A stretch of DNA of 64,000 nucleotides from Octopus vulgaris. Lineage: Eukaryota. The position numbers and the translations under genes are program-made. Below are positions 1 to 64,000 of the stretch, in pieces. Below the pieces are notes generated by a model. That model was not told where the DNA came from. It saw nothing but the letters and a program-made list of their open reading frames with translations, and ran no database searches. How positions within the stretch are numbered: the first letter of the stretch is position 1; each line of letters opens with the position of its first letter. The stretch covers positions 61,380,001-61,444,000 of the forward strand of contig OX597821.1 of the NCBI GenBank assembly GCA_951406725.2, read 5' to 3'.

Positions 1-225
1 TTCCTACAAATATTTCTTTCTCTAGGCCATAGGTTAATAGTGCCTTATGAATGAGATTGAAGTTATACCGAAATAGAGTACTTCATCATGTGAGTCATTG
101 GCGAAATTAGTCGAGAATACACTTTAATTATTTTCGAAGTTAGGTGTATTGTTACTGTAACTGCTATTCTTGATTAAAAGATCAATCATTATTGAGCGCA
201 AAGAGTAGAAATAACAGTAGAAATA

Positions 226-240
226 TGTAGTAGTAGTATT

Positions 241-337
<97 letters not shown>

Positions 338-370
338 GTAGTAGTAGTAGTAGTAGTAGAAGTAGTAGTA
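226..370. repeat. Compound (TAG)n/(TAT)n trinucleotide microsatellite
   Basis: Directly visible; it accounts for the poly-T/poly-N ORF 124-456. Confidence 0.95.
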
Positions 371-1520
371 ACGTAATATAGACATGAAGATTTAAACATC
401 ATCATATTAACTGTTAATTTGTTAGATCGTGTTTTCCTGCTAAAAATATAAATCAATACAAGAAGTTCATGCGGTCAAGTTGGCTTTAGTTGCCTTTGAC
501 ACAAAATAACTAAAAACAAGTAACATTAACATCATTTCTCATTTATTATTTTCCAGTTCATGTCTTTACTTCTCTGTACGAATGGTAATCGATAATATCG
601 CTGTATTTATCTAAGGTTTTACTTTTGAGTGGAGTTTAAACAAACTAAAGAAGGAAAAATAGATGATACTCCAAATGAATATTTTTCATTTCGAAAATAA
701 TCCCAAGTAGTACATGTTCCAACCAATGCCGCCCCGCTGCGAATTATTCTGCACTGAAAATAGTTAACTATTGGTGACGTTGCAGCAACCTCAGTCAAAG
801 TTGAGTTATAAGTGCAGAGAACAATCATGATTTATTTATTTGAGAGAAATAATTAACATTCATTAATTTATTGGCGAACATTAACGAGAAAAGTTCATGT
901 AGAGGTGAGAATCGTTCAGATTAAATATTTGTGTAAGGATCTAGGAACAGTAATAATTACAAGACAACAAGTACGTGAAGAATAAGCAACAACAACAACA
1001 ACAAATGTAACAACTAAAATAAACACTTTTGAGTTTGTTTAACAGTAAATTAATGGAGCTCACGAGGCAAATTAACTGCGTGACAGCAGTGGAATGACAG
1101 TGGAATAAAGCTCTTCATTTGATGTACAAATATGCTCGGAAACGGTTCACTTAGGTATTAGAAGAGCCATTCAAGGAACATAGAAACGTTAATTATATAT
1201 AGTATGTAGTGTCATGCAACTTAAATCATATATTTAGTAGGTAGCGTCTCTTTCTACAAAGCCTACATTTCGAGTAGAGCTGTTATACAACTGGATGCTA
1301 ATTCTGTAGAGTAGTTGTTGCGTGGTGTATACTAACTTACCGACTATGTAATGCATGCAGTAAGTGGTATGTAAGATTGGTACAGGGCTAAGAAGTGCAT
1401 ACTGTGTGATTTATTTAAATCAAATAAAAGGTTGCTCTTCAGTATGTAGTGTAGCATGTCCTACCAGAGTTTTCAATTTTTCATACACGTTCGTCTTTAT
1501 CATAGCTGGTACACCAAATA

Positions 1521-1812
1521 TATTCGGCTTGCGATTGTAAGCTCGTGAGTTCAATTCCCGGCGACGCGTTGTGTCCTTGAACAAGACACTTTATTTCACG
1601 TTTCTCCAGTCCACCCAACTGGCAAAAAATGAGTTGTACCTGTATTTCAAAGGGCAGGCCTTGTCACACTCTGTCACGCTGAATCTCCCTGAGAACTACG
1701 TTAGAGGTACACGTGTCTGTGGAATGCTCAACCACTTGCACGTTAATTTCACGAGCAAGCTGTTCCGTTGATTGTATCAGCTGGGACCCTCGTCGTCGTA
1801 ACTGACGGAGTG
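1521..1812 (+). mobile_element. tRNA-derived SINE (family A, tail type 1)
   Basis: B-box-like GAGTTCAATTCC followed by the central block GTTGTGTCCTTGAACAAGACACTTTATTTCACG...CTCCAGTCCAC. The body and tail are repeated at 46454-46691. Confidence 0.75.
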
Positions 1813-4800
1813 AAGAGAATCAACGTCAAAGGTCAAGCGAGCGTTCTGGATGTTTTGAGATTGAATATGACCAAGCTTTTGGCAAACGTTGATGCAATAT
1901 CTCTGCTCTATGCGTACGGTAAAAACGAAAATCCGACGAGCGCGTCATTATTCTCATCGTAACAGTCGGTAACCGACGTAGCCTTCTGGCCCGAATATTT
2001 TTAGGCATGCGCATCAAGGCTTGTGCCACCTCTCACCCAAACGATTTTACCAACGCAGTATTAGTTTACTAAAGTCAGATACTTTTTCAATATGCCTCGT
2101 GTTGTAAATTTCTTCTTTACATCTGGGTTGTGTATTCAGATTTTATCTATTTCTAATTGTACGGAAGTTTAATTGTAATTCCCTGATTTCCATCTCTTGT
2201 TTACTTTCCTAAGCTGTAGCAACGTTGCATCAATTTAAAATGGTATTGATATTCAGGTCTCGTTCCACACTGAATTTTATAACCTACCACCAAACTTAGT
2301 GGGTATTTTTCCTTCTAAATAACATCTTAGAAGAGTTGGTTTGTATTTTATATGCAGCATTCTTAACTCAATAGATGTTACATTGAAACTTTAAACTTCA
2401 ATGATATCTTCATCATTGGATAATTCAATCAGTTTGTATGTCAAGGAAAACAAAATTTCGTCACTGAAAAATAATTAAAAAAATGTACTTACTCCCCCCA
2501 TCATAGACATCAGTTATTCAATAAATTTACTGTATTTAAATACACATTCTCGTCCGTCTTTTACTTCCTTTAATTTCTTTAAGTCTATCAAAATCAAAGC
2601 TAGCTTTACTACTCCCGAAACTTCTAATAATACAAAGTTGTTCTCGTGTCATGTAGATTTTACAGGTTGGAGAAATATATAGTGAGTCAATATCAATATG
2701 AGGTCAATGCAGCCAAATATCCTTCAGCATATAATGTGTCTCACTGCTAATACCTTCATAACAAGATGCGGTCATGCACTTTTACAAAATGACACGTGTC
2801 TCGGTGTATATTACTACCCTTAAAATATAATATAAAACATCGGATGTAACGGAATTGCACACCAGTGACTGTACTCAGCAAACAAACCAAACAGTTATTT
2901 TATTACAATAGCAGCTTCATAATTTATAAATAGATCTGCCCAGCAAATAAGTTGCCACATGACAGATTTGTTTTCTGCTGCTGTGTCTGTTGTCTATTCA
3001 AGAGATTGAGAGGTTTTCGTGTTGTGTGAAATGATAGCATAATTTAAATAATATTTCTGAAATTCTACTATGCCTATGCTTATTGGTAAATTGCCAGTAC
3101 GCATATAACAACGATATTGTCTTAATCCACTTATAAGATATTCAAACGGAGTAATGCACGCATGTTATAATTATTATGGTAATACAATTCAGCATAACAA
3201 ATTATTTCTGTTGTGTTAAGTTCACTGGTTGAATGTATTTATCAATGATTTTGAATGTGTGTGTGTGTGGCGAAATATGATATCAGTTGTATTTCCTGGA
3301 ATTTGTTGCATAGTCACCAAGCTGAAGGTACGTAGAATTTTTGATCACGACCTCCAAACGGACATTGAGTAAAATAGTTTGATATTCCTAAGAGTATCAT
3401 AGCAATTGTTTTAATTCATCAAATCTAATAAACTTTATCATTCTTTAAAGCATCTTCGGAGATATTTTATGACATACTTCCAAGTATCGTTTAACTAAAC
3501 GAGAAATTACAAAACAAATTCATATTTTTGGGGAGCTAAAAAATAAATGTTTTTCAAAAGACATGTGATCACTTATCTAAGACATAAAGCTTTATTTAAT
3601 ACGTAGTGTGGTTAATCTGAATTGAGTCAGTGAATAAATTGGTTCAATCAATAAAACGAAAAAAGTAATTTCATAAATCAACACAAGGATAAATTCGTAA
3701 TAAAGTGCAGCTGCTTAAAAAAATTAGAAGCAGTATTCAGTCAGTTATTTAATATTTGGTAATTGTTTTTATCTAATGGTGAGGAAGGGGCACGTAGTCT
3801 TGTTTGTCGCAGACTTTTGAAATTGAAAGTGCAAGCCAGAAAAATCAATGGATTGGGTCTATATTATAAACTTACAACAAACTTCAATATTTATTTTCAA
3901 ATGTAATCCACAAGCGGTCTTATCTTTTTATATGTTTATTGATATATATTGTGAAAAGTACCATTTTAAATGTTACGCAGATGCCTGTGAAAAACAAAAA
4001 GATTTAAATCGTGTAACATGATTTGAATTCTGTATATGGATTTTAATATGTATGTATGAATGTGTGTATGTGTAAGTGTATGTATATTTCGGCATGTACG
4101 TTTGTATGCACATATATGGACATAATTTATTTTAAAATATATATATAAACACACACATATGTATGTATATGTATGTATGTGCATATATATATATGTGTCT
4201 GTATGTGTACCCACGCGTGTAGTGAAACATTCTAAGATGAACAATTCTAGCATTCGATGAAGAGAAAAGAGCTGCGTTGCAATTTTATTTAGATGTGTTT
4301 AAAAGCTAAAACTACAATAACCATTCATAGGGATGTGATATTTGCCAGTTATTATAAATGAATATTTACTAGTATCAAAATATATTTCTTCCGCAAAATA
4401 TAAATTCTGAAATATGTTTCAAAAGAAATATGAATTCATTTACTTATTTTGTAAAGTGCATTATTTTATATTGATATTATAAAGAAATGCCAGGAGAATA
4501 CTAACGTAATTCCAAAATATATCAGTCAAAAGAAATACATTTTGTAATAAAATACATTTAGGTTATTAAAAACTTCCAACCATATTGTTTAAATTCACTT
4601 AGTACAGATTAATTGACGTCTTGTCTTAAGTTATCAATGACGTTGCTGTAGACAATTTGAAGTGGTGAAATAAAATATCGAGACTTTTTTTTTAATATTG
4701 ATAGAGCTTTCTTTTCTTTAAGTAAGTATGTGTAGTGATATTTCAAAGTGTTTTATGTATTATAGGTATAACAATAGTACATATATCTTAAAGAAATATC

Positions 4801-7414
4801 GTATTATAGAAGGTTTTTTTATCAGCTTCTTTTCATAGCCTATGAGATGTAATGATATTTGACACAGCAGGCGACCTATATGTTGTCAGGTGTTGTTTTC
4901 ATTTCCAGTGCTATTTTAAAATATTTTTTTTACACGCTTACATGTTTAAAAAATTAGTTTTTTTCTATATTCTTCTTGTATAACTTTATGACACCGGCAA
5001 ATTCAAAGACATACCGAATCAGGATTCGAATCCAAGAGAATAGCAACCGATATGGAAGAAATATAGAACATTAAAGAAATAGTGTATAATTGATGGTCTC
5101 TAAGAAATATCGAAATATATTCGCTATCAAATCTTTATTTTGAAACTGTTCTCACAGATTTCGTTACGGAGATTCTGTAAATTTTGACCTATTCTAATGT
5201 CAAAATTATGAAAATTTCAACTCTCCGCATTTAAAAAAAAAAGATTTTAAAGTTGTTTCTTCGTTGATAGAAACACAGTTTCATCACTTCGGGCACACAC
5301 ACACAGAGACACCTACACACACATACAGACAAACACGCATATCTCGCATGCACAAGTATATGCAGGTTTGATAAATGAGATTATTTCCTAATATATGTTT
5401 AATATGTCTTCAATACAGGAAATTTGTTTCTGTACTGGGTTATAATACAAAGAACTGACAGGAATTTATTCTCGTATTAGTAAGTAACGAAACAAATATC
5501 TAGAATCTATCATTGATACCTGCAATGAGAGTACTTGATGTCTTGCCCCATGAGGTGCATCGATGTGTGGTATTGTTGGAATAGCTTTTATTTCCTTTAA
5601 TTAACTTACCAGAGACAAGCAGTTGCCATTAGTCACTAATATCCTATACAGCAGCATTCTTCTCTACGCAGGAAACAATTAAATCATCTAACTGGAGAAT
5701 TTACATTAGACATAAAACAAGATAACATCATAATCTACTTGATTGAAAAGAAAACATGATGTAACTATTGTGTTTGGAGCTTAGTATTATAACGAGCAAC
5801 AGGGCCCCCTTCCACAAAAGCTATATTTAACAAGCAAACCAAGGGAAAATAATACATGTCCATAAATCTACTTGATAAGAGTGTTCATAACATGCCAACG
5901 GTAGAAAACCTAATAATTTTGAAGTATATAACAGTTGTTATATTTATATACATCGTCATCTTCTTAACTTGTCTTCCCGAAGTATGACTCAAGAAACGCA
6001 CTAACACAAGAACGCACACATACATACCAACGTACACACATATACATGAGCACATGTACACACAGACAGACACACATGCTATCATTAGTCATATAATCAT
6101 GAAAGTTTTAAAATGATATTGAGTTCAATGATAAAAGTAGAGAGACAAGAAGGTGATTAATTATTGATTTTCCCACCGTAGAATAATATGTACAATGCCA
6201 AGTCTAATTAGAAGATAATTGTTTTATTAACAAATTAGATTAAAATAATGTCTGTGGATCGAAAATAATTTTTTATTCCCTGTCTATTTGAAGATATCTA
6301 AGATATCCTACAAACAGTTAATATACAAAAGAATGACTATATACTTACATATATACAAACATACATACATACATACAGCACACACACTTATATATATATA
6401 CCTATATATAAATTCCTTAATTCATATTCTGAAGCATTATTAGATTTGTTTATTTCGTACCGCGAGTAAAACATCTGCTTTTGAGCATGTATCTGAAAAG
6501 CATAACCTTCGTATGTTACAGAAATCTTTAAAGTATTTCAATAACTCTCATTTGACCCTCTGTCCTCGAGTAATTTCTGTAATTCTTGTTTCGCTTGATT
6601 GTAAATCTTAAGAGTTCAAACTCTACATGATCTGCACTAAGAATACTCTATTATTTTGATATATTTCTACTGGATATCTCAGTAAATGAGGACAATCCTC
6701 CGTCCACAATACAATACTAAATAAATGAATGCTAAAATTCGTATCTTAGTAGATGATAAATATATATTCAGTGAGAGATAATGGGAATCGAGTAATCCCA
6801 CGCTTAACAATTTGACTTACAGTAAACGAATCGTGTGTGGTGATGGGTGACAACTGGAACTTGTAGTCTCTCAATTAGTCAGTGTATTAGTATTCACCTG
6901 CATCTGATGTGGTTTCTGCTGTTGATGTTATACGGTAGGACCAGATCATTCCTGATCAAGTATACTTTGAAAAGCATTCTGTTGTTAACATCTGCTTGTT
7001 GTATTTCGAATAGCACTAGACTCTCGTTATCCAATATGTCCTGAGATAATAAAATGTGATAGAATGAAAATTTGCTTTGTATAAGTGGGAAATAGTTTTT
7101 AAGAACGACCTCATATTGATATTTAGGGGTTATGAAACATGACTGGGTGTTTTAAGGTAATATTTCTTATATTACCAGAGAGACCTGAAGTTTGATGTGT
7201 GGAACCGATGGTACGGTATTAAAGTGCATGCCATTTAGTAAGATTATTTGCTTTGTGCATAAATTATCCACCGAAGATCCATACAATAACATCAAAATAA
7301 CAAAAAATATTTATGATGAAATTACAAGACAGAAAAGAATATGTCAGAAAATGGACAGCACATTTTTGTTATACATGAAGAGATAGAAAATGTATTTTTT
7401 GGAATAATTGATTA

Positions 7415-7580
7415 AGGGGCAGATAAAATTCCTTGCGGTATTTGGAAATTTTCCTTTCAGTTTTGAGATTAAATCCCGCCGAGATCGATAAATGAAATGC
7501 CAATCAAATACCAGGTTCGATAAAATGGCTGTTCTAACTCTATCAATTACGACGCCTTGTTCCTAAGTTAGAAATTGATG
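7415..7580 (+). mobile_element. Decayed SINE (family C)
   Basis: TTTTGAGATTAAATCCCGCCGAGATCGATAAATG...TTCCTAAGTTAGAAA resembles the better-preserved copy at 48820-49215. Confidence 0.45.
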
Positions 7581-8236
7581 ATTAGAATAACTTACAGGTC
7601 CGATTCAAGATAGAAATGATTTAGTATTGTGTACATTTTCTGGTTACTAGAGAACATAGTGGTAATTCTTTATATGAAACCCGACATATTAAAGTTATTT
7701 TTAGAGCGAAAATAACAGAACATGAATGCAGTTTATCACTGACACAGCAGGCATTAGTGATAAATTCTTGAAATGGATGTTAGGAGATATATAGAAACAG
7801 CATTGTGTGGAATGTTAATTCGGTGTTCAGACAACAATTACTTATGACAACTTTCAGCAACCTACTGACCATGGAAATGTTTTACAGACATAACAAAATA
7901 TCAATACTTGGCCTACTTCAAATGACACATAATTTTATGTGCCGGTGTCTCAGAGGCTCATCTATACGCACACACATAAGGCTATTTATGTATGTTTGTA
8001 TGAATGTATGTATATACGAATGTGAAGTTTTTGAGTTTGTGCATATGAATATATTTTGTTTCTTTTATGATGACAGCCAGCTACTTAATTTTGTTGGCAT
8101 GAATGCATATAAATAGTGAGATTTGAGGACATTGATGGTTACATATATGCGTGCGGGCGCACGCACTAAAAAAGTAAGCAGAACCACATACGCACAGACA
8201 AATTTTAATAAGTGTGATTATCTATTTACATTACAC

Positions 8237-8291
<55 letters not shown>

Positions 8292-8347
8292 CGTTTAAAT
8301 ATTTGTTGAGCAAGATTTTTTATGTGAAGTCGTGTGTTGAAACAGAT

Positions 8348-8680
8348 ATTGTTATATTTCGGAATGGTCATATTACCAGTTTAGCCCATAAAAACACACG
8401 CACTATATATTTGGTGTTATTTTGCTTCAGTGTTATTTATTTTTTACATTAATCTTAATCTTATTTCGGACAGAGTTCTTTCGTCACACTCCTGTGACCG
8501 CATCAGTGGTCCTTTGTTTTCTTCTTTCTTATTTGTGTCTCTCCTTACGAACCGTCAGCCATTTTGTATTTCTATTGTATGTCTTCATTTGCGCATGCGT
8601 ATATCTCTATGTGCGTCTAGTTTATTTAGTGTGTGTATGTGGGGAGATGCCTGTAATATTTGTATCTTCTGTTTATATAC
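8348..8680 (-). repeat. Inverted pseudo-LTR of PLE-1 (5' copy)
   Basis: Near-identical reverse complement of 12047-12370; ORFs 8422-8709(+) and 12037-12306(-) give the same peptide. Confidence 0.95.
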
Positions 8681-8979
8681 AACAACAACAACAACGCGAA
8701 AAACACTAACCGCAGTAACAACAACACAAACAATAACGACCGCAGCAATAACAACCGTAGCAACAAAAGCAACACGAACCCTAACAGCGGCAACAACAAC
8801 AACAATAGAAAAAATGAATGCATAGACACAAACAATAGATACAAATACAAAAACATAAACAGAGAGAGAAACAAATTGTATACAACAGCAGCAACAACAA
8901 CAACAATTATAGGGAGAACCGACACACAAACACACACACAGATAACCATAGTCACAAAGACACAAATAAAAGTGGTGTT

Positions 8980-11816
8980 ATGGGGGTCACGATGGAAAAT
9001 AAAGTTGAATGCAACAGAATCCTTGGACAGGGAGTCAGTAGACTTGAAACAGATAACAATACTCGTAGGAACAAAAATAACAACCACAACAGAGGGAAAG
9101 ACAGGGACCAACAGGCAGACATAAAACCCAACACTAATATGAACAACACATACACCAGAAACAGGAACAATGAAAATATCACTAGCGATAATCAGAATGA
9201 TAGCAATAATGGCAATGGTAGGAATAACGGTAATAACAATAATAGTGGTAGTAATAGTGGTGGTGGTAACAGTAGAAGTAGTAATGATGGTAGTAGTGAT
9301 AGTTGTGGTGGTAATAGTAATAATAGTAGTAGTGGTAATGGTGATAATAATAATAGGGAGGCTGATGATGGAAACAGTAACGATAATGAAGATAACCCTA
9401 GAAAGACCATTGACATGTATACCCACCCCTTTGACACTCAATTCTTCAACGTATGTGACAAAACTTACTGCATGAGCCGGATATATCCAACAACATTACC
9501 CTTCAACAAAAGAGTCTACATCCCAAGACATACTAATGGCCATATGGAAGCACAGTTCACTATAGCTAGGACCAAACGTAGACAGATTTTAGGATTATAC
9601 ACTAAGAGACAGAGACGGAATAAGACAGAGGCCCAACAACTCGAGATTAAACTTGCATGTGGCCTACATAAATTCATTCAGCGCACGAGGAACGGAGAGG
9701 TGGTATGCCTTCCCACTGATAAGTCCGGCAGGATGTCAATAGACAGCTTACCGAACTACATCCAGGCAATGCAACCTCATATCGCCAATACAAAAATAAC
9801 AACTGTACAGGCGCATGAGGAGAGAGAAAAGGTCCTCAACGCCCACATGATGATGTGGACAATTGTTCTGGGACCCCAGAAACGTACAGCAAATAATTTC
9901 CAAGCCTGGAACAATGATATCCCGGCACTGTATGGACTTCGCAAGGACCATAAAGTAATTACTGACCATATAGCAGGACCACCAACAAGACCAGTCTGTG
10001 GAGCGAAAATCGCTAGCAATTACATAATCTCCTACTTCCTCTCAATGATCATACGCCCTATAATCCAGATGTCACCTGATGTTTGTGACAGCACTGAAGA
10101 TCTCCTCAGCAGGATCAATGACTGTAACAACACTTGTGACCTGACAGGATGTATGGTGGGTAGCATGGATGTGGTATCCCTATATCCATCGATCGACGTA
10201 GATTTTCGGTGGAGAAGTGCGTGGAGATGATCAATGAGAGCCAGGTGGAGTTCCGTAATGTCAACACAGAAGAACTGGGCCTCCTACTTAGACTGACATG
10301 TAATAATGAATACTTAGTTAAACATAATCTTAGTAGTTTCTGCCCCAGTAGATGTTTAAGAGGTAGACCGCCCACAATTACTTCTATGGCTAGGAAGACA
10401 CATATAGAAAGATGGCACGGATGGACCAGAGCCATACGGAGCCCCGCAAATGTCCATCAGGTAAAGAAAATGATCGCACATGCACTAGGAGCTAGTATAA
10501 GAGTTACCCTAAAAGGCCACACATTTAAGTTTAATAATAAAATATATGCCCAGGAGGAGGGGGCAGCCATCGGCGTTAGTATCGCTGGTGATGTGGCCAA
10601 CCTTTTCATGGTATGGTGGGACAGAAGGCTTAAAGAACGCCTAACACAGAACTCCATACTCGTAAACATGTACTCTCGCTATGTTGATGATATCAACATA
10701 GTGGTAAAGGCACCCCCACAAGAGAGTAATGTTGATATAGTAATAGAAACTAATACTATGGAGAGCATCCAGCAAATAGCTAACTCCATCCACGAGAGTA
10801 TTAAGGTCACAATAGACTACTCCAATAAACACCCCAACCATAGACTACCAGTAATAGACACTGAACTCTGGCTAGAAATTGTGAATAATAAAACCCAAAT
10901 CCTTCATCCATACTATGCCAAACCTATGGCCTCAAAATACTTGATCCACCGGAACTCAGCCATTACGGACAATGCCAAATTCAATATTTTGATGGCAGAC
11001 CGCGTCAGAATAATGAGAAATGTGTCATGCATGTGCGAGTCCACAGAGTTAAAGAGACACATACAATATTTCATTCACCGCATGCAGTTCTCAGGTTACA
11101 GCCATAAAGAAAGGATCAGAGTATACAAAGGAGCCATGAAGAAATTTGATAATGTATTATGTAATGATAGGAATGGGATTTGCCCACTCTATAGGAACAA
11201 GTCATGGAACACTATAGAAAGGACTAAAAAGAAAATAGGGAAGGCCAACTCTTGGTATGATCGCAATAAATACCAGAGTGTCATGTTCATTGACACCACC
11301 CCTAGAGGTGAACTGGCATACCGCTTTAGAAGGACCCTAGACAAACTTAAGCTAAGAATTAAGGTTGTTGAAAAGCCAGGCAACCCTATCAAATCTATAA
11401 TTGGTAGAACCTATCCTTTTAGTAGAACCCCCTGTACGGATAAGTACTGTAATGTATGTAGATTTAGCCCACAAACAAACTGTAAAGCCAGAAATGTAGT
11501 CTATAGTATAAGATGTATAGAGGGACGATGCAGTAACAAGACAACGACATACGTAGGGGAAACGGCAAGAAGCATAGGAGAGCGGGTAAATGAGCATTGG
11601 AGACAACTCAAGGAAGGTAAAAGCTCATCGATTCTGTACCAACACGCCGAACAGGAACACGGGGGATCAATCAATAACATAGAAATTAAAATATTGTCTA
11701 CACATAGAACAGATGCAACAATTAGACAAATTACAGAAGCTACACGCATAATAGAAAATAAACCTAGCCTGAATAGAAAACTAGAATGGAGCACTGGCGC
11801 ACACCACAACATATGA
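8980..11816 (+). pseudogene. PLE-1 RT / GIY-YIG endonuclease polyprotein split by one frameshift near 10205
   Basis: RT motifs PTDKSG, GSMDVVSLYPSI, QEEGAAIGVSIAGDVANLFM and YSRYVDDI. Cys linker CTDKYCNVC. GIY-YIG motifs NVVYSIRC...YVGETARSIGERVNEH...RQITEA...LN. ORFs 8980-10230 and 10209-11816 join immediately after motif A. Confidence 0.9.
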
Positions 11817-12046
11817 CGATAGAGGATCCCGAAAACATAATAAATACACAGATAAATAAACAAATAAAAATAAATAACTATATATATATTTTTTTTTTCG
11901 ATTCGATTTATTGTTGTTATTACTAGTATTGTTGTTATACATACATACATACAAGCATATGTAATGATAATAATAAGTGGATGTAAACACATGAACAAAA
12001 TAAGAATAAACAAAAACAACAAAAACAAAATACAAATTACATGAAC

Positions 12047-12362
12047 GTATATAAACAGAAGATACAAATATTACAGGCATCCCCCCACATACACACACTA
12101 AATAAACATAGACGCACATAGAGATATACGCATGCGTAAATGAAGACATACAATAGAAATACAAAATGGCTGACGGTTCGTAAGGAGAGACACAAATAAG
12201 AAAGCAGAAAACAAAGGACCACTGATGCGGTCACAGGAGTGTGACGAAAGAACTCTGGCCGAAATAAGATTAAGATTAATGTAAAAAATAAATAACACTG
12301 AAGCAAAATAACACCAAATATATAGTGCGTGTGTTTTTATTGGCTAAACCATTCCGAAATAT

Positions 12363-12370
<8 letters not shown>
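12047..12370 (+). repeat. 3' pseudo-LTR of PLE-1
   Basis: Inverted copy of 8348-8680 that ends in (TA)n. Confidence 0.93.
12216..12260 (+). ncRNA. Variant minimal hammerhead-like motif in the PLE-1 pLTR (mirror copy 8468-8512, minus strand)
   Basis: GGACCA-CTGATGCG-GTCAC AGGAGT GTGAC-GAAA-GAAC-TC-TGGCC. The core deviates from CUGANGA after G8. Confidence 0.55.
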
Positions 12371-12419
<49 letters not shown>

Positions 12420-12420
<1 letters not shown>

Positions 12421-13299
12421 GAGGGGTACCCAAAAGAAACCGAAATTTTAAAATATTATTTCATTCACTTAGCTTTACGTGTTTCCTCTTTTATTGACTT
12501 TAAATTATTCGCCATTTAAACAATGCATCGGTCAAGACGAGCTTTCAAATTTTGGAAGCAGTGATGGAACTCTTGCTAAGTGATGCCTTTTAACGCGTCC
12601 GTCGTTTTTTTTTACTAATCTCTTCCACATCTACAAATTCCGTAGCACCATCTTTCGTCACCAATGATGACATTCGAAAAAAGGTCCGTATCGACTTCCA
12701 ACAGTTCTTTCAGTTCACGATATGCATTTAATCATGACTGCTTTTGATCTTCCGTGAGCAAAAGAGGTATAAATTTTGTTGCAACTTTTTTCATTCGCAA
12801 TTCCTCGCTCAAAATTCGTCAGTCATACCAACAATTTCGTCATTTGTTCGGTGACGGTCCTCCAAGATCAGTTTAGGAATTTTCATGATGTTTTCATTCG
12901 TTCAGGGGATCAACGGTCGCCTTCAAGGAGCGTTGATCCTCAAGTGGTCAAGTGACCGTTTCTAAAGCGTGAAAAAAACCAAAAAAACAATCGTAATGTT
13001 TTGCTCATAGTAGCGTCCTTGTAAGCTGTTTGGAGCCTGACCACTGTTTCAACGCGCGTTCACCCAAGCAGAAAACTGAATTTCACGGAAACACGTTGTT
13101 CCTACATTTCAGCCATCGCTGAATCGACGAACAAGGGCACAAAGCACAGAGGCATCACGTGGCAGTATGACCCCATTGGGCAATGACTGTCAGCAGAATG
13201 ACGCCTATGTGTCGCATCAAATTGTTTCGAGCGGCTGAAGCCTGAACTACAACGGGCTTGTCCCACAGATAACTTTTCAGTTTCTTTTGGGTAACCCCT

Positions 13300-13301
<2 letters not shown>
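12420..13301 (-). mobile_element. Internally deleted mariner-type DNA transposon
   Basis: TIRs CGAGGGGT(T)ACCCAAAAGAAAC(C/T)GAAA at 12420-12445 and 13275-13301, within (TA)n. The minus strand encodes a decayed mariner N-terminus, MAEM*EQRVSVKFSFLLG*TRVETVVRLQTAYKDATMSKT. Confidence 0.85.
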
Positions 13302-13358
<57 letters not shown>

Positions 13359-13360
13359 TT

Positions 13361-13491
13361 ATTTATTTTATAGAAGGAGCTTCTACAGGACTAGAACTGT
13401 TTCATTCAAATGAAATCATCAGGAAGCTTCTGATGATTTCATTTGAATGAAACAGTTCTAGTCCTGTAGAAGCTCCTTCTATAAAATAAAT
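13361..13491. repeat. ~130-bp near-perfect palindrome built from two divergent hammerhead motifs
   Basis: The arms are reverse complements around a central AG|CT (13426/13427) except for one extra G. Confidence 0.92.
13378..13428 (-). ncRNA. Type I hammerhead ribozyme
   Basis: AGCTTC-CTGATGA-TTTC ATTT GAAT-GAAA-CAG TTCTAGTC CTG-TA-GAAGCT: 6-bp stem I, full core, stem III and GUA cleavage triplet. Confidence 0.8.
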
Positions 13492-13556
13492 TAATTTACT
13501 CTGCTATGTATTGAGTACCTTATTTACTGTGGTTAACCCCGACTCAACCCGGGAGC

Positions 13557-13599
<43 letters not shown>

Positions 13600-13689
13600 A
13601 TGTGTATGTGTGTGTATCTGTGTATGCGTGTGTGTGTATGCGTGTGCGTATGTGTGTGTGAGTGTGCGTGCGTGTATGTGTATGTATGT

Positions 13690-14300
13690 CACATGAGAGC
13701 AAACGGAATTTTGCTTCCTTTTTTACTTCATATACTAGTGTTTGTGTCTTCTGTGAGACACAAGACCTGCTTTGTTTTTGCTCTTTACACCGCATTCCTC
13801 ACATATAAAACGCTTAAAGGCAACTGCATTCTTTCGCCCTTGTCTAAGTCCACCTAGGTGTTCAATCCTGATGCTATTTTGACAGATTTTCTTCTACATA
13901 TTACAGTCAGCAAGACATTCCTAAAAATCCTTACCCTATTATTCCAATGTGTTTGATATCATTCTTAGATCACTTGTACCTAAGATGTCATCTTACATCT
14001 CTCACTCCCGCCTAGAGTTCTCCATAAGTGAGAATTTTCCGCAGTCTTTCACCATACATCCTATCAACATGGCAGGTTCATCCAGAGCCTGTATCGAGGA
14101 GGCCTGCGTTTTCTATATGAGGTTTATGAAACGAATCTTCATTAGAGATATCACTGCTCCATATGAAGCCACGGATATTTCTTAGACATCTCGTATTGAA
14201 ATGCATCTCGTTGTGTGAGATACTTTCTAAATGGTATCCACGATTTAGACTCTACATTAAATTTGAGACGACGACTGCGTAATAAACAGAGTGCTTAGTT
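13690..14300 (-). mobile_element. Old RTE-clade LINE 3' fragment
   Basis: Manual minus-strand translation gives VYYAVVVSNLM...FNTRCLRNIRGFIWSSDISNED...HVDRMYGERLRKIL. This resembles the RTE C-terminal pattern (RCLRxIxxIxW..N; HVxRM...RLPKxL). Confidence 0.55.
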
Positions 14301-15272
14301 TCACTCTCATTCCATACTCTCTACACAAATATATTCTCAGCAATATATAACATCATATAATTGATAATCAATACGCAGTATAAACCATAGCACAACATAC
14401 TTCATAACATTTGACAAGTTTCAACTTCTAGAAAGTTAACCTTTAATTCACCGAAACAGGAGAATTTATATCTTAGATCAAGAAACATATTGATTGCAAC
14501 TGCTACGACATCGATCTCACAGTAAAGTTGCAGTTTAAAATGCTGGCGACGGAACTGGTTCTGTAAAGTAGCTTGGCTCATTTAAGATTATTATCCGTCA
14601 ATGTCAAATTATCCCTATATATTAAGCATTTTACCAAATGACTTCACACTTAATATATCACATATTTCTTTCCGTAACCATGCTTTCAGTCAATGCATTA
14701 GTCAACAAAAGAAACGGTACATTAAGTATAGCGATGTGTCTGTATTGAAAAAACATAATAATAAAGAGGAGCAAACGCAAAAGTACGACATCAAAATTGC
14801 TCAAAATTCTTGAGAGCGCAAGGAACTAAGACATGCACAACAGGTGGTATTTACAAATATCTCCGGAGTGAATGCATTAATATCATTAAGTAATCTGTAT
14901 TGTTTAGTGTAGGAAAGCAAGGAGAATATACACGCAGCAAATTTATAATAAAAATGATTCACTATAGTTTACATTGATACCACTTTTCTCTGACTGATGA
15001 CCTTCTCCAAATTCACCAAATTCCTTCTACATGTTAGAGCACAGTCTATTAGTGCCCCAGAACACTTGTGAAAATGAAGCTAAAGAATGGCAACCAATCT
15101 GGGATATTATTTTTCTATGAGAGATTTACAATAATAATGTTTCGTTGCAATTCACACAAGATACGAATGAGGAATTTTAGAAGAATTATGTCATATTCAT
15201 ATGAACGATGAATATTAGGAAAATTATGTCATATACAAAATAATAATTTTGAGCAATTTTGATGTCGTACTT

Positions 15273-16486
15273 TTGGACAAAATAATAATTTTGAAATATC
15301 TATAAAACTGTCAAAAGCTTGTTTATTTTATATTATTTGATTTATTATTTGTGTTGCTTAACATGTTTTACTAAATTTGATGTTTCTTTTCAGATATAAT
15401 AAGGAAAAGGTAATAAAAAATTATTAAAATGACAGATCTATCGGACTTTTAAAGAGATCAAGTTGCTGGTGCTTGTATAACAGGCGCTATCGTAACGAAA
15501 ACAGCCGAAATGTCTCGAAAGTAAGGACAGCCTTTGAGAAAGAGGGAAAAATCTCCGCGTCGAAACAAAGCTCCGGTAGAATACCAAAATTTTCAGATAT
15601 GGACCGTCGGACTCTTACGCAAATTGTTAGAAAGGATCAAAAACGTACAGCCCTCAAAATTGCTGCAGAGCTTAATGACCACCTCGAGAACTCAGTTTCC
15701 ACAAAAGCTGTTCAATGAGAGCTGCACAAATCCGGATTTCATAGAAGGGCTGCAATCAGAGAACCACTACTTTCAAAGAACAAACATTGCAAAGCATTTA
15801 GAATGGAGTAAGAACCTACAGAATTGGTCCGTAGAGCAGTGGAAGAATGTTATGTTTTCGGACGAATCATCCTTTACCTTATTTCTGACCACCAGCCAAG
15901 TATACATGTGGAGACAGCCAAAAGAAACATTTGACCCAGACTACCTTCTAACTGTTAAACATGGAGGAGGATCGGTGATGATCTAGGTGAGGGAGCTATA
16001 TCTTGGGAATCTGCTGGTTCAGTGGTTCCCCTTCATGGCAGAATTAATAGTTAAGACTATTTTAGCATTTTATCTGATCAAATTCATCCTATGGTTGTGG
16101 AACTGTTTCCGGAGGGAAACACAAACATTCAGGATGATAATGCACTACTAAAGTTGTTACTGAATGGCATGAGGAACATTCTAGTGAAGTTGAACACTTT
16201 ATATGGCCTCCACAATCTGCAGATCACAATATTATTAAACATTGATGGTGCATTTCAGAAATACAAGTAAGGGGTCGATATCTTCCACCATCATCACTAC
16301 AAGAACTGGAGACTGTTTTAGATGAAGAATGGAGAAAAATTCCTTTGGAAAAAAATTCAAACTTTGCACAATTCCATAACTCATAGAATTCAACCTGTGA
16401 TTAAGGCCAAAGGCAGTCCTATCCCATGTTAAAATAAATTTGTTTGAAATTTTAAGGTGTTTCCAGTATTTTGTCCAACGTCCGTA
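15273..16486 (+). mobile_element. Tc1-like DNA transposon fossil
   Basis: The right end GGTGTTTCCAGTATTTTGTCCAACGTCCG-TA is clear. Only TTGGACAAAATA of the matching left TIR remains (15273-15284), so the left boundary is approximate. Confidence 0.8.
15429..16432 (+). pseudogene. Tc1 DDE transposase pseudogene
   Basis: MTDLSDF*RDQ, SGRIPKFSDMDRR, WKNVMFSDESSF, TVKHGGGSVMI, QDDNA and WPPQSAD motifs, with stops and frameshifts. Confidence 0.9.
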
Positions 16487-16744
16487 TATATCTCCGGATT
16501 ATATGTAAATTTTTTTATGCCACAAAAGACGCACGGGCATATACGATGAACCCCGAAATTTAACAGTACATATTCAGGAAAAAAACTTTTAATTTGTTTT
16601 AGTCCATTAAATCATGTAATATACTCACTGACGCTGTCATAGGAGTCAGAGGGAAAATTGCGCCTTACATACAAATACGTAACACACACACACACACACA
16701 CTCATATGTATGTATCTAATCATGTATGTATGTATGTATGTAAG

Positions 16745-16787
<43 letters not shown>

Positions 16788-17774
16788 ATATATATATATA
16801 CCATGGGTATAAATGCGAATAGAACTAAATATTATAAAGTAACAAAGATTGGTATTTATAGTTGTGGTATCATTGTTTAGAACACCTATTGTATCGCGGC
16901 GTCCAATCTAAAGATAGCATTCAGTAGAGAAGGAAACTGTTCTGCATCATTTCATTGGCTAATATTGATACTAGAGCTACATATATTGACAAATTAGCAG
17001 AAGAGATGTAACATCAATAATAACAAAATATATGCAAAGTTACACAAGCATTTATTCACATGTATACACACCCAAACATTCAACTGACAGGCACACGCAT
17101 ACATATATGTATGAATGTAGGTGTCTATGTATATGATTATGCATGTGTGTATATGCGAGTACGCTTTGATAAACACAGACAATATTCAATTGGCAAAGAC
17201 TATGGTTGCGGTTAATTTAGTAGCGAAACGTGGCCAGTCTATGGTATACTTAGATTTTACATCTGAATGAGCAGTTATAATTTGTTTATACCTATCTAAT
17301 TCAAATAAAGTCTTCCAGAACTGGTAAAGGAATTATGTAAAATTAAGTTCGAATTTTCCGCAAGTGATCTCCCAAATAATTTGAATTGTTTCAGCTTTTG
17401 GACATAAGCAGCAGTAAATAAATTGGCCCGGTTACATAATAAAGACGTTTGCAGAGATTCCAGTTGTTTGTATTGTACGTGAAACGAACAAAAATCAATA
17501 GTTTCCATCGACCACGAATCACTCTACATGGCTACATCACTCTCGAATCACATTCTAACAGTTTTGGAAATTTGTGGCGGTCACATTTGGAATGTCTTTT
17601 TCCAAAGGTCTACTCAGTCAATCTCAACTTATTTCTGAGTAAGCACAACAGCAACAATTAAGTGACAACAACTATTCACACACAAATACGCATGCATCCC
17701 TGTGTGTACATACGTGTGTGTATACATGCTTCAATATGAGTATATATATATACATATATATATATATAAGTATG

Positions 17775-17819
<45 letters not shown>

Positions 17820-17822
17820 ATT

Positions 17823-17873
<51 letters not shown>

Positions 17874-17904
17874 TTCTACATAGATTTGTATGCATATATA
17901 TATA

Positions 17905-18235
17905 GAACCTTGGCAAGTGCTTTCTACTATAGCCTCGGGCTGACCAAAACCTTGTGAGTGGATTTGGTTGACAGAAACGGAAAGAAGCCCGTCGTATATA
18001 TGTATATATATATGCGTGTGTTTGTGTGTATGAGTTAGCCCCCCCCCCCAACATTGACAACCGATGCTGGTGTGTCTAGATCCCCGTAACTTAGCGATTC
18101 GGCAAAAGAGACCAATAGAATAAGTACTAGGCTTACAAAGAATAAGTCCTGAGGTCGATTTGCTCGACGAAAAGCAGTGCTCCAGCATGACCACAGTCAA
18201 ATGACTGAAACAAGTAAAAGAGTAAAGAGTAAAGA
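17905..18235 (+). mobile_element. SINE (family B), 5'-truncated, with internal TA/TG microsatellite
   Basis: Aligns along its length with 49826-50212, including the tail CAGTCAAATGACTGAAACAAGTAAAAGAG. Confidence 0.8.
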
Positions 18236-19133
18236 GTATATATATTTATTTTGTATGCGTTTGTATGTATGTGGTGTATATAAATGCACACACACACATA
18301 ACACACTCGCACATACACACAAACGCGTATGGAGGTAAGAAAGAAAGAAAGAGAGAGACACACAGAGAGGGCCTGGGTAGAAAAAAATGAGAGTAATACA
18401 CTTTTAAGGCTAATCTTTAACGACGTATGATTTTATATAGCGTGAAGCAAGTAAATCAGCTTCGGTCTCAAATATTTGACAGAGTGTCCCATCTAATTTC
18501 TTTAAGAAACAAGTCATCTAAGTAAAGACAAAGAAATCCACAAAGCCGTATTTACTCTAATCTTTTTATCTGACAGTTTCCTAAATTGTTCTTTACATCA
18601 CTAAATAGTATACAATACTGGGAATTTAGCCAAAGAGTAAATAAATCTTTAAGTAGGAAACATTTCCCATTAAATAACCGTTGAGAAAATAGACATTAGA
18701 ACGTTTGGCAATGACCAGAATAGATTATATTCGCCTCAGGTACTTTCCAAGTTCTTCCTATTACCATGAGCTAAAATAATTCGTTGTGACACGTCGTTGA
18801 TTACAATAAATTTATTGTTGCATACTTAGCTATACGTAGCAGAGTGAGGCAAATTCCAACGTTCTTTATGAGCAAACTGCAAGGCGTAGACGCATATGGA
18901 AAGGAAGTGTTGCTAGTTTCGTACATGCGTATACATGTACTAATATAAGCACACCCGCAAGTAGAAAGAGATGCATATATCGCAGAAACATACTCGTATG
19001 TCATTCTTGCATGTATTTCAAGAAGCACATCGTAATTCACCTGAATGAAGTCATACATATATAATAATACACACACACCTACACACACACACATATATAT
19101 ATACGTACATATACATAAGTAAATATATGTATG

Positions 19134-19170
<37 letters not shown>

Positions 19171-19264
19171 TTACCGGTGTCCCAGTATGGCCACAGCCTT
19201 AGGGCTGAAACATATAAGAGAATACACGAATACCCATATGAATATCTATTTACCTATCTATCTA

Positions 19265-19319
<55 letters not shown>

Positions 19320-20026
19320 ATACACACACGTACAGATACATATATACTTACATATAAATGAGTGCTTTTGCATGTATTTATATACACATATGTATATGTG
19401 AGTGTGATAGTGCTACAAAATATTTTGTATGTAGGTAGACACACTTTCGAAATATCCAAACCCGTTCATTTTTATTTTGAAGATGGGAAAAATTAGTAGA
19501 GACAGCATGTCGTATATATTATCGTATTAGTATCCTGAACACGTTTTGTGTTAAAATGCATTATATATCAACCCAAATTACACCACGAATAATTGATGAG
19601 TTATCGGGAAAATGCAATTGTTCAGTGATTCCATGTAGAGCCAGTGATATGCAAGTACGTAGACATTTGAAATGCGAATAGGTAAATTCTATTAGAAACG
19701 TTGTTTCCATATTTTCAGAGAAAAATATATTTTCTAACAAGAAATATATTGTCAAGAATATTATTCTTGAAATAATATATGGAACTGTTTCAGTTAAAAC
19801 CTGAAATATTTTTGCTATCATTGTTATATAGTTATATCGTCTGCTCTACGTATAGAATTGTGATTTCTGCGGCAAATATCGTCTGCAAATATGAAAATAC
19901 TGTAAGGTCTTAACTTTTCGAGCGCATCGTAGATGTATGGTATTAATGAAGCCAAATAAATCAAATTAAATGCTTCAGATCTTTTAGTATAAGCTTGGCC
20001 TAAGAGTAGGGTTCAATAAGGTTGTA

Positions 20027-20066
<40 letters not shown>

Positions 20067-20141
20067 TTTTAAATCGTCTCAACTGAGGGCATATGTATTT
20101 GATACTGTACGTATTCTTGCTTACATGAATATATGAATGGT

Positions 20142-20143
<2 letters not shown>

Positions 20144-20238
<95 letters not shown>

Positions 20239-20351
20239 TTCTCTATCTATCTGTCTGTTTGTCTATCTTTCTGTTTGTCTTTCTGTCTGCCTGTCTGTTT
20301 GTCTATGTGTCTATGCGTCTGTTTGCCTGCCTGTGTGTGTGTGTGTCTGGC

Positions 20352-20390
<39 letters not shown>

Positions 20391-20398
20391 CTATCTAT
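20144..20398. repeat. (ATCT)n plus (GTCT)/(CT)n microsatellite
   Basis: Directly visible. Confidence 0.95.
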
Positions 20399-23300
20399 CA
20401 CTTGTTTTTCCTCTTGTTATATCCATTTCCAATATAGGCACAAGGCTGAAATGTATAGGGAGGGGCTGGTCGATTACATACATTTCAGTGCTGGAATGGC
20501 ATATATTTTATCGATTGAGGCGGGATGACTGGCAAAGTTTTCCTCGGAAGCATTCCTGCTTTTATAATTTCCACATGGCTTTTTCCGAGCAGTTAATCGG
20601 TATTTTTTTCGCGTGCGTTCTCAACAGGCTACCACAGACACACAGTCACACACACACTTACGCGCGCGCGCGTAAATAAAACCGTACATTTTATGAAGGA
20701 CATATAATTTTACAACTGCAATATCATTTTAATTGGCAAAAAATTCGAAATCCCTTCTTTGTTGGCGAAGTATTTTCTGGCATTAGCTCAAACTGAATAT
20801 TAAAATGTTCGGCATTTGTAGAAGCGAAAATAATTTTATTGTATGACTAAATCCCAAAATTGTGTCTATGTTGTTCCTTGGAAACGCCAAGAAGACGTTT
20901 AGTATAAGTATTTATTTTGTGATATATTCTCACATATTTATGGGTCTGTATGCTGCACACTATTTACTATCGATTTGAATTTTAAGACGATCGATAAGAA
21001 TTTTAAGTATATTTTCGTGGATTTCAAATTTTAATGTGCTGTATTTAATTAAAGATGCATTTTAAAACAATAATGTTCCATCGGAGTTTAGTTTGATTTT
21101 GATATGAAATTTAGGGCAGTTTTAAATTCTATGTTAGTAGCAGTAAATATTCATTTGAGAATATAACATTCAGAAGAGATAACATCTATTGCTTCTTATG
21201 AATGAATAAATGATGACTTCTACTAATGCATCTACATTCGTACTATTTTACTTTTAAGCTCCATCATACACGTTTTGATACATACAGTTGTTAAAAAAAA
21301 TGAGAAGCATTCTTATTATACTCTAGTTGAAACTGATTTTCAAGTAAATCCATGGAGAACATATGTATATATGATCGTGTTCGTATGTGTGTATGTGTTT
21401 GTGTTTGTATGATTAGATACACCAATATACAAACATCCATGTGGATATATATTACTTATATTCGCCCACTCGCAGAGTAAACCCATCTCTACACACATAC
21501 AGACATACGTTTATATATGGATTCGCATATATGCTTAGTTGAATATGTTTCTTCCTTTGATTTTCCGTTTTTTCAGATGGTAGTAGTTTAACAACCACTA
21601 TACATTGTGTACGGTAATAAAGTGCTACCCGTTCTATGACGGGTAACCTTGGAAGTACATTTTTGCTATCGGAAATTATGGCATACATAGCCTACTTACA
21701 TATATTTTATAAAATTTGCCGTTTCCTTTGCCTTCGTTTTCTTTCTTGCGATAGTCGTTGGTGTTGTTGGCTGTGTATCCCACGTATTACCTCGGGTACT
21801 ATTATGAGTAGTGGAAGCGCTCTCTAGATCTCTACTTTAAATAGGTAGAAGCCTCTCACTTGATTACTAGTGTGAATTCGACAAGTGTAAGCAGGTATTT
21901 AGTGAACGATTTTGGACTATTGTACCTACTTCCCTTAAAACGTACGATGCAGTATGATCTTGTAAGTGCAACTTATTGAAAAATTCTGTTTAAAAAATTG
22001 TAAGATACTTGTATGCTTGAGAAATATTAACTAATTCATAACGATATCAGAATTGATAGGCTCTCGGATTCCTATTATTACTTGGCCCATCACACCTCTA
22101 GAACTTTTAATAACTTTGCACTTAACTTCAGAAAATAATTTCATTTTTGTGATCCTTAAGGCCAAATGAGAAGATCACAGTGAGGTGATACAAGCAGTCT
22201 CTCTAACTTAAAAAGTAGCATGCTTCTTTGCTTCCATGCTTTTTTACTGGTTGCTGGGTTTGGAAATTGTGTTGTATGTATTAGTAATGCTGTTCGAATG
22301 AAGTGTGTCATACATAGAAGTACTAGTCTGGCATAAATCACTTTTGTTTTTTCTATTAGCAAAGGTAAGTTGTTTGGGCAATTGTTGTTGACTGTAAAGA
22401 GTGTTTAATAAATGGTTAAAATGGTGTCCATTTTTTATTTTCCTCATTCATGGATTATACTTCGAACTCTCAATGTCATATAAAGCCATTTTCGTTGTAT
22501 ATTGATGTCCTTTAACGAATATAGAAGCGGTTGCTTCAACGTATTCATTCGTCTATCTCCGGCTACGTATAGCATTCAGCAAATTATCGACCGATCATAG
22601 AAGCACACATTAACATACATAACCATATACGTACAAATAATTAGTTACCAGTAAGACTTGCAATCTTGTTGAATACACCCTCAAACGTTTCCAGTTGAAA
22701 CTCCATCAATGTTTTAATAATAACTACGTTTATTATAACTCAAACTACAAGACAAAACATTTTCCGCTTAGTTATAAAAGAGTAAAGATATTTTGTTGCT
22801 ATATTTGTTTTCAAAGGTCAAATCTAACCAAGTTCATAGTTGTGTCATTGTACATTTACTGAGTCAGAATATAGAAGAACAGTTTATATATCACCTGCCT
22901 TGTATTTCATGTCCCCAGTACAAACATATCAAACATTATTATTTAGCACTTCACTGCATTGATATCGATTTTGAGAATATCATCCATGGTGCCATTCCTA
23001 TTCTGGACATCATTCGCGTCAATGACTTCCACATTCTAAAATTTGTCACACTATGATTTCTAACCAACAGCATTCTCTTGCGGAAACTTTTCCAGTTATA
23101 ACAACGTCTGTTCTAGTGATCTCCGGTTGTCTAGTTTATTAATTCAAATACCATAGCAAATATCTCTTATTCTGTGATATCACTCTTTTGACTTCAATTT
23201 CAATTACATCAGTCACTGTTTTGTGATACATGTTGAACTGTAATTGAAAACCAGTTTCCATAAAACAATTGTTTACCATTTCCAAAAATATAAAAAAGTC

Positions 23301-25239
23301 TACTTCTGCAGCTGTAACAATCTTTGTACAGCTATTAATTTTTTTAGAATTAAACATAACAAAACAAATATGAAAGAAAGCAATGTAGTATTTTAGTCTG
23401 AATTATGTTTATGTAAAGAATATTAATTAATTATTTTGATATTAATTATAGTGATCATTTTCGTCTGAAATATTTAATCAATATACCATTAAATAGCTAT
23501 AACTTGAAATTGTGTTCAATAGCATTCCATTATATTCACGAGCACGTTGGAAACATAAAGTATGATAAAAGACGGTAGCCACTATGTTTTTTAGAACCTG
23601 TAGCCAGTATGTTTTTATAATGTATTCCTAATTATACTGGCCAATAGATTATGTTTTTCTTTTTAATATAAAATTAAAGTTCAATACATGCAAACAACGA
23701 TGTCTTTTATTTTTGGAGAGCTTTTCCATGTGATGATTAGTAATTCCTATCTGAATTAGGCAAAATGCCAAACCATCTGAAGGAGGGCTATAGTCAATCA
23801 TATCGACCCAGTACTTGCTACATTTTTTTATTGATCTCCTTCTGGAGATTCAAATAAGAAAATAAAAAAAGGACATAACTTAATATCCCCAAAGCCGAAT
23901 TCGATGCACTAGTGATTTTAATTTTCACTGGTCTTGGAAGACCAGTAATTGATTATATGATAATAACTTCGTGTATTCTGTCATATGAACACGAAATAAG
24001 CGAAATAAGAAAGCAGCCTGGTTCAACATAGTATAAATCTTTGCTTAACTATAATAGCTCGATAATTTCATTAAAAAAGACATGGAATTTACACCATTAA
24101 TTTCCGTTTCATCTAATGTCCGTATAACTCGAGTTAATGGATAAGTCTGAAAAACATTATCTAAATTTACTAAATTTAAAGCATTACAAAATTAAGTAAA
24201 TAAACGTGTACTGTATTTTCATCTCATTAAATGCCGTAACATAACACTGTATGAGAGCACGCGGCCATCCGTGTCTAAAACAGTTACGTAACCAGATAGA
24301 AAACTACAGAATTTCATTTTACTAAACACATACGCACATTCTCAGGCAAACACACTGACACACTCACACGCCAACACACACGTATTCATGTGCGCTTGCG
24401 GAGCGCGCACACACACAGAGAGGACAAAACAACATTTAGCATACTTTATCGAATGCAATATATTTCATTGCAGTAAAAGCAAATTTATGCTTAAAGATAG
24501 ACAAGAATATTATATGCTCGGGATTTCATAAAGGTACAAGTGCGATGTAAACAAGAGGAAAAATTGAAAAGATAAAGGTGTAGGAGGCGATTAATTTTAA
24601 TAAAACATGCAAGTATATAAGTATGTATGTATGTATGTGCATGTTTATATATATGCACGTATATATCTATATTCAAATGCATATTACGTACATACATACA
24701 CATATATATGTATATCTATCTATATCTCTGTCTATATGTAATTTAATAAACACAGTGTATGTGCTTATGTACTACAATTAGTTTCATGGAATGAAAGCGT
24801 GCCAGGCTATTTTTTTTCATACGCTTGGTGTCTTAGCGCAATCTTCAGGCACTGTCCATTTGGTATATCAAGCTAAACATAGGACTATAGGACGAGAGAA
24901 AACGGAGAAAAGCCTTATATTTTACGGCCAAAGGAGAAACATTTCTAATTCACCACTTTTTGCTTCTTTCTGTTATATTTTCCTTTTTCCGGTTTTCCCC
25001 CCTTCCAACTTTTATAATTACTTTGTTTCTCACCTTTCGTTTCATGCCATCTGAGTTGTACTTGAAGAGTGCACTGAGACATCAGATGTGTTAAAAATAC
25101 TGCCTGGCATGCTTTAATTGCATGAAACTAATAACATCACATAAAGCCACTGTATATCTTGCACAACAGCCATTGTACAACTTGATGCGCGTTGATACTT
25201 AAGGAATTCTTACAGCTACGTTATGTACATTCATATACG

Positions 25240-25278
<39 letters not shown>

Positions 25279-25283
<5 letters not shown>

Positions 25284-26121
25284 TTGAGTTGTGGGGTATC
25301 GCACGAGTGGGATTATATAAGAAAAAAGGTTTGAAAATGCAATTTAAACGATGTTTATTTACTTAACCGGTTTCACTCTTTGGTAAAAGATTGTCAAAAG
25401 TTACATTTAAGGAAACATTGAATAATATGGGTTCAAAAAAGTTTTTTACATAATTGTCACATTGGATATTATGAATTCAAAAATGTTTTTTTATACATAA
25501 TTGTCACATTACATGTATAAATATAGTGTTGGGTAACAGAGAAGTTCAATAGTGTGATGAGAATATTTGGGAAAATTTGGCAGAAAAGGATACAACAAAT
25601 ATATTATTGGGAATTGGTTACGTTAATTATTGGTTGTCGCAAATTGTCACATTACATGTATATATATACAATCTTTGGTATATATATACAGCGTTTTGAC
25701 AGCAAAAATTAAAATGGATTTTTTGTACATCTCAGAATATTTTAAGTATGTTTTTACTGACCTGTCAGTATTAGCAGAAAGGCTGAACTGAGAGAACAGA
25801 AGAAGTAGCCAATGTGGTGTATACTTCCCCTTTATGCATGAATGATTTTGGGGTTATCATGAGGTTAGTATGCGGGTGTGAATAGATGTGTCCGTGCCTG
25901 CTGGTCAGATAGCGTCTGTTTGTCACACACATATATATACACACAAACACACACACACACAACAACACACACACACACATAGTATACAAACACACACCAC
26001 ATACAAACAACACACACACACAGAACACACACACCCACACACAACGCACCCACATATATCACATATACACACAGCACACAAATATAACATGTATCTATAT
26101 ATAACATACACAGATATATAA

Positions 26122-26181
<60 letters not shown>

Positions 26182-26677
26182 TACATACATAATATAAATA
26201 TCACACAAATACACCTAGCATATATATACACACATACAATACACACATACAGCATGTAAGTAATATACATACACAACATATGCATGCAATATACATACGC
26301 AATACATACATATAATATATATATATATAGACAATGCATATACATATATACACATATACATATAAATAGTGTTTACATACACATACATAGATGTACCACA
26401 TATACACACAACACACATACATACAATGCATACACATACACGTACGCATACATATAATATATATATACACACACACACACACATAACATACATACACACA
26501 CAATGCATACATATATATACACGCAATGCATATACATGTATTCATGCATATATAGCACACCTACAATATACATATATACAGTGCACACATACACACAAAT
26601 ATATACACTTAATTGTACACGTACATATACAATACACATACATACAATATACATATACACAATGCGCATGCAAATAA
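25279..26677 (-). repeat. 3' pseudo-LTR of PLE-2 (~1.4 kb)
   Basis: Nearly identical to 31037-32436. Confidence 0.95.
25361..25401 (-). ncRNA. Minimal hammerhead, U3-A8 variant (3' pLTR copy)
   Basis: ACTT-TTGACAA-TCTTT TACC AAAGA GT-GAAA-CCGG-TT-AAGT. Confidence 0.7.
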
Positions 26678-26979
26678 TGTACATCTTTATACACACATAA
26701 ACATGCAAATAAATATACACACACACACATACACACACACACATATATATACACACATATATATATATATATATACACACATACATACATACATACATGC
26801 ACATACATATATTTTTTCACACACATGCACACACATATATATATATAAAAAATTCACCACCCCCCACACACACAAATTACAAACCTATAGCGTACACACT
26901 CAAATATATCTCTACATGCCGCACACACACACAAACAAAGTACTAACATATACACACATACCATGCATATACACACACA

Positions 26980-27012
<33 letters not shown>

Positions 27013-27390
27013 AAAACAGATAAATATGTAAATACATACACACGTACACAATGCTCACACACACACACACACACATACACACACACCCGCACACAGTGCA
27101 CACGCACACACACATATATACACACGTGCACACACACACACACACACAACGCGTGCACACACACATATACACACACACGCACACAGTGCACACACACACA
27201 CACAACACTCACACACATACATCACCTACATATATATAATGCATACGTGTGCATGCCACGTATGTGTGCGGTCAATGCCCGCTAGTGTGTCCTATGCGTG
27301 CCGATGCGCGCATGTGCCCGCCCGCACGATATGCTGTGAGCGTGCGCGCGTCCCTGTGTGCTTGCTCTGGATGTGCTTCCAGGGGGTATG

Positions 27391-29667
27391 TTAGAGTATG
27401 TTTAGTTGTGGTCTGTATTTTTGAATAAGATTACTTTCCTTATTTATTCGTGTTTGGTCTGTGGTGTTGTCCGAGCATTGGTATAGTGGGAAGACTAAGA
27501 ACTTGGGGGACTTATTGTGTGCACAAAGGTCTAAGTGTCCACTTAGTGGTATCTGTCTTGTGGAGGGGTCCCTCAGTTGTTGTCGGTGAACTGTCATTCT
27601 GTCTCTGAGGGTAAGGCTCGTTTGCCCTATGTAGTCTTCGTGGCAACCTTCACACCTTATGACGTAGAGTAAATTTTTTGATGCGCACGTGAAGTTATTT
27701 TTTATGATGAATGTGTGTCCCGAGTGGAACTTGTACGACGATCCCTCAATGAGGTGGATGCAGGTCTTACAGTTGGGGCGACCACATTTTTTGATGGTGG
27801 GCGGTGGGTTTGTGTTGTGTAATTTTGCGTTGGTGAGGAGGTTTTTTAGGGATTTAGGTTGTCTCTTACTTTTTATTATTTTATGAGCTGCCAGTATTTT
27901 TTTCAGGCGTGGGTCTTGATTTAGTTGTGGAATGTTGTTGTATATAATAGTGTAAGCTTCTGCATTCCTTGGGTTGTGTGTTGAGAGATAAGGGAGGCTA
28001 TTGACTGTACTGTGGATGTGTTTGGGTTTTCGAAGGTCTTGAATGTTGATTGATTTGGCCCGTTCTATTCCGTTGTCTACTAGTGATGCCGGGTAATGTC
28101 TTTCGAGAAGAATTGCCCTTAGTTCCCGGAGTCTTCTATTTCGTGTTGTGTCATTTGAGACAATAGTGCAGATTCTTCTCGCTAGGTTGAAGGGGATATT
28201 TGTCTTTGTGTGTTTTGGGTGATTGGAGGTGAATAGAAGGTATTGTTTAGAGTCAGTGGGTTTGTAATGGATGTCAGTTTCAATGTTGACGCCTTTTTTA
28301 ATGATTAGGATGTCAAGAAAAGGGAGTTGGTCCTGACTATATTCCATTGTGAATTGAATGTTGTTATTTACACTGTTGATAAGGTTTTTGAAGTCTATAA
28401 GTTGGTCGAGTGTGTGGGACCATAGGATGAGGCAATCATCTAAGTAGCGTTTCCAGTTCTCCAACAGGTATTTGTGGAAAGACTGGCCGTACTTATATTT
28501 GGATTTTTCATAGATATGTGATTCCAGGTAGGCCATCACCAGGTTTGCATAGGTAGGTGCAACTTTCGTACCCATTGCAGTTCCTGAGACCTGTCTGTAA
28601 GTGTTGTTGTGGAAATACATGAAGTTGTTTTGCAGAATAAATTTGAGGCCCTCAATTATGAATTCTTTTTTAATTCTTTCCGGGATCTCATTGGGATATT
28701 TATCCAGCCAGAATTTAATGGCTTCCAGTCCAAATTCATGTGGGATTGTGGTGTAAAGATTAATAACATCAAAAGAAACGATTAAGGTGTCTTTATCGGC
28801 ATGTTTGGGGAGATGGTTTAATAGGTCCAGGTCATCTCTTACAATACTTGGAATGTGTTTCAGTATTGGCTTTAAGATGATATCTATAAAGTTGCTAAGT
28901 CTGTGTGTTTCACAACTGGGGCCTGCCACTATTGGTCTCAGTTTGAGATCAGTGGGATGTGGTATAGTGATGTAGGTTGAAGTGGACTTTTTGCAAGCTT
29001 CTGTGATAATTTGACTCTTGTGTATTTTTGGAAGCCCATAGAGTGTGCTGGTTTTGCAATTAAATTTAGTAATGTAGTCGCATTCCTTTGCTGTCAAGTC
29101 ATTCCGGTGTTGGTAAATGAGTGCCTTCAGATTGGTCATTGTTTTGGATTGCTGGTAGTCGACTACTCTTTCGTAGTATGTGGTATCCTCTAAAAGGAGA
29201 GATACAGAGTTTTTATATTGCTCAGTATTCATAACAACGACCGTACTACCCTTATCAGCTTCCTTTATTGTGACGTCATGATTGTCTCGTAGCGTATGGA
29301 TGATTTCCCATTCTCTTTTACTGGTGTTGGGTTTGAGTTTAGGTTGTGGGAGTTCACCATAAGGGAAGTTGGAGATGTAATCGCAAAATTTGTCTAAGGT
29401 TTTGTTTTTGCCTTTTATGGGATTATAGTTGCTTTTGTTACAGACCATTGATTCGTCGTTATTATTAGTTTTTCTGTCAAAAAATTCCTCTGTGAGGCGT
29501 AATTTTCTGCAAAAGTGCGAGATGTCATCCTGTATTTCCCTCAGGTTAGGGTATTGCGGAGTTGGGGTGAATTTTAGTCCTCTTGAAAGGATTTTTATTT
29601 GTGGTGTCGACAGGTTTAGGTTAGAAAGATTCACTATTTTTGGTTTTTCGGGGTTGGTATCTACCAT
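27391..29667 (-). CDS. PLE-2 ORF2: reverse transcriptase + Cys linker + GIY-YIG endonuclease (758 aa)
   Basis: LSRGLKFTP, IKEADKG, YGLPKIHK, LRPIV, SFDVINLYTTIP, QVSGTAMGTKVAPTYANL, WKRYLDD, LPFLDI, YKPTD, CGRPNCKTC, LLYVIRCEGCHEDYIGQT, RINKE...QLN. No stops. Confidence 0.96.
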   Translation of the reverse strand: MVDTNPEKPKIVNLSNLNLSTPQIKILSRGLKFTPTPQYPNLREIQDDISHFCRKLRLTEEFFDRKTNNNDESMVCNKSNYNPIKGKNKTLDKFCDYISNFPYGELPQPKLKPNTSKREWEIIHTLRDNHDVTIKEADKGSTVVVMNTEQYKNSVSLLLEDTTYYERVVDYQQSKTMTNLKALIYQHRNDLTAKECDYITKFNCKTSTLYGLPKIHKSQIITEACKKSTSTYITIPHPTDLKLRPIVAGPSCETHRLSNFIDIILKPILKHIPSIVRDDLDLLNHLPKHADKDTLIVSFDVINLYTTIPHEFGLEAIKFWLDKYPNEIPERIKKEFIIEGLKFILQNNFMYFHNNTYRQVSGTAMGTKVAPTYANLVMAYLESHIYEKSKYKYGQSFHKYLLENWKRYLDDCLILWSHTLDQLIDFKNLINSVNNNIQFTMEYSQDQLPFLDILIIKKGVNIETDIHYKPTDSKQYLLFTSNHPKHTKTNIPFNLARRICTIVSNDTTRNRRLRELRAILLERHYPASLVDNGIERAKSINIQDLRKPKHIHSTVNSLPYLSTHNPRNAEAYTIIYNNIPQLNQDPRLKKILAAHKIIKSKRQPKSLKNLLTNAKLHNTNPPPTIKKCGRPNCKTCIHLIEGSSYKFHSGHTFIIKNNFTCASKNLLYVIRCEGCHEDYIGQTSLTLRDRMTVHRQQLRDPSTRQIPLSGHLDLCAHNKSPKFLVFPLYQCSDNTTDQTRINKESNLIQKYRPQLNIL

Positions 29668-31001
29668 CTGGTGTCGTGGAAACTGATGCCCTTGCCTAAA
29701 GGAATCCTGGGGGTTCTTCTATTTGCGGTATTTTGCTGTATGTGATTCTGTCCCCCGTTGACATGTCTGTTGAAGAGGTTTTGGTTGTTGTGATTCTGTC
29801 CCCCGTTGCTATGTTGTCTGTTGAGGAGGTTTTGGTTGTTCCAGGGTCTGGGTTGTTGGTGTGGCCTCCTGGAAGAGTTTTGGTTATTCCAGGGTTTGGG
29901 TTGTTTGTCCTGGGTGTAATGTTGGTTCCTTAGAGTGGGTTGGAAACTATATTCATGGTTTAGAAGTGAATTCCTATATGTTGGGGGAGAACTCTGAGTT
30001 AGGAGCGGTTTTGGTTGGAATCTACAATCATAGTTCAGAGATGGGTTTCTAAGTGATGGGTAGGATCTCCGAATCTGGAACAGTTCTTGTGTGGGTTGGG
30101 GTCTACGTTGTCTGGTAAAGTTTTGTCGTGTGATGATGGGTGTCTCGGTTCTTTTGATGGGATTGTAGTGCTGTCTGTAAGTTCTGTTGTTGTTGTTGTC
30201 GATGTTAGGGGTGGTGTGTGTTCGGTGTTTTGTGGTTGGTTTTCTTTGTTTTTGGCGAGGGGTGTGAGTTGAAGTAGATATTTTAAAATATGGGTTGCTT
30301 GAAAGGTGTTCCTTTGTGAACTCTGTTTCATAATTGGTGAACCAGCTGTTTTTTTCCATTCGTTGGAGGGATGTTATTTCTTCATCCTCGCAGTTTTTTC
30401 TCCAGAGTTTGGTGGTTTCATCAAGGAGTGCTCCTTCACAGTGTTTTGAGATTTCAATCTGCATTTCATTGTCAAGGGTCTTGGATTTTTCTTCACTGGT
30501 GTTGGCTCTGAGCCGCAAGAGTTCTACTTCCGTTTTGAATTTTTCAAAAGCTAGTTTCTCCCTGAGGTTTTTTTGGTTTTCTGGTTCATTTTGGATGGGT
30601 TTTATTTGTAGTTTTCTGGGTAGGATGATAGGGGTGGAGTTGAGCCACTTTTCATAAATGTCAGCTTTGTTGTTATTTTTTATGAAATTCCAGAAGGCAA
30701 ACTTACGCGCTTTGAGATTTTTACTCCAGGTGTTGTTAAGAGAGCTTTTAATTGAGAAGCAGTCTTTAGTTTGCTCCTGCTTTGGGAGCACTGCCGTCTC
30801 TATGGATTTCATTAGGTTTTGCAGTGTTGGGATGATGTCAGGGATTTGATTGGTTGTTTTGGACTCCATGAGTCCATTTAGGTATAAGTGCGATTGTTCG
30901 ACTTTGTTTATTATGGTTGAAAGTTTCGAGGAGATTTCTTGTAATTCTTTTAGGATATTTTGGTTCATTAAAGATTCTGCTTGTTGTGATTTGGGTGGCA
31001 T
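29661..31001 (-). CDS. PLE-2 ORF1 (446 aa): predicted coiled-coil N-half and Q/N/R/P-rich repetitive C-half
   Basis: A long open ORF starts ~35 nt after the upstream pLTR and overlaps ORF2 by 7 nt (ATGGTAG). Confidence 0.8.
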   Translation of the reverse strand: MPPKSQQAESLMNQNILKELQEISSKLSTIINKVEQSHLYLNGLMESKTTNQIPDIIPTLQNLMKSIETAVLPKQEQTKDCFSIKSSLNNTWSKNLKARKFAFWNFIKNNNKADIYEKWLNSTPIILPRKLQIKPIQNEPENQKNLREKLAFEKFKTEVELLRLRANTSEEKSKTLDNEMQIEISKHCEGALLDETTKLWRKNCEDEEITSLQRMEKNSWFTNYETEFTKEHLSSNPYFKISTSTHTPRQKQRKPTTKHRTHTTPNIDNNNNRTYRQHYNPIKRTETPIITRQNFTRQRRPQPTQELFQIRRSYPSLRNPSLNYDCRFQPKPLLTQSSPPTYRNSLLNHEYSFQPTLRNQHYTQDKQPKPWNNQNSSRRPHQQPRPWNNQNLLNRQHSNGGQNHNNQNLFNRHVNGGQNHIQQNTANRRTPRIPLGKGISFHDTRW

Positions 31002-31036
31002 TTTCGGGACTCGTGTGATGTTTATATATATATATA

Positions 31037-31883
31037 AAAAAGTTGAGTTGTGGGGTATCGCACGAGTGGGATTATATAAGAAAAAAGGTTTGAAAATGCA
31101 ATTTAAACGATGTTTATTTACTTAACCGGTTTCACTCTTTGGTAAAAGATTGTCAAAAGTTACATTTAAGGAAACATTGAATAATATGGGTTCAAAAAAA
31201 GTTTTTTACATAATTGTCACATTGGATATTATGAATTCAAAAATGTTTTTTTATACATAATTGTCACATTACATGTATAAATATAGTGTTGGGTAACAGA
31301 GAAGTTCAATAGTGTGATGAGAATATTTGGGAAAATTTGGCAGAAAAGGATACAACAAATATATTATTGGGAATTGGTTACGTTAATTATTGGTTGTCGC
31401 AAATTGTCACATTACATGTATATATATACAATCTTTGGTATATATATACAGCGTTTTGACAGCAAAAATTAAAATGGATTTTTTGTACATCTCAGAATAT
31501 TTTAAGTATGTTTTTACTGACCTGTCAGTATTAGCAGAAAGGCTGAACTGAGAGAACAGAAGAAGTAGCCAATGTGGTGTATACTTCCCCTTTATGCATG
31601 AATGATTTTGGGGTTATCAGGAGGTTAGTATGCGGGTGTGAATAGATGTGTCCGTGCCTGCTGGTCAGATAGCGTCTGTTTGTCACACACATATATATAC
31701 ACACAAACACACACACACACAACAACACACACACACACATAGTATACAAACACACACCACATACAAACAACACACACACACACAGAACACACACACCCAC
31801 ACACAACGCACCCACATATATCACATATACACACAGCACACAAATATAACATGTATCTATATATAACATACACAGATATATAA

Positions 31884-31932
<49 letters not shown>

Positions 31933-32436
31933 CACACGCACACATACATACATAATATAAATATCACACAAATACACCTAGCATATATATACACACATAC
32001 AATACACACATACAGCATGTAAGTAATATACATACACAATATATGCATGCAATATACATACGCAATACATACATATAATATATATATATATAGACAATGC
32101 ATATACATATATACACATATACATATAAATAGTGTTTACATACACATACATAGATGTACCACATATACACACAACACACATACATACAATGCATACACAT
32201 ACACGTACGCATACATATAATATATATATACACACACACACATAACATACATACACACACAATGCATACATATATATACACGCAATGCATATACATGTAT
32301 TCATGCATATATAGCACACCTACAATATACATATATACAGTGCACACATACACACAAATATATACACTTAATTGTACACGTACATATACAATACACATAC
32401 ATACAATATACATATACACAATGCGCATGCAAATAA
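31037..32436 (-). repeat. 5' pseudo-LTR of PLE-2
   Basis: Direct repeat of 25279-26677; contains a hammerhead copy at 31120-31160. Confidence 0.95.
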
Positions 32437-33148
32437 CTGTGTGTGTGTGTGTGTTGTTTGTATGTGGTGTGTGTTTGTATACTATGTGTGTGTGTGTGTG
32501 TTGTTGTTGTGTGTGTGTGTATTTGTGTGTATATATATGTGTGTGACAAACAGACGCTATCTGACCAGCAGGCACGGACACATCTATTCACACCCGCATA
32601 CTAACCTCCTGATAACCCCAAAATCATTCATGCATAAAGGGGAAGTATACACCACATTGGCTACTTCTTCTGTTCTCTCAGTTCAGCCTTTCTGCTAATA
32701 CTGACAGGTCAGTAAAAACATACTTAAAATATTCTGAGATGTACAAAAAATCCATTTTAATTTTTGCTGTCAAAACGCTGTATATATATATACCAAAGAT
32801 TGTATATATATACATGTAATGTGACAATTTGCGACAACCAATAATTAACGTAACCAATTCCCAATAATATATTTGTTGTATCCTTTTCTGCCAAATTTTC
32901 CCAAATATTCTCATCACACTATTGAACTTCTCTGTTACCCAACACTATATTTATACATGTAATGTGACAATTATGTATAAAAAAACATTTTTGAATTCAT
33001 AATATCCAATGTGACAATTATGTAAAAAACTTTTTTTGAACCCATATTATTCAATGTTTCCTTAAATGTAACTTTTGACAATCTTTTACCAAAGAGTGAA
33101 ACCGGTTAAGTAAATAAACATCGTTTAAATTGCATTTTCAAACCTTTT

Positions 33149-33152
<4 letters not shown>
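32437..33152 (+). repeat. Inverted partial pLTR of PLE-2
   Basis: Reverse complement of ~31079-31785; contains a hammerhead copy at 33071-33111. Confidence 0.95.
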
Positions 33153-33203
<51 letters not shown>

Positions 33204-33268
33204 TAAAAACAAGATGAAAATACAGAGTATATAGATACAAATTACTTTATTAACATATAGTTAATTAA

Positions 33269-33381
33269 AATTACCTACAAGTGTTTCAATTTTACTCGAT
33301 ACTAATTATAACATTATAAATAAACTAAGATAAAATTTGCATTTAGAATATTATATGAGTAAAATTTTATTAGGGCTAATT
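33269..33381 (-). ncRNA. Decayed hammerhead with long stem II
   Basis: GCC-CTAATAA-AATTTTACTC...GAGTAAAATT-GAAA-CACTTG-TA-GGT. Stem II has a perfect 10-bp base, but the core is mutated. Confidence 0.5.
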
Positions 33382-34389
33382 ACCATTAAACGATTATATG
33401 TTGTTAGGTTGAGATTTTGAAGTAGACTGAATAAACGAAGACATGTTTATATGTGTGTGTGTGTGTGGGTGTTAAATATATTTTATTAGAAAATAAGAAA
33501 ATGAAATAAAATAAAATAAAATGCGGATAAAGAGAAAAATAATACAAAATGCGAATAAGATAAATATACACATTATAAATGAGTATATCTATAGATTTTA
33601 CTAATTTATGTGTTTGTGTGTATGCGTGTTTAAAATAATAAACGAATTCGTTTATTCATGCTTGTGCGCGTTGGTATTTTGATATAAAAATAAAAGATAC
33701 GGTATATGCGCGTATTATTTCAGTTTATAATTAATTGGGTGTGTGCATGTTAACTGATTTTGTAACAAAGGGATCGTTAAAGTTGGATAAACATTTATAT
33801 CTATTATGTTTACCAGTAAAATTGTAAATATATATATTCTATTATTTATTATACTATTAATAAATAAAACTTACAACTTATGCGTTATAGTTATTTGAAA
33901 TTATTTAATCTGTTTAATTTGTATTTATCCGGGGTTTAGTATATTGTGTATCACATGATCAGTTTGAGTATTCAATTCAAGGGATTCGTGTTTTACGTCA
34001 TCAAAAATTGTGTTGTTATTATTAAATAGACTTCTATTTTGTTTATAGATTAAAAGGCATGTACTATCATAAAATTCAATCCAACACCACATATGAGATA
34101 ATACATTAATTTATCAAATTTTATTAAATAATATTAAATTATATTTCATTTAATTTAACCGTACTTTCGAAATACATATATATATATATTCAATTAGAGG
34201 CGAAATTAGCCTTATTAAGGGATGGTATTATCCAATGAATTACTGGTTCAATACCTAATATTTGTTGTGATTAATAATATTCATGAAGCATTAGGTTTAT
34301 ATATAAACCATGGTTTATGCTCATTCAAAAGAAAGTAAGAAAATAGAGATATAGCATTTAAAAAATGATCTGCAAAATTCAAACATAAT

Positions 34390-34473
34390 CCCTTACAGCT
34401 GTTTCAATTCAGCCTAAAAGATTAAACAGCAATTGTTAAAATCATTATATTAGGCAAAATATCTTCAGAAAGG
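34390..34473 (-). ncRNA. Type I hammerhead with long stem II
   Basis: CCTTT-CTGAAGA-TATTTTGCCTA...TAGGCTGAATT-GAAA-CAGCTG-TA-AGGG, with palindromic stem III. Confidence 0.7.
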
Positions 34474-34890
34474 AAGAACAAAGATTTTTATGTGTTGTAT
34501 TTTAGAATCCTCTCAGCAGACTGAGTTTTATTTTATGCCTAATAATGGCATATTTTCGGTTAGGGAATTAAAAGTTGTTATAGTTTGTAATGGATAATAT
34601 GTGAATATAATTAGAGTAATAATAGGTAAATAGATAGAGGTTGAATAGTAAATTACAGCGAAGGAGTGTAACATATGAATGAAAAGATAAAAATATATAC
34701 TTAAGTTGCTTATAAAGCTGAGGGAAACTAATACATAAACATATATTAACGCAAGTCAAAAGGGTTCGTCTTTTAATTCAATGCATATTCATTTATATAT
34801 ACACTTCTAAATAGGAATATATGTATACATATATAAAGCCGAACACACACACATACGCACACACACACACACGCACACACATACACACAA

Positions 34891-34953
<63 letters not shown>

Positions 34954-35526
34954 AGCAATAGATGCAAATATGTATACTTATATGCAAACATACGTGGAAA
35001 TACATGTATGTGCATCAATTCGCACAAATGAATACAAATCTAAAGAACAACACATATATATGTATATATGTATATATATAAATATATAAATATATATATA
35101 TATACGTATGCATACATAAGCAAACATACATTTTGTCAACATAAAGCGTGTACACTCTTATAATATGCATATATACATGTATATTAAGATAAGTTAACGA
35201 GTACTTAAAAAAGAATAATATATAAACTTACACACAAAGAATGATACTCTCACCCCTAAAATATATTGATATGGATCACGTAAAGTCAAAACAAATTTGA
35301 TTGGTTAAATATTTAAAAAATAGATAGCGTTCCTGTGTGAATTAATTTAAATCGATCAAAAGGGAAAAAGTAAGATATTTTGTTTCTAAAGGAATAGGCG
35401 CTCATATCAATATGAATAAAACTACTTAAGCGATAAGGGCACTTATGAAATCACTAATAATTCATGTTAATCTATGAGGAGAGGTAATTATTAAATAATT
35501 ATGTTATATATGTATATATATATAGA

Positions 35527-35580
<54 letters not shown>

Positions 35581-35583
<3 letters not shown>

Positions 35584-35775
35584 AGAGTTTACGAAAAACA
35601 AAAGACGAAGACAGGTGGTGTACAAAACAAACAGATGTATTAGTATAACGCTCAGGAATCTAAAAAGTCTTTTGCGTTTCGAGCCTACTCTCTTCTACAG
35701 AAAAGGACACAGAAACAAAAGAAAACAAGGAGAGAAAAAAATGTGCGTAGTGGCTAAAGATCTATCACGGCGACG
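35581..35775 (-). mobile_element. ~200-bp (TA)n-anchored repeat with a hammerhead-like core (family H)
   Basis: Its reverse complement resembles 53840-54030 and 57975-58190; shared motif TTTCTG(A/T)AGAAGAG..GCTCGAAACG..AAA..CCTGAGCGT. Confidence 0.6.
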
Positions 35776-36369
35776 GACTGTTAATTATTGTAAAAATGTG
35801 ATCTTTTAACAATATATATATACATATATGTTTATATATTTATGTAATTATAACTCAGCATAGATTAGATTACCAAGAACAAGACCAAATAAAGTAATTG
35901 AATATTAAATAATAGATAATAATTTATGAATAATTAAGTATACAAAAGAATTTCTTATCAATGTAACTAAAATTAAAATAATATTTATAAAGCAATTGAA
36001 AATATTTATAGTACTCTCAAATACGTTATGAATACATGTACGCATATATAAAAATATATTTATATATGTGTACAGATATATACGCACAAAATCATCCATA
36101 TATAATTACACGTGCTTATCGAAACCGAACACATACTAGTTAATACCTATATATACATTTCATATCGATATGGACTCGCAAATATACACACATATTACGT
36201 TATATGCATATAACAATACGTATTCAACTGGAACTATACATATAAAATGATAGGTATAAATATAACATCATTCACATATATATATATAAAACTTCTTATC
36301 TATGTACTCATTCACTTATCTGTAAATACATATATACATACATATATACATACATACATACATACATAT

Positions 36370-36433
<64 letters not shown>

Positions 36434-36921
36434 AGGTATATAAGCGTGTATACGCTTTATGTGGACAAAATATGAATTATGTATAAGTGTTGACATATAT
36501 ATGTGTGCGTGTGAGTTCGTTCTGACTTTGGGTCCTCAGTGACTGACATCCACTGGCTACATAGCTGTTGAGTGTCCAGTCAACGATGATTATGATATCA
36601 GTATATATTCAAGTAATGATGTCACAAATAACCAGCCGGTTTATTAGAAATTATTTCTTAGCGACAGAAGCAGTAGTAATAGGAAAAGCCCCACCGCAGT
36701 GTGGACGTTGTGTTAGAATATAGAATGCTGCGTCAGTTACCTTGTGTGGACATCTCAGGCGGATCAGTGGTGATTAAAAGACCACATATTTACAATAATT
36801 AACAGCGACATTTAAAAAATTATCATAGCTCATTAGTTATGTTCGGCAGCAGCCCCTAAATAGACACTGATATTCTATATATCCTTAACCGAAGATTCCT
36901 CTGTAATGTTGACTCAGTATG

Positions 36922-36970
36922 TTTACCACTGAGGAGGCCTAAACAGGACGAAATCAATTGATCTGGCAAA
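36922..36970 (+). ncRNA. Type I hammerhead ribozyme
   Basis: TTTACCA-CTGAGGA-GGCCT AAAC AGGAC-GAAA-TCAATTGA-TC-TGGCAAA. Confidence 0.8.
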
Positions 36971-37064
36971 ATTAATGGCCGTAGCAATATAAACAATATA
37001 AATATCTCTTAAGATATATAAAATGCGTTATACACCTTAGGTGTGTATGTGTGTGTGTGTATAA

Positions 37065-37129
<65 letters not shown>

Positions 37130-37789
37130 AGTGCATGTATATATATATGCATTTAGGATGTATGAATGTGTGTATGCATACATACATACATTCAACTGCT
37201 TTACATTTAGCTCATAATAAATGATATATTAATACTTTTGTTACGAACATTTTAATTGGTGCTGAATAATTATCGATTCCTGAGCTAAACCACGTATTTA
37301 AAACATCGAAATGTATTGCTTCTCGACAAAATCTAATATATCATCTCAAATATTGTATCTTTTATTTTCCTTAGGAATCATTAAAATCTCTCATTAGAAT
37401 AATTTCGCCATTTTCCGTCCATGTGATTCCAACCCTTCGATTTATCATGCGCTTCTGATTGGCCCATGGAGAGCCGTTATTTCCATGTGGTAATTGATTT
37501 ATGGTCAATTAGGCTTTGATGAGATTTCTTTGTTTGCTTAGCTAAGAGGAAAAATCTGATACTTGTCATATTTAAAATATAGTATTCCTAAAAAAATCCT
37601 ACAAATTAATATTATAATTAATCTTTAGTTAGTTGTGAAATTACTGAAGGAAAATATTTCATATTAATATTAATAATATAAAACAGAATGTATTTTAAAC
37701 GACGATATTAAAAATAATTTATATTAATATTTATGCTTTTCTGCTACTTAATATTTTCTAAGAAATTATTGTTAAGAGTCATTATTATT

Positions 37790-38032
<243 letters not shown>

Positions 38033-41000
38033 TTTTAATGGTGATATTAGCCATATTCGTTGTTTTCATAATCGTTATTTCTTTATAGTTTTGTTACAAT
38101 TTGAGTAATTATATTTTGATCACAAGATTTAATTTGCAAATTAAGGTTTTATTTAACACATAGAAATTGACGTAAAAGTTAAAACTAATTTAGTGAATAT
38201 AATTCATGTAACATTCGTATAATTTTATACAGGTGCAAGGAAAATCAACAGAAAATAACAATGCACATTTTTTCCTTTGTTTTTAGGTTTTCGCATAAAT
38301 TTTTACATTTTAAATTTAATCAAAAGTGATATTTAATTTTCTTCAGAAATTATGAGAAAATATATTAATTTCACAACTCTGCCTAAAGAAAGATATGCAA
38401 AAAGAAACCATATATGCACCATTAAGACAAAATAAAGTTAGATATTCCATAATTACTGGCATTAACATTTGAACGTCTGATAAGACAAATTTTGAATATT
38501 GTTTGCTCACGCCATTATTTTGTCTTCTTCATCTCATTAACGCTATGGCATAAATGCATTTTTAGACGGGTAATATTTTGCAAAGAATGAAAATACTATC
38601 AGTAAATAACTCGTCTGAATTTTCATTTTCATTTTTAAATACTGATGTAGTTATAGATTATTAAACGCATCTTACAAGCGTTCCATATGTTAGGTTTGAA
38701 AATTACTCTGAGGCTTCTCCCTAAGGCATATTTAGTTACGTTTCCACAAGTATCAAGTATTGACTTGATATTTTGGTCGTATGCTGCTTTTGTATATATC
38801 ATATCCAAGATCATCCAGCTAATAAAAAAACAGTTTTTCTTCCTTCTTTTCCAGATTTACGACCATTTATCAGTTAATCCTCATCAACGCTCGTCTCGCA
38901 TATAAACCTACAAATGTTTGGAACGAACTGAAATGAAATACTATCTTAATAGTATGGAATTAGAAGGTACTACAGGCTTTAAGGGTGTCACAAAAGGCCT
39001 GGTTGGAGGCTCAACCTTCCGAGCTCTTTTCTTTAGTGGGTGCAGAAAAAGTGAAGAACCGCTGCAATGTGTGTGTGAATCTCAGTGGGGAATATGTTGA
39101 ATAAAACCATAACTAACTTATCTTTCTGTATTTTCTTTAACCCAAAGCCAGGAACATTTCAGCATACCGTCGTATAACATGCATAGCTTATTAGAGTTAC
39201 CTTTTTGCAATCGTTTTCTATGAAACAATATATAAAAACCTTTATATAGCCAACCTTGTTATACCGCCTCTTATCCACTTTAATTATGAATTACTCTCCC
39301 CAAAGCCAACTAACACAAGCACATAGAATCACCTTTGATTATCTGCCCTCCATAACCATACAGCATAGTACTTAAAGCATAACAAGTGAGAAAAAATATG
39401 CAAAAATCTAATTTCGCTCTGTGAAACTACTTTTATCAACAAACAGAATTATATTTCACAGAACCTAAGAGCACAAGAATAAGAAATATTTATGTTGAAG
39501 TCGAATAGAGGAACTACTCTAAAGAGTAAAACAACACAATATTTGCTTGATCAGTCAACCTGAGAGTAGAAAATAACAACAAAGATTTGAACAACTACAA
39601 AAACAACAGCAGACAAAGATTAAAATATTGGATTTTGAAGGGTAAACAAGCTTAGCAGAATAAATCACTACATGTCAGAACTGTAGAATAGAATTGGTAA
39701 AGAATATTCAGATCTATATATATCTGTGGATCGTACGTAATTATTAAAACGATTACCAATATGACATAGGTATATTAAACCGGACCTGACAAAGTGTTGA
39801 CAGCAACAACGATAATAGACAACAAGAGAGTTTATGTATCAACAAACTGCTGCAACTGATGACTTTGTGATAACTCCCAGTTTTCTTTGTGATGCCATAG
39901 ATAAAATTTATTGAAATTACTCCTTACGCAGCTTCGTTACCTTTGTTCATTTGGAGGTTTTTTGGTTCAAACTGGATGATTTTCCACAGGAACAGATGCA
40001 TAAGTGCAAAACGAGTTATACTATTGTTGATGTTCAGTTGTAGATCAGTTGTGAGCGTTGGGATCTGTAATCCATGCCGTCCCAACTGCACCGATTCCAT
40101 TTAATATTTCAGTGATAAAATATCCAGGAAAACATCGTCGAATGTATTCGTTTAGTGCTTTTCGTGTGCTAGTTTCTGCAGATCAACACACAACTCACAC
40201 GCTCCGTCGTTCACATCACATTCTTATACATTTAGCAACACAAATTCAATATGTGAAATGGGTAGGTGTTTTACTGAAGTTGTTTTTCCAATTTATGTCA
40301 CTAAAATATCTTCTTTCTGAAATTGGAAATATAACCCCTAAAACGTGCACGTTAACCGATATTAGAGTTCTTAAACAGAACCTAATAAACATTTGCAACA
40401 TGGCCAGAGTGTCGTATTTATTGTTTCTAATACCTCCTTTAATTCTTCATAACATTGTTACATGGGATATGTTCAACACAAAGTAGATTTTCCAATAACA
40501 TCGGATGTTGTAAATTCACTAACTCTGGCCATCCTGAGACTGAAAATGTTCTGATCATTGCTCATCCTGCTCAAAATAAATAAAATATGAAGACATGAAA
40601 ACCTAATACTAGTCCTTGTTAAATCACCCCAGAAAATACTCAAAACTCAACAAGAAAAAAGATGTAGACATATATATTGAAATCATTAAAAACATTCAGA
40701 AAATGCTAAGAGCAACAAGTCGGAATCATTTTTCAACAAATCAAATAAGTTCGTATAATTTTATATGTCGTCGTTAGAGATATTGTTCATGATAAATGGA
40801 AATCTAATATGAGGTATATTGTAAATACGCCATATCTCTCTGAGACATAGAGGAAGGAAGTAAACAAGCAAAGTATCCATTATTGAATTAGCTGTGAGTT
40901 ATGCCTACAGGGAAACATATGTTCCACTGTTTTTTAACATCATAGATGTCGAATTGACAGTACATTTACTTATATTTGAAACTAGCTGTAAACAATTGTA

Positions 41001-41928
41001 ATACGACTTTATGCAAACAACAATTTGGATGTAGGAAGAAAAGACATTTTCAAAAATCTTCTGTGAAATATCGTTATGAAGCAATAAATTTTAAGAGAAG
41101 ATATACACAAACACACCCACGCATTCACACATACACACACGCACAAGCACACACATATACAAACACTTAAGATTACAAACACACACATATAAGAATTAAC
41201 TATTCATACAACTCAATATAATTTAGCAACATCAACAAGTAAAAAACAAAGAATGTATCAAGTGCTGGCCAGATACTGTAGATCTATAAGTAACAAATTG
41301 AAACCGTAGATTTTAGCCAGAGTGTGTCCTAGTAATAGCGTAGGTGTAAAAAGGGAATAGAAGTGAAATTTCAAATCGAAATTTTATTAATGTATTTACA
41401 GATTATGTCACATTGCCAAATACACCATCTTCATGTAATAATTTAAACAAGTATCTACAAGTGAGATAATACATTAATCGTGATGAATGAAACGGAGCAT
41501 TATGTGGTAAGTAGTACTTTCAAAATAGCATTCGAATTTATAGAGAAATTAGGTGTACCTTTAACGGATATGCGAGAAACATAGAGATCAAACGGATATG
41601 TAATTTCAAAACACTTATCTAAATTACTTTATGGCTAATATTAACTTTGAGAACGCACAAGTGTCATAGATATTTTGCTGTCATGAGTTCACATTAAGGT
41701 CATTAGAGTCAAGCTGATATTTTGTCGGTGAAGAGAAAACGAATCACAGGGCAGCAGAAAGTTATAAAACTGCCATCAGTCTGTTTACGTCTCTGCATCC
41801 ATCTATAAGTGGCATTGGTATACACGTTCTCGCACTCTCAAAAACACACACATGTATACACATGCACACTAACATGTACATATACATACATACAAACATA
41901 TAGGTATATGTATATACATACCTATATA

Positions 41929-41972
<44 letters not shown>

Positions 41973-42002
41973 CGTTTTGTCTTTGTGTTTGCATGTTTGG
42001 AT

Positions 42003-42037
<35 letters not shown>

Positions 42038-42199
42038 GTAAAATAAGAAAAATCAACGAAAATGCATATTGTAGATATAAAAAGGCTATTTATGACAGGT
42101 AGTGACAAATATATACATTTAGAGTATTACTAATCAAAAAGGTCATTATCATTGATGATTATAAGAAGTTAATAATAATAATAATAAGTTAAGATACTG

Positions 42200-42272
42200 A
42201 ATCGAACCAATTGGTTTTCGCGTTAGCTATTCATCGTTTGAACAACACCGGTTAGTAAACGCTGTCAGGTCT
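42200..42272 (-). ncRNA. Degenerate hammerhead in the PLE-3 3' region
   Basis: GAC-CTGACA-GCGTT...AACGC-GAAA-ACCAATTGGT-TC. G8 is missing and stem I is weak. Confidence 0.5.
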
Positions 42273-42412
42273 AATAGTTCCTGAGAAAAGAGATTATTTG
42301 TAAGGGAGGTAAGTAGTTCTGGATTATATGTATAAGGGAGGTAATTAGTTCAGGAATTAGAAATGTGAGTGATGTAGAAAGTATATAGGGTTTAGTGGTT
42401 TAAATTGAAGAG

Positions 42413-44544
42413 TTAGTGGTGTACTGTATTGAGTTGTGTGTTAACATTTAGTTGGGGGAGAAATTTGTTGATGAAAAATGACTCTTTATTCAACCTTTGT
42501 TGCATTGTGGTGTTCTGTGAGCATTGGTAAAAGAGAAATATTTGGAAATTGGGATTAAGATTCCTGGCACATCTTTCTATGTGTTCACTCACCTTTAACT
42601 GTCTGTATTGTGAGTGACGGATTTGCTCTTTGTGAATGGTGATTCTTTGACGGAGTGAAAGTCCTGTTTGTCCAATATAGAGTTTACCGCATCCTATGCA
42701 TGTCATGACATAGATTACATTTGCCGAGGCGCAGGTGAAATTTGATTTGATCTTAAATATTTCTCCTTGTTTGAATTGGAATTCTGAACCCTCCAGAAGG
42801 TGGGGACATGTTCCACAGTTGGAACGTCACATTTTGTCACTTTTGGCTCAGTAGTTAGTGGGTAAAGTCTAGCGCTGGTTTTAGTATTCTTTTCAGTGAC
42901 TTCGGTTGCTTTTTGCTTTTTACAATTTTATATGAGCTTAAAATTTCGTTCATTGTTTTGTCTACTGTGAGGATAGGGAGGTTTTGGGTGATGATTTTGA
43001 AGGCTTCGTTATTTCTGGGGTTATGTGTGGAGATGTACGGGAGTATTTTTAAGTCTTGTTTAGTATTACGGCTAGTTTTCATTAATTGTTGTATATCTAT
43101 CCCCTTAGCTCTTTTGATGCCTTCATTTACTAATGAGATTGGGTAGTGTCTTTTAGTTAGTGTAGATCTAAGTTCAAGGAGTCTTTGTTCACGAGTGTAT
43201 GTATCGGAAACTATGGTGCAGATTCTTTTTGCTAGGTTAATGGGAGTGTTGATTTTTATGTGTTTGGGGTGGCAGGAGTTAAATAATAGGTATTGTTTAG
43301 AGTCTGGGGGTTTATAAAATATGTCTGTTTCTATGTGGTTGTTAACTATTCTAATTAAGATGTCTAGAAAAGGTAGTTGCTTACTGTTGTGTTCCATAGT
43401 GAATTGTATATTGCTGTGTATGTTGTTGAGCATTCTTTTAAAATCAAGGAGTTGATCCATGCTATCTTGCCAAAATATGAAGCAATCATCTAAATATCTC
43501 TTCCAGTTTTCCTTTAAGTAGTAATTGAAAGAGGCGCCATATTTTTCTAGTGATGATTGGTATAACTTAAGTTCGTGGTAACCCATTACGAGGTTTGCAA
43601 TAACTGGAGCAGCTCTGGTTCCCATTGCAATTCCGCATTCCTGTCGATAGTAATTAGTATCGAACAAGAAATGATTGTTCAATAGGACGAATTTCAGTAC
43701 TTCAATTATAAAATTGTGGTTAATTCGTCCTGGGAAAAATGTGATTGCTTCTATACCATAGTCGTGTGGGATATTAATGTATAGATTCACTACATCGAAA
43801 GAGACCAGTAGAGTTCCGTCCTTTACTGTCTTCGGGAGGTGGTTCAGCATGTCTAGGTCATCCCTGATATAGCTTTTCACATACATATTTTAAAAGAGGT
43901 TTGAGTAATATGTCAAGAAAGTTACTCAAACGGTGGGTTTCGCAGGAAGGGCCAGCTATGATGGGTCTGAGTTTGAGGTCAGTAGGTGGAGGGACATTAA
44001 TGCATAGGCTTGTAGAGACTTTGCAGGCTTCACAAATGAGTAGATTTTTATGTATCTTGGGTAATCCGTAGAATAGACTGGGACTGTATTTGAAATTGGA
44101 TAGATAGTCAATTTCATGTGTTGTAAGACCCTTTCCGTGAGTTTGGAGTAGGGAGGATAATTTTTTTAGTTTCTTCTGTGGGTTGTAATATGTTAGTTTT
44201 TCATAGTAAGTATTATTTTCCAACATGGAAAGTATAAAATCTTTGTAGTACTCTGTATCCATCAATACTACCGCACTTCCTTTGTCGGCTTCTTTAATAG
44301 TGAGGTTTATGTCATTTTTTAGCTCGACAAGGTCTTTCCATTCGTTTAAATCAAGGTTGGATTTGATAAGTTGTTTTGGAATGATATTGTAAGGAAAACA
44401 AGTTATGTGATCACAGAAAACATCAAGTGCTTTATTTCTACCTTTTGTAGGAAGGTACTCACTTTTGTTTTTCACTATTGAGTGATCCTCACTGGTATAG
44501 TTGTAAAGAGCTTCTGTTAGGCGTAATTTACGGCAGAAGTCCAA
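42413..44544 (-). pseudogene. PLE-3 RT / GIY-YIG pseudogene
   Basis: Frameshifts near 43870 and 42860 split the RT and endonuclease. Confidence 0.92.
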
Positions 44545-44590
44545 AGTAGTGTCCTTAATTTCATTTGGGTTATATATATATATATATGTG

Positions 44591-45159
44591 CTTAATCATA
44601 TCGAAGGGAAATGAAAATTAATTGAAATTTTCACATCCAATGGCTTAGCGTGTAAAACATTAGTCCAAAGACTATGTATTACTCATAAAATACAGTGTAC
44701 ATTTAAACACATAAGGAATCCATTCGTGGGATTCAACACTCTAGAAAGAAAAGCTATGTTCTATAACAACAAAATTAGGGATAAAATCCCAACAAGAACG
44801 AAATGAAAAAATGAAAACTTTTACCATCTATTATCCTGGACCAATTGGTTTCTGATTTTAGTTCAGTAAATAAATTATATTCGCTAGGTGAAATCTTCGT
44901 CAACAGGTACACGTTAGATTAATTATATAAAACACGAGGCAATCAACTATGTGCCTCTTGTTTATACATCCTAATATTTTCAAAATCTACTGCGCAGACG
45001 CAGTCCCTCATCGGCAATAAAAAAAAGCCAACTTTTAAGATTCGAAAAATTATCGAAAAAGTTACAATACTTAATCACATCGAAGGGAAATGGAAATTAA
45101 TTACACGCTAGGCAACTGGAAGTGAAAATTTCTATTAATTTCCATTTCCCTCCGTTGTG
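44591..45159 (-). mobile_element. ORF-less hammerhead mini-element (~479-nt unit, partial tandem plus inverted end)
   Basis: 44591-44622 is repeated directly at 45070-45102, and 44597-44654 is repeated inverted at 45102-45159. A hammerhead lies inside. Confidence 0.7.
44835..44907 (-). ncRNA. Type I hammerhead with long stem II
   Basis: CCTG-TTGACGA-AGATTT...AAATCA-GAAA-CCAATTGG-TC-CAGG. Confidence 0.72.
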
Positions 45160-45954
45160 TAGTCTCGTTACATTTGCTTGCTTCATAGTATTTTATAATA
45201 GTGTATGACCTTCTAACCCTCGTCATTTGTCTACGCTTTTTTTATGTCTTTTAGTATTTTATATATTTATGCATGTTTTTACGTATTTGTGTATATAAAC
45301 ATGTATATACGCTTGTGAATATATAGATGTATATACATATGTGTGTATGTGTTTGCGTATATATTTTTGTGCGCGTGTCGCATGACTGTGTGCATGTGTC
45401 TGGATGTATGTCGATAAGTATGTGTAATATGAGTATATAAATATGTATACATAAAATGCCTTACAGGAAATCCAGAACTAATGCAAGGAATACAATTAAA
45501 ATTATGCTTACCTCTTATGATCTATTTATTTATTCCAAAGAGTTGTATAGTCTCGTGAAACCTCCTGTATTCATACTGAAAATGGAGACAAAATCCAACG
45601 ATCCGATGTGGCAGGCTTAACAATTATAGATAGATCTGTTCAAACATAAAAAAATTGGTAGGCTTGTTAACAGAAAATAATAAGATTATATCTACATCTG
45701 TGTGTGTGTGTATGTGTGTGTGTGTATGTGTGTGTGTGTGTGTGTGTGTACATGCGTGTGTTCGTATGTGTTGGAGCGTGATGTGTATTTGCATATAACT
45801 ATGGCACTTATATTGTATGGAGAGACGTAGAACGGGTGATGACGATTATGATTTTGTCCTATCCAAAGCTTTGTTTTCTTTTTCTTACTTCACTAACAAG
45901 TTATCTGCTTAATTGTAATTACGTTAAGGGTAACTCATGTCAGCAGTATGTCTG

Positions 45955-46298
45955 TGATTCTATGGCTCAGTGGTTAGAGCATCGAGCTTACGATCGTGAG
46001 CTTGTGAGCTCGAATCCCAGACCGGGCTGCGTGTTGTGTTCTTGAGCAAGGCACTTTATTTCACGTTGCTCCAGTTCACTCAGCTGTAGAAATGAGTTGC
46101 GACGTCACAGGTGCCAAGCTGTATCGGCCCCTTTGCCTTTCCCTTGGATAACATCGGTGACGTGGAGAGGGGAGGCCGGTATGCATGGGCGACTGCTGGT
46201 CTTTCATAAAACAACCTTGCCCAGACTTGTGCCTCAGAGGGTAACTTTCTAGGTGCAATCCCATGGTCATTCATGACCGAAGGGGGTCTTTACCCTTA
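45955..46298 (+). mobile_element. tRNA-derived SINE (family A, tail type 2), full length
   Basis: A box TGGCTCAGTGG, B-box-like GAGCTCGAATCC, and the shared central block GTTGTGTTCTTGAGCAAGGCACTTTATTTCACG. Confidence 0.85.
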
Positions 46299-46453
46299 AG
46301 TTAAGCTAATTTAGATAAGCGTTTTGAAATAACATATGCGTTTCATATATTTGCCCGTGGCATGTTCGAAAAATCCACTTCCAATTTCTCTATAAATTCG
46401 AATAATGTTCTAAAAATTCGAATGTTATTTTCAAAATACCACTAACCCAACAA

Positions 46454-46690
46454 TGAGCAAGCCACTTTATTTCACGTAACTCTAGTCCACTCAGCTGGCA
46501 AAAATGAGTAGTGCCTGTATTCCAAAGGGCCAGCCTTGCCACACACTGTGTGACGCTCAATCTTCCCGAGAACTAAGTTAAGTTGACACGTGTTTGTGGA
46601 GTGCTCAGCCACTTACAGCACAATTTCACGAGCAAGCTGTTCCGTTGATCGTATCAGCTGGGAACCTCGTCGTCGCAACCGACAGAATGC

Positions 46691-46691
<1 letters not shown>
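46454..46691 (+). mobile_element. 5'-truncated SINE (family A, tail type 1)
   Basis: Aligns with 1579-1812. Confidence 0.8.
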
Positions 46692-46763
<72 letters not shown>

Positions 46764-46772
46764 ATATATATG

Positions 46773-46817
<45 letters not shown>

Positions 46818-47513
46818 ATATGTATAATCATAAATAATGTATATATATTTATACAGATATATGAACTGACAGAATTTTCTTCAATGCTACTGTTATACCG
46901 TATTCTTTCAGAAATAGAGATGACTTATTGAAGGATGAACACCTTCGTAAAGATAGAAATATCTCAATTTTATATTAAGAAATCTCAGCGGAGTATGAAA
47001 TATAAATCTATAAATTTAAAATCGATATGAAATAGGACTGCATCCAATGGAATCAACAAGCTGCATCTGCCTATAGAACCTTGCACACTAGTCTGTCACG
47101 TCTAAATTTGCCTAATTACTTTCTATCGATATTTTACGATTATAATCAGCAAATCAAACAAATGTAATCATAATTTACACGAGTTCTTAGTGTGAAAATT
47201 GTCCTTTCTTTGATTTGTTTTAATTATATGGACGTGTGAAGGCTACGTTGTTAAATTTATCTGCGTATTGATTGATGTCAGATGAATTATGAATGCTGTC
47301 GAATAGATTAAAGTGACAAAATCTGAATTTTCGTTTCATTCCATACACATTGAAGGATTGAAAATAAAGGAAGGTCAATATTAAAAGCAGGCAGTTATGA
47401 AGCGCTGAAGACACATACAATGTTAGCAGTTAAAGCTCATATTGCTGTACATAATACATAACAAGAAAAACACACAGACACATGCATATGCGTATGTATG
47501 AAATATATACATG

Positions 47514-47545
<32 letters not shown>

Positions 47546-47578
47546 AATATATATATATATACATACATATATATATGA

Positions 47579-47620
<42 letters not shown>

Positions 47621-47931
47621 GATAAAATTATCTTCTTCCCCCTTTACACTTTACATCATGACATTTGTGTCATACACGACCCCTATTGATCGTTATTCTT
47701 TCTTTCTTTTTTACGAAAGCCTACCCCACTTTTTGTTTTTTGTTTTTTGTTATTTACAATTGACAGATATTTGTCCACATCTTGTTTGTTGTGTTAACAA
47801 CAAACAAGATGTGGACACATATCCATCAATTGTAACTAAAGTAAATAATGTATAGTCGGTATTCCTGTGATGATTACAGTACAGTTCCTTGTATCTATCC
47901 ATGGACATTGGATTCATGTATTCACAGACTC

Positions 47932-48001
<70 letters not shown>

Positions 48002-48819
48002 GAGAGAGAGAGATGAATATGGATATATGCATATCTGGGTACACACACATACACACACAAAACGCAGACACACAGACACACACACACGTGCTGTATGTTC
48101 GAATGGTTAAGAAACCAATCCCCTCATCACGATCTTCCGTGTTCGATCTCATCGCTTGACACGCCTCGTGTTATTTTCTAAACCAACTGGTTGACATATA
48201 TATTGACAGTGAAAGCTGATTGACAAAAACTGTGTACAAGCCAAATCAGGGATCCAGCTTTACGAAGCTATCATGCTGGGGCAGTATGAGATTTACATTC
48301 AAGGTATAGATGACCATGGAATACTCAGCCACGTAAAGTAGTAGCCGAATATCCTTACTAAGATCTAGTTTAATTATTCGTTTTTACTTCCAGTTTTGTT
48401 AATTCGGAAAAATCCATTTGAATATTTTTTTCTCAAATTGAGAAGACTTCGAAAGTTTGTTACAAAAATTATTTCAATTACTTGGGGGTATAAATAAATG
48501 CTCCAAAATAGATAAACCAGATAACCCTTCTCAAATGTTTTGTATGTTCGGCGTGTTTTCAAATATTTTTTAACGTGTTCTATGCTCTAAAGATCTGTGT
48601 TTCAGATTCGGACGCAAAACGTTTGCAAGATTTATTTTTTGTCTTCTATCTTCCTCTCGTTTACAACAGGCAAAAACTATTGACTTGAGAAAATATAACT
48701 TTATAGAATTTATACAATGTGTGGAGTTTTATGTGATGAGTTCATTAATACCAATTTTTAGCTTGATTATTTTGGAGACATCTAGACACTAATCATATGC
48801 TTAATATATGGAATTAGAA

Positions 48820-49215
48820 AGGCGGCGAGCTGGCAGAAACGTTAGCACGCTGGGTGGAATGCTTAATAGTATTTCGTCTGCGGTTACGATCTGAGTTCAA
48901 ATTCCGCCGAGGTCGACTTTGCCTTTTATCCTTTCGGGGTCGATAAATTAAGTACCAGTTACGCACTGGGGTCGATGTAATCGACTTAATCCGTTTGTCT
49001 GGCCTTGTTTGTCCCCTCTGTGTTTAGCCCCTTGTGGGTAGTAAAGAAATAGGTATTTCGTCTGTCTTTACGTCCTGAGTTCAAATTCCACTGTGGTCGA
49101 CTTTGCTTTTCATCCTTTCGGGGTCGATAAATTAAGTACCAGTTACATAACGGGGTCGTCTAATCGACTAGCCCCCCTCTCCCAAAATTTCCAGCTTTTC
49201 GCCTAGAGTAGAAAA
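48820..49215 (+). mobile_element. SINE (family C) with internally duplicated B-box/central domain
   Basis: GGCGGCGAGCTGGCAGAAACGTTAGCACG...GAGTTCAAATTCCGCCGAGGTCGACTTTGCCTTT.ATCCTTTCGGGGTCGATAAATTAAGTACCAG. The B-box/central part occurs twice; other copies are at 63297 and 63948. Confidence 0.85.
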
Positions 49216-49792
49216 AATATATAAGGAATTAGATAAAACGTGTTAAGGCCGGTGTATTGCGAAACGAAGCACAAGAGTGAACTACAACAGTGAAGATGGA
49301 ACGAAAATCAAGCAATAAAATTCAAGTATTGTTGTGTTCTCACTTGTTAAAAATATGCACAATGAGGAAGTATGTCTGTTTCCAATTTAAATTTCGTGCT
49401 TTCCTTAAATTATCCACCACTGTTGCATTGCAGGTTGTTTGGTCATGTTACTCGAAATCTGTGTGTGTGTGCGTGTGTGTGTGTATATATGTATTTCCTC
49501 TCGTTCTGGTCTAACGACCCTCCATGTTTGTTTTCGTTCGGTTTCCTTGTATGTCCTGTTTTTGTTCACAACTTTGATCCTCCATAAATCCAAAATTTTA
49601 TTTTGGTATTTATGGGAACAACTGTCTTCGAAGACACATATCGTCGTAGATAGACAGCCGAAAACTGATGAAAGGTCGTTTCGTGTATTACTTGTCCTGT
49701 TTTCAATTTTTCTCTCTCGTTGTTTCCGAATCTTACTCATTTGTTTTCGTATTTCAAGTTGTTTACTGTTAGTGACGTCCTGTACCCATATA

Positions 49793-49825
<33 letters not shown>

Positions 49826-49829
<4 letters not shown>

Positions 49830-49944
49830 TTCCGGGTTCAGTCCCACTGCGTGTCACCTTGGGCAAGTGTCTTCTACTGTAGTCTCGGGCCGACCAACGC
49901 CTTGTGAGTGGATTTAGTAGACGGAAACTGAAAGAAGCCCGTCG

Positions 49945-49987
<43 letters not shown>

Positions 49988-50208
49988 GTGTGTTTGTGTG
50001 TCTGTGTTTGTCCCCCTAGCATTGCTTGACAACCGATGCTGGTGTGTTTATGTCCGCGTTACTTAGCGGTTCGGTAAAAGAGACCGATAAAATAAGTACT
50101 GGGCTTACAAAAGAATAAGTCCCGAGGTCGAGTTGCTCGATTAAAGGCGGTGCTTCAGCATGGCCGCAGTCAAATGACTGAAACAAGTAAAAGAGTAAAA
50201 GAGTAAAG

Positions 50209-50212
<4 letters not shown>
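49826..50212 (+). mobile_element. SINE (family B)
   Basis: B-box-like GGTTCAGTCCC and CORE-like CACCTTGGGCAAGTGTCTT; matches 17905-18235. Confidence 0.82.
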
Positions 50213-50284
<72 letters not shown>

Positions 50285-50458
50285 GTGGGGGGCGTATTAT
50301 TTATGTTATTAATATTTCATTTAGGCATAGCGAGATTAATAACCTGGTGTAGAACTCAATACACATATGGTTTAGAACGATGTTAGACGAGTATAGAGCG
50401 ATAATAGAAGCAAAGAGATAACACTGGAAAAAACAATGGTTATGTAATGAACTTCATT

Positions 50459-50524
50459 AGCTTATAACTGTTTCTGATATAAGATATAAGTCCCTGGGTA
50501 ACATCCTATAGCTTCATCAGAGCC
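50459..50524 (-). ncRNA. Type I hammerhead with long stem II
   Basis: GGCT-CTGATGA-AGC TATAGGATGT...ATATCTTATA TCA-GAAA-CAGTTA-TA-AGCT. It sits in a short element next to (TA)n at 50213-50280. Confidence 0.65.
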
Positions 50525-50770
50525 TTGAATATGAAGTGCACTATACTTAGGAAAATTGCATTTTCAGAACATATAGGCGTTGGGAATGAGAAAGTTAATG
50601 TCGATGCCTATGGAAAGATTTGCCGCAATGCAGTGAAAAGTATGCAAATATACGCTTGCGGTTATACCCGAAGGAAATAAAGAAAAGAATAAAATAAAAG
50701 GAAAATTATGCAGACAGTCATGTAAAGTGGGCAGAGAGAAATGGGTAGACACACACACATAAATACATAA

Positions 50771-50809
<39 letters not shown>

Positions 50810-51864
50810 TACGCCCCTGCAAAAATAATCATACACACCGCCGCACACACACACTGAGCAGAGCAGAGATAGAGAATATGTGTGTGACACACGGTCACAC
50901 ATATGTGTGTGGTTTAGATACATATTGATAGTGACAAACACTTTTGTGAACGTAATGGGGGAGGTCGAAATATGTGGATGGTCTTTGAGAATGTTTAAGA
51001 GATAGCAGAAGTATCATGCCCTATTTAATGGTCATTTAAGTATGCAGGTGTGTTTATGTGTGTGTCCGGAGGTGTGCGTCCATGCGTGTCGCTTTGTACA
51101 GATAGGAAGGATCTTAATGACTCTTTCAGCTGTTGTTTACATTTTTATACCAAAACAAACCAGAGCAAATGTTAAAGAATTCCAGGTCATACACATACAC
51201 ACACACACACACGCGCGCACATTAGAATCCTTGACGTTTGTACAGTACGGAGTGCCACCCTAATATCAAGTGTGTATGTGTGCGTGTCTGTGTGTGAAAG
51301 TGTGTGTGTGTTTATATATGTGCGTATGAATGAATGAATGAGAATGTGTGTGTGTGACGAGTGAATGTGATCTGCACCAATAACTATTTTTTAAAATACA
51401 TCATATTGTATACGACTTTATCTAATACTACTGATGGAATGTCGCCTTCGTTCCCAGATGCAAGGATTCCTTCGTTTACAAGTTTATGATCCATGTTCAA
51501 AAAGTGGTCAGGAACCCGCAACAGAAAATAGAACCCTGTACTTCTCAAATTCCAAAAGCTACTATTTAACGTTATGTCAGACAACATTTTTTTCTCAGGT
51601 GTTGCTTACGTTAATGGTAAAAAAGCATTCAGCCAGTATTCTAAGTTTCTTCATAAAAAACTTTCTCGCATACCAAAACCTATCATTTAGCGTTATGAAG
51701 GCGATATTTGTTGTCAGGGATCTCTTAAGTTAATGGCCACTTTCTTCCGTCTTTTAACGTATTTTGCCCGATCTTCTAGGCTATTCACACAGCTATTTTG
51801 CGTTCTAGATTTACTTCCTTTTCTATAAAATATCAACTCACTCGTCGCTTCAAAGTTTGTCAAT

Positions 51865-51895
<31 letters not shown>

Positions 51896-51983
51896 ACGCA
51901 CATACACTGACACACACACACACGCACGCACACACGCATACACGTATATATGTATAAAAATATTCGTTTGCGTTTCTCATTCT

Positions 51984-52030
<47 letters not shown>

Positions 52031-52058
52031 CATCGTATTATAAATACTGTTCTATGTT

Positions 52059-52111
<53 letters not shown>

Positions 52112-52974
52112 GTATGTATGCGTATACTGTTGCATATAGGAACACATCCCTCCATAGATGACGAATGCAAGCTGATAATCAATTTTGATGTGCATTACTA
52201 TGACAACATCGCTATAGTAACGTTGGAGCGATGTTACGAATGTGATATTTCTCTTTCAACGATCCGGTTATTCCCTATACTGATATACCTTATGGCCGAT
52301 TCGACTTCTCTCAACGGAATTAGGATTGTGCATGAATACTTGTAGAAAATCCACATTCTTTATGTAAAGGTTGATGGAATTTGTTGCTTTCCTGTCATTT
52401 CTCTTCTGCCGGATCTGTTTTCGTTTTAACCATTGTAACCCGTCAGTCAATCGAGATAACGGAAACTATTCAAGTGAATGTATAACGCAAATATGACATC
52501 AGCAAGAAGTGCATTTGAATTTCCCTTATATGTCCAACAGACAAATACTATTCCTAGAATGGCGGCTGAATTGATTTACTCTGAAAAATTACTTTTGAAA
52601 ATGCATGTGCTATTTGAATAGTTTTCAACATTTCTCCTGGTTCTCAAAAACACTACTAGGAATATTCAAATAATCGGAGTAAGTAAAAATCGCAGTTACA
52701 CACTGGAAACACGATACCAATGAAATATCTTGGATATAAACATTCGACCTTTATTAGACTTATCTAGGATTCATTTTAGTTAATTTGTGTGGAAGTGGTT
52801 AGGGGAAGTCAGCTGACTTCACTGACTTGTTCATGGTTCACAGCAGTTTCTTACTCGGTGCAAGACAATTAGCAACCAAATTCAGCTGTCTTTATTCATG
52901 AGAATTTTCATTGAAAGGCCAATTCAGGAAATATTTACAAATAGAAATTTTACACTTACATAAAAAAATAATAA

Positions 52975-53210
52975 TAAATGCGCCCTTTTAAAGCCTAGTC
53001 AGGCTCATGGGCCCGGTTTCCCGGTTTCTATGACGTATGTGTACCTCAGCTGGCCGGGACGCTAGTCCATCGTAGCATTACTCATTTTTACCAGCTGCGT
53101 GGACTGGAGCAACGTGAAATGAAGTGTTTTGCTCATGAACACAACTCGTCGCCCAGTCCAGGAATCGAAACTACAATCTTACGATCATGGGGCTGACACT
53201 CTAACCACTG
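52975..53210 (-). mobile_element. tRNA-derived SINE (family A, tail type 3)
   Basis: The minus strand has CAGTGGTTAGAG...GTTTCGATTCC and the same central block as 45955, but a different 3' tail. Confidence 0.78.
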
Positions 53211-53292
53211 ATCGGCCCAAGGCTACAGTAGAAAACACTTGCTCATGCGCTTGGGAAGCAAGCTTCTTCCCATGCAGCCACGCCTGCGCCTG
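53209..53292 (-). mobile_element. Fragment of a family B SINE head
   Basis: The reverse complement contains GCAAGTGTTTTCTACTGTAGCCTTGGGCCGA, as at 49860-49895. Confidence 0.55.
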
Positions 53293-53839
53293 TTGTCCAA
53301 CATATGTTCGACATTTGTCAACGACAATCGAATTTAGCACGCTGTTTTGCATTCAACACACCATATTTCCCTGAATACTTATCTCACGACCAATGAATAA
53401 ATTAGAAATGAAGCAGCTGTTGTAAAAATACCAAAGGTTGTACTTTAGAAGTAACAGGAGGAAGAGCAGGTGTAAATCTGAATCGGAGTATCAGTGGGAT
53501 GATCAGAAACATTCTCAAATACATTTGTGATTTTGTATCCTCAAAATATTTTCCTTTCTCCATCATCAGTTTCACTTCTATTATCGCCCTGATTGCAACT
53601 TATCGGTTCAGTATTTTCTGCTTTTATCTCTTTCTCAGACTTATTTTCATTCAACGTTTTAAATACCTTCATAATTTGTGACACATGTTTATAAATTATC
53701 ATTGGGGGAGTTTCTTCTTTCAAAAAGGCTCCAGTTCTGGAGTGCTTCAGTTTTCATAACATCTTATTACGTATAGAGAGGCCACAGCGGACAACATAAT
53801 CCACGGTTTGTGTGTCTATATATATACATACACACACAT

Positions 53840-54030
53840 AAAATGTAACCGCGTGTGTGTCGTTGGCAATTTTCTTTCTCCGTCCTCCCTTCCTTTGGAC
53901 TTTGCTCTATTTCTGAAGAAGAGCTTGGCTTGAAGGGTTAAATCCTCTTTCCTTCCTTTCCTGAGCGTTTGATAATAGAGTAATTGTACCACGTCCTCGC
54001 GCTATTGATTTTCTTGTTTGGATTCACTAT
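53840..54030 (+). mobile_element. Family H (TA)n-anchored repeat
   Basis: AAAATGTAACC...TTTCTGAAGAAGAGCTTGGCTTGAAG...CCTGAGCGT...TGTACCAC, ending in (TA)n. Confidence 0.6.
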
Positions 54031-54067
54031 ATATATATGTATGTATGTATAGATAGATAGATAGATA

Positions 54068-54174
<107 letters not shown>

Positions 54175-57037
54175 GGATAGTTTTCTAGTCATAGGATTTT
54201 GTGGTGTACAAAAAATATGGTAAAGTAAATAAAAGAAGGAAAGGGAAGATAAAAGAGACGGAGGGAAACGAATGGAGATTAAAAAAGATGGAAGCAAAAG
54301 AAAGCAGTTCACATACAAATATACCGTCACACATATGTATTTTCCTATCACGTAAATGGACATCCTAATCTTCATATTGTCTCTCTTTTATCATTTTACG
54401 TTTCACGTTTTTTTTCTTCTCTATTTTATACGCTGATCTGTTTCCCTTATCAATTATGCATTACTGAAACCGGGTTGCTTTAACAAGTTTATTTATCATG
54501 GAATCCAATGGACAAACATATGCATTGCTGAATGCAATAATGTTTCCAAATCAAAAACTCTTATTAAGATGACACAACACCTGCTCACCGGCGTCGAATG
54601 TAATTCTTTTATTTAAGTATAAGATCAGAGTTATTTTTATTTTCACTCGCTGGAAATCGAAATCCCATCAAGTAGTAGCTTGCTATTTCCTCTATTAAAT
54701 CTCTAACTACATATTTTATATTCAGCTGTCACCTGGCGTACCATCTCAAAGGTTATGAATTATCAACCATGCAGGTTACATCTGAATGATAGAAATATTA
54801 AAACAAACAATGAAATTACAAGGAATGTACGAATAATAACTACTCGAAAAGTATTGCTTTCGCTGTTTTGTCACTAGTAGAAATCCTGCAGTAAAAAAAA
54901 AAAACCCCAGATATGTTCAATTGATCGAATCAACATCAGCAATTATATTCCGAGAAAAATGTACCCTTATTTTCAAGTTGATTTTGATTGTGTTTTTTTT
55001 TTAATAATAAAACATTATTATAAAGTCGTGTTATATAACGTATATATTTCGGAATCACATTTGTCGCCACTATTTCGAAATTTATTTATTTATGCAATCA
55101 ATGGCAGATACCAGTGGTCTATAATATATTTGTTTACCAAATTCGGGAATTGTAGATTTTGTTTGTCAAATGCGGATATTCATAGCGAGTAGGAACAGAT
55201 GGGGGAAAACATAAAACTATATACATAACTATTAATAAGACATTAGCGTCATTACAAGATGCATTCATGGTGAATGCTATTAAGATATGCGCGCACAAGA
55301 GAATCCTTACATGCATATTAATGTATGAACACAGATGAAAATTTCCCTACACTCAGCAATCTCTATGTACATACACATAAACAAAAAATGCTACGAATAA
55401 CCAAACTATCGAAGATCTACACTGACTTCCCACTGAGATGTGTCTAATATGTCTCGGCAGTTTAGCCACAAATGAAACGTAAGTATTATCTAACACAAAC
55501 ATAATTGACTTTTAATTTATCTTTAAATGCTAGTAAAACCACTATACCTCATATCAAGAATTTATCCCCCTTCACTGTATAATATACACTTGGATTTGCC
55601 TTCGTATACTAAATGTATAAAGTTAAATAGTCTCTAAATCAGTATACAACGTAGAAAAACCCTTCAATGTGGACTCGACTTATAAACTGCATATCCATGA
55701 TCCGCACCCCACCAAATTTGATGCTAATCTTAATGCTGTTTAAAAATCTCACTCAGGAGCTTCGTTAAATGGTTTTACGGTGTCTAACACAAACTGATCT
55801 AATCCAATATAACTTAATTTTTGATAAAATTGTTATCTGTTTTTCGAAGGTGTTCAACCAATGCCTAGAGTATTTCAGCCACTTCTTATGAAGAGTTATT
55901 TCCAAATTTCTCAATGCTTCATAAATATAATCCATATCTATGTAAGCGCGTGTCTGTTTGTGTCTGTATGCATGTGAGTTTACTTGTCTATACTCACGAT
56001 TTTCAATGCCTACGTGAATTTTCTTATAATGAAGGGAGATATTAATGAATTAGTGAAAACTACACGAGTGAAAATGCGTTTTCAAACCAGGATCGTATTT
56101 TGTCAAAGAATACAATAGAATGCATACAATATAGAGATAGGTTTACTTCAAAATCATCTTCTATATATCTCGATATTGTAGTCTTTCCTTATTTAATGGC
56201 TTAATATCTTTCTGAAATATATATGCTTACTATAGAAATGGATCATGAATAAAATAGTCTTAGCTGTTAATCATTTAGTCACTATATACTTTTAGAATTG
56301 TGTAATCTCTTTATTAATCGTTCTTATTAATTTATACAAGTCTCTGTGAATAATATTTTCATAATGATTTCAGAATAATCACACGCGTATACACACACAC
56401 GCACACACATACACATAAACAAATACAGAGGCGCGCGCACGCACCCCCACTCAAACAGGCACCTATGTTTACGTGTGCATATGTGTGTCTGTATACACGT
56501 GTATGTGACTGTATATATTCCTTCATTTCACGAAGGTTTAGTCGAAGATTTTTGGCGGACATTTTCGTTGTGGACAACAACTTTTACGCTATGAGTTTTC
56601 AGTTCTCTATATTCATAAACACTTTGAATTTTGAAAGCACAACTATGCAGTACCATTTATAGCACCATTATTCGTGCCACTTTTTCTTTCTTATCGTAGA
56701 CCCATCAGCTGCAATGTGCCCATTCACAATATATTGCAGACATATGTCTATGAGTAGGACATGAAAGTCATTATCACGTTTCATTTGTCCAATATAATAA
56801 TAGATTATCGATTGCATGCAGGAAGGTAAAATAAGTTTAATTGCGAATGATTGAAAATACATATAATACTGCTTACGAGTGTCAATGTTTTTTTTTAAAT
56901 GTATACTTGCGATTTGTTCCATTCTCAGTTGCACTTTCTGCGTATCTATTTTCTTGTGAACACGTCTATTCTAACATCATACGACACAAGAACATGTTGA
57001 CATTTCAGTTTACTTTAAGCGTATACACGCCCATACA

Positions 57038-57100
<63 letters not shown>

Positions 57101-57244
57101 GTTTGTATAAATTTATATAAATAAGGATAAGATCGATATTTAAATACCGATCATATCAGGTGGCCAGACATGAGAATGAAAACCTTTTAAAGGTAATACT
57201 TCTTTAAAATTATAGTTTAGGGTATGTAAGAGATACCCTAAATT

Positions 57245-57299
<55 letters not shown>

Positions 57300-57418
57300 T
57301 ACATATATATATACACATATATATATATACATATATATATATATACATATATATATATACATATATATATATATAAAATATATATATACACACACACACA
57401 CACACATATATGTTTATC

Positions 57419-57451
<33 letters not shown>

Positions 57452-57974
57452 CACACATATATATATATATATATACATATATATACTTGTTATTCATTAT
57501 GAGGACATTTAAACCTCTTCTAGGGATATTTTTTATCGAAGATATTCTAGTTGATATATTTTATGTTGAAGAGATATTTCTGCAATAAATATATTATAAA
57601 TATCAAATATTGTTAATAAGTTTGAAAATAAAGAGACTCAATTTATTAGTTATTTAACATTGCCTACAATTGTTTCATTTCGCATCCAATTTAACTTATA
57701 TATACTAATATATGTTTTCTTTTTTAGTAGTCTGGGCGGAAGAACTTCAGGGCAAAATGGACATTGTAGGGTTTACATTTTGATCCGTTGAAATATTCCA
57801 AGAGTCTAAGCAGATGAAAGCTTCCAGACGGAAAATGCAAACTTATATTATTATTATTTATGTTTTGTGATATAAATTGGATGCAAAGGGAAACAATTTT
57901 AGGCAATGTTAAATAATTAATAAATTGATTCATATCACTTAAATCTCTCCATTTTCAAAGTTATTATATATATA

Positions 57975-58185
57975 CATTACAAAATGTAACCACATGTGGA
58001 CTGTTGACAATATTTTTCCTCCGTCTTCCTTTTCTCTTTGACTTTCTTCTGTTTCTTGTTTCTGAAGGAGAGCTTGAAACGTAAAACAACCACTCTTCTC
58101 TGAGAATCTTATTAATACTTTGTATGTACCATGTCTTCGCATTGTTCTTGTTTTCTTGCTGTCCCTTTTATTCTCCGTCTTTAAA

Positions 58186-58190
<5 letters not shown>
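57975..58190 (+). mobile_element. Family H (TA)n-anchored repeat
   Basis: Colinear with 53840-54030; contains TTGTTT-CTGAAGG-AGAGCTT-GAAA-CG-TA-AAACAA at 58056-58089. Confidence 0.6.
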
Positions 58191-58221
<31 letters not shown>

Positions 58222-58406
58222 TGATGCTCCAGCATGACTAGGGTCGCAAGGCTGAAACGAGTAAATATTCTTCATGGTAAAACTATTTTAGCAATTTTTT
58301 TCTTTTTTTACTTATACAAAACAACTCGTGGTATCCTTTTCACACTTTTACATACACACACACACTCACACACCACCACCACACACGCACATATATATAT
58401 AAATAT

Positions 58407-58477
<71 letters not shown>

Positions 58478-58508
58478 TACATATACATATATATATATAC
58501 ATATACAT

Positions 58509-58545
<37 letters not shown>

Positions 58546-58752
58546 AAGACACACACATACGTGTGTATACATATACATAAACATACATACATAATAATCA
58601 TACACGTATACACACGCACACTCATACACACACATGCAGCCACAGTCACACAGGAATGTATGTTTACATGTGCATTTGAGTGTGTGTATACCCGTTAGTT
58701 TGACTGTGTGTGTTCCTCTTCACATCACGACGTTTATATATATATATATATA

Positions 58753-59464
58753 TATGCATAAATATGAGAGAGCGACCACTATGTGGTCTACTCTAGTGCT
58801 AAAAATAGATCCACTATGGATCCCCTAGAGTAGATCACATAGTGGTCACTCTCTCATATTTATGTATAAATTTGTATTGTATCCCTGGTTTTTATGTGCT
58901 AAGCCACTTGATGTTAAATTGATGGTATTATTAAATTAATATCAAATTTTTCACCCTCATTTATAAATCTAATTATACTGCAGAAAATATTTTATGCGGT
59001 ATTCGTTTCCAGTAGTGTTATCATGCTTTTGGCGGGGGAATTTGAATCATAGCTACTAATGCAATTGATCGAACCGCACGTGTATTTTGGTGCTGCGTCG
59101 AAATATAACGAGCGATTTAATAAATTGTATTTAAGACAAACTCCTGCTGATGATTTATGGATGTTGTGTAAGTAAAATTGCATTTACTTTAATAATGAAA
59201 CAATTATTCAGGCTTAATCTATTTTTTTCGTTATTTTTCACTTGCCCCACGTTAAATGTTATGTTATTTCTACTTGGAAACAATTTATTTAGTGGCTATT
59301 CCATAGTGGATCTATTTTTAGCACTAGAGTAGACCACATAGTGGTCGCTCTCTCATATTTATGTATAAATTTGTACTGTATCCCTGGTTTTTATGTGCTA
59401 AGCCACTTGGTGTTAAATTGATGGTATTATTAAATTAATATCAAATTTTTCACCCTCATTTATA

Positions 59465-59465
<1 letters not shown>
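58753..59465 (+). mobile_element. ORF-less hammerhead mini-element (~499-nt unit, partial tandem plus inverted 5' end), in (TA)n
   Basis: 58825-58966 repeats directly at 59324-59465, and 58753-58820 is the inverted copy of 59300-59366. Confidence 0.8.
59143..59212 (+). ncRNA. Type I hammerhead with long stem II
   Basis: CCTG-CTGATGA-TTTAT...AAGTAAA ATTGCA TTTACTT...ATAAT-GAAA-CAATTA-TT-CAGG. Confidence 0.72.
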
Positions 59466-59533
<68 letters not shown>

Positions 59534-60811
59534 TACTTTATTCCAGATGCACAGCCTAATGAGATTATATATTCATTTCACTACTTAAAAAACCTTACAT
59601 TAAAAATAACAAAAAAAAAAAAACATATTATTGTGCCATCCTAAATTTGTCAAAGCTATTTGGAACATTCTTAGAAGAGAATATGTCTTAAATAGAAATC
59701 GACAACTCAATACTCAATAGTTCAGTGAGATGATATTTAATTTTTGGTACTTGCTAAGACATTTACAGTTCTTGAGATGTGAGATAAATGCTTGTCATTA
59801 AAACATAGCAGATGGCGTCATCTCCCTCTGCTTCGATTTCAGGTGAGGCCTGCTCTATGTAGACAGGGTTTATCCGCTTTATAATGCAAATCACACTCAT
59901 TTCAAACTAACTTAGTACTTATAGATATGCACATATGTAAATGCGTTCCGAAGAGTATGTATGAAGTGCTCGTGTGTGTGTGTGTGATTGATGATTGTGT
60001 ATATATGATTAAGAAAACTCCTATAAGCCCTGTTATGATAAGCAGTCTGTTGTGATCTCAAAACACTTGGTTCATATTATCCCGAAACTTACCAACTCAG
60101 CTATCATATGTATAATAATACCGAACACTTTGTTTCGATAAGAATATTCTGTTCCTCTGTCCATTTCCGAACATTTCTCTATTTTTGAAGAGAGGAAATA
60201 TTAATGATAAGAATGATAGCATAAAAGAAAGAATGAAAGGAAGAAAGATATTAAAGAAATAGATAGAAAGATAGACATGTAGACTGACAACCAACAAGCC
60301 AGCCAGATACATAGATAGATATACAGATAGACAGACTGTGGACACGGAACGGGAAAGACGAAATTAAATTGGAGAAACTATTAACTAAATTAAAATAAAA
60401 TTACTTGATTTATCAAAGTGGTGCGCTTTACGGCTGTATAACATTAAGAATCGTGATAGCCTTCATATTCATACGATTCCCAGCTGATGGAGCTACATCT
60501 GCCTTAAAAACGACTGGAATTTTGCTATAAAATTAATTTATTCTGCCAAGGAAAAATGCAATATTACAATGAGAATTTTGGTAGGAATCCAGCTGGAAGT
60601 AAATTAGTTTGAAAATAAATGAAAGAAAAATACATTTTAATGTGAAAACAGAATGGAACATTAATTATTGGATTTGTGTTCAGTGTTAGCGATTAATTCC
60701 AGTTTGGTCCATATAGGTCAAGGCTGAAGTACATGCGAAACTAAAAACAAGCAGGCGAGAACATTTTTTATGGATAATATTCATGCATGTTTATCAGCAA
60801 AAGCAGAAACA

Positions 60812-60828
60812 CTGCTGCTGCTGCTGCA

Positions 60829-60897
<69 letters not shown>

Positions 60898-60898
60898 G
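60812..60898. repeat. (CTG)n/(CTA)n microsatellite
   Basis: Directly visible. Confidence 0.95.
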
Positions 60899-61194
60899 CA
60901 AATGGATGAACATGGGTGTTTCGTTCAATATCCTTAAACAACCTTTATTCAGGGACCTTTTGAGCAGGATGGGTTACTTGACCAGAAGAAAATTCTAACT
61001 GGGCCCCACCTGCAAGGTCATGTGTTGTTTATCTTGATATGAGATCATCACGTCGCTCACATATGGTTGTGATGCATGTGCCTAGTGTACACTTATCAGA
61101 CGGGTAGTTATGATGAGTATACTGGACTTCGTATATTTTATCCCAGGTCACTTTGATGGCATGCACTGCATTCTCACTCAATAATAATAATACA

Positions 61195-61845
61195 AGTGAT
61201 AAGTGATAAGTGCAGAATTCGTGGACAAAACGGTGAAACCGTATGGCATATTGTCAGCTAATGTACACCACTAGCCCAGAAGGAATATGACGCCACGACA
61301 ATATAGCCAGGCTTGCCCATTGGACACTGTGCAACAGGTATGAACTTGATAGAGCCAAAAATTGGTACGACCACAAACCTGAAGGCATTGTCGAAAATAG
61401 AAATGCAAATATCGTATGGGATTTTATGATTCAGCGCGACCATGAGATAGAGAATAAGAAACCAGTCATAGTGTTAATTGAGAAAGAAACCAAACTATAC
61501 TAGATGATAGACATTGCACGCTCAGCTTACAACAACGTATGCGATAAAGAAGAAAGAAATGTCGAGAGATATGACAGGTTAGCAGCTGTGGTCGATGAAA
61601 AAGGTAGCAGTGGTACTAATAATTATCGGAGCCCTGGGAACAGTGAACAAAAATCTTGAGAAGTACGTGGAACAAATAGTGGCTGCAATAAATATCATGG
61701 TGGAGCTCTTGCAGAAAACAGTACTGATTGGAACCGCTCGAATACTCCGGAAGGTGCTCGAAAAATAAGAGGTGTTACCTTAGTTCACTGGTAGGGAAGA
61801 GCTGACGCTATAGTACACCTCCAGCGTTTGGAGCTGTGTAAAAGC
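61195..61845 (+). mobile_element. Decayed 3' end of an R4/Dong-like LINE (REL endonuclease)
   Basis: Manual translation gives TVWHIVS*CTPLAQKEY..RHDNIARLAHW..WYDHKPEGIVEN..IVWDFMIQRD..KKPVIV..IIGALG..LIGTARILRKVL. (TAA)n lies on both sides. Confidence 0.75.
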
Positions 61846-61898
<53 letters not shown>

Positions 61899-61930
61899 TA
61901 ATAATAATGATAATAATAATAATAATAATT

Positions 61931-63168
61931 AAGGGAGGCCGTGGTCTTTTGCAACTGGCAATAACAATGAAGATTGCTACAATTGGCCTACACACCTACC
62001 TGAAAAACTCCGAGGACTGGATGTTAAAACTTGTCTCAAAACATGAAATCAAGAAAGCATCATACTCAGTCACAAAAACAGGCAAAGTGAATTCCGAATA
62101 CAAACAATTTCGGAATTAGAAATAGATATACAAGAAACAAGCACAGAAAAAGCTAGGCGCATGAAAACCCGTGCCAAAACTGCGGCCTTAGATATTCTGA
62201 ATAATAAATGGCAAGAAAAACCTCTCTATGGCAAATGCCCAAAGAGAGCGAATAATGCAGATATCGACAAAGCCCTGACCCATCAATGGCTAATGGCCTC
62301 TGGCTTAAAATCTGAAACAGAGGGGTTTATCATAGCAGCTCAAGATCAATGCCTACCAACAAGAAACTACCGGGCCAACATATTAAAGAACGGCAGTAGC
62401 CCAACATGTCGTGTATGCCTACAACAAAATGAAACCATTGACCATGTTGTCTCCAAATGCAGTCTTCTAGCGCCTACAGAGTACCTCAGTAGGCATGATA
62501 GAGCTGCACAATATATTCACTGGGTAATTTGCAAAAAACTGGATTTGCCCCATGAAAAAAACTGGTGGGAACACAATCCACCTCCTGTGCTTGAAAATGA
62601 CCACATCTCACTCCTCTGGAACTTCACCATTCAAACTGACAGGAAGATAGATGCAGATAGGCCAGACATTATATTGAAAGACTTCAGACGAAGAACATGC
62701 CTCCTCATTGATATGACTGTCCCAATCGATATAAACGTATCTGTCAAGACCTACCAAAAACTGAGCAAATATAAAGATCTTGAAATAGAAATCAGCAAAA
62801 TGTGGAAGCTGAAGACTAAAACAATACCTGTTGTCATAGGTGCCCTGGGAATGATAGCGAAAGGGACTGATTGCTACCTAACTCAGATACCAGGAAACCC
62901 CAAAATGGCATAAATTCAAAAGATAGTGCTCATGGGAACTGCTCATATCCTACGCAAAATACTCTCTATGTAATCCCAAGGTTTAAAACAAACTTTTTTT
63001 TTATTTGTTTATTTTTTTTTTTTTATGTATTAGACATTCACTAGTACAACACCAAAAGAAAGAAAAAAAAACCCAAATATATGGCACAGAACTTCCAACC
63101 TGTTGTCTCTTGAGGTCTCTGGGTGAGACTTGGAGCCAACTTGTACAGACATAAAGCAAAAGTCAAAC

Positions 63169-63170
<2 letters not shown>
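61931..63170 (+). mobile_element. 5'-truncated R4/Dong-like non-LTR retrotransposon in a (TAA)n array
   Basis: GGRGL motif, CCHC-type finger and REL endonuclease, then a 3' UTR and (TAA)n; preceded by (TAA)n at 61846-61928. Confidence 0.85.
62161..62973 (+). pseudogene. C-terminal zinc knuckle + restriction-like endonuclease of an R4/Dong-like LINE
   Basis: ETEGFIIAAQDQ, CRVC...HVVSKC, RHD, RPDII...IDMTVP, KLSKYKDL and PVVIGALG. A premature stop at 62913 precedes IQKIVLMGTAHILRKIL. Confidence 0.88.
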
Positions 63171-63230
<60 letters not shown>

Positions 63231-63296
63231 GCAACAACAACAAACAACAACAATAATAATAATAATAGTTATACAGCTATTATATATAATTGATTT

Positions 63297-63505
63297 AAGG
63301 GGGCAAGCCGGTAAAATCATTAGTACGCCGGATAAACTGATTAGCAGCATTTCGTCTGTCCTTGTGTTCTGAGTTCAAATTCCGCTGAAGCAAACACTGC
63401 CTTTTCTCCTTTCGGGGTCGATAAAGTAAGTACCAAGGGAGCACTGAAGTCGGTATAATCGTCTTATTCTCTCTCACGAAAATGCTGGGCTTGTATCAAA
63501 TTTTA
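63297..63505 (+). mobile_element. Decayed SINE (family C)
   Basis: CTGAGTTCAAATTCCGCTGAAG...CCTTTCGGGGTCGATAAAGTAAGTACC. Confidence 0.7.
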
Positions 63506-63947
63506 CAAGAAGTGTATATTTTAGTTTTCTTATGAGTTGCATATTAGACTCGGCTTTTTGTAGAGTAGTATAGACATGAACGACTTCAATGCATTTAAAT
63601 GCTGCTTTACTTTCTGGGAAACTGATTAAACATGACGACTGCCTACACAATGCCTTGTGGATGAGAATACTTTTAAAGAATTGATGAGTATATCGTCCAG
63701 CTTTTACATCAAAACAATACTAATGCAATGGAAACACAGATAGGTGAAGTCGAATTAGTCTAATCGTTAAGCTTACTGCACACGCACATACACATACACA
63801 TAAACTATTAAACACCAAGCCATGTACACGCAAATACGCGCATAAATAGCTTAAAATTCACAAATCTCTGCATTGTATGAAACATCACGTCATATTATAG
63901 TGAAACATCTCAGATCTACCGACAGTGACAATATTTTAGAATATTCA

Positions 63948-64000
63948 AGGCGGTGAGCTGGCAGAAACGTTAGCACGCCGGGCGAAATGCGTAGCCGTAT
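63948..64000 (+). mobile_element. 5' head of a family C SINE, cut by the window edge
   Basis: GGCGGTGAGCTGGCAGAAACGTTAGCACGCCGGGCGAAATGC matches 48820. Confidence 0.8.

Follow-up and report, generated by a model that had tools for sequence, protein, structure and literature searches.

Positions 44591-45159 of the window, as the whole analysed stretch of 64,000 nucleotides of Octopus vulgaris DNA is called here, hold an old, decayed insertion of a non-coding 478-nt repeat, hereafter family A (Table 1). Read along the minus strand, this insertion runs from an inverted arm (unit positions ~474 to 415) through the final 33 nt of a unit and one full unit into a (TA)n microsatellite, followed by a 5'-truncated PLE with RT and GIY-YIG; the microsatellite is thus placed between the 3' end of the element and the start of the neighbouring piece, PLE-3. 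The direct arm measures 512 nt, and the copy diverges by 6% from the family consensus. Its architecture comprises a direct repeat (44591-44623 / 45070-45102; 33 nt, 94% identity, spacing 479) and an inverted one (44597-44655 / 45101-45159; 59 nt, 85% complementary), whose ungapped scores, 27 and 33 respectively, are far above the maxima of 13 and 18 reached in 30 shuffles. Both repeats had been described in a first-pass annotation of the same DNA, together with an internal hammerhead having a CCTG/CAGG stem I and a palindrome, and with a (TA)n common to the element and the 5' end of PLE-3, and all of these features were recovered, the hammerhead being on the minus strand. Neither a scan of the window with Rfam nor one restricted to the element produced a hammerhead match at this element, and the miRNA matches obtained there reflect its inverted repeat. 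The window copy shows no sign of a host function.

Table 1. Features of the family A insertion and of the related elements in the window
Feature	Position	Strand	Remarks
PLE-3, neighbour outside the element	42035..44570	-	5'-truncated, frameshifted; RT + GIY-YIG; own 3' repeat
(TA)n target microsatellite	44570..44590	.	common to the element and the adjoining PLE
Full family A unit	44591..45069	-	479 nt here (consensus 478 nt); matches the consensus at 448/478 positions
S2, second fixed 3' end (unit end)	44591..44595	-	used by the direct arm of the window copy
3' structured domain	44634..44776	-	common to the superfamily, decayed here; P1 44770-44766 / 44644-44640, P2 44744-44737 / 44652-44645, hairpins enclosed
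S1, first fixed 3' end of family A	44684..44690	-	unit ~380-385, inside the P2-closed loop; unused by the window copy
Type I hammerhead motif	44835..44907	-	predicted cut between 44839 and 44838
Hammerhead, stem I	44907-44904 / 44838-44835	-	
Hammerhead, core UUGACGA	44903-44897	-	U3.G8; extra nucleotide 44896
Hammerhead, stem II	44895-44891 / 44858-44854	-	extra A 44853; GAAA 44852-44849; palindromic helix III
Hairpin GAGGCA / UGCCUC	44931..44962	-	upstream of the hammerhead; present too in sister families D and F
Last 33 nt of the preceding unit	45070..45102	-	unit positions 447-479; 5'-truncated start of the direct arm; creates the direct repeat
Inverted arm	45102..45159	+	unit ~415-474; joined 5'-to-5' to the direct arm; no (TA)n after its outer end
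Family B element (58753 element)	58744-59476	+ hammerhead, about 59143-59214	499-nt spacing

Copies and insertion ends of family A

A search of the species' own 2.8-Gb genome with the unit gave 2,025 first-look candidates, and the best 40 of them, once scored, included 39 other loci that are 84-91% identical to the window unit. A 24-nt hammerhead word has 254 exact genomic matches (and none in the control), an exact-word count that is a lower bound, the family therefore numbering at least 254 copies. The consensus built from 30 copies is 478 nt long with 34% GC, joins up with itself head-to-tail and has no continuation into a coding PLE; when doubled, it contains no ATG-started frame longer than 44 aa, and against PLE proteins its best E value is only 0.049. 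A short head-to-tail unit of a few hundred bases, with less than 50% GC, no protein coding (longest ATG frame 44 aa) and no LTR-type layout, is what characterizes a non-LTR retrozyme. According to the first-pass annotation, its view of the element would fall if the consensus extended into a coding PLE or if the repeats were a one-off local rearrangement; neither is the case. Such a rearrangement, joined by a chance hammerhead, would agree with the missing Rfam match and with the poor folding of the window copy, whose hammerhead is no better than shuffles (z -0.27) and which has lost its 3' fold (z -0.48), but it is refuted by the hundreds of copies spread over the genome that agree in unit, ends and motif, and we give it practically no weight. 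Family-like contigs are also present in four assembled contig sets (two of them guessed to be RNA), contigs being blind to expression, strand and circles. One family A fragment occurs in six identical copies on contigs C17 and C60 (L323-L327, L334), probably through a segmental duplication.

The ends were read in 56 distinct family A insertions (60 loci minus four second views of one place). The direct arm ends at S2, the unit end, in 33 of them, to which two scored at position 7 are added, at S1 (unit positions about 380-396) in 15, and at other positions in six; S1 and S2 are about 95 nt apart, and (TA)n follows 46 of the 48 3' ends classed as one or the other. The 5' ends, for their part, are scattered over the entire unit, arms longer than one unit being found in 25 of the 56 insertions, with a maximum of 774 nt, and the copies read through both the unit junction and the hammerhead. 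No arm contains two complete hammerheads in these 56 insertions, a sample of at least 254. Fixed 3' ends and ragged 5' ends have the polarity of reverse transcription. An inverted arm, differing in length and position between copies, is present in 24 insertions and absent from 32. In 10 of the 24 two-armed copies an S1 arm is paired with an S2 arm (eight by script classes, two with S2 at position 7), and the outer end of the remaining ones is mostly internal, without (TA)n. The window copy is the sole S2/S2 case among the 24, and since its outer end lacks (TA)n as well, its inversion may be of the internal kind; its second arm looks as if initiated internally, in the manner of twin priming, close to where the direct arm starts. 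No target-site duplications could be read at the insertions.

Fixed 3' ends, an optional tail, 5' truncation, an inverted 5' copy and a microsatellite target are the features expected of a PLE-mobilised sequence, and no fixed terminal inverted repeats, as a MITE or another DNA transposon would have, exist across the copies. Nonetheless, terminal inverted arms and TA targets are MITE-like, and the arrays of sister family D (see below) could be taken for a satellite, so that a repeat spread at the DNA level, the inverted repeat being its terminal inverted repeat, has to be weighed. We regard it as very improbable, given that the inverted arms are variable and missing from 32 of the 56 insertions, that the 3' ends are fixed and the 5' ends ragged, and that there is covariation at the RNA level.

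Neighbouring and other coding PLEs

The element is on the same strand as the PLE-3 ORF piece, directly upstream of it and with a common (TA)n, and CCAATTGG is found in the motifs of both. This raises the question of whether the stretch is the 5' pseudo-LTR, or a 3' fragment, of PLE-3 or of some other coding PLE. For PLE-3 the answer is negative: none of the 29 other copies of its 5' piece has family A upstream, and most of them extend instead into a further, more N-terminal ORF, two reaching PLE-3's own repeat and ATG; besides, the family A unit has no similarity to the PLE-3 3' UTR (z -1.1). In the 56 insertions the unit never runs into an ORF nor flanks an RT-GIY-YIG ORF in register, as it would in an autonomous PLE. 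Upstream of the unit there is, in every case, its own end, a piece in inverted orientation or a flank unrelated to it, and the PLE fragments found in eight flanks are separate, non-contiguous pieces, so that an origin from any coding PLE seems improbable to us. PLE-3 merely adjoins the element, the two having inserted independently into a common (TA)n. Because PLE-3 is nearer to its consensus (506/521) than the mini-element to its own (448/478), a later insertion of PLE-3 into the same microsatellite would fit, the order not being proven.

The hunt for a coding partner covered 60 PLE loci, which come from a few genome families (6,136 GIY-YIG candidates, 150 scored). Comparison with them by BLAST, nhmmer and covariance models revealed no shared sequence or structure, nor did a covariance model of the 3' fold described below match the UTRs of the autonomous PLEs among them. 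The searches with the PLE-3 3' and 5' regions, the flanks of motif hits and two distant families likewise yielded no coding element with the fold. Two loci, L192 and L182, were considered as coding partners and rejected, as their upstream PLE fragments are separated from the unit by unrelated sequence. A young autonomous PLE family (L097, L102 and others) has many intact 781-aa frames and a U3-A8 minimal hammerhead, with one locus whose 3' end is about 100 nt past the usual one; it is a candidate helper of the young retrozyme families, with no shared sequence found.

Several other observations were made on these PLEs. In PLE-3 (L121-L150), about 50 nt separate two fixed 3' ends, and the core of the hammerhead-like motif is degenerate in nearly all copies (CUGACAC for CUGANGA). 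A second PLE, whose ORF pieces are at 29547-27397 on the minus strand, occupies 25240-33203 of the window; its CA-rich 3' region is duplicated at 99% (25264-26677 / 31023-32436) and has an inverted copy too, and a U3-A8 hammerhead-like core is found near 25400. Families A, B and E, as well as three autonomous PLE families, have a small CCAC..GTG hairpin located 30-45 nt upstream of a 3' end (in the window at 44729-44711 and 25311-25296, both on the minus strand, and in the tails of L124 and L102); as seen by eye, it is possibly a shared signal.

Hammerhead core, sister families and a predicted common 3' RNA fold

On the minus strand, the hammerhead (44907-44835) reads CCUG / UUGACGA / A / stem II GAUUU..AAAUC / A / GAAA / CCAAUUGG / UC / CAGG. 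The motif could be parsed in 45 places across the 56 insertions (13 loci remaining unparsed), and the 3-8 pair is U.G in 28 of them, U-A in nine, C-G in seven and C.A in one. Most of the family, 37 of 45 parsed hammerheads, has U3, which is not the damage that the first-pass annotation had assumed when proposing to assay a consensus with "C3 restored". The extra A between stem II and G12 is invariant in family A and, in 30 aligned copies, so are U4, A9, G12 and A13, while position 7 takes all four bases. The stem covariation that the same annotation had looked for was non-significant for the hammerhead within family A, its score being reached by 17 of 500 shuffles. A tree of 47 copies, whose backbone is unresolved, places eight of the nine C3 copies together (93/92) and has several origins of U3-A8; three copies show a C3.A8 mismatch. 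As regards a possible compensatory selection at the 3-8 pair, A8 is found both with U3 (8/38) and with C3 (3/9), though U3-A8 alone is common to whole clades. In sister family G, U3 and both extra nucleotides (the one following A9 and the A preceding GAAA) are retained, stem II differs from that of family A by a compensatory pair, and helix III has a palindrome of its own (the descriptor counts for the variants of family G require pairing and are hence circular, serving only as a variant listing). The natural series C3-G8, U3.G8 and U3-A8 within one family is a ready test of the tolerance of the hammerhead core.

Does the motif leave traces of cleavage in the genome? The word just downstream of the predicted cut has 54 matches, corresponding to 49 arms after six identical places were counted once, and five of these 49 start at unit positions 229-233, where the cut is predicted, against 1.6-1.8 expected (P 0.02-0.04); another 6-nt window holds four stops in the same set. 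The excess may be a weak hint of the predicted cleavage. All 56 arms read through the cut site, which follows from the choice of loci and has no statistical value. As most arms read past the cut site, the usual template would be circular or uncleaved, the case for a circle being about evenly balanced.

Family B, represented in the window by the element at 58744-59476, has 1,988 genomic candidates and the same two ends, about 105 nt apart, with one arm at each end in 13 of 29 distinct loci (read by eye); in the window copy the direct arm stops at the second site and the inverted arm at the first, both in (TA)n. Profile searches of the flanks added the tandem hammerhead families D (488 nt) and E (about 505 nt). 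In global alignments against dinucleotide shuffles, z was 10.9 for A-D, 7.4 for A-E, 10.7 for B-E, 4.4 for D-E and 3.0 for A-B, the reverse-complement controls giving at most 1.7. The alignments indicate that A and B are homologous via the intermediate families. Accordingly, of the claim that the two window elements have no overall similarity, what holds is that BLAST finds none; the direct link is weak (z 3.0) and the links through intermediates are strong, and with these, and a covarying 3' fold in common, the epithet "unrelated" had to be abandoned. Family D is young, its copies being 97-99% identical, ends at positions 385 and 488 in the same two-end pattern, and forms arrays of up to about 14 near-identical units. 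Two or more consecutive units with complete hammerheads, the arrangement that Li et al. count as 'active', are found in family D and in none of the 56 family A insertions. An array of about ten family D units is inserted in (TA)n beside a family A copy (L010:1-1258, G000:C5:74571437-74576315), and the family D hammerhead has a long stem II and a C3-G8 core. Families G and H, more distant tandems, are non-coding too. A pattern for the helix ends matches the genome 6,638 times and, when reversed as a control, 18 times; the size of the superfamily rests on this one pattern, which fixes only the helix ends, although among the first 30 matches 26 have at least four extra pairs beyond it, and many are repeats of families D and E. 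The suspicion of a recurring element class and no accident was therefore well founded: families A and B are both dispersed, D is their sister, and the pattern adds its 6,638 matches.

Downstream of the hammerhead, all the families can form, according to prediction, two stacked long-range helices, P1 and P2, that close a multi-hairpin loop. In an alignment of 24 sequences from four families, 93.9% of the cells are paired (19-42% in slid controls), two-sided changes affect five of the 13 pairs, and the covariation score was reached by none of 500 shuffles; nevertheless, since the sequences are related and the structure was derived from them, this amounts to some five independent events instead of 32. 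In five families, single copies adopt the fold with z from -2.4 to -4.4, and a covariance model of it matches both window elements. S1 is located inside the P2 loop, and S2 about 50 nt past the fold, behind one further hairpin. A copy that ends at S1 retains only the 5' arm of the helix, so that, if the fold matters for copying, the template ran past the end of the insertion, that is, initiation was internal. The 3' fold is likely to be the handle by which a Penelope-type enzyme would copy the element.

Proposed mobilisation and relation to known retrozymes

We consider it quite probable that the element is a non-autonomous PLE passenger of the non-LTR retrozyme kind, copied into (TA)n repeats by a PLE through its reverse transcriptase and GIY-YIG endonuclease. 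What is seen is a dispersed, self-closing, ORF-less family whose direct arms begin at varying positions, stop at two fixed 3' ends joined to (TA)n and may be accompanied by an inverted arm, and this reading is preferred because these insertion scars match both the PLE hallmarks (PMC8557442) and the in vitro chemistry of PAc (PMC11167929). The former, as described in the accessible text of PMC8557442, are partial tandems, inverted 5' copies, a one-sided tail and microsatellite targets; regarding the latter, a purified PLE protein was shown to nick both strands of AT-rich DNA and to initiate reverse transcription from two internal positions, with extension of both strands in vitro (PMC11167929). 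In the proposed mechanism, a source array would be transcribed into multimeric RNA, which the hammerhead may cut to monomers, probably as a dimer via the palindromic helix III, and the monomer would be circularised by a host ligase. A PLE protein would then bind the P1/P2 3' fold and nick AT-rich DNA, and target-primed reverse transcription would begin inside the RNA, at S1 or S2, continue across the unit junction, the template being a circle or an uncleaved multimer, and stop at random (after 512 nt in the window copy). The inverted arm would come from a second priming off the other target strand, after which the two cDNA 5' ends would be joined. Some points speak against the passenger reading: no partner PLE was found in the 60 loci and the unit is unlike the PLE-3 UTR; the sample contains no two-hammerhead family A arm (the longest being of 774 nt); the core is non-canonical, with U3.G8 in 28 of 45 motifs; in vitro PLE insertion needed no hammerhead cleavage (PMC11167929); and eight of nine Xenopus retrozyme dimers were uncleaved, according to the accessible part of a recent preprint (bioRxiv 10.64898/2026.07.22.740005).

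Some of these points would favour a scheme that overlaps with the former and differs from it only in the form of the RNA, in which the element is an ORF-less PLE derivative (pseudo-LTR) made from linear multimeric read-through transcripts, with a vestigial or protein-dependent hammerhead and no circular RNA. It is suggested by the U3.G8 core with its extra A before GAAA, by copies that routinely read through the cut site and by the dispensability of cleavage for in vitro insertion (PMC11167929), as well as, in the accessible texts, by the poor cleavage of PLE hammerheads (PMC4209133) and by the non-autonomous Chlamys elements with head-to-tail copies (PMC8557442). However, conservation of the core and the stems contrasts with a variable position 7, a comparison of families A and G reveals covariation in stem II and helix III, there is a weak excess of 5' ends at the cut site, and the near-identical family D arrays of ~14 units are easier to obtain from a circle. 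On balance, we see this linear scheme as possible, yet rather unlikely. An extended version of the passenger reading is also put forward, tentatively and as a proposal that would sooner be wrong than right: the P1/P2 fold, kept by covariation in at least seven families whose remaining sequence is ~65% identical, would be a recognition element by which one PLE RT, probably a dimer, captures the circular RNA of a retrozyme and initiates at two fixed positions within it, each serving one target strand; with no pLTR relative remaining in the genome, the superfamily would mimic its partner by shape, and the U3.G8 hammerhead with the extra A would still cleave in vivo.

The class to which the element would belong is a known one. 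Non-LTR retrozymes have been described as tandem type I hammerhead repeats, with circles in coral, mussel and axolotl, and PLEs have been proposed as their helpers (PMC7229834; Cervera and de la Pena 2020, in the accessible text); Li, Clavereau and Pollet (2026), in the accessible part of their preprint, treat retrozymes as non-autonomous PLE derivatives with units of 51-972 bp (bioRxiv 10.64898/2026.07.22.740005). Family A resembles the metazoan representatives, as far as these texts describe them, in its non-coding, low-GC tandem unit with one type I hammerhead and a short palindromic helix III, in its dispersed monomers, in the co-occurrence with PLEs and in the proposed mobilisation by them. 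Its unit of 478 nt exceeds the 170-400 nt given in the accessible text of PMC7229834 but is within the range of the 2026 survey. It departs from retrozymes in that none of the 56 insertions has a two-hammerhead arm, and in its U3.G8 core with the extra A before GAAA. The two fixed ends, the two-armed insertions and the cross-family 3' fold are absent from the published retrozyme descriptions in their accessible parts, and whereas 21 PLE matches are reported there for the Xenopus retrozyme families (10.64898/2026.07.22.740005), no homologous pLTR was found here.

Similar likenesses and differences emerge with the PLEs themselves. In common with EN+ PLEs, as they appear in the accessible text of PMC8557442, the element has a partial tandem with an inverted, 5'-truncated copy, a tail at one end and microsatellite or AT-rich targets; unlike them, it has no ORF, and its tail is of about 95-105 nt versus 30-40 bp. 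As in PAc, there are two internal start sites downstream of the hammerhead, although those of PAc have no target homology (PMC11167929) and the end sites of the element are AT-rich and blend into (TA)n. The Chlamys MRC1 elements are likewise ORF-less PLE dependants with pLTRs and head-to-tail insertions, but the algal MRC1 type resembles the 3' end of its autonomous partner (PMC8557442, accessible text) and no such partner was found here. U3-A8 cores and an extra nucleotide after A9 are already known in PLE hammerheads, and, compared with the minimal ones (U3-A8) of the accessible text of PMC4209133, family A has a majority of U3.G8 and an invariant extra A before G12; the accessible text of PMC3088659 does not mention C3U. 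No description of family A or of the P1/P2 fold was found in the literature, subscription papers, Repbase/Dfam entries and the supplements of PMC7229834 and the 2026 preprint aside. The additions to the known class are a fold that surrounds the start sites throughout the superfamily and a ribozyme core of variant sequence. How animal retrozymes re-enter genomes is an open question, the published support for PLE helpers, in its accessible part, being co-occurrence and pLTR similarity. The insertion scars fit PLE chemistry, and the covarying fold at the start sites offers a concrete cis-element for an in vitro PLE assay.

Finally, the window contains other hammerhead-like motifs, at 36923-36969 (+), 13428-13378 (-), 24848 (-) and 34472-34390 (-), the first of which is the only Rfam Hammerhead_1 match of the window (26.7 bits, below the gathering score), while the second is within an inverted structure (12047-13495) that matches 8346-8680 too. 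A SINE-like repeat is located at 45960-46260, with partial copies at about 1527-1636, 46454-46509 and 53075-53211.

Follow-up and report, generated by a model that had tools for sequence, protein, structure and literature searches.

An old hammerhead-bearing retrozyme in the Octopus vulgaris genome, probably written by PLE machinery

Background

The closest described systems to the element analysed here are the non-LTR retrozymes of metazoans, for which circular RNA has been shown and PLEs have been proposed as the mobiliser (Cervera & de la Pena 2020, PMC7229834; also PMC7761336). The question that we address is which enzyme mobilises animal retrozymes, and whether a circle is copied; the repeats themselves, in the account available from one review, display no conserved motif that would indicate the partner (PMC7761336). 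A 2026 preprint (Li, Clavereau, Pollet, 10.64898/2026.07.22.740005) presents retrozymes as non-autonomous PLE derivatives, on the grounds of co-occurrence and pLTR homology in Xenopus, and ascribes their arrays to local amplification. PLEs leave insertions with a one-sided tail and an inverted 5' copy (Craig et al. 2021, PMC8557442), and in vitro the tail corresponds to the distance between two internal reverse-transcription starts that are used after both target strands have been cut (Frangieh et al. 2024, PMC11167929). Chlamydomonas has non-autonomous PLEs that insert head to tail (PMC8557442), and the copying of circles beyond one unit has been proposed for PLEs themselves (PMC4209133). Both the retrozyme concept and the proposed link with PLEs are already published; what is new is this set of families and the unusually clear mechanistic evidence that they offer. 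A literature search returned no account of these families or of a rule governing retrozyme insertion ends, although supplementary tables could list such families.

The window, a 64,000-nt stretch of Octopus vulgaris DNA (assembly GCA_951406725.2, contig OX597821.1, positions 61,380,001 to 61,444,000), contains one insert of a non-coding family that we call A, and the same genome holds the related families B, C and D. Like the metazoan non-LTR retrozymes, so far as the description in PMC7229834 extends, these are low-GC (32%), non-coding units that carry a type I hammerhead and have a highly paired predicted RNA; they also occur in tandem, as dimers to multimers, above all in family B. The units are longer here (490-535 nt, against ~170-400 nt for invertebrate retrozymes), and the insertion ends, inverted arms and two-site rule reported below have no counterpart in the portion of PMC7229834 available for comparison; in that work circular RNA is shown, whereas for the Octopus families it is a proposal. 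The preprint (10.64898/2026.07.22.740005) makes the same overall claim as we do and likewise describes monomers, dimers and multimers, with units of 51-972 bp. As far as its contents can be compared, it differs in that we found no pLTR homology, our evidence being the insertion signature, and in that the arrays seen here appear to arrive ready-made. By its rule, which requires two intact ribozymes in succession, the window copy does not count as an active retrozyme.

Among PLEs, the EN+ elements of the Neptune/Naiad type, as described in PMC8557442 and PMC11167929, share with our families 5' truncation, a partial tandem, an inverted 5' copy, a one-sided tail, (TA)n targets and two internal reverse-transcription starts; unlike them, our units have no ORF, a tail of 95 nt (about 90-125 nt in family B) rather than 30-40 nt, and a canonical-type ribozyme core with a long stem II. 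The 95-nt tail exceeds the published range, and this counts against a PLE model. Chlamys elements such as MRC1 likewise have no ORF, depend on PLEs, carry pLTRs and insert as multiple head-to-tail copies, but these green-algal elements, in the available description, are without canonical hammerheads and in general have 3' sequence in common with an autonomous family (PMC8557442).

Anatomy of the insert

The insert runs, 5' to 3', from a (TA)n tract through an inverted arm (unit 334-404), a 4-nt spacer, a partial unit (358-499) and a full 499-nt unit to a second (TA)n tract. Its features, in window coordinates, are as follows.

about 58735-58755, no strand: left (TA)n target tract, from the sequence
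58750..58820, minus strand: inverted 5'-truncated arm, unit 334-404, ending at the 'short' 3' site, from repeat comparison and BLAST
58821..58824, no strand: 4-nt spacer at the inversion junction
58825..58966, plus strand: 5'-truncated upstream unit (358-499), with 4 mismatches against the downstream copy
58967..59465, plus strand: full 499-nt non-coding unit, family A
59057..59130, plus strand: predicted long hairpin upstream of the ribozyme
59143..59212, plus strand: type I hammerhead motif with long stem II, 2-bp stem III and palindromic AAUU loop
59367..59370, plus strand: 'short' 3' end site, unit 401-404, TATA; putative reverse-transcription start 1
59371..59465, plus strand: 95-nt 'tail' between both 3' end sites, ending at the 'long' site (unit 499); putative start 2
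59461..59530, no strand: right (TA)n target tract

An earlier note on this DNA had described an ORF-less unit of about 499 nt preceded by a 142-bp copy of its 3' end, and both descriptions hold: no frame of the unit contains a long ORF, even when read across its own junction, and the direct repeat (58825-58966 and 59324-59465) is 97% identical with a spacing of 499. The inverted copy, which the note gave as 68 bp (58753-58820), is present but somewhat longer; a repeat search pairs 58745-58820 with 59300-59375 at 95% identity, and BLAST equates 58750-58820 with unit positions 334-404. What had been missed is that the inverted and direct arms do not share an end point: each has its own fixed site, and 95 nt separate the two. 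The likeness to PLE-2, an inverted-pLTR / pLTR / body / pLTR layout, is borne out by the PLE-2 copy in the window, which has the same two-end layout with a tail of ~41 nt. The 499-nt unit is predicted to fold more stably than its shuffles, both as a linear molecule (z -5.0) and as a circle (z -4.2).

We interpret the insert as an old, hammerhead-bearing non-LTR retrozyme, likely written by a PLE RT/GIY-YIG protein and probably from a circular monomer RNA, and give this reading a probability of nearly four in five. The copy in the window is old and decayed, with a damaged ribozyme. It is probably inactive at present and, having a single damaged ribozyme, would presumably be unable to release a monomer alone. 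It is in itself ordinary, but it leads to a young system that is informative on the mechanism of mobilisation.

A dispersed family with two fixed ends

Searching the 2.8-Gb assembly from which the window comes gave 2678 candidates for the 499-nt unit, 40 of which were scored and yielded 86 matches; exact family-A motifs had 85 and 136 genome matches and their reversed controls none. The annotation set comprises 126 loci, equivalent to 99 separate insertions, and, being drawn from best hits or motif matches, is biased towards well-kept copies. Across these 99 insertions, identity to the window unit is 77-98%, and copies are truncated to variable extents at the 5' end and stop at unit position ~404 or ~499. 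Their overall anatomy is that of a family dispersed over many contigs, with no organisation of the LTR/PBS/PPT type.

TA-rich sequence adjoins the direct 3' end in 88 of the 99 insertions. An inverted arm is present in 57; in 15 of these an end was unclassifiable and they were left out of the pairing count, and in all 42 of the remainder one arm stops at 404 and the other at 499, with 28 insertions in one arrangement and 14 in the reverse. The insertion ends bear the PLE signature without exception, and the predicted reverse-transcription starts are defined to within a few bases. These fixed two-site ends and (TA)n flanks argue for PLE-type mobilisation, and with them for the earlier proposal that the unit was inserted at (TA)n by a PLE reverse transcriptase. 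Both end sites contain TATA, so that priming by pairing with a cut (TA)n tract is plausible.

The earlier note had named many copies of fixed length with permuted or tandem junctions as a finding that would support it. The copies are numerous and tandem, with at most one junction per family-A arm, but permuted junctions did not materialise: the junctions are fixed. Family A does not go beyond two units, and two junctions in one arm were never seen in it (2 same-strand ribozyme pairs among 85 matches), and none of 24 junctions was adjacent to another. At least five upstream copies (L104, L076, L126, L057 and L376) extend beyond the predicted cut site. Two ideas about the template were dropped: a fixed transcript start at unit 146-152, because several of the 'starts' are alignment breaks at a subfamily indel, and a linear template whose start is the cleavage position (243), since some upstream copies continue beyond it. 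At one locus (L013, G000:C8:62853453-62856825), a family-A and a family-B insertion lie side by side in a single TA-rich site.

The hammerhead

The hammerhead of the window copy has a CUGAUGA core at 59147-59153 and GAAA at 59197-59200, with cleavage predicted after 59208. Taken on its own it is weak: the fold z is -1.6, the window sequence has no Rfam hammerhead match at the gathering score, and no hammerhead row appeared at E<=10 in 5 loci. Position 16.2 (59206) is A, where 15 of 16 aligned relatives have G, and this copy alone has lost the 15.2-16.2 pair; it also has U-U at 10.1-11.1, a family-A feature.

Covariation was assessed on 16 copies chosen as diverse from four families. The type I fold is paired in 91% of cells against 29-45% in slid controls, figures to be read with the caution that relatedness among the 16 copies can inflate a shuffle control; in the same copies, 10 of 22 hammerhead pairs show two-sided change, as do 6 of 7 within stem I. 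The predicted hammerhead fold is strongly supported across at least four homologous families by this covariation. The hammerhead that the earlier note placed at 59143-59212 stands as to position and family-wide fold; the window copy itself is damaged at 16.2 and has no Rfam match.

Family-A hammerheads are mostly degenerate, with U-U at 10.1-11.1 in 70 of 89, CCGA in 19 and a fully canonical sequence in 8, and the cleavage triplet is GUU in most copies; families B and C have G10.1-C11.1 and GUC. With its 2-bp stem III and palindromic AAUU loop, the motif has the metazoan form that is described as needing a dimer (PMC4209133).

Sister families and their arrays

A looser ribozyme pattern returned 1379 genome matches against 13 for the control, and 93 of the first 100 listed belong to family B, sitting in 32 arms with a mean of 2.9 ribozymes. 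The family-B unit (534 nt) is colinear with the window unit at 64% identity and has a tail of about 90-125 nt. Its arms reach about 13 units and both can be multimeric, and all 15 two-armed insertions keep the opposite-end rule; every array begins with a 5'-truncated unit and has its 3' end fixed at (TA)n. L157 (G000:C1:40931795-40938492) and many other loci are young two-armed arrays with a canonical hammerhead, and L163, taken up in the search for a partner PLE, proved to be a chance pattern match. Family C has a unit of ~505 nt, a canonical ribozyme and 65 matches, with 4 tandem steps. Family D, a further non-coding homologue, is what the 135 matches to a shorter motif used in the search for a partner PLE proved to be. 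The four homologous families are 60-75% apart, and all keep a unit of ~490-535 nt.

Every family lacks coding capacity and has the type I hammerhead, damaged in the window copy; tandem units with two or more ribozymes are present in family B, rare in family C and limited to 2 pairs in 85 in family A, while the window copy has one ribozyme. The marks of PLE mobilisation are also present: two 3' end sites with a one-sided tail, 5' truncation, an inverted 5' copy and a microsatellite target.

Units of one family-B array are 99.6-100% identical, and arrays differ from one another by up to 3.6%. At 46 array-discriminating sites, 3956 of 3967 unit calls match their own array, and 6 of 17 arrays have variants of their own that all scored units share. 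Substitution singletons are not repeated from one array to another, with the exception of one site and a strand-dependent alignment artefact. Such homogeneity, in all units and both arms, is what repeated copying of one monomer, likely a circle, would give, and arrays of up to 13 units in this sister family back the idea that copying went beyond a single round. Two of the 17 arrays (L157 and L160) have one site each that is mixed among scattered units, a pattern that a single template could yield only with subsequent conversion or a mix-up in the assembly.

Median divergence between the repeated parts of one insertion is 4.3% in family A (44 of 99 measurable), 0.6% in family B (20 of 22) and 3.2% in family C (16 of 27), for which divergence only was used and arm lengths were discarded. 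Short arrays accompany age even where, as in family C, the ribozyme is canonical; a weak ribozyme is an insufficient explanation of short arrays, since family C has only 4 tandem steps in 65 matches, and age fits better. In family A they may reflect recombination that later collapsed the arrays, a partner of lower processivity or a linear template.

The family-B unit is fully covered by contigs of X1, X4 and X11, runs that are presumed to be RNA but may hold DNA; one X11 contig bridges the unit junction, a tandem junction that exists in DNA too. Summed X1 contig depth is in the thousands on family B and 0-35 on the family-A body, these being contig figures from a run that may hold DNA. Single contigs of 523, 524 and 531 nt (X1, X10 and X11) match part of the units; their lengths, close to one unit plus a word length, could reflect closed or tandem monomers of further families.

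A model for mobilisation

We propose that tandem retrozyme copies would be transcribed, and that paired hammerheads would excise a monomer, which is then circularised. A PLE protein, probably of the Neptune type (also ending at (TA)n here), would cut both strands of a (TA)n tract, and each cut end would prime cDNA synthesis at either of two UAUA-containing sites that lie within the RNA with 95 nt between them. The cDNAs would travel round the template, each halting at a variable point, and the two arms would join head to head, giving an inverted arm, a partial unit and one or more units. On this model the window copy would represent some 0.14 of a round in one arm, against 1.28 in its partner. 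The same genome carries PLE families that are young and have intact frames of 776 and 781 aa; together with the PLE-signature ends, the defined reverse-transcription starts and a young family with a canonical ribozyme, these make a direct biochemical test possible.

A fuller view can be put forward tentatively, at well short of even odds. The families would be a long-lived superfamily of viroid-like RNA circles of ~500 nt, with no surviving parent pLTR, that hijack a PLE protein in trans; from both ends of the cut (TA)n, synthesis would start at a pair of fixed sites on one circle and go round it repeatedly, so that arrays arrive ready-made. Some families (A and D) would have kept spreading with degenerate ribozymes, and arrays would later shrink to the 'mini-PLE' form of 1.x units that the window shows. 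If true, these insertions would provide direct genomic evidence that PLE machinery reverse-transcribes by rolling circle.

The strongest competitor to copying from a circle keeps the same PLE-driven insertion but takes as its template, at least in family A, a linear read-through RNA of tandem copies, with no circle and no need of the hammerhead. We consider it unlikely, yet it has several points in its favour: family A spread with degenerate cores and never has two junctions per arm, ribozyme mutants of an anole PLE were still inserted in vitro from unprocessed RNA (PMC11167929), and the mixed sites in L157 and L160 would fit. A uniform linear multimer transcript would, moreover, give the same family-B arrays. 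Such a template cannot, however, exceed the number of units in its donor, so that array-private variants fixed in all units and both arms require a monomer step somewhere; singletons nearly never recur across family-B arrays; and covariation in stem I has been maintained across families.

Relation to autonomous PLEs

The architecture shared with PLE-2 and the partial sampling of copies and PLE families speak for another reading, in which the insert is only the 5'-truncated pLTR of an autonomous PLE, its full-length copies having escaped detection. In the search for a partner, 150 of 6136 GIY-YIG candidates were scored, and 30 PLE-2 loci came from 18681 candidates, so that a partner may have been missed. 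The earlier note had named two findings that would undo its reading, copies running upstream into an RT/GIY-YIG ORF and a single-copy unit, and neither came to light. Upstream of the 45 pieces reaching unit position 10 or less lies the unit's own tail in 35, a junction remnant in 5 and other sequence in 5, with an ORF joined upstream of position 1 in none; nor is PLE protein contiguous upstream of the unit at any of the 126 loci. The 86 matches from 40 scored candidates and the 99 insertions dispose of a single-copy unit. Window PLE proteins match 6 of the 126 loci (5 insertions), the matches being on the opposite strand, downstream or some 1.4 kb away. L087, L315 and L331, three nearby hits in the partner hunt, are separate insertions (two of the three were read).

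No sequence shared with the unit was found in the 3' regions of 90 GIY-YIG loci (15 clusters), in 30 PLE-2 loci or in the window PLEs, and a partner hunt with the loose-end motif gave 0 matches. This result counts against the PLE model, since a PLE-mobilised element would be expected to share sequence with its partner's pLTR. Most sampled PLE families likewise end at (TA)n. With head-to-tail arrays of as many as 13 ORF-less units, and a unit length kept by four families so far apart, the reading as a truncated PLE terminal repeat is already largely refuted and has very little probability left; the 499-nt unit belongs to a dispersed non-coding family and is not a truncated PLE.

It is equally improbable that the arrays are satellite DNA expanded in place by unequal crossing-over from single insertions, and the window repeat a local duplication: the mixed sites inside L157 and L160, and the drop in array length with age (B 0.6%, C 3.2%, A 4.3%), do allow that recombination may act on arrays, but the inverted arms are multimeric too and identical to the direct arm, every array has its truncated first unit and fixed (TA)n 3' end, and length is greatest in the youngest insertions, as shrinkage but not growth would predict.

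Other elements in the window and genome

The PLE-2 copy in the window (25259-33152) has a 486-aa frame upstream of a 775-aa RT/GIY-YIG frame; another copy (L277) has a 1298-aa open frame, so that the two frames may be one ORF. The PLE-2 family is very young, with many identical GIY-YIG copies, and another PLE family, also young and rich in 781-aa open frames, is a candidate trans-mobiliser. The 3' ends of autonomous PLEs (window ~25360-25400, minus strand; L241 and L243) have hammerhead-like motifs in which UUGAYAA replaces CUGANGA (a U3-A8 swap) and the stem III loops are palindromic. Two more PLEs with frameshifted RT frames lie at 8379-12349, with 241-nt inverted ends and a hammerhead-like motif, and at ~42000-44595.

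An element of about 0.9 kb with terminal inverted repeats lies between TA tracts at ~12417-13302; it resembles a Tc1/mariner-type DNA element, and the frame at 15525-15986 resembles a fragment of a Tc1-type transposase. At 57635-57931, inverted repeat arms of 59 nt, 179 nt apart, are MITE-like, and 62047-62913 is a LINE 3' fragment with a weak zf-RVT match.
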